Origin: Paragordius varius
Lineage: Eukaryota; Animalia; Nematomorpha
DNA length: 64,000 bases
Direction: 5' to 3'
Assembly: GCA_964247055.1 (NCBI GenBank)
Contig: OZ176051.1
Coordinates: 8,866,001-8,930,000, forward strand
Below, piece by piece: positions 1 to 64,000 of this stretch (position 1 is the stretch's first letter; each line of letters opens with the position of its first letter). The position numbers and the translations under genes were made by a program. Under the pieces are notes generated by a model. It had not been told where the DNA came from. It saw only the letters and a list, made by a program, of their open reading frames with translations, and ran no database searches.

Positions 1-1397
1 TTTGAATGACATTATAGCAATAATTAATTTTTTGTTTTATCTTTTTTAGACATTCACTGCCATCTTAACAAAATTTTAGTTTTCATTAATTGGTTTAAAA
101 AATACATCAATTAAGAAAAAGGCTCTCGCTTCGCGGGTTTGTCGCTTCCTATGTCCAATATTAACCATCTGTGTAAAACATATTAGTAGGCATTTTATAA
201 TTTTTTATTACTCTTTCGAATATTATATAACAAATGGTCATTTTTTGTATATTTTTATTTCATATTTATTGTTAAAATGATATAAAAATCATAGTGGCAG
301 AAATTTTTTTGTCTTTATCATTATTTATTAAATTCTTTTTTTGTAATAAGTCAAGATTGATGAAATTAACATAAATATAGTACTTTTAATTATTATATGA
401 TTAGCATTTATTTAATTCTTGTAGATGTTTAAAATGGAAAATATATGGCAAACTTGACTTTACAGAGATTCGCGTGGAATAAGGTACTGTTTTTGATAGG
501 TTAAAAAAATATACCGGTCTGAATCCATTTATATTCAGTCATTAGCGGACACGTATAAATGATGGCCAAAATTAAACTTATTTAACAAAAATGGTAACCC
601 AATAGCTCATTTGAGTGATTTAAAATCAAATAATTGGAAAATTTATTATATTTTCTTACAATTTTTTATCCTTATAAGTTTTATATAATTATTTTAATTA
701 TTTTACATCGCATGCATACATATTTTTTAAAGATTGTCCTTTTACATGCAAGTATTTAAAGCAAGCCAAATCTACTAGCCAAGTCTCATGCCTTTATTAT
801 AACTAAAATTATACTTAAATATAAATAACCATTTTTTGTTTAATATTCAATTATCATTGAATGACATTTATATTATTTGATAATGATATATTTTACGCAT
901 TACCTTCGTTATTTTAAATCCGAATCGTTGAGTTTTGCGCCAAAAAATTAGATAAAATATTGGCAAAAACAGCATTTTCGTTAATTTTTTCAGTATGACT
1001 CACTGAATTTTCTTAATAATTTTGCAAAAAAATATTGATTTTAATTACGATATGTTCTCATTCCAAATAAAATACTAAATTAAACGATAATGTGATTAAC
1101 TTTTATTGCAAAAAAGGTTATAATCATGAATGAGTAAAAGTATAAAAGGGCAAACATTTATCTATGTTGATTTTATATAAAATATATCTTTATTATGCAA
1201 TTGATAGATATTCCTAAACTTCTAGCGGTAATACTTTTTATATAGTGAACTTTTTAGACAATTCATGTTTCCTTTAATCATTCATTCTTTTCGACACGAT
1301 GTGTTGATGAGTTTTTAACCACGATTGGGCTTTTTTATGACAGCACACATGGTTAAAATTAATTAATATTCTTTTTTAAATATTACTATAGGATGAG

Positions 1398-1404
1398 TAT
1401 AAAT
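1398..1404 (+). promoter_or_regulatory. Candidate TATA box of peptide gene copy 1
   Basis: TATAAAT conserved at the equivalent position upstream of both paralogues (copy 2: 5692-5698). Function is inferred only. Confidence 0.35.
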
Positions 1405-1453
1405 ACATTGCTAGTTTTGCTTAAAATATATCCAGATAGTAATTTACAATTAA

Positions 1454-1969
1454 CACTTGGATACAACACATTCATTTTAGTCCTTCGATTCAAATTGGAG
1501 TAGTTGGACACCACAGGCCTGTTTAAATCTAAATATTTTTAAAAATATGGAAAAAAACGAAACCATGGCAAAATTTTGCACTTATTTAACATTTATAAAC
1601 CGGAAAATATAAAAAAATTTATTCAAAAATACTTGATATTACTTATTTTAGGGTAAAACCCAAAGGTAAAATTTTTATCCACGTGACATGTGTGCATTGG
1701 CTTAATTGAAAAATACTACAAAATAATACACTTTTTCTATTTCTATCAATGCTATATGTGATTAAAATAAATAATTTGCTTAAATTATACCTTTAAAAAT
1801 AAATATAAAACTTTTTTTTCAAAACGAAGTTTAATTTAGATTTTAGCTTATTTATATAAATAGGACAGAAGCATATTTAAATTGGCACCGTTTCCTTCTG
1901 TAGTTTTTTAAAAATATTTAATTAAATTTAGTCTGGGGTATATTATATACCCCAATTTAAATCTAAATG
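1454..1969. mobile_element. TTAA-flanked (piggyBac-like) MITE
   Basis: TTAA at 1450-1453 and 1970-1973. Ends are cacttggat... and ...atctaaatg. It is absent from the paralogous copy-2 region, and a second family member lies at 36412-36891. Confidence 0.65.
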
Positions 1970-2063
1970 TTAAGGGCAGTGACATTATTATAGAAAAAAA
2001 ACCAATAAAAGTGAAAATAAAACATTTTCTTTGCACCAACTTTTACAGCCATGATATCACTAG

Positions 2064-2097
<34 letters not shown>

Positions 2098-2282
2098 TTT
2101 TACTGTGTATGTTTATAAAAACATTCAACCATTTTAAAAAATTCGTTTTTTGGAATATGGTCCTTGCCTTTTTTAATTTGGCATTCATTTTTATCATAAT
2201 TATTGAATTAAAATTTGTTTTAATAAAAAAGAAGGCAATATAAAAAAAATCATTTATAAAGCACCTATATAATTATATTCGA

Positions 2283-2313
<31 letters not shown>

Positions 2314-2405
2314 AGGTGTCAATTTTACTGAATGTATCCCCTTACATAATCAATGAATCATGATTTCAATGTTATTAATATAAAAATGGAATTTATTTTT
2401 TCTAG

Positions 2406-2624
2406 ATTGTCAATGTGTTAGTGTTTGCTGTCCTATGGAATCAAAATGGGGCTTCTTCAGAAGTTTTGTCGGTCGGAGCGGAATTGGACAATAACCTGGA
2501 AAAGATTAATTTTGTGAACTCAAAAAAAATAATTCGCCAAAAACGATTCGATAATAATCGACCCAAGAGAGACAGTTCAAGAGATCGACGCTCCAATAGA
2601 GATAGATCACGTCATCGCTCATAA
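2406..2624 (+). CDS. Secreted prepro-peptide, copy 1 (terminal coding exon; start-codon exon unresolved)
   Basis: Acceptor ttttttctAG at 2404-2405 (also an in-frame TAG, so splicing is required). The exon reads IVNVLVFAVLWNQNGASS (signal-like), EVLSVGAELDNNLEKINFVNSKKII (pro), RQKR, then FDNNRPKRDSSRDRRSNRDRSRHRS*. AATAAA follows near 2655. Clear paralogue at 6673-6924. Confidence 0.75.
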   Translation: MVNVLVFAVLWNQNGASSEVLSVGAELDNNLEKINFVNSKKIIRQKRFDNNRPKRDSSRDRRSNRDRSRHRS

Positions 2625-3724
2625 AACTCTAATAATACTAATATTACTAAAAAAAATAAATGATGCAAACGAATTTTCATAAAAATAATAAATTATTTAT
2701 CTAATTAAATGTTTTTAGTTAAGCCAACTGCAAAGGGCTCATTTAGTTTATGAAACATAAGGAGTTGTTAAGTTAAAAAATTATATTTGCATTAAATCAA
2801 ATAATGGCAGAATCCGCGCACATTATTTTAAGATAATTAATTTTAAGAAACGTATTTAGGATTTGTAAATATATTTCAAATTATTGGTTCTTTTCATAAT
2901 CATTGGTCTTTTAATTTAATTATTTTGATTGTTATCCTGGCCGAAAATAATAAATAATTGTTCAATTTTAAGAAAATATGCATAATATATCGAGATTTGA
3001 CAATATTTAAAATGATTACTGTATAGTATTTGAAGCTCTATCAAACAAGTCTGAATATTGTTAAAAGAGCATTTATTCATGGATCAATGAGACATTTATT
3101 AATCAACAAACAGTAAGTATTTAAAATTATGACCTATGTTTGATAAGGAAGATAATTAATTTTTTATGAATCCTAGATATCTTTATTATATTGAAAAAAT
3201 GTTTCCAAATTTTCAAACTCAATACAAATTCAGGTACACAATGCATTCCCCCCCCCCCAAAAAAAAAATACAACCACTAAATTACAAAGATTTAAATATG
3301 ATAAAACTTTGCTATATAGTGCAATTTATTATTACCGAAAGGATTATCTATCAATTGCATGGAAAAAATTATATCAAATAAAATAAACATATAAATATTT
3401 GTCTTTTTTTAACCTTTTTGTCATAAAAGTTAATCATGTATTTGATAAAAAATATGATCATTGGAAACATTTTCAAAACTATTGGATAAATCCTTTGAGT
3501 GTCCCTGAAAACAAATTAACCAAAAGGCTGTTTTTACCAACATTATATCTAATAATATATATATATTCTCAGGGTAAAAAATTTAAAATAATATGGGAAA
3601 ATCATTTAAAAGAGATTTGATGTGTCAGTTTAATGATAAATAATAAATTTTTTTTTATTTAATGATGTCAAAAATTGTAGTTTAATATACACAGCGGAAT
3701 TTCTCGCAGGGTTGGGATCTCCCT

Positions 3725-4210
3725 TATATGAATGTAATCATGTGCGTGGCATGGCAGCTTATAAGAGAAACTATTTGAACATAATGTTCGCGATAAAATA
3801 CAAAAGGATTAACATTTTATTTTATTAATTTAGGGTACGCGATAATCTTAGAGGTAGTATTCGAATTATTCCATCTATAAAAACTGAGCCTAATTCTTCT
3901 TCAATTTTTGTAAAGGCGCTGTAATGATTTTTTTCTTGGATAAACTCACAATTTTGCCAAATAGTGTACTGGTTAATTTTTAGACTTGTTAACTTGTTAA
4001 TCATTAAATGAAGTATAATATATTACTTAAAATATTTCAAGTGTTAAACTCATATGGTAAAATAGCCTTTTATAAACTTTTAGAATATTTTACCTTATAT
4101 TTAAATTAAATAATATTATTTTAATTATTTTATATTACGCGAACATATGTTTAAAAAATTGTTCCTTTTACAAGCTGTCATGTCGCGTACATATTTACAT
4201 TAATAGGAAT
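3725..4210. repeat. Degenerate inverted repeat (about 110-bp arms), MITE-like
   Basis: atgtaatcatgtgcgtggcatggcagcttataag...aacataatgttcgcg (about 3731-3792) mirrors cgcgaacatatgtt...tacaagctgtcatgtcgcgtacatatttacat (about 4138-4200). Confidence 0.6.
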
Positions 4211-4960
4211 ATAAACCTAGTCCTACTATCTTTTTGTCATCATCTAATAATTGAAATTTTTTTTAATTTTCAATTATCATTGAATGACATAAATCTCATT
4301 TAATTCCAATTTTTAAAATGATATTTTATACCTCATTAATAACATAATTTTGTAATCCGATATTTTTATAACCCAAAATTGGATACAATATTGGCCAAAA
4401 CACCATTTATGTTAATTTGTCCTGAGGGTAACTCACAGTTCCAATAATTTTTGGAGATTAAATACAAAAAGATACTGATTTTAAAGTAGTAATATTTTTT
4501 ATGCCAAACAAAATATTATTTAAAAAGACATTATAATTAACTTTTATGGCACAAAAGGTTATTGTCATAAATTAAAGGTATAAAAGGGCAATTATTCATT
4601 TATGTTGATTTTATTTGAGATACTTTATCATGAAATTGATAGACATTCCTAAACTTATTGCAGTAAATTTTTTATCCATTGAACTTTATAAATAATACAC
4701 AATTACCTTTTCCTTTAATCCCAAATAAGTTTTAATGGTGCAATAATCTTTTGACGACCCCGAAACATATTATTATACAATTTACAAATGCTTAAATATG
4801 TATTTGAAGATGTGGGTTATTAATGAATTATAATTAAAAATTTAAAGTCCAAACTCGTTTCGAATATTTTTGTTATTTGCAGGTACAAACATGCGTTAAA
4901 GATTTATTTAATATTTCATATATAATATTTTATAAAAATAATTATTAGATGAGTATAAAT

Positions 4961-5690
4961 CAGGGCTTGGAACCGGTTCAAAAAAAGTGAAACCGGAACT
5001 GGGTTGGTTCCTGAACAAATGAGACCGGAACCGGGTTAGTTACTTAAAAATTTAGCGGTTCCGGAACCGGTACTTTACATTTAGAACCGGTTCCATTTCG
5101 CTTCCTGACTTTAGATTAAAAGATTTTCTTTCAAAATTATTATAATATTAATTCAAACAAAATATTAACAAATATAAATCAAACAATTGATCATAAATTT
5201 CCAAATGTATAGTGAAAAAATTTAGTGTAGCATAAAAAATGAAACAAATTATAAAAATCTATAGGTATAAATGAGTGTTAAATGAAGTATGTCATCTATA
5301 AAAATCTTTATTTAACTTTAAAAAATTTTTTCACCAAGCAATTTGCTGGTCAAACTGCTTCTCCGGTCAGAAAATAAATTAAGGGTTAAAAATCTCCTTT
5401 CAACGGAGAACATATACTAGCATGTGTTATAAATAAACTTGAGTTATGACTATTAGTTTTTCAAAAACAGCCGAATCGCCCAAAATTCAGAGAGTATCGC
5501 TAATATAGGCGCTTGGTTTTAGGTTTGAAGTATTTATAGTGGTACAATCAAATTTAAATAATAAAATAAAATTTTATAATAAAATGGGAACCAGTATTTA
5601 AGGGGGTAGAACCGGAACCGCGTTGGTTCCATCCCAATGGAACCTGTTCTTGTTTAAATTCTAGGAACCGGGTTCCGGTTCCAACTCCTG
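4961..5690. mobile_element. hAT-type MITE (730 bp)
   Basis: Perfect 8-bp TSD GTATAAAT (4953-4960 / 5691-5698). TIRs cagggcttggaaccgg / ccggttccaactcctg, with subterminal GGAACCGG motifs. The empty site is visible in the paralogue at 1397-1404. Confidence 0.92.
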
Positions 5691-6672
5691 GTATAAATAC
5701 ATAGCTCGTCTTTTATTAAATATTGGCAGAAAGCATTTACATTTAAGTATGTAATTATTTTGGTATTAAAGGAGAAAAATTAAAAAATACATTAATTTCC
5801 ATGCACCAACCTTTTAAGCTAAAAATATGGCTTTCAAGTAATGTTTATTTACTTTGTACATTATATTAATAACATTCGATTGTTTTTCAACATTCGTTTT
5901 TTGGGGAATAACCTTGACTGTTATTTTTTAAAGTGTGCTAATTTCATTTTTCTAACAGCTCATGACCTTTTGGAGTTTTATATCCCAGAGCGATTTTGAA
6001 TTTAAATGTCTTAAAAGTATTAAGTATTGGGTTGAATTAAAAAATATGCTTTCACCGAATAGTACAAAATTATTTTCAAAAAAATAATCCCATCTCAAAT
6101 ACTTCCCTGCCATTTCTTTCTTTTAATTTTAAATCCTAAAATCAACAGGCAATGTATATTATGGTTAGAAAATGTAAATAATTAACTTTATAAAATTTTA
6201 TATTGCTTTACCAAAATAAACTTAATATTTATTGATTTTAAAATCAGCTGTTTAGATCATTCATATTTTAGAGCTATCCCAATTTTGGATTCTAGAAGTT
6301 AAACTGGAGAAAATAAAAACTTTTTTAATACAGGAGAACAATTATTGATAATTAATTTTTAACCAAAATAACCTTCACAAGTTTATTTACAAAATTGAGC
6401 TCTGAGATATTAAACTGCCCCAATATATCATCGCGGACAAAAAAGTGAAAAGGTCATTAAATGTTAATTATAAATAGTGAATACTTGGTTATTAGCAAAG
6501 ATAATTTGTTACTGAAATGCTTTCCCATCTTTTTCACAAAAAGCGATTTGTATGCTTATTATTTAATTTATAATATTTATGTAATTTATACGAATGCATA
6601 TCATATTATATATTCACAATTGATCATTATTTTCATGCCCTCATAATCAAAAATAAATTATTTTTTCTTTAG

Positions 6673-6924
6673 ATCGTTAATTTGTTACTGTTTGCTGTCC
6701 TATGGAATCAAAATGGAGCTTCTTCAGAAGTTTTGTCGGTCGGAGCTGAATTAGAAAACAAAAACCTGGAAAAGATGAATTATGTCAACTCAAAAAAATT
6801 AATTCGCCAAAAACGAGACTATCATTATCGAAGGAGATACCATTCACATTATCGTCGCTCCCATTATCGAGGTTCCCATAGATATGGACGCTCCCATAGA
6901 TATAGATCGGGTTATTACAAATAA
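6673..6924 (+). CDS. Secreted prepro-peptide, copy 2 (terminal coding exon) with Arg/Tyr/His-rich mature peptide
   Basis: Acceptor ttttctttAG at 6671-6672. The exon reads IVNLLLFAVLWNQNGASSEVLSVGAELENKNLEKMNYVNSKKLIRQKR then DYHYRRRYHSHYRRSHYRGSHRYGRSHRYRSGYYK*. A candidate phase-0 upstream exon at 5841-5855 (ATG TTT ATT TAC TTT | GT; MFIYF) would complete the signal peptide but is unconfirmed. Confidence 0.78.
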   Translation: MVNLLLFAVLWNQNGASSEVLSVGAELENKNLEKMNYVNSKKLIRQKRDYHYRRRYHSHYRRSHYRGSHRYGRSHRYRSGYYK

Positions 6925-7038
6925 ACCATTCCAATATATATATATATATATATATATAACAAAAAAATATTCAAACAAAATAAATACTATTCAATGATTT
7001 ATATTAATTTTTTATGTAATACAACTAAAGGTCTATCT

Positions 7039-9392
7039 CAGTGGTATTCACCAAAAATTTGACGGGCGTAATAAAATATAATTTTTTTTCGAGGGCCATG
7101 AACCCTATAATGGCAAATCCATAGCTATTTGACACATATGCACATATTTATACTCTATATCAGCACAATGAATTTTTTGCGGATCGCATGCAAATCCAGC
7201 TATAAACTCGTTGTGCACCATTTAGTTTAAAATATTTTGATAACATTTATTTTGATATTAACCAATAATTTTCGACAAATTTGGTTTCATCGGTTAAGCG
7301 ATTTCTGTTTGTACTCTTGACGTACTTCATTTTTGAATATGCCGTTCTCACTTGCGTTAGTTGAGGGAAAAACAGTTAAGATAACTTGCGCAGATATTTT
7401 TATATTTTAATTATTTGACACATCTTGCCAAAACTCTACATAACTTTCTTCTTTACGATTCTCCTTAAATAAAGCCTAAATTGGAATAATTCTTAAAATC
7501 TACGAATTCTTCAATGATATGCGCCTTATCAAAACCGAAAAGCTCAAGTTGCTTAATATTGGATATATCCATATGCCATGGATTTTCAACGAATTTAAGA
7601 AATTTTAATAATTCTTATTTCTTGAAATCTAAATTTCATCTTATTGGATAAAAATGTTTTGTATTATTAAATTAATCTCCGCAGTAAATTCCACATCCTC
7701 ATGAATCGTTTTAAGTGTTGGAAAATATATGTTTAATTAAAAAATCTTGTTTATATATTAATTTTCATCAAAAGCAAATATTTGATTAGCAAATTGAATT
7801 ATTATTTTGCTTCCTTGAAGACTTGTATTAAAACTAAGCAATGTCGCATAGGTAGGCATAAAACCCACCACTTGTCACTATTAATTTCCTCGTAAACTTT
7901 CTGTTATCTTTTTTAAATAATAGGATTTCATGTTTTCAAACAAAAAATCTATCTAATACTTTGCTAAGGCTTAGTCAGCTCACAGCGGTGTACAAAAGAA
8001 TATCATCAAACTCACTGTGGATATCTTTTAGAAGGTTTTTGAATTTACGGCGGTTGAATTCTAAGCCACGGATGTGGTTAACTATATCCACAACCGTTTT
8101 AATTACTGAATTGAGGGATTCATCTGTATACGCAAAACCTGTTGATGAATAAAGCAGTTAAAGGATAAAATATTTTGCAAATTATATTTGTTTTCGAAAG
8201 AGGATTAAATCCTTTATCTATTCCAATCATAGAGGACAGCCATCTGTATAGAAAACCATTTTTTCAAAGATATACCATTACTATCGAAAAATGTGCTAAT
8301 TATTTCGAGAAAATCCCTTCTTTTCGTGGTATTTTCATTGAAAATTTTAAATATTTCTCGTTAATTAACGTTATAAAATCTCATGAAGAGGGCACATTGA
8401 GGTTTTGAACTATCAGTGCTAGAATCAAAAGCAATACTAAAATATTTGCAGTTTTTCAGAGCCAATGTATTAAAAATATATTGAGACATATCTTCAACGC
8501 GTCGAGCACATGTTGAATCAGAAAGTTGAAGAATTTGCCTCATAATTTGATCTTTATTATGGAACTTATCAAATAAAAAAAGTGCAACCATTTATTAGAC
8601 TTTTTTATTAATTGGGAATCAGCAAACGGTTTCATATTTTTTCCTGAATATAGAAAATTTTATACGAAGCTAATGTTACAACTTTTTCCTGGGGAAAGCT
8701 ATCGACATAGATTTTTTTTCTGGCGTAACTTAATCTTTTTATATTTTTCGTTTCTTTCCTCATGAATTTCTGGTAGTTTGTAAGATTGGTGGGTTGTAAA
8801 ATGTCTTTCAATTTGTTTTTTGTATAATTGTGTTGTTACATATAATCCAGGACATTTTTATTTAAAACAACATAGAATTTTTCACATTCTTTTTTAAGGA
8901 GCGATTTTCGTGGGAAAATTTACGTTTTTTAGCATTTGTCCTTTGAATTTATGTTTAAATATTATGTAAACTTTTTCAAAAAAATAGGATAATTTGAATT
9001 ATGCTATAAAAAACAGGTCGAAATATAATGATGTTTATTTGAAAAATATTTTATGGGAATGAGTTATATAAAATGATGCAGGATAGCAATCAAAGGTATA
9101 TGTATATGCAAGTTTGGGTGAAAGATTTGCTTAAATACAAAAATGGAAGGCAATAAAAATTTCAAAATAGAAAATAAAATAGAATACAGAAACAACGTGT
9201 GCCAAAATTTTGAAATCATTTTAAAGGAGGGAAATTTTACATTTCAAGTTGAGTAAAAAAATAAAAATTACTAAAATTAAATAAGAAAATAAATTAATAT
9301 TAAAATAAGCGAAAATTCGTTTATGTGTATTTTAAAAAATTCATCCATTAAAAAAATATTTTAAATATCAATATGGTCATAAGGATAAAGTG
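7039..9392 (-). mobile_element. Defective hAT (Buster/SPIN-like) transposon
   Basis: GTCTATCT 8-bp TSD (7031-7038 / 9393-9400) and end cagtggtattc. Frameshifted transposase fragments on the minus strand include IAFDSSTDSS (ORF 8361-8591) and HSEFDDILLYTAV. It is homologous along its length to 33526-35647, and the opposite TIR is largely deleted. Confidence 0.85.
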
Positions 9393-10024
9393 GTCTATCT
9401 AGTTAGTCATAGGAAACCAATAATTATTAACGAAAGTTTATAATGAATGAAATATGATGATTCGCCTGGTATTTTTAAAAAGATGCTCCAATGTTTGCAT
9501 ATTAGCCTAAATCAAATAATCTCGAATCGGCGCGCATCATTTTAAAAATTATTTTGTAATTAATTATATTTTGAGGATATACATAAAATTATATTGGTTT
9601 TTATCTTAATTTTTTATATGGGTCTTTAATTTGAAATTAAATATCCTACTGTTTGTTTAATTTAGGCCACTTAGCAGGCTAAAAATTGCTATATTTTACG
9701 AAAAAATGCGTATTTAAATGAGATTTAGCAATATTTTAAGAAGTAACTTATTGTACATTCGAAAATTAAACATATTGATTAACTCGTAATCATTAATGGC
9801 TATTAAATCATCTAGCAAAATATTTCGCAATGATAAAAATAGTTTTTTGACGTATAAAGTTATGAATTTAAGTTTCATTAAGGCAATTGTAATCGATTAA
9901 TTAATGGATGATAACTTCAGAAGCATTGAATAATATTGAAAAGGTGTTTTTATTTCATTCAAACTCATATTTAAAAACTTCACAGGTATAACGCATTATA
10001 TAAGACATAACACAAAAATATAAC

Positions 10025-10961
10025 CAGAGTTTCGGAACCGGGTTCTTAAAATAGCAGGAACCGGTCCGTTTAGTAAGACAGCCCGGTTTTAGTTTCAATT
10101 TTCGCCAAGAACCGCCGCGGAAATAAAATTTATTGTTTGAATTATTATTCAAGGATCGGCCACCATATTTTAACAATTTGTTGTTTGATTTTTATTTTTC
10201 CAAAATATTCATCATGTAATAACATTTTTTTATCATATTCGATTGAAATTGAATAACCATGTTGAGAATTTTTTCTTTCAGCATTTAGAGAGAACAACAG
10301 ATCTAAGCATTATCACTTTATTCTTTAGGGTAACAAACATTTGCTTTATTAATTAATGAAATAATTTGGTAAAAACCATAAACTATATATTGGAGTCTCA
10401 TAGCTTAGGAAAAGGAAAAATACGATAAATTTATTATTATGCCTTCGTATATTTTTTACTTTTAATAATTTTCGAAAATCTTTTTTTTAAATATTTTTCC
10501 AATCCCTATGTTATAACAAAACTATAAATTATAGCGTCTATAGACAAATACCTATAACGGTAAAAATGAGCCCCTACATATAATTTGTACTATAACCGCG
10601 GCCCATCTGGGTAAGACTTACTGTTTTTTATTTGGCCATTTAAGGTAATAACGATTTCCTCCATTGCAATAGTTAACACAAATGCACTTAATAACAATCT
10701 TCTTTGTGCTTAACACTTTGCGATTTAATTATGATGACTTATTTTTTGTCCAATTGTTAATTTATATTATTATATTTAATTATATATATATATATATATC
10801 ATTTAATAAAAAGTCAGAAATTAAAAAGAACCGGTTCCAAAAAAGCGGTTTAAGAACCGTTAAATTAAAAACTACCTGGTTTCTGAAATATTTAGGCCTC
10901 ATTCGGAGTTTTAATATGCCCCGGTACCGGTTCCACTTTTTAGTACCGGTTTTAAGTTCCG
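10025..10961. mobile_element. Degenerate hAT-type MITE related to 4961-5690
   Basis: Starts cagagtttcggaaccggg, with clusters of GGAACCGG/CCGGTTCC at both ends. No clean TSD. Confidence 0.5.
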
Positions 10962-11338
10962 ATATAAACCTTTAACTAGATATATGATAATGGGTAGTTA
11001 AATTCGAAATACTGCGTTATTTAGCTGGGACTGTTTTTTAAGGACTATTACAATACAATAATGAGCATTTTTTAGGAACCACACTAAATTCTTTTACTTT
11101 ATATTATTAATAATAAAGTACAAAAAATGACAATCAAACATAATTTTTAAAATATTGATTTAATTAATAATTATTAAATTACAAGAAGTGCACGGTACAT
11201 TACTTGTATTTTACTGTTTCATAACCATTAATTAATTTAATGATAATCTAAACATTATATATTTATTAATAGTTCTTATCTAATCTTCAATCTTGTGTTC
11301 ATGGCTCTTAACAATAAACTACAAATCATTAGTTAAAT

Positions 11339-12430
11339 TTATACATTCGTCTTTTTGGGTGGTGGGGTGTTTCGTCTATCTTTTATGGGTGTCTTAGATT
11401 TCTTATCTGGTTTAAGGATCTGGAAGGAACAAGTTAGTTGCGTATCTATACTTAAGACACCACCAGCATTATCAAATACTCCGCAATAGTTAGGAGCTGA
11501 AAATATTGTAACTAAGCCCCGATTAGCGAAAAACTCATAACCATCTTCTACCACTTGATGTGCTCGACACACAAGATCTATCCCCAAATTCTTTTTAAAC
11601 AGGGCGACTATATCTGGACCAAATACGTAGGATATACCTCGATCATTATCCTCCCAGCCTTCAGTGTCTTCATCCGGATCGGCCCAGAGCAAATCACATA
11701 AAAGGCCTTGATTAGGTATTTCTGCCGGCCTGTTGATCTTTAATATCTGATCCAAACTTTTGAGATCTGGACTCAATCCACCGTGACAACAAAATATTTT
11801 GTCTTCAATGACACCCGAAACTGGTAATACATTAAAACAGTCCACAAATGTTTTCCACAACTTCACGTTGCAACGGCGTTTACATTCGTCGTAGAAACCA
11901 TATACCCGATTAATGTTGGCTGATTCATGATTTCCTCTCAGTAAGAAAAAATTTTCTGGATACTTTATTTTGTAGGCCATAAGAAGGCATATACATTCTA
12001 AACTTTGTTTCCCTCGATCTACGTAATCCCCCAGAAATAGATAATTACATTCTGGTGGGTAGCCAATGTTTTCAAATAATCGGATCAGATCATAAAATTG
12101 ACCATGGATATCACCGCAAACTTTGATTGGGGCCTCGACTTCTATCAACATGGGCTGATTCAAAAATATTTGACGGCTTATGAGACAAAGCCCTTTGATT
12201 TCCTCCTCATAAATGTAAAGAGCTTTGGAATCTGGTCCATAACCTATTTTCAGAGATTTTCCGGACATTGCCGTCGCAGAAATCGAAGATGATCCAGCTA
12301 ACAAAGACGACTTTCTCAATGATTTTCTGGCGGCACCCTTGAGTTCTCCCCCAGGCGTACCTGCTACCAGTAAGCGTTCAATGATACCATCTAGATTAAT
12401 GCTACTCACTTCAGTTACACTACCACTCAT
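11339..12430 (-). CDS. PP1: Serine/threonine protein phosphatase 1 catalytic subunit, divergent paralogue (363 aa unspliced; 324 aa if 12244-12360 is spliced)
   Basis: PPP-family motifs GDIHGQ, GDYVDRG, RGNHE, HGGLSP, RAHQ and SAPNY. PP1-type [11 protein letters not shown] and SFQILKP, plus a C-terminal TPPPKK CDK-type site. No stop codons. Confidence 0.97.
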
Positions 12431-12885
12431 ATAAATTGAAACTATATGGTATAATTTATATCAGCTTTGCAATGTGGTGTTTTAGCACAAGTATTATCCT
12501 TTTTATAATAATACATAAATGTATTGATGCGATAAATAATAAAGAGTCGCTTTAAGAGATATATTATATAATTGTATCGTAATTAACTGAATCAAAATAT
12601 GATTGTTAAACAAAATAGCTATATCTTAGATGAGTATTCAAGTTTTTCACTGCAGTAAACGATGTGTTTAATCAAAAATGTGATAACTTTACATATTTTT
12701 ATCATTTGAAAACCTAGATATTCCGTATTAAAGATTCACCGATTGTTTATATGGATCTTTTTCGTTTATTTCCTTTATTTAGCATTGTCTCTCCAATTAT
12801 GGGTCAAGGAAATTAGCTATTATATTTATCAGAATTCTAAAACATGTAAGTAAAGGTTTCAATTATATATATATATATACTGAAA

Positions 12886-14057
12886 TTTTTTTTATCAAAA
12901 TAATTTTTTTTCACGAGATAGCTTATGACCAGCGTCATTTGCCGTATAATTTTTTATTTGTTTATGACCTAGTTTTTGAAATATTGAGAGAAAATCGAAA
13001 TCGGGCAAAAAGTGAAAATTAAGGATAATTACGTATAATTTAAAATCCAATGATAAAAGTTGAGATATTATGGTTTATTATCATTTTAGCAGATATTTTT
13101 ATATAAATAGCCTGAAATCATATAGTTAGGGTTTGATAAAATTTATCAAAAGATGGCGTTTTTGAACATGCACAAAAGACAAAAAAAATTATGAAACTAT
13201 AATAAAATAGTTTTTTTTAATTATTTACCAGCTAAACTCACTATCAATATCTAAACATTCATATTTTATTCAGTAATTAAAAATTATTTTTCAAAATAAA
13301 ACTTAAAAATATTGTTTTTTATTTTTTCATATATTTGTCATCTGGTTTATGAGTGTATAAATAATTTATACTGTTTTATTTTGGAAATTTACATGAGTGG
13401 GAATTATTATTTAATATGCAAAATACTATTTACAAGTAGTAAAAATCACCCAAAAATCCGTACATATCCCAGTAAAAATATTTTGTGTTAAAACAAACCT
13501 GTTACCAACGAATAGGCTGATATTCCACTTATTTTGAATCCTACTTTGCAGAAATTATAAACTTTATATTCCCACTCATGTAAGATTCCAGAATAAAACA
13601 GTATGATTATAAACTAAACCAGATGACAAAAAATTAAAAAACAATATTTTTTAGTTTTATTTTGATATAAGTTTTATTTATTGAATAAAATATGAATATA
13701 AGATTTTAATAGTGAGTTTAGCTAGTAAATAATTAAAATATATATATTATAGTTTCATAATAACTTTTGTCTTCTAAGTATGTTAAAAAAACGCCATCTT
13801 TTGAACTGAGATTTTATACAGACCCTAACTATATAATTCTATTTAGAAAATAAAAAATATCAAAATAATAATAAACCATGATATTAGTTTCATCATTATT
13901 TTTTGAATTATCCTTAATTACCCTTAATCTTCAGTTTTTAACCAATTTTTATTTTCTCTGAATATTAAAAAAACAGGTGGTCAACAAATTAAAATATTGC
14001 GACAAATGAATTTACAGGTCATCAGCTATTTCATAAAAAAAAATTTTGTTTAAAAAA
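12886..14057. repeat. Fold-back element with about 520-550-bp imperfect inverted arms
   Basis: Arm 12886-13430 is the reverse complement of 13540-14057, e.g. aaagatggcgtttttgaacat / atgttaaaaaaacgccatcttt, tttgtcatctggttta / taaaccagatgacaaa, catgagtgggaat / attcccactcatg. Confidence 0.85.
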
Positions 14058-14673
14058 TTAACCCTCTCTTTTGCAAACAGTATATATACATCTGGATATT
14101 CACTTAAATATTCAACTTAGCAGGACTAACTTGTAATTTAAAAAGTTCTACCGCTTAAAACTGAAGAAAATAGCAAGATATACCGATGTACAACAATTTA
14201 TATTTTCATTGTTTGTGATATTTTTTTCATAAAAAAAAATATCTTACCGCGCTTTTGGCATTCCTCAAAAAATCCCATGCAACATCATGTTGACCACAAA
14301 TAACCATTTATATGTGTATAATGTCGATTTCAGAGGGCATAACATTGACAGATAACTTGGCCACTCCTAAGATGGCTGATCATCGAATCAGTAGGATCCG
14401 CATTATCCCATGAAATATTAATCACTTCCTCAGCTTATTATGAACCTTCAGTGATACCAGCTTCTTGTGGGTCTGCCGCTATCACTTAAATTTTAGAGTA
14501 TATACAAATATTATGTTTATTGCCTTTATTTTATCCCAATTTTCAGTATCTACACAGGGGATTATCGATTGTGCCAATAAAAGTCGCGGTGATGTAATTT
14601 ATAAAGAATAAAATATCACATAAATGAATTAAATTAGAATCTTTGCTTTTCGTAATACATAAATATATATATT

Positions 14674-15770
14674 TAGGTGTATTCTTAAGTTATTACGGTT
14701 TAAATAAGAGAAGGCGTCAGAGAAAAGCAGATGATTAATTTGATGCAAACCCCATTTGGCTCATTTAACGACAACTTTTGAATTGTGTTCATCAAAAACT
14801 AGAGACTTATTTTTACAATTTAATTATATTTTTAACGCGAAAAGAAAAATTTTCGGTTCGCGTTGCCCACAAGGCTGTTGAAAGTTTTGTTTGCGATGGT
14901 GAGCATGCATTATCACCTATGTGTGAAACCTGGTTTTATAAAAATAATAATTTATGTGAAAGAATGTTAGGCCCTCTTGTAGGCTACACATCTTCGAAAA
15001 AGCTAAAGTGCAAGATCATTATATGATGACCCAACTCGATTATCAACAAGTGACAGAAGCATTATATATCTCACATAAAACAATAAATACATGTCTAAGA
15101 GCAAGGGGTAGGAGACTTAGTAAATGGGTCCCACATTTAAATGAACAAACCAAAATCGCTAAGCTATCCCGCTTCAACGTTACTAAAATAAATAATGGAT
15201 CGAATTGGGACGGGTGATGCCACGGCCTTACTTTGTTAATCCAAGCGGAAAAAAACATGGTCACCTTGCCAGAGATTCATCAACATCAAGTCAAAACCAT
15301 TCTCTGCGTCTGGTGGGACCAAGGCGGTATTGTGTATTATAAACTTTTGAAATCCGGCAAAACCGTTAATACACAACGCTATCGCCGACACCATGCATTA
15401 ATTTAAAATCTAATTCTAATTAGCTAGAAGACATGGGAAAATGATTTGCGCTTGACAATGCTCCGTTTCACACAGATAAACCAGCGAAAAACACCTAAAA
15501 TTGTTAGATGGAATTTCTTTCCTCATCCGCTAAACTCTCCTGTCTTTCAATCTGGTTAACCCCCCCTGAGGAGCACTTCTATAATGGTAAAACCTGGAAA
15601 ATGGCTTGACAAATGGTTTGCCCCAAAAATTAATTATTTTTTTTGACCCGGTATTCATATTTAACTTGAGGAGTGAAATGCGGAGAAGCCGATCTTCAAT
15701 ATTTTGAATAAAAATACTTAATTCTCCAAAATTACCCTGTTTTCCAGTAAAAACTTATAAATGTACCTGG
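14674..15770 (+). mobile_element. Decayed mariner (Tc1/mariner) element
   Basis: Fragments SKWVPHL, HQHQVKTILCVWWDQGGIVYYKLLKSGKTVNTQRY and LDNAPFHT match mariner transposase signatures, with many frameshifts. Degenerate TIRs (taggtgtattcttaagttattacgg / ccagtaaaaacttataaatgtacctgg). Confidence 0.85.
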
Positions 15771-16534
15771 TATATGAGAAGAGGATAGGTTACGGAGATA
15801 ATTCGTATATATTCCGTATATTTTTATCATAAACAATATTTTACCAATTAAAGTATTAAAAGGTAATAAACATTTTATAACAATATAACATTTTATTAAG
15901 CCTATACGCGATGCTTTTTAGGTGAGGGAAGATGACCCTTATTGATAGAATATCATGATATATATTTTAATATTTACTAAGCATTAATGTGAGCGGTATC
16001 CGTAACTCTTATATTGGTTTGTCTCTCTTGAAAAAACATTAATATCCGACATTGCGATTTCGCAACTAACAACTGGAGGCACTTGAATATTTATTGGCAT
16101 TTTCTAACTCCCTTCTATCATACAGGAGGGAAGATTTTGCGGGGGACAGCGAGTGAAATTCCTTGTTTTTCTTCAAGCATTTTGATTAAGTGGCCATATA
16201 GTTGTGGGAGACAACAGTTATTAATAATTAGATGATTTTATTGAATACGCGTTTACAAACGAATTCGGCATTTTATATTGATGGTTTTCGATGTTTGAAA
16301 GAATTTACCTTATTGTGCATGGCAAAATCGCAAATGGTTATTATAATACCCATAGTATTCATTAAAAATTAATTAAAACCATTTCAACGTTTTGTTTTTA
16401 ACACCAATAATGGCTAAACACACACCACTTAGTGCCTGACTATCTGCACTATATACACAGTGTCCACAAATAAATAACTGATGAAAAATATAGTGATGCT
16501 TTTGATTTTGGCTCTTTCGAGTGATATACCATCT

Positions 16535-16745
16535 GCACTTCGAGAGTGTCCTTGAACATTTGAAGTTTGACCATGAACATTTCAAGTTGGTCCTTGAACA
16601 TATCAAGTTGTTCCTCAAATATTTCAAGTTGATCCTAAAACATTTTTAATTGGTCCTTGAACATAAGTTGTTCCTCGAATATTTCAAGTTGATCCTAAAA
16701 CATTTTAGTTGGTCCTTGAACACCTCAAGTTGGTCCTTGAAATTT
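16535..16745 (+). repeat. 21-bp minisatellite (consensus GAACATTTCAAGTTGGTCCTT), about 9 units
   Basis: Head-to-tail units with no spacers. The same unit recurs at 19758-19782, 21442-21510 and inverted at 21925-21985. Confidence 0.85.
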
Positions 16746-16789
16746 TTAAACTTTGCTTTAATCATAATTTTTGAATGTTTTTTAATTTT

Positions 16790-19460
16790 ATTACAGATAG
16801 TAAGCAGTTACTAACAATTTCTACACATAAGGGGTTTTATAAGTATAAACGATTGCCTTTTGGGTTGAATTGCGCTCTAAGTTTCTTTCAACAAATAATG
16901 GACGAGTTATTAAAAGATTGCACAGGTACCGCCGTTTATTTAGATGACGTTATAGTGACAGGCGAAACCGAAAAGCACAAGGACAATCTAATAAAGGTAT
17001 TTACCAAATTGGAGACAATGGGATTAAAATTGCGCAAAGATAAAATAAACTTTTCAACCATCTGTGGAATATCTTGGTCATATTATTTCTGAAAATTGCA
17101 TTAAACCCTCCCCAAATAAAATTAAAGCCATCCAAGAGTGCCCGACCCCGACCAACAAAACCACTCTTAGATCATTTTTGGGTTTACTTAATTTTCATGC
17201 AAAATTCATCCCTTCCCTAAGCATTTTAATGGGCGAACTACATAAATTAGCAGGTAACAAACAAAAATGGTGTTGGACGCTAACGCATGATTCGATATTC
17301 GAAAAAGCTAAAGACTTGATCTGCCAGAGTAGTTCCTTGCATCCGTATAATCCCAAACTACCTATAGTCTTGGAAACCGACGCGTCAATGTCATACGGTG
17401 ATATTTTATCACATAGAACAACAGCGGGTAATCGTCCGATCGCCTACACGTCAAAAAAATGCTCTCAAGCTGAAGAAAACTTTCAGTAATTGAGCGAGAA
17501 GCAAAAGCTATCCTAATAGCGTTAGAGAAGTTTAAAACCTTTTTGTATTGCAGAAAATTTATAATAAAAACGGACCACAAACCTCTAGTGAAACTATTTG
17601 GGCCTCAAAGAGACCTAAATAAAATTAATAATTGTAAACTAGTACGCTGGATAACTAGAACATCGGTATTCGATTTTAACATAGAATATCACCCTGGTAC
17701 AGAAAACATAGCTGTCTGCCTATCGAGACTTCCCATCGAAAACCAGGAGCCGATGGCTTTTGAGAAAGACGATGAAAGTAGCTATGTTCATTTGTATTTG
17801 GTCCAACGAATTAAATTTAAATAGAGAAATTATATATCAAGAGTCGATAAAGGATCCTACGATAGCAAAATTAAAAGTAGCCCTAAGGTCTAATAAATTG
17901 GACGGACCCCCTGGTCAAGCCTTTCATCGCAATAAAAAATGAAATTGAGGATGCATACGGTCTATTATTTGTGGGAGATCGGGTAATAATCCTGAACAAA
18001 ATTAAGCCAGAGATTTTAAGATACCTGCATAGTGGCCATCCGGGAATACAAGCCATGAAACTATTAAGCCGTGAAAAGGTTTATTGGCCCGGGTTGAGCC
18101 AAGATATCGAAAAATGGGTGCGTAGTTGCCAAAATTGCCAAAGGCTGCGCCCTAATGTACCCGAAAATCCCACCTATCAATGGAACGGGAATACAACTAT
18201 ATGGGAACGGCTCAACCTAGATATCGCTGGACCCATTGACAATTTATACTGGGTAGTACTAATTGATCATTGCACCCGCTGGGTGGAGGTAGAGACGTTA
18301 CGCTCTGTGAATACAGGTAATATTCTAAAGTTTTTAGAAACCTGTTTTTGCCGGTATGGGTACCCAAAAGTGGTGGTTACTGATAACGGCTCTTATTTTA
18401 AATCGGGGGAGTTTGAGAGAACTTTAGCTTCCTCTAATATAAAACACGTAACATCAGCTCCCTACCACCCCCGAACAAATGGGTTGGTAGAGAGGGTAAT
18501 TTACACTCTAAAAAATCTTTATTCAATGTCAACCCCACTTTCAGCAGACCCAGTGCGAAGATTAAACCAAATCTTATGGGCTTACCGAAACACGCATCAC
18601 AGTTCCACGAAGGAGACCCCCGCGCATTTGTTTTTAAAAAGAACTATGCAAAGCCCATTTACATGGATGAAAACGAAACCCAACGAATTCATGGATACTC
18701 CCGACATTGCGCAGGAGTTTGAAAAGGGGCAAAAGGTATATATCAAGAATGAATTGTGTACTGGTTGGAGGGAGGGACAAATCGTCGACAGAACGGGATG
18801 GTTATCGTACAATTTCAACGACAATGGCAAAATTATCCGCAAACATGCTGATCAATTAAAGAATCGCATGGATTGGTCGGCCGAAGGAGAAGACGGGAGA
18901 AGTGAGGAAAGACTAAAAATCTAGATAACCCGGAAATATCAATCAGCATTCCTAACTCATCATCCGCAAACTTAAACAACAATGATAATAACCTCCGAAA
19001 ACATCCCACGGAACATGAAATAAGAACCCCTGAAAACATCGAGGAGAATCCGGAATCAGAAAGTGCGCCTTCAAGTGAGAATACTCCCGTGCAAACAAGT
19101 GACACTTCTCCTACTACGACTCGCCGGTACCCGATTCGATCCCGAAAGCCACCCGACCGATATCAAGCTTAAGGAAGAAGATGTTAAAAGGGTTATTATC
19201 ATACGCAAATTATCCTTCTCTTTTTTAGTGCATAATACACTTTTGTCCTTGTTACGTTAAAAATATATTACCTGGTGGTGAATGCAAATTTTATTTATAC
19301 TTATTATCTTTAACAACGTTTAAATCAGACAACTTTATCCTTGTGAATGCAATACCAAATTTTATAATATATATAAGGAATCATTGTGACACGCAGATTA
19401 TAATATATTAATCAGTTTTGTTGTATACTAAATAAATATATATATATCCTTTTTTATATC
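16790..19460 (+). mobile_element. 5'-truncated Ty3/Gypsy LTR retrotransposon (pol pseudogene plus probable 3' LTR)
   Basis: RT (YKRLPFGL...AVYLDD), RNase H (ETDAS, TDHKPL) and integrase (HSGHPG...CQNC zinc finger; LDIAG, TDNG, NGLVE core) in Gypsy order, with frameshifts. Polypurine tract AAGGAAGAAGA at 19171-19181 is followed by TG at 19182. The LTR end is approximate. Confidence 0.92.
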
Positions 19461-19729
19461 AATATTTTATTAAAAAGGCATATTTTTTAAAAAATTAATT
19501 TTTATCAAAATTGTTTAGGCGTATTTCTACTAGTTTTAGGCATAATGGAAACGGTATAAAAACGCGTTTACGTTTCTATATAATTTAATGATGCTGATAT
19601 ATTTTAATCATTCGTTTGCGATTTTGGTAAATATTTGTAATAAAACACAATATTGATTTAAAATAAATTTGGAGACTAACGAATAATCAAAATTCTGAGG
19701 TGATCAAGGTGTTCAGCATCATTGTAATA

Positions 19730-21995
19730 TATATCCTTTGCACTTCAAGAGTGCCTTGAACATTTCAAGTTGGTCCTTAAACCAGTGGCGTAACTATGGG
19801 GACCTAGGGGGAGCGGTGCGGGGCCTTTCCATTTTGCGGGGGGGGGGGGGGGGGGCAAAATTATAACCTTTTTTTTATACAGATATGTAGTGATGATTGT
19901 CTGTCATATGAGTTATATAGTAGAAAAATCTTTAGAAACTATAATTTATAATTAGATAAGTGTATAGGCCAAGGTTATGATGTAGCCTGTGTTATGACGG
20001 AACTTACAATGGAGTACAATCTCTTTTGAGAAATCTGCCCCAGGCAGTTTATGATTGCGCCGCTCATAATCTAAATTTAGTTATAAATTCTATTAAACTT
20101 GGAGAGAAGCATCCGATTTTGCAACTCTGGAGGCAATATATACATTTTTTAGCAATAGTATAAAAAGATGGGACCTTTTGAGTTTTTATTTTCAGGTATC
20201 CGAAATAAATTTAAAAAAATTAAATTTCACTCGTTGGGCTGGAAGGTAAACGCCTCTTTTATCAATAAAATATCGTTATTTTGATATTTTTAAGGTGCCC
20301 AATATAATAACGAGCAATAAGAAAAATGAGCGGAAAGAAGCTTCTATGGTAATTATTAAAATAAAAGAATTTATATTTCTTTGCATTTTTATATCATATA
20401 TTAGATAAAGTACATAAAGTCGCTACAAATTAAATCAAATTATATAGAACTTATAAAAGCAAAACATATCCCGAAAATTTAAATATAAACCTATCAAAAT
20501 GAAGTGACTATATAACCGCAAAAAAAGATGCCATGGAAATGGCAATAAAATGGGGCATTTAACCTGTTTTTAGTGATAAGTGACATAAAATTATTAAAAG
20601 ACGATAAACTTGCCGATGACCATAGATTTTCCAATTTAAGTTTGGTGTGAATGCTTTCAATAAAATTAGATATTGTAATTTTTCAGTTAAAAAACAGCCT
20701 AGCGGATATGTTTTCATTTCTGCTTCCATCAAATATAACTAAAATGAGTTAAGTAGAAATTATAAATTCAGCTAATTTAATAATTAATTATCCAAAAGAT
20801 TTGAGTGAATGTTTTCCAATACAAATAGTATCAGTTTCTAATTCGCTTAAGTATGTGATCGCTCAAATTAACAATGCCAGGCAATTTGCAGAGATTATAA
20901 TTATTAAATACCCAACAGTTCATCCAGTTGTGATGAAATTATAACCGCATTATTGTTTTTGACTTTTTACCAGTTACGGTTGCTACAGAGGAACATTCAT
21001 TCTTAAAGTTGAAAATAATTAAAAATTATATTAGAAGCACGATGGCTGAAAAAAGGTTGAGCAATTTATCGTTATTAGCAATTGAGGCGGAGAGGACGGA
21101 TCAAATAAATAAAAAAGATGTAATTAAAAAATTTGCTCACGCAAAATGAGAAATAAGTTATTTAATTATTTTGAACTTTAGAATGAACGTTTGGATTAAG
21201 GAATTGGCGGTGGTTGGGGTGGGCGGGTGGTCACTAACCATCATGTATAAAAATACCAGGAACGCCAAACTTTTAGACTCAGGATGCCAAGTCATGTAAA
21301 TATTATCATTTTTAAATATAATATTTCTTTACGAATCTAGTGATGCGCCAGGTGAAATATTACTAACGATTTTTTGGGGGGGAAAAAGGGGCATTATTTA
21401 AATCTTGCGGGGGGGGCCTACAATTTATAGTTCCGCCACTACCTTAAACACTTCAAGCTGGTCCTTGAACATTTCAAGTTGGTCCTTGAACACTTCAAGC
21501 TGGTCCTTCAAATTTTATAATTAGATTTAACCATAGTTTTTGCATGTTTTTTTTTAGTTTATTATTTTTTAACCTAATTATCTTTAATTAATATATTTAT
21601 TCATTTAAAAATTAAAATATTTATAGAAAACCACTTTTTTATTTCAAAGTAATTTTTTTATTACACAAAATTATTAACTTTTAAATGTTTTTAATGAAAA
21701 ATTGTAAATATTAGCCCAAAAACTTATATATTTTTTAATTAGGTCTTAAAATCTTATAAATATCCGAAATAATTTTAGGAAATTAATAAAAATATATGGT
21801 TTCTCAGATAAAAAGTTGATATTGAACATTTATGTTAAATAATAGAAAACAGGTTAAAGAAATAAAATAGATGATTGATTTACGATTTCATTGATTAAAG
21901 TAAAAACCTAACAAAAAAGTCAAAGGATCAATTTGAAGTGTTCAAGGAGCAACTTGAAATATTCAAGGACAAACTTGAAGTGCAAATGGTATATA
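19730..21995. mobile_element. TIR element with subterminal 21-bp repeats, interrupted by a hAT insertion
   Basis: Left end atatatcctttgcacttcaag... mirrors right end ...cttgaagtgcaaatggtatat. The 21-bp arrays point inward from both ends. Confidence 0.6.
19783..21441 (+). mobile_element. Internally deleted hAT element (ZMYM/TTF-type transposase remnant)
   Basis: Perfect TSD CCTTAAAC (19775-19782 / 21442-21449). TIRs cagtggcgtaacta / tagttccgccacta. hAT dimerisation-domain remnant PVTVATEEHSFLKLKIIKNYIRSTMAEKRLSNLSLLAIE at about 20965-21090. Confidence 0.9.
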
Positions 21996-23087
21996 AAATA
22001 TTTTAATTATATTTCAAAGCGATTTTGAACCGTTTCCATGACCCAAAATATATGAACTAGTCAAAATTAAATTTTCAAAAAAATTAGTCTTTTTTAAAAA
22101 TATTTTTAGTTGATGTTTATTAACATATATTAATTTTAATCGCGTAATAGCCTCATTTTTACGTTGGTAAGAGGACTAGGTTTATTTAGAAGATGAAAAA
22201 ATTTGGGACATTCGGTGACCATATCTAAAATTAAAATTTTTGATATTGTTTTGCTTTCTATATGTATTTTATGATATATTTTAAAGATATTTTATGGAAT
22301 GAAGCCTCTAGATTTCACCAAATAAATATTTAAAAAAATATGGGCAAATTTTGCTTTTCTAATATGGAGCACTTACCACAAAAGTGTAAGCCAAAACAAA
22401 AGCACAATGATATTCCTGATACATTTTCCTATCAGAATAGGTTATTTTTTTATAACCCCGATTTCAGACGCAGTGTGTATGTTCAATGTATAACTCACAC
22501 CGTTCTATTCCTCTTTCGGAATATGGTATCAGCCAATATTTTATATTTTTTTGGGGGGGATATTCCAATCAAATAAATACCTCTCTAGTATGACCAAACC
22601 TATTCATTACACATTTTTTAACCTATTATTTATAATTGATATGCACAAAACATTCTTGTATAAAAAAACCCATACAATGGTTAACACGAAGTGACATTGA
22701 AAAAAAATCAAACATAAAACTTTTTTTCTTAGGCGGAATGGATTTAATAGCGCATAATAAATATGATTGATTGATTATTGAATATTTTAATGATGCTATA
22801 TATGTTATTAACATTTTTTCTTATATATAATTATTACATGCTATATATAAATTTATAATCATTCGATATCGAATTGGTAAATTCTTAACTAGGCTGTAAC
22901 ACTTAATGTAAATGGGATTGGATTGATTAGTCTCTATGTGAACAAAGAGTCAACATAAATGTAATTAAAATGTTCCGCCCAAAGTTATGTAATTAAGAAA
23001 TCAATTTAAGTTATTTTTTATTGAATCTCTCCCTATTGATTGCGTTTGATTATTCATTTTCATATCACTTTTCAAATATTTTAACAA

Positions 23088-24574
23088 ATGGAATCTGTAA
23101 ATTACTCAGCCGTATTCTCGATTCTCTTGGTGTTTTCAGTAATATCTATAATTTTTTTGCTAATTGCCAAATTTCAAAAATTTATATATTGTAAAATTCT
23201 TTTTATATCAGGCTATATTATCAGTTTCAACAAGCGGATTTTACCCTCGTGCCGGTATGTATTATTACATTTAAAACGATTATTAATTTTGGTTTGAATT
23301 TTCTAAGAGAATATTTTTTACTTTGAGGCTAACCAAAAAAGTATCAAGGTATAATAATTTTAAATTCATTTAAAGAGTTTAATTTTTCTAGAATATTTGA
23401 ACAGGTAGAAAATCATGAAATGCGCTATTTGTCCCTAACTTGCTTGTTAAATGTTTACAATATCCTAGGAAATTACTTATTTCAACTTTATGAAAATAAA
23501 AGCAAATATACAAAAACAGCTAATTATCAATGTTTCGTCTATAAATTTATTTAATATGATTCTCAAGGTAGAATTATAAAAATCAGAAAGAGTAACTATA
23601 CATTGTTCCTTTTTCATTAATTGCCATTTAGCATATGCAGCAAAAAGAATTATTATTGGTGATAATCTCGAAAAATTTGAGCCAATTATATATATTTCTC
23701 TTTGCTGTACATGCTATCTGCCAATAATAATTAATGAAAAACTAGGATTGCGTATTTAGTCATACAGTGTGTCGAAGTAACAAATGTCAAATATACAGAC
23801 TGATTTAAACATGCGTTTCTGTAAACTCCGTTGCATTTTTTTTTATAATTCTACCCATACTTTATTTTTTATTCTTATAAAACTTTAACTACCTTTATAT
23901 ATTTAAATTTTTGTACATATCAGTATGTGTGGCCTGTCGACCAGAAGTAGCTATCACTCGAGTACCATGTGCAGGACCTAACGCTGCCCCATGTCCCCCC
24001 AATTATTTCTGTGACCAAAAGGTTGGAGGTTATGGAAAGAAGGGTGACGATTATGGATGTTGTTGTCCAAACGTGACTCCATGTAAGTTATTAAAAAACA
24101 GCATTCATCCTCAAGAATTTTTGACTGTGAAAGTTTTCAAAAAAATAAAAAAAAAACAAAATCTGGATTTTAATAACAATTCTACAATAAACAAATATTT
24201 TTTCTTTAAATCAAATTTTTAATTGAAAAAGACAAAAATTAGCGCTGCGGCCCGCGTTGCCATTTGTGTTAGATGGCCCCCTAATCTAAATTGTAATATA
24301 ATGGTTAGCCTATTTAGTATCATTACTTCAACATTATCGTACATTATAAATAAATTATCCAAATTTCCCCCATATATAACCTGTAGTGACAACGGCGACA
24401 ACTTTGAGCCCAGGCCTAACCACGACGGCAAATTTCACATTGAGTACGAGAACGACAGCTGTTACGTTATTTACAACACTGAGACCTCTCACAATTGTTA
24501 CGTTACCTGATTACTTGTGTGGAGTCGGCGTTCCAGTTGATCCTAATTGTATGGCATGCCAGGGTAAATTCATT

Positions 24575-24615
<41 letters not shown>

Positions 24616-25669
24616 TTTGAAATGGTTGAGATTTAAATATTTGTGTTTATGGGTTTGTCCCCTCGAAATTATTGGTTATTAATTTTTATTTTATTTTATT
24701 CTTTTTAGTGAATTACTGCAATTCAATTGGCACAACAGTTACATGTGTTCGATACAACTGTGATGGCAATTGCTATGGTAAATATATTTTTGCGCGAAAA
24801 TAATCATGCATGTTATAAATACTGACCATAAAAATTGTTTTGTTTAATACCATAATAAATTTATAATTGTTTTAAAATTTAAGGTTTTGGTTTAAGATTA
24901 AATGTTATAATAATTCATTAATCAAATTATAAATAACATTTCAATTATATAAATTAATATAAATTTTATAATGCTTATTACAATGTAGTTATTAATTTTG
25001 ACAAATATCATAGGGTATTGGCTTATAATAGAAAAAGTGAAAAAGATCACTATGAGTCAATAACGTCATTTGTTGTGCAGTAAAAACTGAAATTATACGG
25101 ACAAAACGTAAAAATATAAAGACAAATATATTTTTCTAAAAGACAATCCCATACTTGAATAGATTTATATCAATATAAATCATTGTTTTAAATGATAAAG
25201 TCTGAAATAGATATATATTACTCACACAATCAATTCTATATTTTATATTGTAACCAAATAGCTTATATGAGAAAAAGTAAGGTTTTAAAAGTATGGTTGT
25301 CTTTTAGAAAAAAATGTTTGTCTTTATATTTTTACGTTTTGTCCGTATAATTTTAATTTTTACTGTATATGCTATTCGATAATTAATAACTTTCTAGCAA
25401 TGTATTCTCACTCATATGAAGATACGGAATTTCAAAATATGTTAAAATTCCTAGCGTTTCTATATTAATTTTCCTTATTACGCGCGCTGCTCACATAAAA
25501 ATTTCGTTTGTTCAATTTTTTAGTCTTTTGTTACAAAATTAACTAAAACAATCAAAAAATGATCATATGATTGCACGCGTTATATTTTTGTTTATATTTT
25601 TCTTTATTAACAGGAATATTTGTTGACACCGCAACTGGACAACCGGTATCTTGTTCCACCGTTATATAA
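23088..25669 (+). CDS. Secreted Cys-rich / Thr-rich protein A (184 aa, 6 exons)
   Basis: Exons 23088-23138, 23212-23254, 23924-24082, 24387-24563, 24709-24777, 25614-25669. All junctions are GT-AG and phase-compatible (555 nt). Signal-like MESVNYSAVFSILLVFSAILSVSTS, CxxC...CCCP domain, Thr-rich stalk and 8-Cys C-terminal domain. The first two exons are less certain. Confidence 0.75.
25078..25365. mobile_element. MITE with about 78-bp TIRs (CAGT ends)
   Basis: cagtaaaaactgaaattatacggacaaaacgtaaaaatataaagac... mirrored by ...gtctttatatttttacgttttgtccgtataattttaatttttactg. Related pieces lie at about 39105-39175, 51580-51600 and 56935-57140. Confidence 0.8.
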
Positions 25670-26146
25670 ACTATGTTAGAAATTGAAAATGTTTTTGATT
25701 TGTTTACCAAAAACTTTTTTTAATTGTTTTGATTTTATGCCAAAAAAATATTATTATTTTGCATTTAATAGCCAGATTTAATTATAATGTAGCCAATCAT
25801 TTAAATAGAAACCACCTATTTTATGAATAAATATATTTTAAATTATAATACTGTAAAACAATATTTCATAATTGTTATTATTTTAAATTGAGCGTTTGGA
25901 ATCTAAAAAGATTGGATGGTTGAGTCATTTTTTGTCCCAAGATCCTGACCAGGCTATGTGTTACGGTTCAGGCTAACGAGCATTTATAAAACTAATTTTG
26001 TTTTTGGACTTAACATATAGCTTTAGGAACTAAAAATTTGGGGTTGAGGGCGAACATTAAATTTGTAAAAAATTGATAAATGGTCGCATCCACAGTACAC
26101 AGCAAAAATATGCAGAATATTTAGCAAATAATATTTCAGAATTATG

Positions 26147-26474
26147 CAGGGGCGTACCGATGGGGGGGGCAAGGGGGTGCATCATGCCCCGGGCGCCGTT
26201 ATTTAGGGGCGCCTAAATGATTTTTTAAAATTAAATTGTAATTATGCAAAAATAATAAGAACTTTCAAATGAGATTTTTCAGCAATTTAGGTAATAATCC
26301 CTATAATATATACTCAATTATTCACCTAATTAGTACCATTGAATAAATTTAGTATCATATAAATATATATATTTAATAGATTTAAAATATATATGACTGT
26401 GCTGTCTTATCTATGGTGTTTAGGGTACAAAGTTTGTATTTTTTTACTAAATTGTTTTATTGCCTTTTAAAAAT

Positions 26475-26508
<34 letters not shown>

Positions 26509-26555
26509 ATAAAGGTTTTATGCCCCGGGCGCCGCAAATGCTCGGTACGCCACTG
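26147..26555. mobile_element. hAT-type MITE (409 bp)
   Basis: Perfect TSD GAATTATG (26139-26146 / 26556-26563). TIRs caggggcgtaccga / tcggtacgccactg. Internal gccccgggcgcc motifs and a G29 run. Confidence 0.93.
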
Positions 26556-27134
26556 GAATTATGATGCTCTTTTTAGGTGAAGATTTACGGTCATTTAAAT
26601 TATAAGCACACTTTTATAATAGTAATTTAACCGTATTAGGATCACAAATTTAGCGCACATTATGGTAAATAAAATCAATAAAAGATTCGAATGTTATTAT
26701 CAATTTCATATACGATAATATCACTATAATCCATTACACATGTATTAAATCCAAAACTCAATTGAGTTGGAAATGTTTTAGGTAATGATGCATGGGTATC
26801 GACTTTAACTGTTAGATGGGAAGAAAATGCAAATTTAGTGATTAATAAGGAAACATTGGGCATTTAAACAAAGGAAAATTAAAACAGAACAATGATTACA
26901 CGTTTGAAATAAAATATATAATGTATAATTAGTTAAAAATATTAGGAGATCATACTAAAATAAGTCCGAATTATAGAATTATGATAATATCACCATTCTA
27001 AATGCATACCGAATAATCAAAATATTTTATGTACATGTGTAATATTATATGATCATATATTTGAAGTAATAAGACGCATAATTTTATTCCTGCTGGAATA
27101 TTATTTAATGAGTTTGATTAAAATATGGCAGTAT

Positions 27135-27950
27135 TTATAACAGTATCATCTTCATCCGTACATTATATATCATTAACATGCTTTCCAATGTTATACAAGA
27201 CACCACATGATGTATGATATCTGGAACCTTTTCAGTGGCACCGCGAACTTTGTTTGGGATGGGAAATAGGCTTTTCAATTGTTTAAAGACACGATCTGTG
27301 ATAGAACGTTCGGTTGCATGTATTCTATTGTAGTAATGCTCCATATCAGTCTTTGGGTATCGAACAGGGGTCATAATGGATGGTCGTATTCCATAAGCAC
27401 TGTCGTCACCAAAAAGGCTTCCCTACGCTTTGAGTTCGTTTATAATAATTTTGATAAGACTGTTGCTATATATGCGAGCGTCACATGTCCCACCAAAGCT
27501 CAAAATCTCAATTGATGTCAACGTTTTTGTGGCATTAATAGTGGCCTGAACGTTAAGGCTGTTTTTTTCGGTTTAAGTATAACCAAGCTAGTTTAGATGG
27601 TTTCGAAACTTCAATGTGTGTGCAATCAATAACACCCACAATATTTGGGATGCTGCTTTTGTAAAGGTCTTTTTCCCTTTCAATATCACCAAGACGGGAG
27701 TAGCCAGAAACTTCATCCATTTTTAACACAATCCGGAGCATAAATTTGATAGGTAAGGTATTATTTTTGCTACGCAACTTAGTAATATCCCGAAATCCTA
27801 AGCACCCTTGGATTGTGGTTCTATTAGGTAACGGATAAATATCTTAAACATTTTTCCATAGCCTAAGGACCCAACTTTTTTATTTTGCCTACCTTGTATT
27901 TGAAAGATTTTTTGTGTCATTACATCTATGATGGACGATGAAAAGCGTAA
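27135..27950 (-). pseudogene. PIF/Harbinger (HARBI1-like) transposase pseudogene
   Basis: Minus-strand fragments IPNIVGVIDCTHIEV...YLNRKK, GDDSAYGIRPSIMTP and YNRIHATER match DDE_Tnp_4 motifs. Frameshifted. Confidence 0.8.
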
Positions 27951-28611
27951 AAAGGTTTTACGCCATTTATAGGTATATCACTTTTGATATTCCTTCTTGA
28001 GGTCCGAATCCTTAATAAAAAATGCAAAAAGCGACTGATTATGTACATATATATAAATGTATATTAAGCGGCGATAATTGATCGAACGCCAAAATAGTAA
28101 ATGTTTTAAAAGCTAGAAACTGCATAAAGACATACGAGTATTGATCTAGATTACTATCACTAAGATTTATTACTAATGCAAAAAACATTTAAAAAAGTAA
28201 ATTATTCATTTAATAAAAAAATATTTTACCTATAATCACACGAGGAGCTTTGATAGTTTTAAGTGCTTGACTAAGAAACCAAATAAAATTATATAAGAAT
28301 CTCAAAAGAAAAATCTAAAATACTTGTTGACAATTACAACTAAAAAATTATTGGAAGCATTGGTATCAACATGTCTGTAACTTATGACGTAAAACCAAAT
28401 AATATGAAATTTAATGCTCTATAGAAATAAACAAATTATAAACCCAGAATCGCAAACATACATTAGACTGAGAAAAAAATTTATGGATTCCATGTCGATG
28501 GATTATCCACCATCCAATACCGGATCTTTTATAATATTATTGGACTTTCATCAAAATAATGTAGTTGTCGCAAAAATTTTCAAATTTAAAAAACCGATCT
28601 TATAATAGTAA

Positions 28612-31282
28612 ATGAAAATAACTGAGGAGTTAACTCCGTTTGTATATTGGTCTCAAACCGACGATACCATCAAACTTAAATTGGAAATCACCAATTTATC
28701 AGTTTTATTAGTTTAAATTTTAGGAACAAGACATAAAAATTGATGAAAATTTATTTACATTTTTTGCATATGCCAAAGGATATAATGGCTACAATAATTA
28801 TGCCTTTCAATTAGCATTTTCCTACCCAATAAAGGTATAAAAATGTTGTAATTTAAGAGTTATAAAGTTGTAGAACATGCATATTGTACCGAAATATTTA
28901 TTGAAAAAGATTTTAAACAAAAATGGTCATCTATAACCAAAGACGCTAAACCTACCTGGTTAAAGGTCAATTTTGAAGATTGGTCCGATTCAGAAGATGA
29001 TAAACTTAAAGAGGAATTTTATGATAATGATATGAATAATTATATGGAAGAATATAAATCTCCAGACGAAATAGGTATTTAAAAGTTGTCATGTTTTATA
29101 TGTAGTTGAATGGCAAACGTACAATACTCTATTGTTTTATGATAGCTTCATATTTGTCTGTTATTTAACACTTTGTATCAAAATTTGTTATCAATACCTA
29201 TATGATCCTATTGGTATTAATGCATTTCTTTATCCAATGTAGATTTTAAATCCCATGTCTACCAAAAATATCACCGACACCTTTTAATATTACAAATTTT
29301 GCCAATTATTTTTGAATCTTTATATGCCTTATATAATTTTCATAGCGATAACCGTTTTGTGAGATATAAATGGTACCATAAGATTACTGAAGTATTTTTT
29401 TAAATTTAATTTTTGGATATTACATCGAATATGTATCCAATATTTTTGTCTTGAGCTCATTGTCCCAATGCAAAGTAAACCCATAATTTTTAACTTATAC
29501 CTTGTTTGGATTTTGGATATTCTTTTGAGGTATGGTAAAAATTTATATTTTTTTTTGTATATTTACATTCAAATCTTTAATATCGAATTTTGCCACATGG
29601 TTTTTAATTAAATAAATACAAAACAGTTATTAACTGGAGTATAGTGCATTATTTGATATATTATGTACCTTCCCCTAAGTTTAAATGTCCGAAAAAAACA
29701 TACCTTAATATATTATGTTTAATATTCAGTTTATTTTAATAAAATTTCATAAATTTTAAATGTATTAAAAATAATATTTTTCTAAATCATTATTAACTAA
29801 TTCGATCCTTCAAATAGATACTATCATTGAACAATTATAGTTTAAAAATACAATTTAAATTTAAGTAAGCACGTTGAATTCATAAAGATTATATTTGCAA
29901 CGGTAAAGTGATATGACGTGTAAAGATTAATTTTAATGTTAACATAGGACTTCCAATTGAACTTTCTATACTGTATATTTGATTTTTTAAAATATAATTA
30001 AGAGAATAAATTGTATTTTTAGATAATTTACATCATATCATAATCGTAGATTATTAAATTATAACTTAAAATGAACAACATTATTAATATAAAAATATCA
30101 TTAAAAATTACGTTTATAAGAAAAATTTATTAATATCAGTTGGTAAAAATATTTTTAGCGCTTTTTTTTAAAAAAACTTTATAATAAGCTATGCTGGACA
30201 AATTTAATGATGTTTTAAGACAAAAAACACAAATGGGAAATTTCTATACTGAAATATAAGTGAAATTTATCCTGCGTACATTGACCATTTTGTTTTTAAA
30301 ATTTTAAATTGGGATGAGTTACATTACCCCATACTATTTTACCCAACTTTTATTTTAAATATTGATTGAAATCATATTTTTATATTTCCAACTTAAACCT
30401 TATGATTGTTATCTATTTATAACTAATAACATTCAAATTTTTTATTTTTGTGTACTTATTCCTTATTTTTTGCATTTTAAATCAAGAGTGTCATATATTC
30501 CATATTTGTCTTTTGATTTATATAATTAGATATCCGTATTACATGAGTTGTAGTTTATGCAGCAATTCGATTCCCGATAATACAGAATCTCAGACGAAAT
30601 ACAATAGCAATGATCGTAGTAATAGTATTTTATATGTTACACGATGGTTAAGATATACGGTTTGGATACCAGTTTATTTCCTTTGCTTTATGATTGAATG
30701 TAAGCAATTTTTTCTTTCTAAATTTTATTGGAATGATATGATCATTCATATAAAAAAATCCAATATTTTGCTTGATATTGGAATTTTAAATTACTAATTT
30801 TACCATACATTGTTAAATAAGGCCTTCCAGATATATCAAAAAATACAATTTTTCAATAAAAAGCATATATTTACTTGACCGCAATCATATATAATTTTAC
30901 CATTATGTTTATTTATTTTTAATTAAATCTAACTTAAAACTGCTATATTTAAACATTCATTTTCAAGTGTTAAATTTTCTATTATATAGCTGTTACGGTT
31001 TTGCGAGCGGCATCATTCTACAAGAAATCAGAGGTGGAAAACCCTACTATTAACTACAAACTACAAAAATATGTGAGAATGGATGTTTTGATGGAAACTT
31101 ATACCTTTTTCATGTTAATAGGTGAATGGTTTTTTACTCACTCTTTTTTGCCAAAGTTAATAGTTTTTAAGTTTTATGTTTATCTCTTAGGCATGATTTA
31201 TACCATATATCATGTGTTTGAAAAGCGCAAAAGAATTTTTGGCACCATCTGGGATTTCGTTAAAGTAAAAAAACAAATCTAG
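28612..31282 (+). CDS. HACD3: Very-long-chain 3-hydroxyacyl-CoA dehydratase 3 (PTPLAD1), 390 aa, 9 exons
   Basis: Exons 28612-28701, 28724-28834, 28858-29074, 29106-29213, 29243-29358, 29393-29529, 30530-30699, 30990-31121, 31191-31282 (1173 nt, stop-free). N-terminal p23/CS domain (LTPFVYWSQ; WLKVNFEDWSD), PTPLA core WLRYTVWIPVYFLCFMIE with the catalytic Tyr/Glu spacing, and C-terminal KKQI ER-retrieval motif. Confidence 0.9.
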
Positions 31283-31439
31283 AATCGAACAATGTGGACC
31301 AAACACACATATTAACAAATGAAAGATTTTTATTATATTTTTTGTGTCAGAATAATTGATTTTTGGATTATTCGTATGATTTAATAAATATGAGAATAAA
31401 TTTTAAATTTTGTTTATTATTATCATTATATATAGGTCA

Positions 31440-32030
31440 TAATAATCATAATAATAATTCTAGGTAAGTAAAATTATGAGATCTATTTGCGTATAAATCC
31501 AAAATAATTATATCAATGATGATGTATCGTCTTTGTGTAATGGCTAGCCATTGTATCCGTATAGAACCTGTCTGTAATATTTGCGATCCTGCCAGGCGTT
31601 ATCATCAATTTTGACTTAAATCATTATTTATTGTTTTTTCCAGTTAAATGTTGGTCTGCCCCTGCGATTGTTACCTTCGGGATGTAGGGATAAAATTTTA
31701 TTTGTCCATTGTTCTGGAGCACGTTTGATATCCGAAATATCTATGCCTATTTCGGAGTATAAAATTTAAAGATTCGATTTGGTACAGTTGATGCAAATTT
31801 GAATTTGACTTATTGGGATCGAATAAATTTAGCATCCGCTTTTCTATGTTCATTAGTTTTTTCTCGATTTAATCTGTCATCGGCCATGTCTCGCTTCCAT
31901 ACAGGAGTATGGCACGTATGCCGGCTTTGTAGATCAAACCTTTGTTTTTTCTGATATATGTTTATTTTTGAGCACATTTACCCAAACCTGTTGGGATCTA
32001 TAAATCATTTTTTAAAATTAAAAAAGCCTT
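31440..32030 (-). mobile_element. RTE-clade non-LTR retrotransposon 3' fragment
   Basis: Minus strand reads IYKAGIRAILLYGSETWPM...RRGRPTFNW, the RTE C-terminal signature, followed by an (ATT)n-like tail. Similar to 63230-63780. Confidence 0.7.
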
Positions 32031-32039
32031 TCTATAGAC

Positions 32040-33467
32040 CAGGGCTTCTTAAACTTTTTTAGTTCCCGACCATTTATGATTGCGAATATTTTAACGACCC
32101 GACCCTAACAAATATAAAAGAAAAATAAATTTATATTTTTTGATGATATATTTATTAGGTAACAATATACACGCATATAAAAATATATAAATTTAGAATT
32201 TGTTTTGAAACATATAAAAATCTAAACTAGAAATTTGCACAAAATTTTATAGATTATAGTTTCAAAAACAAAAGTGGATTCTGGCCATCTTAATTCTCTC
32301 GAATATATCCAAGTAGTTGCGTGGTAAATATTAAAGGTAACGTTAAAAAATTAATGAGATGGATGTGCCTGTTTTTTATTGCATAATAAATCAAATCATG
32401 TTGAAACTGCTGGACGTAAGACCTCTTTAACATTTTTATCAAACGATATTGGGTTTTAATGTGTGTTAAAGCTGAGATAATAATTTGACATAAATATGTG
32501 GCGTTGAATGGCAGAAGTATATTTAACGCCATATCGGCGATTGTGGGAAATTCAGTTCTAGTTCCGATCCATTCAGTCAAGGGATTTTTTCGGAATCGTA
32601 GTAAGTTTGAGTCACACGAAAGCTCGGCAAGTTCCTCTTGAGCTTTAAGTGGCAAAATAAGCTAATCCAAAACGGTTTTTGAATTTAAACTATTTTAAAT
32701 ATGTCCGGAACTGTATTTCTAGCGCTTTTTAGTTTTTGCAATAAAAGTTTTACAATAAATTTTCTCAATTACAAAATTGTCGACACTGGAAAAAACATTT
32801 TGAACGAATTTTTTCGACCATACCTTTCCAAATGCTGATCTTTTTAATAACACTTTTAATTTTATCGCGTGAAGTTAATATATCGCAATTTTTTCATTGC
32901 AGAGACAAGGTGATATTGTTAAAATTCGCAAAAATATCTGACAAATAACACAGCTTGGATAGCCACAAGTCATTTTAAAAAGCAGCAAATTCACATTTTC
33001 GTTCAGAAAAAATTATTTCGATCACGTGCTTTAATAACAATAATCTTTTTAAACTTTGACCTCTTGAAAACCAACTGACTAATTAGAATAACATAAAAAT
33101 TGTTCACAATCACACAATGGCTAAATGAAAATAACACAAAATGTTTTAATAGTTTCTTCGAAATAGGGCTTAGAAATTTCGTTGATATTATTCATCAGGT
33201 ATTTCGGTTTTAGGACAATTAATCCACATTTTTTATGAATTATAACATCTTTTGATTCATACTAAATTCAGACAAGATATTATAATGATCGGAATAGAAA
33301 TGCTGGTATAAACACCGAACCAGAAAATTTTATGATATATTTATCTACGATGATTGTTATTTTTTGTTATAACAATAATTTTACAAGTTAAAAAACATTT
33401 TTTGTTAAATTGATTTTTTATCACTCGCGACCCCAAAAAGATCGCGACCCTAGTTTAAGAAGCCCCG
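32040..33467 (-). mobile_element. Internally deleted hAT (Charlie/Buster-like) element
   Basis: TIRs cagggcttcttaaact / agtttaagaagccccg (15/16). TSD CTATAGAC / ATATAGAC (7/8). Minus-strand ORF 32290-32655 has EW...EFPTIADMALNILLPFNATYLC...SALTHIKTQYR (hAT dimerisation region). Confidence 0.9.
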
Positions 33468-33525
33468 ATATAGACGATATTTTATTTTAAAAAATTAAAG
33501 AGATCTTGTCCGTAATGTTATAGAT

Positions 33526-35647
33526 CAGTGATACTCAAACCGCGGCCCGCGGGCCGCATGCGGCCCTAAGAGTGCTTTAAAATTGCCCTATGACCATATT
33601 GATACTTATATTATTTTTTTTATTGATGAATTTTTAAAATAGACATAAACGAATTTTCGCTTATTTTAATATTAATTTATTTTCTTTAGATCTATTTCAT
33701 AATTTCGATTTTTTACCCAATTTGGTAGAAAAATTTCCCTACATAAAATGCTTTCAAAATTTTGACACACGTTGTATCTGTTTCTGTATTCTATTTTTTT
33801 TTCTATTTTGAAATTTTTAAGAATTCCTTTTTTGTATTTAAGCAAGCTTTTCACCCAAACTTGCATATACATATTCCTTTCATAGCGATCCTACATCATT
33901 TTTATAACTCCCATAAAATATTTTTCAAATCAACATCATTAAATTTTTACCTATTTTTTATAGCATAATCAAATTATATTCCTATTTTTTGCAAAAATTT
34001 ACATAATATTTAAATATAAATTTAAAGGATGACATCTAATGCTAAAAAACGTAAATTATCCGATAAAACTCGCTCTTTAAAAAGGAATGGGAAAAAAATT
34101 TTTTGTCGTTTTTAAAAATGTTGATACCTGCCTTATATGCAAGGACAACATAGTTATAAAAAATTACAATATTGAAAGACATTTTACAATCCATCATTCT
34201 CATAAATTACCAGAAAATCATGAGGAAAGAAACGAAATAAATCAAAAATTAAGTACCAGAAAGAAAATCTATTATTTTTATAGCTTTCTCCCAGGAAAAG
34301 CTGTAACATTAGCTTCGTAAGAAATTTATTATATTTTAGAAAAAAATATGAAACCGTTTACTGATTCCCAACTAAAGAATGTCTAATAAGTGGTAGCACT
34401 TTTTTCGATAATAATGGTATATCTATGAAAAAAATTGGTTTAAATCTGCACAGATGGCTGTTCCTCATGAAACGAAGGATTTATCCTTCTTTTGAAAAAC
34501 AAATATAATTTAAAAAATATTTACTCAATAGCAAAACTTGGCTTCCCGTGTAAAAGATGAATCACTCAATTCAGTAATTAAAACGGTTGTGGATATAGTT
34601 AACCACATCCGAGAGAATTTAACAGCCGTATTCTAAACCTTCTGAAAGATATCCACAGCGAGTTTGATGATATTTTTTTGTACACCGCTGTGAGATGGCT
34701 AAGCCTTAGCAAAGTATTAAATAGATTTTTTGTTTTAAGACATGAGATTGTATTATTTATAACAGATAACATGACAAGGAAATTAATAGTGACCAATGGT
34801 GGGTTTTATTGCCTACCTTTGCGACATTTACTTATAGTTATAGTCTTAATACAAGTTTTCAAGAGAGCAGAGTAATAAGCCAATTTGTTAATCAAATATT
34901 TGCTTTTGAAGAAAAATATATAAATAAGGATTTATAAATAAAACACTCCTATATTTTTCAACATTTAAAATAGACAATCATTTATCATTTTTATCTAATG
35001 AAATAAAATTCAGATTTAAAGAACTAAAAAATATTAAAAATTGCTTAAAACTAGTGGAAAATCCATGGTATATGGATATATCCAAGATTAAGCATGAGCA
35101 TCTCGGTTTTGATCAGGCGCATATCATTGAAGAATTCGTAGATTTTAAAAATGATTCCGATTCGGAGGCTATATATAAGGAGAATCGAAGAGAAGAAAGA
35201 TATGTATGGTTTTGACAAGATGTGCCAAATAAATATGAAAGTATAAAAAATGTGCTCAAGTTATCCTAACTGTTTTTTCTCAAGTTACCCGTGGACAGCA
35301 TATTCAAAAGGTATCTTAAGAATAGATACAGAACGCTTAACCGATAATCATATGGACGACGTATTAAGATTGGTCTATCATGAGTCGAAACCAAATTTGT
35401 CAAAAATTGGTTAATATCAAAATAAATGTTGTTATCAAAATATTTAATTTTTTAAACTAAATGGTGCAAAACGAGTTTTTAATTGGATTTACATGCGATC
35501 CGCAAAAAATTAATTGTGCTGATTTAGAGTGTAAATATGTGCATATGTGTCAAATAGCTATGGAATATTTGCCATTATAAGATTCTGGCCCTCGAAAAAA
35601 ATATATATTTTATTTGGCCCGTCAAATTTTTTTGGTCAGTACCACTG
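33526..35647 (+). mobile_element. Defective hAT (Buster/SPIN-like) transposon with both ends intact
   Basis: Perfect TSD TTATAGAT (33518-33525 / 35648-35655). TIRs cagtgatact / agtaccactg. Fragments CLICKDNIVIKNYNIERHF and YTAVRWLSLSKVLNRFFVLR. Same family as 7039-9392. Confidence 0.92.
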
Positions 35648-36411
35648 TTATAGATAATTAATTTAGTTTGTATTTGATCTTGTCTCAAACTACTTAAAAT
35701 AATGGATATCATTGGTGTTGGCAAAAAATTTTCATATTAACTCGGGTGACATATTTTGGTGAAAAAAATTATCAAGATTTTCATAGGACTTTCGTGTCAT
35801 GATAGTTAAATCAACTTTTATGGTAATTGTTTGAATAGAAAAATCGTAATGGCGCACATTGAAATTAATCAAATTTTTTGGGAGAGTAAACTAAAACCGA
35901 TCATATAATAATCTATTATAATAAAAAGCAACACATTGTATTTTCATTATTTATTGTATATGAGCTACAGATATCTTTGACAATGGTTAAAATGTGCTAG
36001 TCGATATAAAGGGCCGAAATTGCGCGATAATTTTTTTTTAAATCGTATTTTATAAAAGGCATACTTGTCGAATCGTGTTTTATGGAACTTTGAAGCGTGG
36101 TAGGTATATTTGAATCCCGTTAAAACCGCAAAATTATCACCTTAAATTTTTATGGAAGTATTCGTAATTTCATAGTGTTATCATGTGTAACCGGTGTCAG
36201 ACTTACTCCTATTTATAATACTAAATAAAAAACGATATTAAATTATTGTTAATGTGATTTTATGGACAAATATATATATGAAAATTTGGTTATTTAACAA
36301 TGTTTTTTTAAGTAAATTCAATTACCATTATTTATTATTCCAATTTCAGATAATAAACATATGTTTGAATTGCAAAAAGGAGGGAAATACGCATTATATG
36401 ATATAAGTTGA

Positions 36412-36891
36412 CACTTGGATACTACACATTCATTTCAGATCTTCGATTCGAATTGGTGTAGTTAAATACCCCAGGCTTGCTTAAATAATATTTTAAAAAA
36501 ATGGGAATATTATATAAAATTAATGAACTAAACATAAAAAAAGATTTATTCAGATTGATCCTAAAGGTGAAAATTAAACCAACATGACATGTGTGCATAA
36601 GCTCAATATAAAAATAATTAAAAATAACCCCTATTTTCTGATTTGATCAAAAACTAATTTTAGCCTTAGAATCAAATAAACACGAAATAGTTCAAGAATG
36701 TTGTAAAATGAAAATGGCGTCCAATAGTTCAATACGAAACTTTTTTAAAAACTAAATTTTATTTAGTTATTTTGACTTATTTATGTAATTTATATTAGGG
36801 TAGAAGCATTAATTTAAATTACCTTTTTATTAGTAGTTTTTTAAAATATCTACTTGTCTGGGGTATAGAGAGTCCAATTTGAATCGAAGTG
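36412..36891. mobile_element. TTAA-type MITE, second copy
   Basis: Homologous to 1454-1969 (cacttggatac.acacattcatt; gacatgtgtgca; gtctggggtata). Flanked by TTGA / TTAA. Confidence 0.65.
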
Positions 36892-37995
36892 TTAAGCCTA
36901 TTTTAAATAAATTATATGTTTGAATATTTTGAGTTTACTGACTTAAACACCGTATAAAACGCTTTTATAACCGGTAAGATCTAGTCCCCTACCTAAGCCT
37001 GGTAGTTTCGCATACCGAACTCGTTTTTTTCATTCAAACTCAACACCTACTACTTTATGTGTTCTCCATTAATCTTCAATTAAATTCATTTTTTCTATAA
37101 TCTATATTTCATTATTTATTTATTAAATAAAATACAATTATTTTGTAGTTTGAAAAATAGTTTTTTATATATTTTTGGTTTCAAAAAAATTGTTGATTTT
37201 GCATGAAAAAGTGTTGAATTTAATTGGAAGTGTTGTTTGAAAAAGGTTTTGGAGTTGAAAAAGTTATATTTATACATTGAAATAAATACTTTAAGTCTTT
37301 TTAAAAGAATGTGTGTTAGTGGTAAACTTAAAACACATTAATATTTACAGAACTATTTTCCTAGAAAATATATAAAAGCCTGCCTTCCTGACGGATGAAA
37401 GTATCGCTTTAATAAACCGGTGAATGCAATTTAAATTTTTTTAATGAATAAATTTAATTTGATTTATAAGCGGTGACACCTACTATAAAATGAAATCCAT
37501 CAATTAAGTTTTTATCAAATGTATGGATAATTTTATGTGCGTTAAGGCTATACCTTAATTAAACTTAAAACAAATATTCCTTGTAACAATATATGAATAT
37601 ATTTATGATGAAGGACAGTCTTTATTAATTAATGAAATTAAAACTATAAAAAAAAAGGTGTGTAATTTTTTTTTCAATTAACTCCCCATTTTAACGTCGT
37701 CATGAAACTTAATTGAAAATGATATGATATAATATAACTTTTATTTCAGTTTAGATAACAAGTGCTTTTCAATCAAATCAAGAGGTTTGATCTCATATAT
37801 ATTTATCATTCGTTTTTCCTTATAAAAATATTAAATACACCCCCTTCGATTTAAATTCATTAATAAAAATAACATAACTGGTCACATAATGGGTGTTAAA
37901 AGTTGATTATTTATTAAAGTTAACTCATAAAAATAATTATAACTTTTACATTTTTATATTTCTTCGCAAAGTAAAAAATATTAAGTCGTCAAAGT

Positions 37996-39956
37996 ATGCA
38001 TAAATTAACCAGCATTCTCAGCTTCCTGATTCCCTGTGTGATTTTTGTATCAAGTCTACCTCAGAGTTCATGGAGATCATCTTTTAAGAAAAGTTTTCCA
38101 TTCTTCAATTTCGATACTACGCCCTCAACACCAAACTGTAAGTCATGTTTTGCAAATTTTATTATTTTAGCAAACAATTTCCATAATTCATGGACAAATT
38201 TTATTATTGTAGGCCAAAAGTCGAATGAATCTATTAGTTTAAAAAAATTAATTTGGTGTAGAGATTGGGTACTTTTTCGATTTACCTTATACCTAAGAAA
38301 AATCAAAAACTATTTTTCATCCATCACTAAGCACACAAATATTAAATCTTTGGGTCCTTTAGACAAATAAAATTTTATATATTATGTAGAAAGGCTAAAG
38401 TTGATACTGAATCCAACAAATTTTAAAGGGTTGAAAAAATATTTTTCTTGCTCAAGGGCCATAATACCCATTGAATTTCATAGCTGTTTGTTACTTTTGC
38501 AGATATTTATCCAATTCAATTAACTACATCAAAAAAATTTATTTTCAATTCATATAGCCATAAAAGGGGACTTTTAAGGCCGCATGCAAACCCATGGGCC
38601 GCGGTTTTAGTATTGCTGCTCTAAACTCTTCTTTTTTTTCCTATATCACAAAAAATTGAATCCGTCCTATTTTCTTCTTTAGTTTGCAAAGATTGCGATG
38701 TTAGTGTTGCCGCGGGCAGATGCTCAATGTCCATTTATGAACAGTGTCTCCCAGGTTTCTTTTGTGACATTGATAACACGTATAAGCCTGAAAAGGTTGG
38801 TTGTTGTTGTCCCATTTCAAGTAATACTTCTTTTGATGTAAATAACTTAACAACGAAAAAAAAGATATTTTTACTTATCAAATTATCAAAATTATTTTCT
38901 CATCAAAATATAGTAAAAATTGAAATTACAAAGATAAAATGTAACGATAAAAAAAGTATACCATTTTAAACTTAATTTTTTTACGTATAACTCATTGGTT
39001 AAACTGGTAAAAATGAATTAAAATTGTAAACTTATAATAATACAATCAAATAAATATTTTACCAATTGTAAAATAATTTGTTGCAGGAAAAATCAAGGTA
39101 GTTAAAAAGCATGGTTATCTTTAGAAAAAAATATTTGTCTTAACATTGTCTGGATGAATCGATTTTTACTGTAAAGCTTTCTTATATATATATTTAGCAC
39201 GTGTAACAATCCCTACGATAACGGCCACCACGGGTCTTACGACAACCACCAATGCTTCTGTAACAACTACAGCAGTAGTTGTCGGTAATATATAAATTTT
39301 TTTAAAGAACATATCTTTTTATAAATTTTATGAAATATATTTTAAAATTAAACTATTTTATTAACTCATTATAATTTATGAAATACACTTCAAATACTCT
39401 ACCTACCTCTTTTAATAATTTTGTGGGTGGGAAAATTGATAAAATTATATATTATCTATTGATTCAATTAAAAATTAATTATATTTTTATTTAATTTAAA
39501 ATGAAAAAAATCAATACTTTATATATTTGATGATGAATAAATAATGAATGTGAGCTTGAAAAATTATTTAAATAACTAAAGTAATCATTTTTCAATTTTC
39601 TCAATATTTATGTTTCTTTATAGATCATTAATAAAGATATTATTATGTAACGTATGATGGATGTACAAATAAATTTTTTATGAGACTTTTTTAACTATTA
39701 TTATATTTTGAATTCGTTTGTTTGTGTTTTTTTAGGTGTAGTGAATATTTTAGATCCTGCCCCATGTTCGGGTGGGGCTGAGGTGGATTGCATGGCGCAA
39801 ATGACTTGCGCCACAATGGTAAATTTAGCATCTTGCAGACCACCAGCTATGAGGGTATCATGTGTACCCATTGTATGTGGACTCTGTTCTGCAACTTATG
39901 TGAACGAAAATAATCTTGCCACAGTATGCGATCCTATTGCGATGATGGTTGGATAA
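37996..39956 (+). CDS. Secreted Cys-rich / Thr-rich protein B (195 aa, 4 exons), paralogue of protein A
   Basis: Exons 37996-38137 (donor GTAAGT), 38683-38820, 39198-39284, 39736-39956. All introns are phase 1 (588 nt). Signal-like MHKLTSILSFLIPCVIFVSS, CKDC...CCCP domain, Thr-rich stalk and 8-Cys C-terminal domain. Confidence 0.8.
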
Positions 39957-40899
39957 ATTTTTTGATCAATCAATCAATCAAATTGGATGTTAATTTATAT
40001 AAATTTAATTTATTTTCATAACTACAACAAAACCAAAACGAACCCTATATCTTGCCAATCAATGTATTAATCAGGTTTATGTGTCTTGAGTGCAAAGTTT
40101 TAATATGCTTTATTTTACTCGACATCGACATGTTTAATGTAATGTGCTTTTAAAATCAGGTTTTATACCATTTTTGATTACCCAAATTTATAGCCAATAA
40201 ATGATTATTTATTTACAATCGATTACACATGCAATATTTAATATAATAAATACTTTTTATAATTTACTTGAAGTTTGATTTTCTGGGTTATTAAAATAAA
40301 CAAAGTGTGGCTAATGACAAAATATTAGAAACATTTTTACAAATGCGTTAATTAAAAATATTTCTACTAAAATAACGTTTTAGCTATTTTGCTAACTGGA
40401 AAAAAATTAATTTAATAAGAGTGGGAGGAAAAAAGTTGGAAATAGGTTAAAAATATGGAGATACATAAGGATCAGATATTTTACAATTTAAAAGTTAATT
40501 ATCTTTGAAACACCTTTGAGGCAATAGGTAAAAACGGAATAAATATTTCAAAAAATCTCTTAATTCCAAAGCCTTTCTTTACAAATATCGAAGAAGCAGT
40601 CCAGGGGTTATTTAGAGAGAATTGCAATTTATAATTACAACTGTGTTTACACAAAATAACCTATATAAATTTATATATTCTGATCAGTGCCAAAACTCCT
40701 GGGGCTAGGGGGAGTAGTGCGGGGGGCCTAAGGTAAAACACGGTCCTTTTATATTATTTACATTGTATTTGGGCCCCTTTTCTATTTTGCGGGGTGGGGG
40801 GGGAGAATTTATTACCCTTTTTTTTCACAGATATGTAAGTAATGATTGCCTGAAGTATATTGACAAAGAATAAAAAGAATTATTAATGATTGAAAGGAA

Positions 40900-41720
40900 A
40901 AAAAGCGAAAAAATGCGTTTTCACTACTTCAAGCGGTTTTACAAGTTGATAATACTGCTCAACAAGGTTTTGCACCACCCCATTATTTTTGCATTTTCTG
41001 ATACCTAATGGCATGGAAAGGCCAAAACAAAAAATAAAATTGAGGCCACAAATAGGATTTTTCCGAAATTTAATTTTTAAATTTGTATTTAATTTAAAAA
41101 TAACAATCATTCCTCGTGTATATATGTTTAAATGTTCAAACGAACAAGTCGATACAAGTAATATTCCATGCATGAATAACAAAATTCTAGGCATTAAATA
41201 AGATACTAAACAAGCTAAGAGCCAAAGTATTAAAAATCTAAAAGGGGCTTATGTATAGTGTGATAGATCCGGGCGGCTGCACAAGCTCTGCCTATATCCC
41301 CCAAGCGATCCAATTATGCCAGATATGGCAAAGATAACAATAAGTAAACTTAAAGCCCGATAAGAGAGACTTGCAAGCAAAATCCAGGCAAATTGACATG
41401 TCAAATCAACCAATTCACAGAATAAAGTTAGATAAATTCTACAATTAAATTGAATAAAAAGATTAGGTAAATACAAATGGTCCAATCCCATAATAGTAAA
41501 TTCTACTAAAAGTGGCTACACAACATCCATCTGAAATTGAAAATACAAAACAACCAATAATTTTAAAAAATAAAGTATATCCACTAGGTATAAATAAAGG
41601 ATTTTTTGTAAGAACCAGCCCAAGAAAAAAAGCCTAATAAGTACTCGAAAGAACGAAAACTAACAAAAAAATATAGCCTATCTAAAAGCCGAAGGTTCAA
41701 ACCATAGAATGCCTCTTTTA
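40900..41720 (-). pseudogene. Possible NUMT, nad2-like
   Basis: The minus strand is T/G-skewed and hydrophobic. Fragments MGL/GPFVF, LTCQFA and IIGSLGGY.Q occur in the order of the ND2 motifs KxGLAPFHFW, LTWQK and GxxGGLNQ. Recognised by eye only. Confidence 0.42.
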
Positions 41721-42316
41721 GTATTTTTATATATATTTATAGGTTTTCAAAATTAACTTGAATAAAAAAGGCGGAATTTTGGCGTTTAAGTCCGTACTAT
41801 TTTTTCTATCTGATATTTAAATGACAAATTTATATAAAAGATAGAGTTTAAAACGCTTTATTAAATGATATTAAGTTTATAATATAATAACATTTTAAAT
41901 AAAGTTATATTTAATTTTCTCTCGATTTTCTCTGGTTTTTGAAAAATTGAAAAACCTATAATATTTCAAAATTCTGATTGGCGGGATCAAAAATTTTTCA
42001 CATTCGGTTTTAAAACACTGAAATTAGTCATAATTTAAAAGTTTGAGTGGTGGTGCTCAAAAATGTCCAAATTTGTCGACTAGTGTAGTTATTAAACACC
42101 TTTAAATTCTCTCCAGTTAATACCTTAAAAAAGTGAAAATATTTAAAAAATAAATAAATGAGTATAGATAGTTGACATCAAATATGAAGCTTATAATTTT
42201 CAAGTCCTAAATTATTGTGTTATTTAAAATTATGTATTTTGGTTTTATGAGAATTCACAAAATTTTATACCTCTGTTAAATTAAAACAATTACAAATAAA
42301 ATCTCATTTGCAATAA

Positions 42317-42359
<43 letters not shown>

Positions 42360-43600
42360 ATAAAAATGGGAAATGCTGGCTTTGTGATCTGTTTCCGGAA
42401 AGCTGGTGACCCATTTAAATTGAAATGTCGAAAAAATATAACCATAAATGGATGCCCCGACAATAGCTTCGCCCTTTTTTAGAATTAGGCCCCCAGTTCG
42501 GGCCTACCCCGTGTAAAAAACGGGTTTTTAAAAAATCTTCATGAAAATCGTGTCTTAGAGATAATTTTCCGCAAAACAAGTTGGACCATTCAATTTCAAA
42601 TATGATTTTTTTTACTTATTTCTGATTGCACCGAATATAGTCGGTTCGCTTTTTTTATTTAGGCCCTCTTTTTTCGCTTCCCCCCTAAAATGCCATTTTT
42701 TTTTAAAAAAAACTAAGTCCACAAAAATAATTTTTAAAACCTATTTATCGCCCAAGGTATAAATTCAATGGGATTCCAGATATTCCCTGTTTAAAGGCAA
42801 AAATAAACATGCGTTTTTTACTATTGGCTGCTGGGGCCACCATATCATAATTGCGTTGTTTAGGAGTTAATTTTCAGAAAAACTTATCAGGCCATAAAGG
42901 TTCAATAATGGCCTGAAAAATTACCCGTAAAATTGCAAAAAATTAGGTCATCCGATTTTTTTAATTAGCCGTTAATTAGACTCTTCATGCCCTAAAAATG
43001 CGCCACCATAGAATGTTTTTTTAGTTTTGAGACAATTTTTCCAAAAATTAATGAGAGCATATAGAATCAACCATGATCCTAGGTATTCTCCGTAAAAAAG
43101 CAAAGATTATAATTAAGCTTTTTTGTTTCGCCCTTGGTTAGGGGACTACCCTCGTAAAACTGCGTCACCATATCGATACAGCATGCCTTTGGAGCGGAAT
43201 TGTAATAAACCTATGATACTATCTAAGTTCATAAAGGGCCTAAAATATTTTTTACCCTTTAAAAAACTGAAATTTTACGCCCTAAAAAATGCGCCGCCAT
43301 AGAACAATTTAGTTTTGAAGCAGTATTCCAATAACTTATAGGAACATATAAAATATATGATAATTCCACTCCCCCATAAAATGCAAAATTTTCCCCAACG
43401 CTTAGCCGTTAATTTGGGGCCTTTATGCCCTAAAAATACGCCATCATATAACGATTATTTAGTGTGAGGTATTTTTTCAAATAACCCATGAGACGATGGT
43501 ATCAAAGATCCAAATATTTACCCTATAAAGGCAAAGAATTCAACTCAGCGCTTTTTCTATATAAGTCAATGAGTAGGGGTCTACCGGTTTAGAAGAAACG
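42317..43600 (+). mobile_element. Helitron-like non-autonomous element with internal tandem repeats of about 145 bp
   Basis: Begins A|TC(TA)n...TAAAAATGG like non-autonomous insect Helitrons. The motif gccctaaaaatgcgcc(a/g)ccata recurs at about 42990, 43280 and 43428. No 3' hairpin/CTAG end was identified. Confidence 0.4.
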
Positions 43601-45111
43601 CCATACAAAAATGGCGTGGTTTCGGAAATTTTCAAAAATTTAAATAGCCATACGAGTTCAGTTAAACACATTTCTGGGGAATGTATAATATCATTCTTTT
43701 CTTTAAAAACGGACCAAGAATGATTTATTTTTTATCCCTTAATCCCAGTGTGAAGACAATTTTAAAATAAAACTTTTGACCATGATTTCAAAAAACCAAA
43801 ATATTAAAATAAATCTAATGATAGTTGAATAGTAACATTAATAAGAAGAAGTTTAAATGTGGTCAATTTTTTTCTTATCCATTAAATTATAGCCGATATT
43901 GTTTGTTCCTTTATTAATTTCTGGCATAAAGAACAAAAAAAGGAGGGGAAAAGAAAAACATTGATTATAACAATATTATCTAACAAGTAATATCTATTTA
44001 ATTATTTTGCAATTTAATGGAGGACAACTCACATTAATGTGGTTAATCCATATTACAATAACAATAATTTTGTTATGGGCACTACCTTACGAGCCGAACA
44101 AAAAAAGGTTGCCGACCTCTGAACTAGAAAATTTTGGAAGTTCGCATCATGTTTTCACAATAATCGCATTGTAAAAATTTTTATTGCATAATATTTAATT
44201 AAATGATTTTTTTTATTTCTTAATGCCAAACTTAAGTAGAGTGCAAAAACGAAAAAGAGCGAAAGAAAACGCAATAAGCGTTTCAAAAATGAAAAAAATG
44301 ACAAATTTTCTAAACATTTCGACAAATGAGTCCTTTGATGCAAGTTCACACGAGAAACAAAAAACAGTAGCAATGGTGGAGATAATTTGGATTGTTCGGT
44401 CATACTATTGAGCGTAGCCCTCATGCTATCTCTAGCTCAAATGAGAAAACGGTAGTGATTAGCGACAAAAAAGTAGATAATTTGGATAGTTTAAGTCATA
44501 CTTGAGTTGAATTTATATTTCTATATTTTTATATATATTTATTATTGTTTTTGACTTTACCAGTTACGGTTGATACAGCGGAACGTTCATTCTCAAAATT
44601 AAAAATTATATTAGAAGCACGATAGCTAAAAAAAGGTTGAACAATTTATCGTTCAATTGAAGCGGATGGCGGATCAAATGGATAAAAAAGAAATAATTAA
44701 AAAATTTGCTTACTCAAAATCGAGAAAACGAAATTATAAAACATGATTTTCTGATTTATACATGCTCTTGATAAGTTATTTATTTATTTTAAACTTTAAA
44801 AATGAATTTTAAGGTTAAGGAATTGGGTTAGGATCGAATGGGTACTTAACATCATATATACAAATTTCAACAACGCAAAACTCAGGATGCCAAGTCATTT
44901 AAATTATATCATTTTTAAATATAATATTTCTTTACGAATCTAAGTGATGCACCAGGTGAAAAGATAACTGCAAAAGCTTTTTTGTGAGGGAGGTCAATAT
45001 TTAAATCTTACGGTGGACCCACAATTTATAGTTCCGCCACTGACTCTGATAAGAAAATTTATCAGAATTATAATGATGCTTTTAGGTATAGCCGAGTGAT
45101 ATAAGAATGAT

Positions 45112-46016
45112 TTTTTGTGGTAAGTGCTCCATATCAAAAAATGGCAAAATTTGAGCATATTTTTTTGTATTAAATTTTTTGTGAATGCTATATGCCTTAT
45201 TCCAAAAATAACGCTAAAAAGTATATTAAACTACCTAAAGCAAAACAATATTTTAAAATATTTTAATTTTTTGATGTGGGCTTCCAAATTCCTAATTTTT
45301 TCGGCCCTCTAGCTTGTTTTAAATTAAACAATGCCGGGATTGCGCGATAAGCTTTTTAATCATATGCTAAATTTTGACAATAATATTTTTAAAAAATGCA
45401 TGCACTTAATATTTTTAAATATAATGGAAACAGTATAAAAACGCTTTTAGATATTATAAAAACATATTTTCAATATAATCTAATGTTGCTGACATTTGTA
45501 AACCTCATAATTTCGATTAAAATATTCGTTCGTCTTCAAATTTATGTCAAATAAAATGTGTTTTTTTATAAATATTCACTGAAACCTGAAAGTAAACTAA
45601 CCTCTAAATTAAATTTCTGAAGCGATAGTCATCAAATTAAATAGGAGTGTTTTTATATATTAAACCTTTTTTTCCGTTTCCGTTGTGCTTAGATATGAAG
45701 TCCGCTTTAACATTTTGCTAAAAATTAAATTTTATAGAAAGAATGCTTTTTTAAAAAATATTTTTTTATGTTAAAATTTAGCAAATATAAACATTTCATA
45801 GCGCGCTCCCGGCATTTTTGCGTTCGTTTTAAAATAACTAACCCATTTCAAAAGAGCGAAAAATTTGGAACTTTTGGATTCCACATATGTTTTAAAAATA
45901 TTATATGGCTTATTATAGGTGGTTATATTTAAGTGCGAATGAAGCATGCGTTTACTAAAAAAATTTATAAAAAATATGGGTTCAGATTTTTCCATATGGA
46001 GCACTTACCAAAAAAG
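45112..46016. mobile_element. MITE with about 60-bp TIRs
   Basis: tttttgtggtaagtgctccatat... mirrored by ...atatggagcacttaccaaaaaa. The same right end and flank are also at about 22330-22480. Confidence 0.65.
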
Positions 46017-46863
46017 TGTAAATAACTTACCTATATCACTAAGCACCAAAACCAAAGCACCATGTAATCATAATACATTTCCCTATTAGAATTTATATTT
46101 CATCGGATTATTTTTTTATATCCCTTGATTTGGACGCAATGTTATTATACTGTTAAAGAAATTGCAAAAGATAATATGTATTTTTGGCTATCATAGGAGT
46201 GGGACTCACCAAAAGATTTTAAAGGGCCAAAACAGGGCCATACTACTGATATAAATTTATAAATGTTTAATTCATTAGCTGATATTTATACTCCAAATAA
46301 GCGTAAAATTATAAATAATTCAGAGCCATATACTTTTAGGGCCGCATTACTGTTTATTAAAACACCAAATATTTAATACCCTATTGAAAGTATTGGAATA
46401 ACCTAAAACGCAATATACAATGTAGTTTGCATTGGATAACTTTATAATGATCTTAAATGCATTATCCATAAAAAATACCTACCATCAGTTAACAACGTTA
46501 AAAAATCATTATAAAAGGGCGAAAAAATTAAAGTAAAATATTTTTTATATTATGAATTATGGATCACATAAATTAATATGAGAAAGTAGAGTAAGGGGTT
46601 CAAACCCTATTATACAGCAGTATTCATATGATTAATGATTGATATTTATAGGAATCAGGCTTTAAGATTTAGGTCTATTTTTAAAATCGAATGGGAATTT
46701 TTTTTGTATATTTTAAAAATCTATTGAAATCAATTGGTCAAAAGTTTATTTCTTCAGCTGATATTAAATCGCCAAACAGCGGCGCCAGTTTATTTAATGA
46801 AGGGGTATATTACACATAAAGTCTAACGGAGCGCATTTTCGATTCTACAAATGACCGCATTAC

Positions 46864-46866
<3 letters not shown>

Positions 46867-46923
<57 letters not shown>
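46867..46923. repeat. (TA)n microsatellite
   Basis: Direct reading. Other (TA)n tracts lie at about 2066, 2288, 6935, 24580 and 42319. Confidence 0.95.
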
Positions 46924-46924
<1 letters not shown>

Positions 46925-46928
<4 letters not shown>

Positions 46929-47560
46929 CAGTAATGACTATTGTATTAATAGATTTCAAACAGACTGCACCAATATATCATTGTAACAGCTCATGTTAAT
47001 ACCTTGTAAGGCACTATGATGAAAACAGCCGTCTGCGCTAAACCAGTAGCACTTCCCAAAAGGGAAGGAAAAAATATTAATCTTGTTTCCAGGGCCGTGC
47101 ACCATATAATCACTAAAAATTTGATATCTGTTTAACACATTTGCAGATATTTATATTCAAAATAAACACATCCAATAATTTAAAAACAATTCAGGGCCAT
47201 AAAAAGACACTTTCAGGACCGCGGTTTAAGTACTACTGCGTTATATTGTTTCAAGCATATTAGAGAATAGTGCTGGTGCTGAGATGTAATTCTTTAGGTG
47301 TAACATTTTTTAAGGTGCTAAAAATATAATTCGTGAGGACAATTTTGTGTAAAACAAGAAAAATCCGGTTGTTGATTTTAGTTTGGTTTCGTAAATGAAT
47401 TATTATGATAACAATAAAAGGGTTAAAAATCGAAGAGCTAATGATATCAACTAAAAGAACAAAGTCATAAGAATCTGGCCCTAAAATCATCAGCGAAGAG
47501 CATTACACAGTTGTTAATGGCACAAGTAATGGTCGAAATGGCATTGTTTTACGCAGCGTG
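46925..47560 (-). mobile_element. Highly decayed non-LTR retrotransposon remnant
   Basis: Minus strand has AINNCVMLFADD (RT catalytic-motif-like) and the element runs into a (TA)n tail. Confidence 0.35.
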
Positions 47561-47568
47561 CTTTAAAA

Positions 47569-47845
47569 CAGGGGTGTCAGGCGGCGCGTAGTCCTCCAAA
47601 ATATTTTTGCAGCCCTAGATAAATTTTAAATACAAAATTTTACAAATTTTAAGTAAAGTTGATTGATTTTTTTAAACAAAGTTTTGAATAAATTCCGAAT
47701 TTAGCAAATCTAGAAAAAATTGTTAAATGTTAATTAATTTTTACAGTCGTATGTAAGACAACTCGTTCATTTTCCCATATATTTAAATGTGGCCCATCTG
47801 ATTCAAAAATTTCGTCCACCAAGCTATTTGCGTTGGACAGCCCTG
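47569..47845. mobile_element. hAT-type MITE (277 bp)
   Basis: TSD CTTTAAAA / TTTTAAAA (7/8). TIRs caggggtgtc / gacagccctg. Confidence 0.75.
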
Positions 47846-48275
47846 TTTTAAAACATGGTATATTCAAAATAATGCATAAGATTAGACTTTTGAAGAAACG
47901 AAAAAAACCCGCCGTTGTAAGTGAAAAAAAGATTAAAAGCGCATCCATAACCTGAAAATATATAAACCATTTTTTTCAGAATGATAAACATGTAATGGAT
48001 ATGTCAATTACACTATTTAATTATTTTAATAATGTTGACTGTTTTTATATGGTTATAATTAAATCACGTAAAATTTAAATTGTGAAACAATTGAAAGATG
48101 AATTCATTTTTTTGGCAAAAAAACCTGTTTGATCAAAAATTTTATTTCAAAAAATATGTGAAACCAAAACCAAAAACGGTTCTGTTCCAATCCCTTGCAA
48201 TAATCATAATTTTATGATAAAATTTTTGTTTTAACAAACTTTGTTTTTTTAGACATTTATATTTTGAAAAAAAAT

Positions 48276-48470
48276 CTACCAATATATTTTGGCTAAACAA
48301 TAATATTTCGTTAAGACTTTTACCGTTCCTTCTAGCGATAAAATGCGGGCTTTTACCCGCCATCTACTTAAGTCTAATGTTGTGAAATAACGGCCATTAT
48401 GGTTGCTACTTAAGATGTTAAAAATGGTATGTAATGTAAGTAGTGGAGATTCAAATAAAAAATTACACAA
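48276..48470 (-). pseudogene. Gypsy-type RT relic
   Basis: NILSSNHNGRYFTTLDL resembles the Gypsy RT motif (...A.YFSTLDL). Confidence 0.35.
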
Positions 48471-48990
48471 AAAGAATTATTGTGTGCGTCCATTAAAATT
48501 AAATTTGAAAACGCTTTGTTTATATCAATATTAATTGTTAAATCACGTACAATATATTTAAAATTTTTTAAACCAAAACATAATAAAAATGATATATTTT
48601 ACAAGACAAATGGGATTTAAATGTCTGATAAGTCTTAACATTGAAGATCATAACTTCGAAATGAGAAAAAAAATTACGAGAATCAAAAAGCGCACATATA
48701 TATATAGTATGCATTTTAATGCTTATTTCACACTATTGCAACAGTTGTCTATTGGAAACAACAAAATGTTGTATAAATAATTATTTGCTTTCTTTTTTCC
48801 ATACATCTTGTATGCATATTGCCCTACTATAGTGTTAAATAAGTAATCATTGTTATATATAATTTGTACTATAAAATTAAATTCGTCATAAACGAGTATA
48901 TATTTGAATCGTGGATTCAATAATTAAATAACAACATATGCAAAAATAATTTATTTATTATTATGATGATAAAATAATGCATTTAAATAA

Positions 48991-51900
48991 TCATAGATAT
49001 AGGCTGGCAGCAAATATGATATCACGTTTGATTTTGGTGCAACCTAAATCATGATATGATATAATTGCAGGAATAAAAATATAAATCTTTTTATCAAGCA
49101 ATAAAAATTTAAAATCAACCTTCAGAAAATTTGTTTTCCAAATCAACATTACCAATAGCTTTAGCCGAATGATACATTTCACGCAATAATTCTTCCAATC
49201 GTCTCATACACCGAATTATACTTCCTATTTTATGATATGATATAAAATATAAAAATATCTCAAGTTTGCTCGTAAATAAGAAAAACAATTGTTTGAAATA
49301 ATTTCAGGGAATGTATACTCGTAAAATTTAATCAAAAGCTAGGAAAACCAAACTTTTTATGATATTAAAACAAAATTTCCCGTTTTTCAAATAATTCCTG
49401 GTGGCATGTATTAAAAATTTTGAACATACTTTATTTTACAAACTTTTAAGAGGATATATATATATATATCAAAATGTATTATAAAAAAAACACCACCTTC
49501 AAAAATATCAGCCATTTTTATGATTTCATGAAAACTGGAACCGCGACTCCATGCATAAACCACATCCATAATATCAGGCTTAAAACTGCTAACATAATCC
49601 AATTCATCAATTTCAAGTCGACATTCTCGGCTTACTTTGGCAACACGTCGAGCTGTTTCCTATAAAAAAAATGATATAAAAACAAAACTTCAAGACCAAG
49701 AAAAAAAAGAAATCAATATTTTTTTAACCTTTTAATACTTCTAAAAGTATGATTGCTTTTTTTCAAATACTGTTGATCATTCCTTAAGTAATTATATTTT
49801 GCCTTTTTTAATTATTTTTACTGTAAATAATAAAATGAACACAGTTGAAATTGTACATCTCTTGTATTTTTTTTACTTTTATTGCGTAATAAATTCGATT
49901 TTAGGCTAAACGATACCGCCTATTTTAGATTTTCAGGACAAACTAAAAAAAGTCTCTGTAAAAGGCTCTTAATATCATAAATAATGCCATTTTTATACCC
50001 AAAAGTACTTATTTTTCTAAATACGATCAATATTTAATATATTTTTGGAGGCGGTTCTACAACCTTAAAAAAGTTTGATGCTAATTTTTAAAAACCCTAA
50101 AACTTCAAATTAAATAAAACTTGAATCATTTTAAGTGGACCAGCCAATTCGACACTAAGTTTTGGCATTTGGGAACTTTTTTCTTGGAAAACAAAACAGC
50201 TTAACAAAGCCACAATTTGATCTGTGGTAAGATTGTTAAAGGCTCCATTGAACATTAATTCTGTTAGGACTAATTCATCGCCACTATTTAAACATATATA
50301 AAATGTATGTAAGTTATTATTAAACTTTAAAATGTAAATTAAATAATCATAACTATAATTGAATCTATTTATATGAATTTTTGATTACTACAAAACTTTG
50401 TCGAAGAAATATGCTAAGATAAAAAAAATTTACCTATATTAAAAATTAGTATTATTAAAATTGTTAATTTCCTTTTTTGTACTAATTAATATATAAAATC
50501 TTATTTTAAATTTTTTTCTTATTAAAAATTTCGGCCTCCCGATTGATTTTATGTTTACAGTTATGGGGATTATAGGCAAAAATAGATAGTTTAATTACTA
50601 ATTTAGTATGTTTTTATTTTGTTTTATTTCGAAAATTCATTTTTAAAATAAATCAATTATTGTGAATTTCAATAATACCAAAAAATAAAATAATATTTCA
50701 AAGTAAAGATAACCTATAAGTGTTATTATTTGATATCATCGTATAAAATTGAATATTTATTAAATAGTCTAAAAAACATAATATCTAATCTTTTAAATAA
50801 TTGAACAATTAAATATATAACATGGTTAATTTGTTTGCATCCATGATTAATTAACAACTGAAAAATTGATTATTCTTAAAAATCTAATAATATATTATAA
50901 TAATTAATTAATTATGGGTACCTTAAAAATTATAAATATACCATTGCATTTTTTAAAAAAAACTACACGTATATAAAAAATGGAAATTTTTATGTCAAAC
51001 TAAGGTATTAAATTTATTCACACTAAACCAGATGTTTTCAAGACAAATGGCTTTGCGGGTCGCATTTTCCACTCAAAAATTCCGACGGGCCGTATTCGAA
51101 AAATATATGGGAATTAATAAATTTTTTATTAAACATAAGACTATAAAAAATTATGAACTCGATAAAACTATTATTTATTTAAACAATGTTTGCTATCTCA
51201 TTGCCAAGATTGAAAAAAAGAAACCTTTAAAATATCAATTTTCCATTTTGTAAATAACCTTTTTCAATTATGTATGTTTATGATATTTTTTAAAAATTTT
51301 TTGGAGGGCCGTGTGTGCTGAAAACCCCTGAATTAAACCCTTAAGAAATTAAAATTTTATTCAAAATCATATTTATACGTTGATATTTCGCAAGCGACTC
51401 GCCCCTTTAGCTCTATGAGATCATCAGGTCCACAAAAACCCAGTCGACGCAAAACACTTTTACGATGTTTAAGTTCTTCCATTTTAATCAGGGAAAGCGT
51501 TTTTTGTAATTCTTTATATGCTGACGTTCTTTCTTCAACAAGCTTTGATAATAATAAAAAAAAGTAAAAAAAATTTCATAAAAGACAACCATACTTTTCT
51601 AAAATTTTATCCATAAATATATATAATTGGACTTTGTTTATTGGTGTTACCATTTTTCTCTATAAACAAGCGCAAGCGTCTGTTGATTTTGAGTTTTAAA
51701 GACTAATTTCTTTATCATTCAAAGTTGACACTTTCTTTTAAACATCCTAGTTTGTTGATTTTATAAATCTCTCATAAAAAGCCAGATATAATATATAACA
51801 TTAAAAATTAACCGTTTTTATTAATTTAATTTTTCATACAACTGTAGATTATTAATAATTAATATATTACTTAATAAAATTGAATAATAATGAAATTATA

Positions 51901-54900
51901 AACAAAATTTTTTTTATATATATAGTATTTTAAAAAGGGTCATGATGCGTATAATAACCCCTGTTTTTTTTCGACAACCGACGTTATTAAGGGCAAAGGG
52001 GGGAAAGTATGATTAAAAATATATTTCTAACTAATTTTCCATATGCAAGGAAAAGTGAATACATTTTACCTGACACCAATTTAAGCCACCAACACTCCAT
52101 TACCTTTTGAGGTAGTTCCATATCCCAGAACGATTTAAATTTAAATATTGTAAAAAATATTTAAATTATATTTAGCCGAATGTAAAAATATGATTTCTTT
52201 AGCCTTTTAGGGGCATTATACAAAATTTTTTTTGATCGCTAATGCAACAACATATTATGGTATGTAAATAATTAACTTAAAGAAGCTCCAGGCTATATTT
52301 TACCATCAAAATCTTGATATATTTTTATTTTAATATCAGATGTTCGTTCCAATCATGTTTTGGAGCTCTCCTAATTTTAGACATTAGAAATCACAAAACT
52401 ATAAAAAATTTGAGTTTCATTATCCATACATAAAAACAATGTTTGCTAATTAAATTTTATCTAATATAACTTTCAAAACTGTAGATTATTTACAAAATTG
52501 AGTTCTGTGAATAATACTAACCCAAAAAGTAACCTAGGACAAAACCTGAAAAGCTATAGTGTTAATATCAATCGCACTTTTGCCAAATAATTATCTAGCT
52601 AATGAAAAACTAGATGCATTTTCATACTGTGTCGTTTAATTAATTATATATAATAGAGTAATTCTTTACGTTTTATACCAAATGATAAAACATAAATTTA
52701 GCAAGAAATGAAGTAAATTAAATTAACCTTCATTTTTTCGGCAAAATCGGTGTAAAGACCTTCCGCCTCGGGATTATTAAACATGGGATGTTTGAAAATT
52801 TTGGCTTCAAACGTTTCAATTTTCTAAACAAGATATATATAAAGCAATACAGTCAAACCTCCGTTTGTGCATAAAAAGTTATAGTTTTTAACATATATTT
52901 GACTAGTGTTATTTAACGGGCAAAGCATAAAAAACTTTCAGTTGCAAGCAAAACAATCCACAAAAAGCTGAACTAACAAAAGAATAAGCAAAATTATGTG
53001 CGAAAAAATGCGTACAATTTAATATAACCATGTTCCTTAAGGATAAAATATTTAAATTTGATAATGATGTGGATGACATAATTCGAATTAATTGTATATA
53101 TATTTTCCCAAAATCATTTTTATCCAAATAACCAATTTTAGAAATTAACTTTCAAAAAAAATTTGCTACAAAATTACTCTAAAATTAGAGCATAAAATAT
53201 GTTTTAAAAGCAATTTTATTTGCAATTAAAAAAAGATCGTCCAAAATTATTGATTAAAATTCATTGAAAAAACAGGTAAATAAAAAGAACCTGCACTCAA
53301 TAAATTCAGACAAAAAATGGTTTTATTTTGTCTCAAATTATTTATGAAATAAGAATATTAATAAAAATACTTTAACAATTTCTTTAAGAGCGGGATCTTT
53401 TATACCCATATCCCTGATAGGGTCAATCAAGGGTAAATAATCACACGTGGTTAATGATGAAACCCTGTTTGGAATAAGGTTTTGTCTTTCACAAGAAGGA
53501 TTTGATGTATCTTTAGCTAAATATTTGTGTTTATTAAATTGATAATTTATTATATGCATGAACCAGTATCTAATACGCGGCCCTTCGAAACTTTATGTGC
53601 GGCGTGCGGAAAATTGGAAAAACATAATTAGCAACTTATGCTCATAAAATATTAGGAAAATTGACATATCTAAAACAATGTTTCCTATATAAGTAAACCA
53701 ATTGGCAAGAATTAGAAAAATCATTATAAATAAATTATACATAGTGTCATATATATTGTAAGTTTTTTAGAATCTTATTCGTAAAATATAATGTTTTATA
53801 CAAAGATATCCATATATTCAAACCCGGCCTGTCAGATTTTTTGAGTCAAAAAATGCAGCCCGCAAATTCATTTGTGTTGGCAAACCACTAATACTAGTTT
53901 ACAATTTGCTACAATTAAAAATTATTTTGAGTTCAATAATCAATGGTTGCAAGACCAATTATAGGATTAAAACCAAGCAATGTCCAATAAATGTTAAATA
54001 GTTATTAAAAATACACACAGATTTCATTTTTAAACAATTTATTTATACTTCATATCTAAGAATACATTCAAAGATTCAAAAACAATTTTGGTTGAAATTA
54101 TTTTTCGATTTACGGTTCCACCTTCAAAACTCGATAAAATTTTTATTGAAAGATAAACATTTATATAGTAAGTAAGAATATGTATTAGATATCCTAAATA
54201 TAAGCCATACTTTTAGAGAGAGAAAACGAAACTTTCTTTTTATTCATTTCATTTGTTACGTTTGTTGTATTATTGGGATTTATGGTGAGACTTTGTTGAG
54301 CAAATTGCCGTTTAACTTGTTGAATGTTTCGCCAGACGGCCCATCTCGTCGATTCATTCGTAAGATCATCTGGATAATAGAGTCGAACACTACTAACCTT
54401 GTGTATTAGCGGTAATAAAACTGGTATGGCCTATAAATATCATATATATCTAATTTTTAAACCTAACTATGTAACTATGTAATGGGTAAAGTAGTGTTTA
54501 TGTAAAAACAATGGATAATTTTTTTAAAATATTGTTATAACGAAAATAAATTAGCATATTGATATGAAGCACGAACTAGTGTGTTATTAAACGAATGATT
54601 TTAACATCACTTTGTAATCAATTTTAATTTTCGGTTTTGGAACAAAATTACGCATTTTCCCGCTAAATGGGGATTCATAGTATTCAATTTAAATAAAGGC
54701 TTTACCAGTCAATTAAAAATTTACTCAGTCATACAAAAATGAAAAATTGTCCGGATTAACAAAATAAACTTACTTTTGGATCAGCATAAACCCGTTTTAA
54801 TTTATCATAAAAAGGAATATAAGCTAAAAAAAGTAATATATTCCACAAATTTTAAATTAGAATCATCAAATTCCCCCCCAAAAAACACAAATATTATTAA

Positions 54901-57900
54901 AAAACTCTTACTAAAACATCGTTAAAATCTTCATCCCTTTGATGTGTGGACAGTGTCAAGGGCTCATATTTTAATTTATTTTTATTATTTTTGTTGTTGC
55001 TCTTTTTATCATTCATGGGATCAGATTTATCGTTATGTATATCATTTGTGTCGTTTTTTTCATTGTTTGTGGGCTGTACCAAATCAAGACTCACAGCAGG
55101 TCTAATTTGTTTAACAACATTATTACGATGTCCTATGGTTGTTTCCCCACTCTTGATAGTTTTTCCATCCGTTTCTAGTGTGGTGGTAGAGGTACAACCT
55201 TTAATTCGTGCTACATGCATTAAAATGTCTACGATATATTCGTATTTAGAGCATTCAAATATATCTGTTGTAGTCTTTGATAGAGCATTGTTAGCTTGTT
55301 TAAAGTGTTTATTATCATTTCTATCACTACTTAATGGTAGATCTTGGGTGTCACCGTCATTCTCACTATTATCGTCTAAAACTGGAATAGTTTTACCGTT
55401 TTTACCATTTTTGCCAAATGGGGCGGTTGTTGAGGTATTGGTTATAGAATTCTTTTATTAATATAAACATACATTTATACAGTATGCCTTTTAATGGTCG
55501 TTTATTTAACACTATGGTAGGGCGATTTGCAATACAGGAGGGTATGGGAAAAAGAAGGAAAATAATAGTTTATTTAACATTTTGTCGTTTTTTTACGTCA
55601 CTACTGTGTTGCAAATTACCCTACTATAGGGTGAAATAAGCAACCGTTAAAATGCATACCTATATATTTATATATCATTTTTTTCGTCTAAAAAAAGTGT
55701 TTTCAATGAATGATATTCATAGTAATAATCAAGAGTCATTATGAATAAAAAGGAATAAATCAAATATTTTATATTTAATACCATCCATTGTTTGTCGAAT
55801 ATAACAATGATATTTATTTTATTTTTGCTTTTGTTATTATAGAAAATTTTAACACTTAGTTTAATCATTGCTTCCGTGTTTCATAACCCAATTTTTTGCG
55901 GGTTATAAAAATCCCAATAAAACATTTAATAAATTAAAATTATTCATAAAATATATTTATAATTTCAGTATTATACTTTTTTGGGTCTCCGATAAAATTT
56001 TAACACCATACCCCAATCAAATACCATATCATTGTGTTTAATCTACAATTATACAGATATTATAAATTGCATACAGTCAAATCTTTTTTATTTAACATTA
56101 AATAATGACGCAAAAAAATTTGTTTAGCAAATAATCCTATTCGTTACTAAGGAGATATCATAACAAAAAAATAAAAAGTGTAAGAGAGTTATTTTGATGC
56201 TATGTACACTTTCATATTTAATTTTTTATAACTATTTTTTAGCCTCCAAAAAATAAAAATATCAATAAAATATATTTAATTCAAATGATTAATTTCAAAT
56301 TTAATAAAACATATCTATAAGAGTTAAGCAGAAAAAAATGAAAAAAATCGTTTCATTTATAACAAAATAATTTTGCTTAAGATCAACTCACAAAAATAGT
56401 TTGGGTGAGTTTTATATGAAAAAGAATATAATCAAATTACATATAAAATAAAAAGCATAATTTATTTTTGTGGTAAGTCGCTTACCATAACTAAGCGGCC
56501 AGGCTGTAAAAATGGTAAAATGTATTCTGGTTTATTAATTATGCTAGTTAAAGCTGTTTGTAATTCATCGAGTTTCGACCGCAATCTATAATACTTGGCA
56601 ACTTCACTTTCATTGTTAATGTTAAGTTTGGCATAATCATTGTCCAATTTTTGAATCCCTATTTCAAGATTTAAAAAATTTAAAAATAATAAAATAAATG
56701 AATTAAATGCGAAAATAAGGTTAATGAATAGAGTATACTATTCGAAAATAATAAATATATTGGTTTGATTCCGTATAATGTTATAAATCACTGAATAGAA
56801 TCATAAAATAATATGTTGGAATTTAATGGAGACATTAACTAATTATGTTACTTTTTTTAAGATGTTAAAACCCAAATTAATGGAGTGCAACCAAGCATTA
56901 TTATTAATTTAATACTACGTAATCATTTAGTTACTGTAAAAATAGATATTATACGGACAAAGCATAAAAAACCCATACAGATAACAGTACTTGATTAAAC
57001 CCTGAGTTTTCCATATAACCTTTTTTTAGATAATTGAATCAATTAGATGTGATTAAAAAATCGGGACTCAAAAAGTATGGCTGTCTTTCGGAAAATATAT
57101 TCATTTTTACGTTTTGTATGTATAATTTTAATTTTACTGTTATAATCACTGATTATTTTACAATTTTCTTTCAGTTAACTAACTTTCTTTGAGTGCAGGG
57201 ATGGCGGAATAATTTTGAAATTGATGGAAACTTTTTTCCAGCATATATTCTGGGTTTATACCTTCGACCCGTAACAAATTGAGTACCATATTGTAGGTTA
57301 AATGGAATGCGCTATTGAGTGGATCAGGTTGACCCTTTTAAAATTATAACGAAAAAAAAACTTATTAAATTATGTCGTATTGCGTTTAAAAATGATTGTA
57401 ATAAAAATTATAATTACTTTTCAAATCATTCAACTTATATTATATATTAAATATAAGTTGAATCAAAGGAAAAAAAATTAAAACGAAATTAAATGGCTTA
57501 GTATGTTCACATGTAAATAATCAGTTTGTATTTAGCAGTCATGTTAAAAACTGTTAACAAAAAGATTTTTTTTGAGGCATTCGATTCGCATCTTTAAATC
57601 TAATAATAGAGCGCATATTAAAATATAATAATAATAATAATAATATTTATTATATTTCGTTTATCATTTGTCAAAATTATATTATATTAATGATTTTTTA
57701 AAAATTGCGTGCATTTTCAGATCTTTTAAAAAAACGAATAGGAAAAGGTCTATACTTTTATGATGTTTTTGCCAACGTTAGATCCAATCCTTTGGTCAAT
57801 AATTAATATGACAAGTCCTTTATCATCAATACCTCGGCGGCCAGCTCGTCCACTCATTTGAATGTATTCACCCGATGAGATCTGTTGAAAATATTGTAAA

Positions 57901-60900
57901 AAAACATATATGATAAAGCATTAAGTAATTATATGAAAAAAATAGGGTAAGACCTAGCAATGTATGCAAAAAAGGTTTAATTTATTTTTGTTTAATTAGG
58001 GGTAAGAATTTAATTATATTATAGTTGTATTTCATACAATGGACACTGTTATATAAAATTTAAATTTTATAATGGTTATTATTACTGAAATAGCAAACTT
58101 AGTATAAAACCGTATGAATGTTTAAGTGTTTGGTTAATATGGTTTTATTTTTTTAATCCTTTTAATTTAAAATTAGGAATGTATAAAAATGAAAAACTAA
58201 AACATTATATAACCCAAGTCAAATATTTTCGTCGTCTTATGAACGCTAAACATAAATGATGAAATTAGTTGGTGTAACCATTGAAAAATAGTTTTCCGTC
58301 ATTTATCATTACAATATCTCTTAACAAAATAGAGTATTTATCAGTTATTAAATTTATTTATATAAAATCCCTAAATAGTTAGTACTCTAAATCTAGGGTT
58401 ATACCTAGTGACTTTCAGTTTAATTTTTATGATAACCAACTGCATTTATACCAATATTGCAAAGTTTATATATACCATTAATTCAAATTTACCCTTATAG
58501 TTTGAAAACACATAAATTAATTTTAGGGACTTGAATTGTTCAATGTTAACTTTGAACTGTAAATGGTAAATATACGAAATCGATATGTTAAAACCCCATG
58601 TCAAATAGTTGTGTCGTACTGATGAGTGCTAACAAGCACGAAACTAGTCTGCCATTACTATTGACAAAAGGGTTTCACATATCATTTATGATTTTTGTTA
58701 ATAAATATCTTTCAATAATTTTCTATTTAATTTTCGTTTTCATTATCTTACGGATATATTACTTTTTACTTTAAGCAGATAATATTTATCACAGAATTCC
58801 ATAAAATTTTTTTACATAAATATATCGTAGCCATCTACTATTTTATTAAACGCTAAAACATCCTATCTAATTAATTAGACCATTTCATTACACAAAAATG
58901 GGTTATATTTGAATTCTGACTTAAAATCAGACAATCCTATTATTTAATGTTCAATTTGATTAACCATCCTAATTTTTTAAGCCCCAGCAAAATTAATGTA
59001 TAAATAATATATAATCTACAAAGTGAACACACTAAATATAAACCAAATATATTATAAAAATTATAATTATTATTTTAATAGATTACCCATCTATTGTTAG
59101 TCCCATCAAATTTTCGACAACTCGTAAATAAAACCGTTCTGGCCGGCATATTAAGTCCCATAGCAAAAGTTTCAGTAGCAAATAAAGCCTAAAATATGTA
59201 AATGGTAAAACCAAAAAATAATTGGAGAGAAATAAATGATTATACAATGTGAATTTTAAACCATATTTTCAATTTTTATGATTGTAATTTCCATCAACTT
59301 AACTAATTTTAACTATATTATTCACAATTACTTTTGAACTTATATTTTACTGTAAAAAAACACGGTTAATTTTATATCTAGGTAGTATTTATTGTATTAA
59401 CCTTAATTAAGCCCTCCGAGAATAAAATTTCAATCGTTTCTTTTATGATAGGTAACAATCCACTGTGATGAATCCCAATCCCCTTTTTAAGTATGGGTAA
59501 AAGTTGATGGATTTGAGGCAATTTTTTATCCTCTTCAGAAAGAATATCAATGGCATTGTTAAAGACCTCTTCAACTAACTTTTTTTCTTCCTCTGAAAAA
59601 TATATGCAAACTAAATTTTTTGCAATCGAGTTTATTTTTAGATATACAAACTTTAACACATTATGTTTTTGCCTATGAAATGTATATGTGTTTGCATAAT
59701 ACATAACGTATTCAAAAAGCAAAGAACAAAACATATTAATATATTACTGTATAAATATACAATAATACATTGGCTTATGGTCTAAATATATGATTAAAGT
59801 GATAATTTTTTGCTCACATATTACCATTTGCTATATTTTTATATTGACATGCTATTTTTACACTATATTGCCAATTATATTTACTAAAAACGTAATTTAT
59901 TCAATACAAATAAAAAGTGTTATTTTAAAAGATTTTTATTAGATTCAATAATACCAATGGTAAGTAGATCGTAACCCAAGTGTTCACTTAATATAATTAT
60001 ACGTATAAAAAAAGCACAGTTATAAATTTCAATGGTTTTTTCTTTTTAAAAAATGTACAAAAATAGAATTATCACTTGAATTGAAATCGAGTTTTGCTAC
60101 GTGAAGGGCATTCATTTCACATTCTTTGCGGCTAAAACTGAACACTATGACGGGTTGAAAGTCACGTTCCATTATCATTTTAACAAGTTTAAAAATATCA
60201 TTTTGACCTTAAAAGTATATAAATAAAGAGATGTGAAAATTTGTCATTGTTTAAAATATCTATTCTAACCAAGTATTTATCCATTTTACTAGTTTTGAAA
60301 CAATTAATTAGATTTGATCTCACAATACTTTAAAAAAAACATGGTTGCTTATATTCGCTAAAACTAATATCCTTCCCCAAGAAATATATATAAACACAAA
60401 GTTGGAGTATAATTTAAAAATATATAATTAATGGTTACAATTATTTTGCCATTCTTTCAAATTATAAATAAGGCGAAATCTTGATAAATATATTTTTGTC
60501 ACAAAAACGTTCGTTAGCATTTTTATCTGACTAATGAATAACAATAAATCGTAATTCAAAAGCAAAAAGATAGTTTTATTACCATACACATTATTTATTG
60601 CGTTTTATGATTTTTTTTGAAATATTATCTAAAAAAATTTTAAAAACATTTTTTGGAAAAAAACCTCTAACAGAACCTCCGCGCCGTCCAGTTCGTTCAT
60701 CGCGTTCCCCACCAGAATCTCTCAAGGCTGTCATGGCCTGAGAAAAATTGCTCTCATTAAATTCACCCTTATATAGCAATTATAATTAAAAGAGTTTTAA
60801 ATAGGAAAAAACCGGAATAATAGTTTTGTTAATAAGAGATTTTAACAACATCGCTGGAATATAATTTATTCCATTATATAATTTTTTATATTACTTTTAA

Positions 60901-63174
60901 TTAGCGATTTCGACTTTTTCTGATATAAACTCCAATTTTTGACTTTGAGTGAAAAAAATATTAATAAATTTTTTGTACGCTAGATATTTTTATCGACAAT
61001 TATTTACATTTATACAAATTATTATGCTATCTGTCTATTAAAAAAGTTAAACTAAATTTTAGGCATATTTACCAGAAAAAATGGAAATAAAATCAAAAAT
61101 TTCTCGAAAAAAACTTTTGGAGAGATTAGCCAAAATTTTCGTTCCGATCCCTAGATTCAACCTTTTTTATATTAGAATTAGACAAGAAAAATTAAGATAA
61201 ATAATTTAAATTATGGCATTACATTTTCATCCACAACGAGATAGAGACAATCACCATTGGAAGGAAAAGCGTAATGTTGCAATGGTGTAGGTCGATAATC
61301 GGTGTAAACTACGTGACATGGCTAAAAAACATGATGGGGAGGTAAAGTTATAATGATTTATATTAAAAAAAAATATTATATTAGTCTACATGTGTAAAAT
61401 GAGCTTTTTTAATAAAAAAAACTATATATTAATAAGGTTCGGCTAATATTTATAAACGCTTCCTAAAAGAAAAGAATCGGTTTGTATAAACTTAACTAGA
61501 GCAGGATCCTACGAACAAAAGTTAGTTTTTAACTCATTTAAAATAGATAATATTAAAATAATTTATATTATACAAATAAATTCTATAATACCAAAATTTA
61601 ATATACTACAAAGGTAAGAGGTAAAAAAATTTTCTGTAATCTTAAAATTAGTTAATCTATAAAAGTTATCAACTTGTTTATGTAAATAACATATCCATTC
61701 TGCAAATTGACGAGCATTGGGTATAGTGGCTGATAGGAAAACGTAATGTACTTGATCGGGTAAAAGTATGATGGTTTCTTCCCAAACAACACCTCTTTCT
61801 AAAATATAAATAATAATATAAATATTAGATATGGTAAATTTAAAAATTTTATATCAAGATTATTGCTATTGTTACTTTCAAAATTGTATATAAGAATAAA
61901 ACAGATTTTTGTGAGTTGACCCATTATCTGTACCAATTTTTCGTGAATCTTTTAAAATTTCATTAAACAAACAATTGCGAAAACATCGTTTTTTAACTAA
62001 TATAATTCATCCATCACAAAAATATTTAATAATGTATAATTAATAATCTGTAAAATAAGAGTAAAAAAACAATATTTTTAAAGTTAAAATTCATTTTGTA
62101 ATACAAAAACTTTGGTGCAAATTTCGTATTTATAACATTATGCCGACAAATGATAATCAACAACATTTTTAATTTTCAAGTGTATAATCTTTTTGTTTAA
62201 TATTCATAGCTTTTCCATAAGTGTTTTTAATTTTTTTATAACATAATATTATTATTATTAAATAAACCTTTATCCCGCATATAATGGATTTCATCAAAAA
62301 TGACCCACCCAACTTCTCTCATGACTTCTGAGCCCTTGTACAACATACTTCGCAAAATCTACAGGAATTTAGTCAGTATTAGTAGTAAAATAAAATTAGG
62401 GTTAAAAAACAAGGTGTGTAATGTTGTAGTTGTATTAACTCGAAATAATCTAGGTCAAGTCATACATGTTTTATCCTTTTTTGACAATTACGGTAATACG
62501 GTGAAATACGGTCTCCAAACATTACCGAAACATAGGCTAATAGTTAAAATTATAGTCCATCTTTTCTTAAATACTAGTTGATTAAAAAGAATTAAAAACC
62601 TTGACTAAATTTTCCAATGTTCGGAGTAAAAAAGTACATATTTTTAAGTGCTAAATTTTTCCATACAAATACACTGAAATATGGAATAAGAATAACATTA
62701 TATTTAACAATCCGACTTTATGCTACCGTAAAATAAGAATCTAAAATATAATTTAAATCTTTATTGCGGTTTTTTTGTTAACTATTTTTATAAAATTCAA
62801 TTACGGAGATATATCCCTTATCTCGATATTTAAAACTAATCACACAGCCTATGTACATAAACAAATTTAAACTAAAAAAATGCATGTATATACCAATTAA
62901 AATATGGTTCTTTGTAAAAACTACAAGTTGTACTAAACTTTCTTATATTCGCAACGCGTAAAAAATGAAAAAAAAAGTTGTGGGACAATTTACTTCAGTC
63001 GTCATAACTAAGCAACTTCCGGAAGGGTTTATCGTAATATCACCGGTCATGAGTCCGACCTCATCAGCGCCAAATTGGTCGTATAATTCGCGATATTTTT
63101 GATTGCTTAGAGCTTTGATGGGTGTCGTGTAAATGACACGTTGTTTGTCACGCAATGACATTGCTATGGCATAT
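48991..63174 (-). CDS. MTREX: Exosome RNA helicase MTR4 (SKIV2L2), 5'-partial
   Basis: Exons in transcript order: 62994-63174, 62268-62358 (DEIH), 61674-61798 (SAT), 61223-61321, 60665-60767, 60076-60207, 59402-59592 (GIHHSGLLP), 59087-59188, 57756-57881 ([10 protein letters not shown]), 57184-57334, 56486-56658, 55977-56042, 54912-55451, about 54210-54430, 53371-about 53515, 52728-52823, 51379-51542, 50121-50283, 49497-49659, 49120-49224, 48991-49043 ([10 protein letters not shown]). All junctions are GT-AG and phase-matched except the unresolved one at about 54210/53515. Motif I (AHTSAGKT) was not found in the window. Confidence 0.96.
58583..58682 (+). ncRNA. Minimal type I hammerhead ribozyme motif (Penelope-like)
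   Basis: CTGATGA (58619-58625), stem II GTGCT-AACA-AGCAC, GAAA (58640-58643), CTAG, then TC. Palindromic ACTAGT forms helix III, and the motif sits at the tip of a longer hairpin (58583-58609 / 58657-58682). Confidence 0.7.
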
Positions 63175-63229
63175 CTAAAAAGTTCAAAATATATATATAT
63201 ATATATATAGACCAGTTTACATGCCTAGG

Positions 63230-63780
63230 AGACGTCATAGACTCTAAAGGCCATATAACTGGAGCAATAAGGAAACGAATTTAACAAGCATGGGGTAAAA
63301 ACTCTCTAAAATTTATTCTTAAAAATAAAAATGTATCTAACAATAATAAATGGCTATACAAAGCAGGTGTCAGGCCAGCTCTTACTTACGCCACCGAAAC
63401 ATGGCCCCTAAATAAAACAAATCTTGACAAAATGATAAATACGGAAAACAAAATAATCAAAGCTTGCTGTTCTGACTATAATTTTCATCTTAAACACAAA
63501 AATGACACAGTAGAAAAGTTTATACGAAGCAGGCTTAAATACTTGGGCCACATTGAAAGAAGACAAACCGACCACCCACTCCAAACCATTAAGCACATAC
63601 AACCCTTTAGAAACAACCGCAAAGGGCGCCCAACACATTCCTGAAGCGACAACATTAAAAATGACATAATACTAAACCTCGACATTACCAAATGCCTAGA
63701 TAAGGACCTTTGGAATGTTAATGGAAACCTTAAATGAAGTCAAAAAGCCATCAAGTATCAAGTAATTAAGTATATATATA
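63230..63780 (+). mobile_element. RTE-clade non-LTR retrotransposon 3' fragment in an MTR4 intron
   Basis: YKAGVRPALTYATETWPL...RSRLKYLGHIERR...RKGRP, followed by a short TCAAG-like repeated tail. Confidence 0.75.
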
Positions 63781-64000
63781 TATACCTCTGCTAATTTATT
63801 TTTATTTTACGAAAGTTTAAGTTTTTAATAAATTTGTGTATATGTGCAGATTTTTTAGAAACAATACAAAAATATGTCAAATCTCTGGCTTTGAATTTAT
63901 GGAATATTTAAAAAACTAATTCGATTCGCTTTTATAGTAAAAAATAAATACGATACTAAATGACAAAATGTTTTTCTATTATGGGTTTATCAATTTAATT

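Follow-up and report, generated by a model that had tools for sequence, protein, structure and literature searches.

The window analysed here is a stretch of 64,000 nucleotides from the hairworm Paragordius varius (C2:8866001-8930000 of a 110.6-Mb assembly in 44 contigs), which is AT-rich, with a GC content of 24-38%. It contains an intronless PP1 gene and, on the forward strand, a gene with a HACD3-like layout whose coding sequence is divided among nine exons. Aligned over 98% of its length, the PP1 product shares 84% identity with a Gordionus sp. m RMFG-2023 protein; among the matches listed, the others reach at most 72% identity, and the closest annotated relative is thus the gordiid hairworm Gordionus. 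DNA of Gordionus has a similar GC content, at 26.9-27.6%.

Read from the ATG at 28612, the frame of the HACD3-like gene is free of stops in local translation once five short segments of 22, 23, 31, 29 and 34 nt, in that order, are excised. All five begin with GT and end with AG, and a check of the letters places them exactly where the original prediction had put them (Table 1). The claim that their excision yields a stop-free frame was borne out as well: the full model comprises nine exons with 1173 coding bases, forming one frame of 390 codons in which the sole stop is the terminal one. The prediction had also attributed introns of 1000, 290 and 69 nt to the same gene, and these are confirmed; they too are bounded by GT and AG, as are all eight introns of the model.

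Table 1. Exons and introns of the HACD3-like gene model, in positions of the window
Feature	Position	Strand	Description
Exon 1	28612..28701	+	30 codons from ATG; start of putative p23/CS-like domain
Intron 1	28702..28723	+	22 nt, GT-AG, phase 0; also known as a 21-nt allele
Exon 2	28724..28834	+	37 codons
Intron 2	28835..28857	+	23 nt, GT-AG, phase 0
Exon 3	28858..29074	+	72 codons + 1 nt; putative C-terminal p23/CS strands, acidic linker
Intron 3	29075..29105	+	31 nt, GT-AG, phase 1; same length in X3 820-nt contig
Exon 4	29106..29213	+	model
Intron 4	29214..29242	+	29 nt, GT-AG, phase 1
Exon 5	29243..29358	+	model
Intron 5	29359..29392	+	34 nt, GT-AG, phase 0
Exon 6	29393..29529	+	split Arg codon joins exon 7: ...LLR/YPYY
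Intron 6	29530..30529	+	1000 nt, GT-AG; spanned by DNA contigs
Exon 7	30530..30699	+	putative PTPLA core; WLRYT motif; Tyr...Glu pair 7 residues apart
Intron 7	30700..30989	+	290 nt, GT-AG; indels -22, -2, +1 in other samples
Exon 8	30990..31121	+	model
Intron 8	31122..31190	+	69 nt, GT-AG; multiple of 3, stop-free in reference
Exon 9	31191..31282	+	includes stop codon; C-terminus KKQI, a KKxx-type motif

Domain layout of the predicted protein

Searches with the spliced model were run exon by exon, the boundaries being set by the reading frame and the GT-AG ends. Exon 3 matched human p23 (PTGES3, 1EJF; residues 82-116) among PDB sequences with E = 0.0011, and a weak CS/NudC lead for the same exon came from an atlas search. 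It was the only one of the four exons tried against PDB sequences (1, 2, 3 and 7) to give a relevant match. Exon 7 aligned with positions 75-101 of Pfam PTPLA with E = 0.0018, at a score of 18.4 bits that lies under the curated cut-off of 27, and among the seven exon pieces scanned against Pfam it alone gave a relevant match; no Pfam CS match was obtained from the exon pieces. Taken singly, exons 1, 2, 4, 5 and 6 matched no family or structure, and the atlas search with exon 6 returned nothing. For exon 3, a word search of proteins also returned nothing, and a search of representative proteins gave two spurious low-complexity matches and no HACD3. Exon 3 was found once in the genome, so the gene is counted as single-copy. 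The 10 kb on either side of the PP1 orthologue in Gordionus contained no HACD3 exons.

A p23/CS domain followed by PTPLA is the layout of HACD3 (PTPLAD1), and the two exon-level matches, together with the motifs, suggest this name for the predicted protein. The likeness would extend to an N-terminal p23/CS domain, a multi-pass PTPLA region, the WLRYT motif, a tyrosine and a glutamate seven residues apart, and a dilysine-type tail at the C-terminus. The gene described here differs from HACD3 in being very divergent, with two of its nine exons matching databases singly, and in having an exon 7 enlarged by a lineage-specific insertion some 25 residues long. By analogy with work on yeast Phs1, the Tyr...Glu pair of exon 7 would be the putative catalytic residues.

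Reading frame, boundaries and DNA from other samples

In our judgement the five segments are very probably genuine U2-type GT-AG introns in a functional, single-copy HACD3-like gene. This reading holds on each of the indirect tests applied: the frame, the domain order, the DNA of other samples, where indels fall, and the occurrence of the same intron class in BiP, a myosin and an HACD paralogue.

Frame restoration by itself is weak evidence. A scan of the whole window for GT-AG segments of 15-80 nt that link two open frames, each 30 codons or longer, gave no excess of GT-AG over control dinucleotide pairs. Because this criterion alone is non-discriminating, a chained-path control was used instead, in which a stop-free path was sought through positions 28612-29529 (918 nt) with at most five removals of 15-45 nt each. 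The minimum number of removals through this region is five. A five-step stop-free path is permitted by 37 of the 256 possible boundary dinucleotide pairs, most of them built from the very frequent AA, AT, TA and TT. Among the 99 pairs whose count product in the region is no greater than that of GT x AG, a complete path exists for GT-AG alone; when pairs up to twice the GT x AG frequency are admitted (163 pairs), three succeed. Restoration of the frame with GT-AG is not chance.

The gene could be real and at least one of the five boundaries misplaced, because another site serves as donor or acceptor, a micro-exon is skipped or a different isoform is made; the intron lengths would then differ. 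Placement is by frame and GT-AG alone, and intron 5 has a second in-frame GT. However, a blind boundary scan led to the same five tiny introns, with a single solution for introns 1-4, and the sole alternative that it returned, a donor at 29373 in intron 5 (segment 29373-29392), meets a stop 30 codons later. As the region also cannot be crossed in fewer than five removals, misplacement of this kind is unlikely.

The segments could instead be the frameshift sites of a decaying pseudogene, with GT-AG ends that are coincidental. Decay would suit a very divergent protein, most of whose exons match nothing singly, and the many AT-only dinucleotide pairs that also restore the frame. It would suit, too, the outcome of a search of sequencing runs, in which the gene was detected in eight, none of them on record as RNA, and in none of those presumed to be RNA. 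Yet this is the sole copy in the genome, none of its nine exons is interrupted by a stop, the last closes with a proper one after a KKxx-type tail, and GT-AG alone works among the comparably rare pairs. A like segment also interrupts BiP inside an invariant motif, so the class is real in this genome. We regard decay as quite unlikely, a judgement that draws in addition on the distribution of variants among samples.

Four runs were examined (X1, X3, X5 and X6), which represent three samples besides that of the best-matching run, under three organism labels. Their contigs cover the 1-kb intron, and the runs are therefore DNA. In contigs from all four, the segments are present at full length and at high depth. 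In an 820-nt contig of X3, which covers 28742-29555 free of gaps, the lengths of introns 2-5 are unchanged. Assembly error is contradicted by these contigs, in which DNA of other samples carries the segments at the same lengths. The broader proposal that the segments are artefacts of assembly, or are removed from the DNA of body cells like the internal eliminated sequences of ciliates, can draw on the short TA-bounded removals that also restore the frame and on segment lengths resembling those of Paramecium eliminated sequences, but the DNA contigs of the four runs contained no joined, segment-free form, and we consider it highly improbable.

The tiny introns themselves vary among samples. Contigs of X1, X3 and X5 show a common deletion of one nucleotide, at 28703, which produces a 21-nt allele of intron 1; if retained, this allele would introduce an in-frame TAG. 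In one haplotype of X1, intron 2 has six substitutions among its 19 internal bases (28839-28854), but it is unchanged in length and retains both GT and AG as well as an internal TGTAAT.

The counts that follow refer to the variants listed, beyond which there are 24 SNPs and two indels. All nine frameshifting indels (at 28703, 29549, 30807, 30862, 30944, 31153, 31163, 31165 and 31396) fall either within a predicted intron or beyond the coding sequence. Exons account for 37% of the stretch, and under a uniform expectation none of nine would fall in exons with a probability of 0.63^9 = 0.017, a figure to be read with the caveat that AT-rich non-coding runs are expected to favour indels anyway. 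The one indel within an exon is a net loss of 3 nt in exon 1 (28626-28629) in a single sample, by which exactly one codon, for Glu, is lost. Three of the frameshifting indels (-1, +2 and +2 at 31153, 31163 and 31165, in other samples) lie inside the 69-nt intron 8, which is therefore non-coding. Exon SNPs comprise six synonymous and eight non-synonymous changes and no stops. SNP density is about 1.2% in exons and similar in the long introns, so that exon density is not below that of introns, as would be expected of a pseudogene; the indels, by avoiding exons or removing a whole codon, speak against one. The purifying-selection signal in the exons is modest.

Tiny introns elsewhere in the genome and their candidate splicing signals

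Segments of the same kind interrupt other genes of this genome. A PTPLA (HACD) paralogue at C2:10153553-10154042 has introns of 23, 25 and 21 nt between consecutive Pfam segments, the last of them separating WLR from YT in the WLRYT motif. In BiP (C4:12482200-12484300), introns of 23, 28 and 66 nt are found. The 23-nt intron is GT-AG and splits the Cys codon of the invariant motif GTTYSCVGV, and BiP from other animals can be aligned across the 28-nt junction, with residue numbers that abut. A myosin gene on C5 contains an intron of 32 nt, just as long as the HMM coordinates had predicted. In genes for HSP70, CCT and myosin, about 60 junctions were defined by homology; most of their introns measure 50-900 nt and two or three are under 40 nt, in a survey that is biased against short exons and blind to short-exon genes, having missed the HACD3 gene itself. 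Tiny introns thus appear to be a minority, occurring in clusters, in a genome that also has ordinary introns of 50 to 1000 nt.

Across eleven tiny introns, the 5' end reads GT followed by A, T or G, and the 3' end reads (T/A)AG. Each contains a TAAT, TAAAT, TATAT, CAAT or TTAC element whose A's lie mostly some 6-9 nt before the 3' end, though A-containing motifs of this kind are common by chance in DNA of about 20% GC. In the HACD3-like gene, four of the five tiny introns lack G at position +5, and G is present there in introns 5, 6 and 7. The genome encodes full-length U1 genes (124 bits) with the canonical ACTTACCTG, which one copy replaces with ACTTACTTG, and U2 genes (178 bits) with the recognition sequence GTAGTA.

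Each tiny intron appears to keep little beyond GT(A/T/G), an A-containing element, a short T-rich spacer and the 3' AG. Judged from its sequence, the TAAT-, TATAT- or CAAT-like element is a likely branch site. Since the U1 and U2 genes are canonical, recognition by the ordinary machinery is the simplest mechanism; U1 and U2 would most likely recognise the tiny introns across the intron, the mode of intron definition proposed for myxozoans, and the five segments would then be excised from the transcript. An unusual spliceosome, which the original prediction had invoked, is not needed, given that the recognition sequences of U1 and U2 are canonical.

Nor is the argument from nonsense-mediated decay supported. 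The prediction had taken the lack of multiples of 3 among the five lengths as the mark of introns whose retention must trigger decay, but five of five has a probability of 0.13 by chance, and intron 1 has a common allele of 21 nt. One of the eleven tiny introns is a multiple of 3. What survives of the earlier interpretation is the presence of five ultra-short GT-AG introns beside introns of 69 to 1000 nt.

Comparison with other tiny introns and with hairworm genomes

Three introns of the HACD3-like gene are shorter than 30 nt, at 22 (or 21), 23 and 29 nt, and the remaining two measure 31 and 34 nt. Lengths in this range are familiar from unicellular eukaryotes: introns are about 25 nt long in Paramecium and 18-21 nt in the Bigelowiella nucleomorph. 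Ciliates and the nucleomorph resemble the hairworm in the length range and, probably, in removal by a conventional spliceosome. They differ in being unicellular with nearly all introns tiny, and their depletion of lengths divisible by 3 is documented genome-wide, whereas the dozen or so introns of the hairworm do not demonstrate one. Still shorter introns, of 15-16 nt, occur in Stentor (as cited in PMC13644364).

Among animals, a survey (PMC13644364, Mol Biol Evol, September 2026) that covered 51 genomes located introns shorter than 30 nt in two groups only, myxobolid myxozoans and Dicyema japonicum, and interprets them as convergent evolution among reduced parasites of tiny size. The myxobolid introns have reduced GTa/AG signals with A residues before the AG, and the U2 is canonical. 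The likeness to the myxobolids Henneguya salminicola, Thelohanellus kitauei and Myxobolus rasmusseni is close: their introns, likewise in an animal and of the GT-AG type, measure about 20-30 nt, with the 5' signal reduced to approximately GTa, a few A's before the AG and no real polypyrimidine tract; U2 is canonical, and short introns cluster within genes (PMC13644364). The myxobolids differ in that tiny introns are the norm, with median lengths of 22-27 nt in the compact genomes of cnidarian parasites (PMC13644364), whereas in the hairworm they appear to form a minority class beside introns of 50-1000 nt, in the genome of a bilaterian (an ecdysozoan) with transposable elements. Dicyema japonicum resembles the hairworm in being a bilaterian parasite, in having introns shorter than 30 nt and in the reduction of its splice-site motifs (PMC13644364). 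It belongs to another phylum and its genome is dominated by tiny introns; no link by descent with hairworms is implied.

No report of tiny introns in Nematomorpha was found in the literature, the coverage of which was not exhaustive, and the word 'intron' is absent from two hairworm genome preprints. Among the best 120 matches of a word search for BiP there was no Gordionus protein, and the matches listed reached at most 84% identity. Published hairworm genomes measure 200-300 Mb, that of Gordionus has a BUSCO completeness of 71.6% (metazoa_odb10), and hairworm genomes have been reported with 'rampant loss of universal metazoan genes'. We raise, tentatively, the possibility that Nematomorpha is a third, independent animal lineage splicing introns of 21-30 nt, as a clustered minority beside kilobase introns, and that part of the low BUSCO completeness and of the reported gene loss could be an annotation artefact.

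The expectation that standard predictors would miss such genes is plausible. Genes with exons of 30-70 codons and introns of 22-34 nt would be invisible to predictors with a minimum intron of about 40 nt, and the same short-exon genes would escape exon-by-exon homology searches; whole-genome scans of this kind with Pfam CS and PTPLA did miss the present locus. Claims of gene loss in hairworms may accordingly need to be rechecked. If the hairworm is included, the known cases would be joined by an ecdysozoan lineage whose tiny and 1-kb introns share the same genes, and what separates the two modes of recognition could be studied within a single spliceosome.

Intron 8 and further short introns

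Intron 8 of the HACD3-like gene, between exons 8 and 9, resembles coding sequence in the reference, being a multiple of three in length and free of stop codons. Indels of -1, +2 and +2 within it in other samples show this 69-nt segment to be non-coding. In exon 8, three of four samples carry A for G, changing Val to Met. Very short introns are also present in the BiP/GRP78 gene of the same assembly (G000): in the invariant GTTYSCVGV motif, the Cys codon is interrupted by a 23-nt GT-AG intron, a second of 28 nt lies past ...FPYT, and a further intron measures 66 nt.

Coordinates of the features described (L005 and L008 are stretches of G000; C2, C3, C4 and C6 are its contigs)
Feature	Location	Detail
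HACD3-like intron 8	window 31122-31190	69 nt
Exon 8 variant	window 31073	Val to Met
BiP/GRP78 gene (L005)	G000:C4:12482200-12484300
BiP/GRP78 first short intron	L005:91-113	23 nt
BiP/GRP78 second short intron	L005:350-377	28 nt
U1 cluster	G000:C6:565-633 kb
U1 variant copy (L008)	G000:C6:606254-606419	ACTTACTTG
U2 clusters	G000:C3:257-527 kb; G000:C2:11.95-11.99 Mb	close to contig ends
Ty3/gypsy-type pol region	window 16775-19105	RVT_1, RT_RNaseH_2, Integrase_H2C2, rve
Putative DNA transposon	window 26500-27960	minus-strand open frames

Locus DNA under other organism labels

Four sequencing runs dated 2024-2025 (X5-X8) match the locus and are recorded under four other organism labels. X5 and X6, the two of them aligned to window 28300-31500, contain low-depth DNA with 95-100% identity to it, and in X7 and X8 just 5-7% of the sampled words are present. 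Locus DNA in these runs fits a parasite co-sequenced with its hosts.

Spliceosomal RNA genes and mobile elements

The assembly holds 17 U1 snRNA matches overall, with the genes grouped in a cluster. One high-scoring copy has ACTTACTTG, not ACTTACCTG, as its 5' splice-site recognition sequence; with this change, the pairing partner at exon position -1 would be A in place of G. The U2 snRNA genes are present in high copy number (46 matches overall, many degenerate).

Within the window, the retrotransposon pol region accounts for a local increase in GC to 35-38%. Immediately upstream of the HACD3-like gene, open frames are bounded by two GC-rich termini of similar sequence (GGGGGCGCCATAAAGG... 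at 26500, ...AAAAGGTTTTACGCC at ~27945), an arrangement that looks like a DNA transposon.
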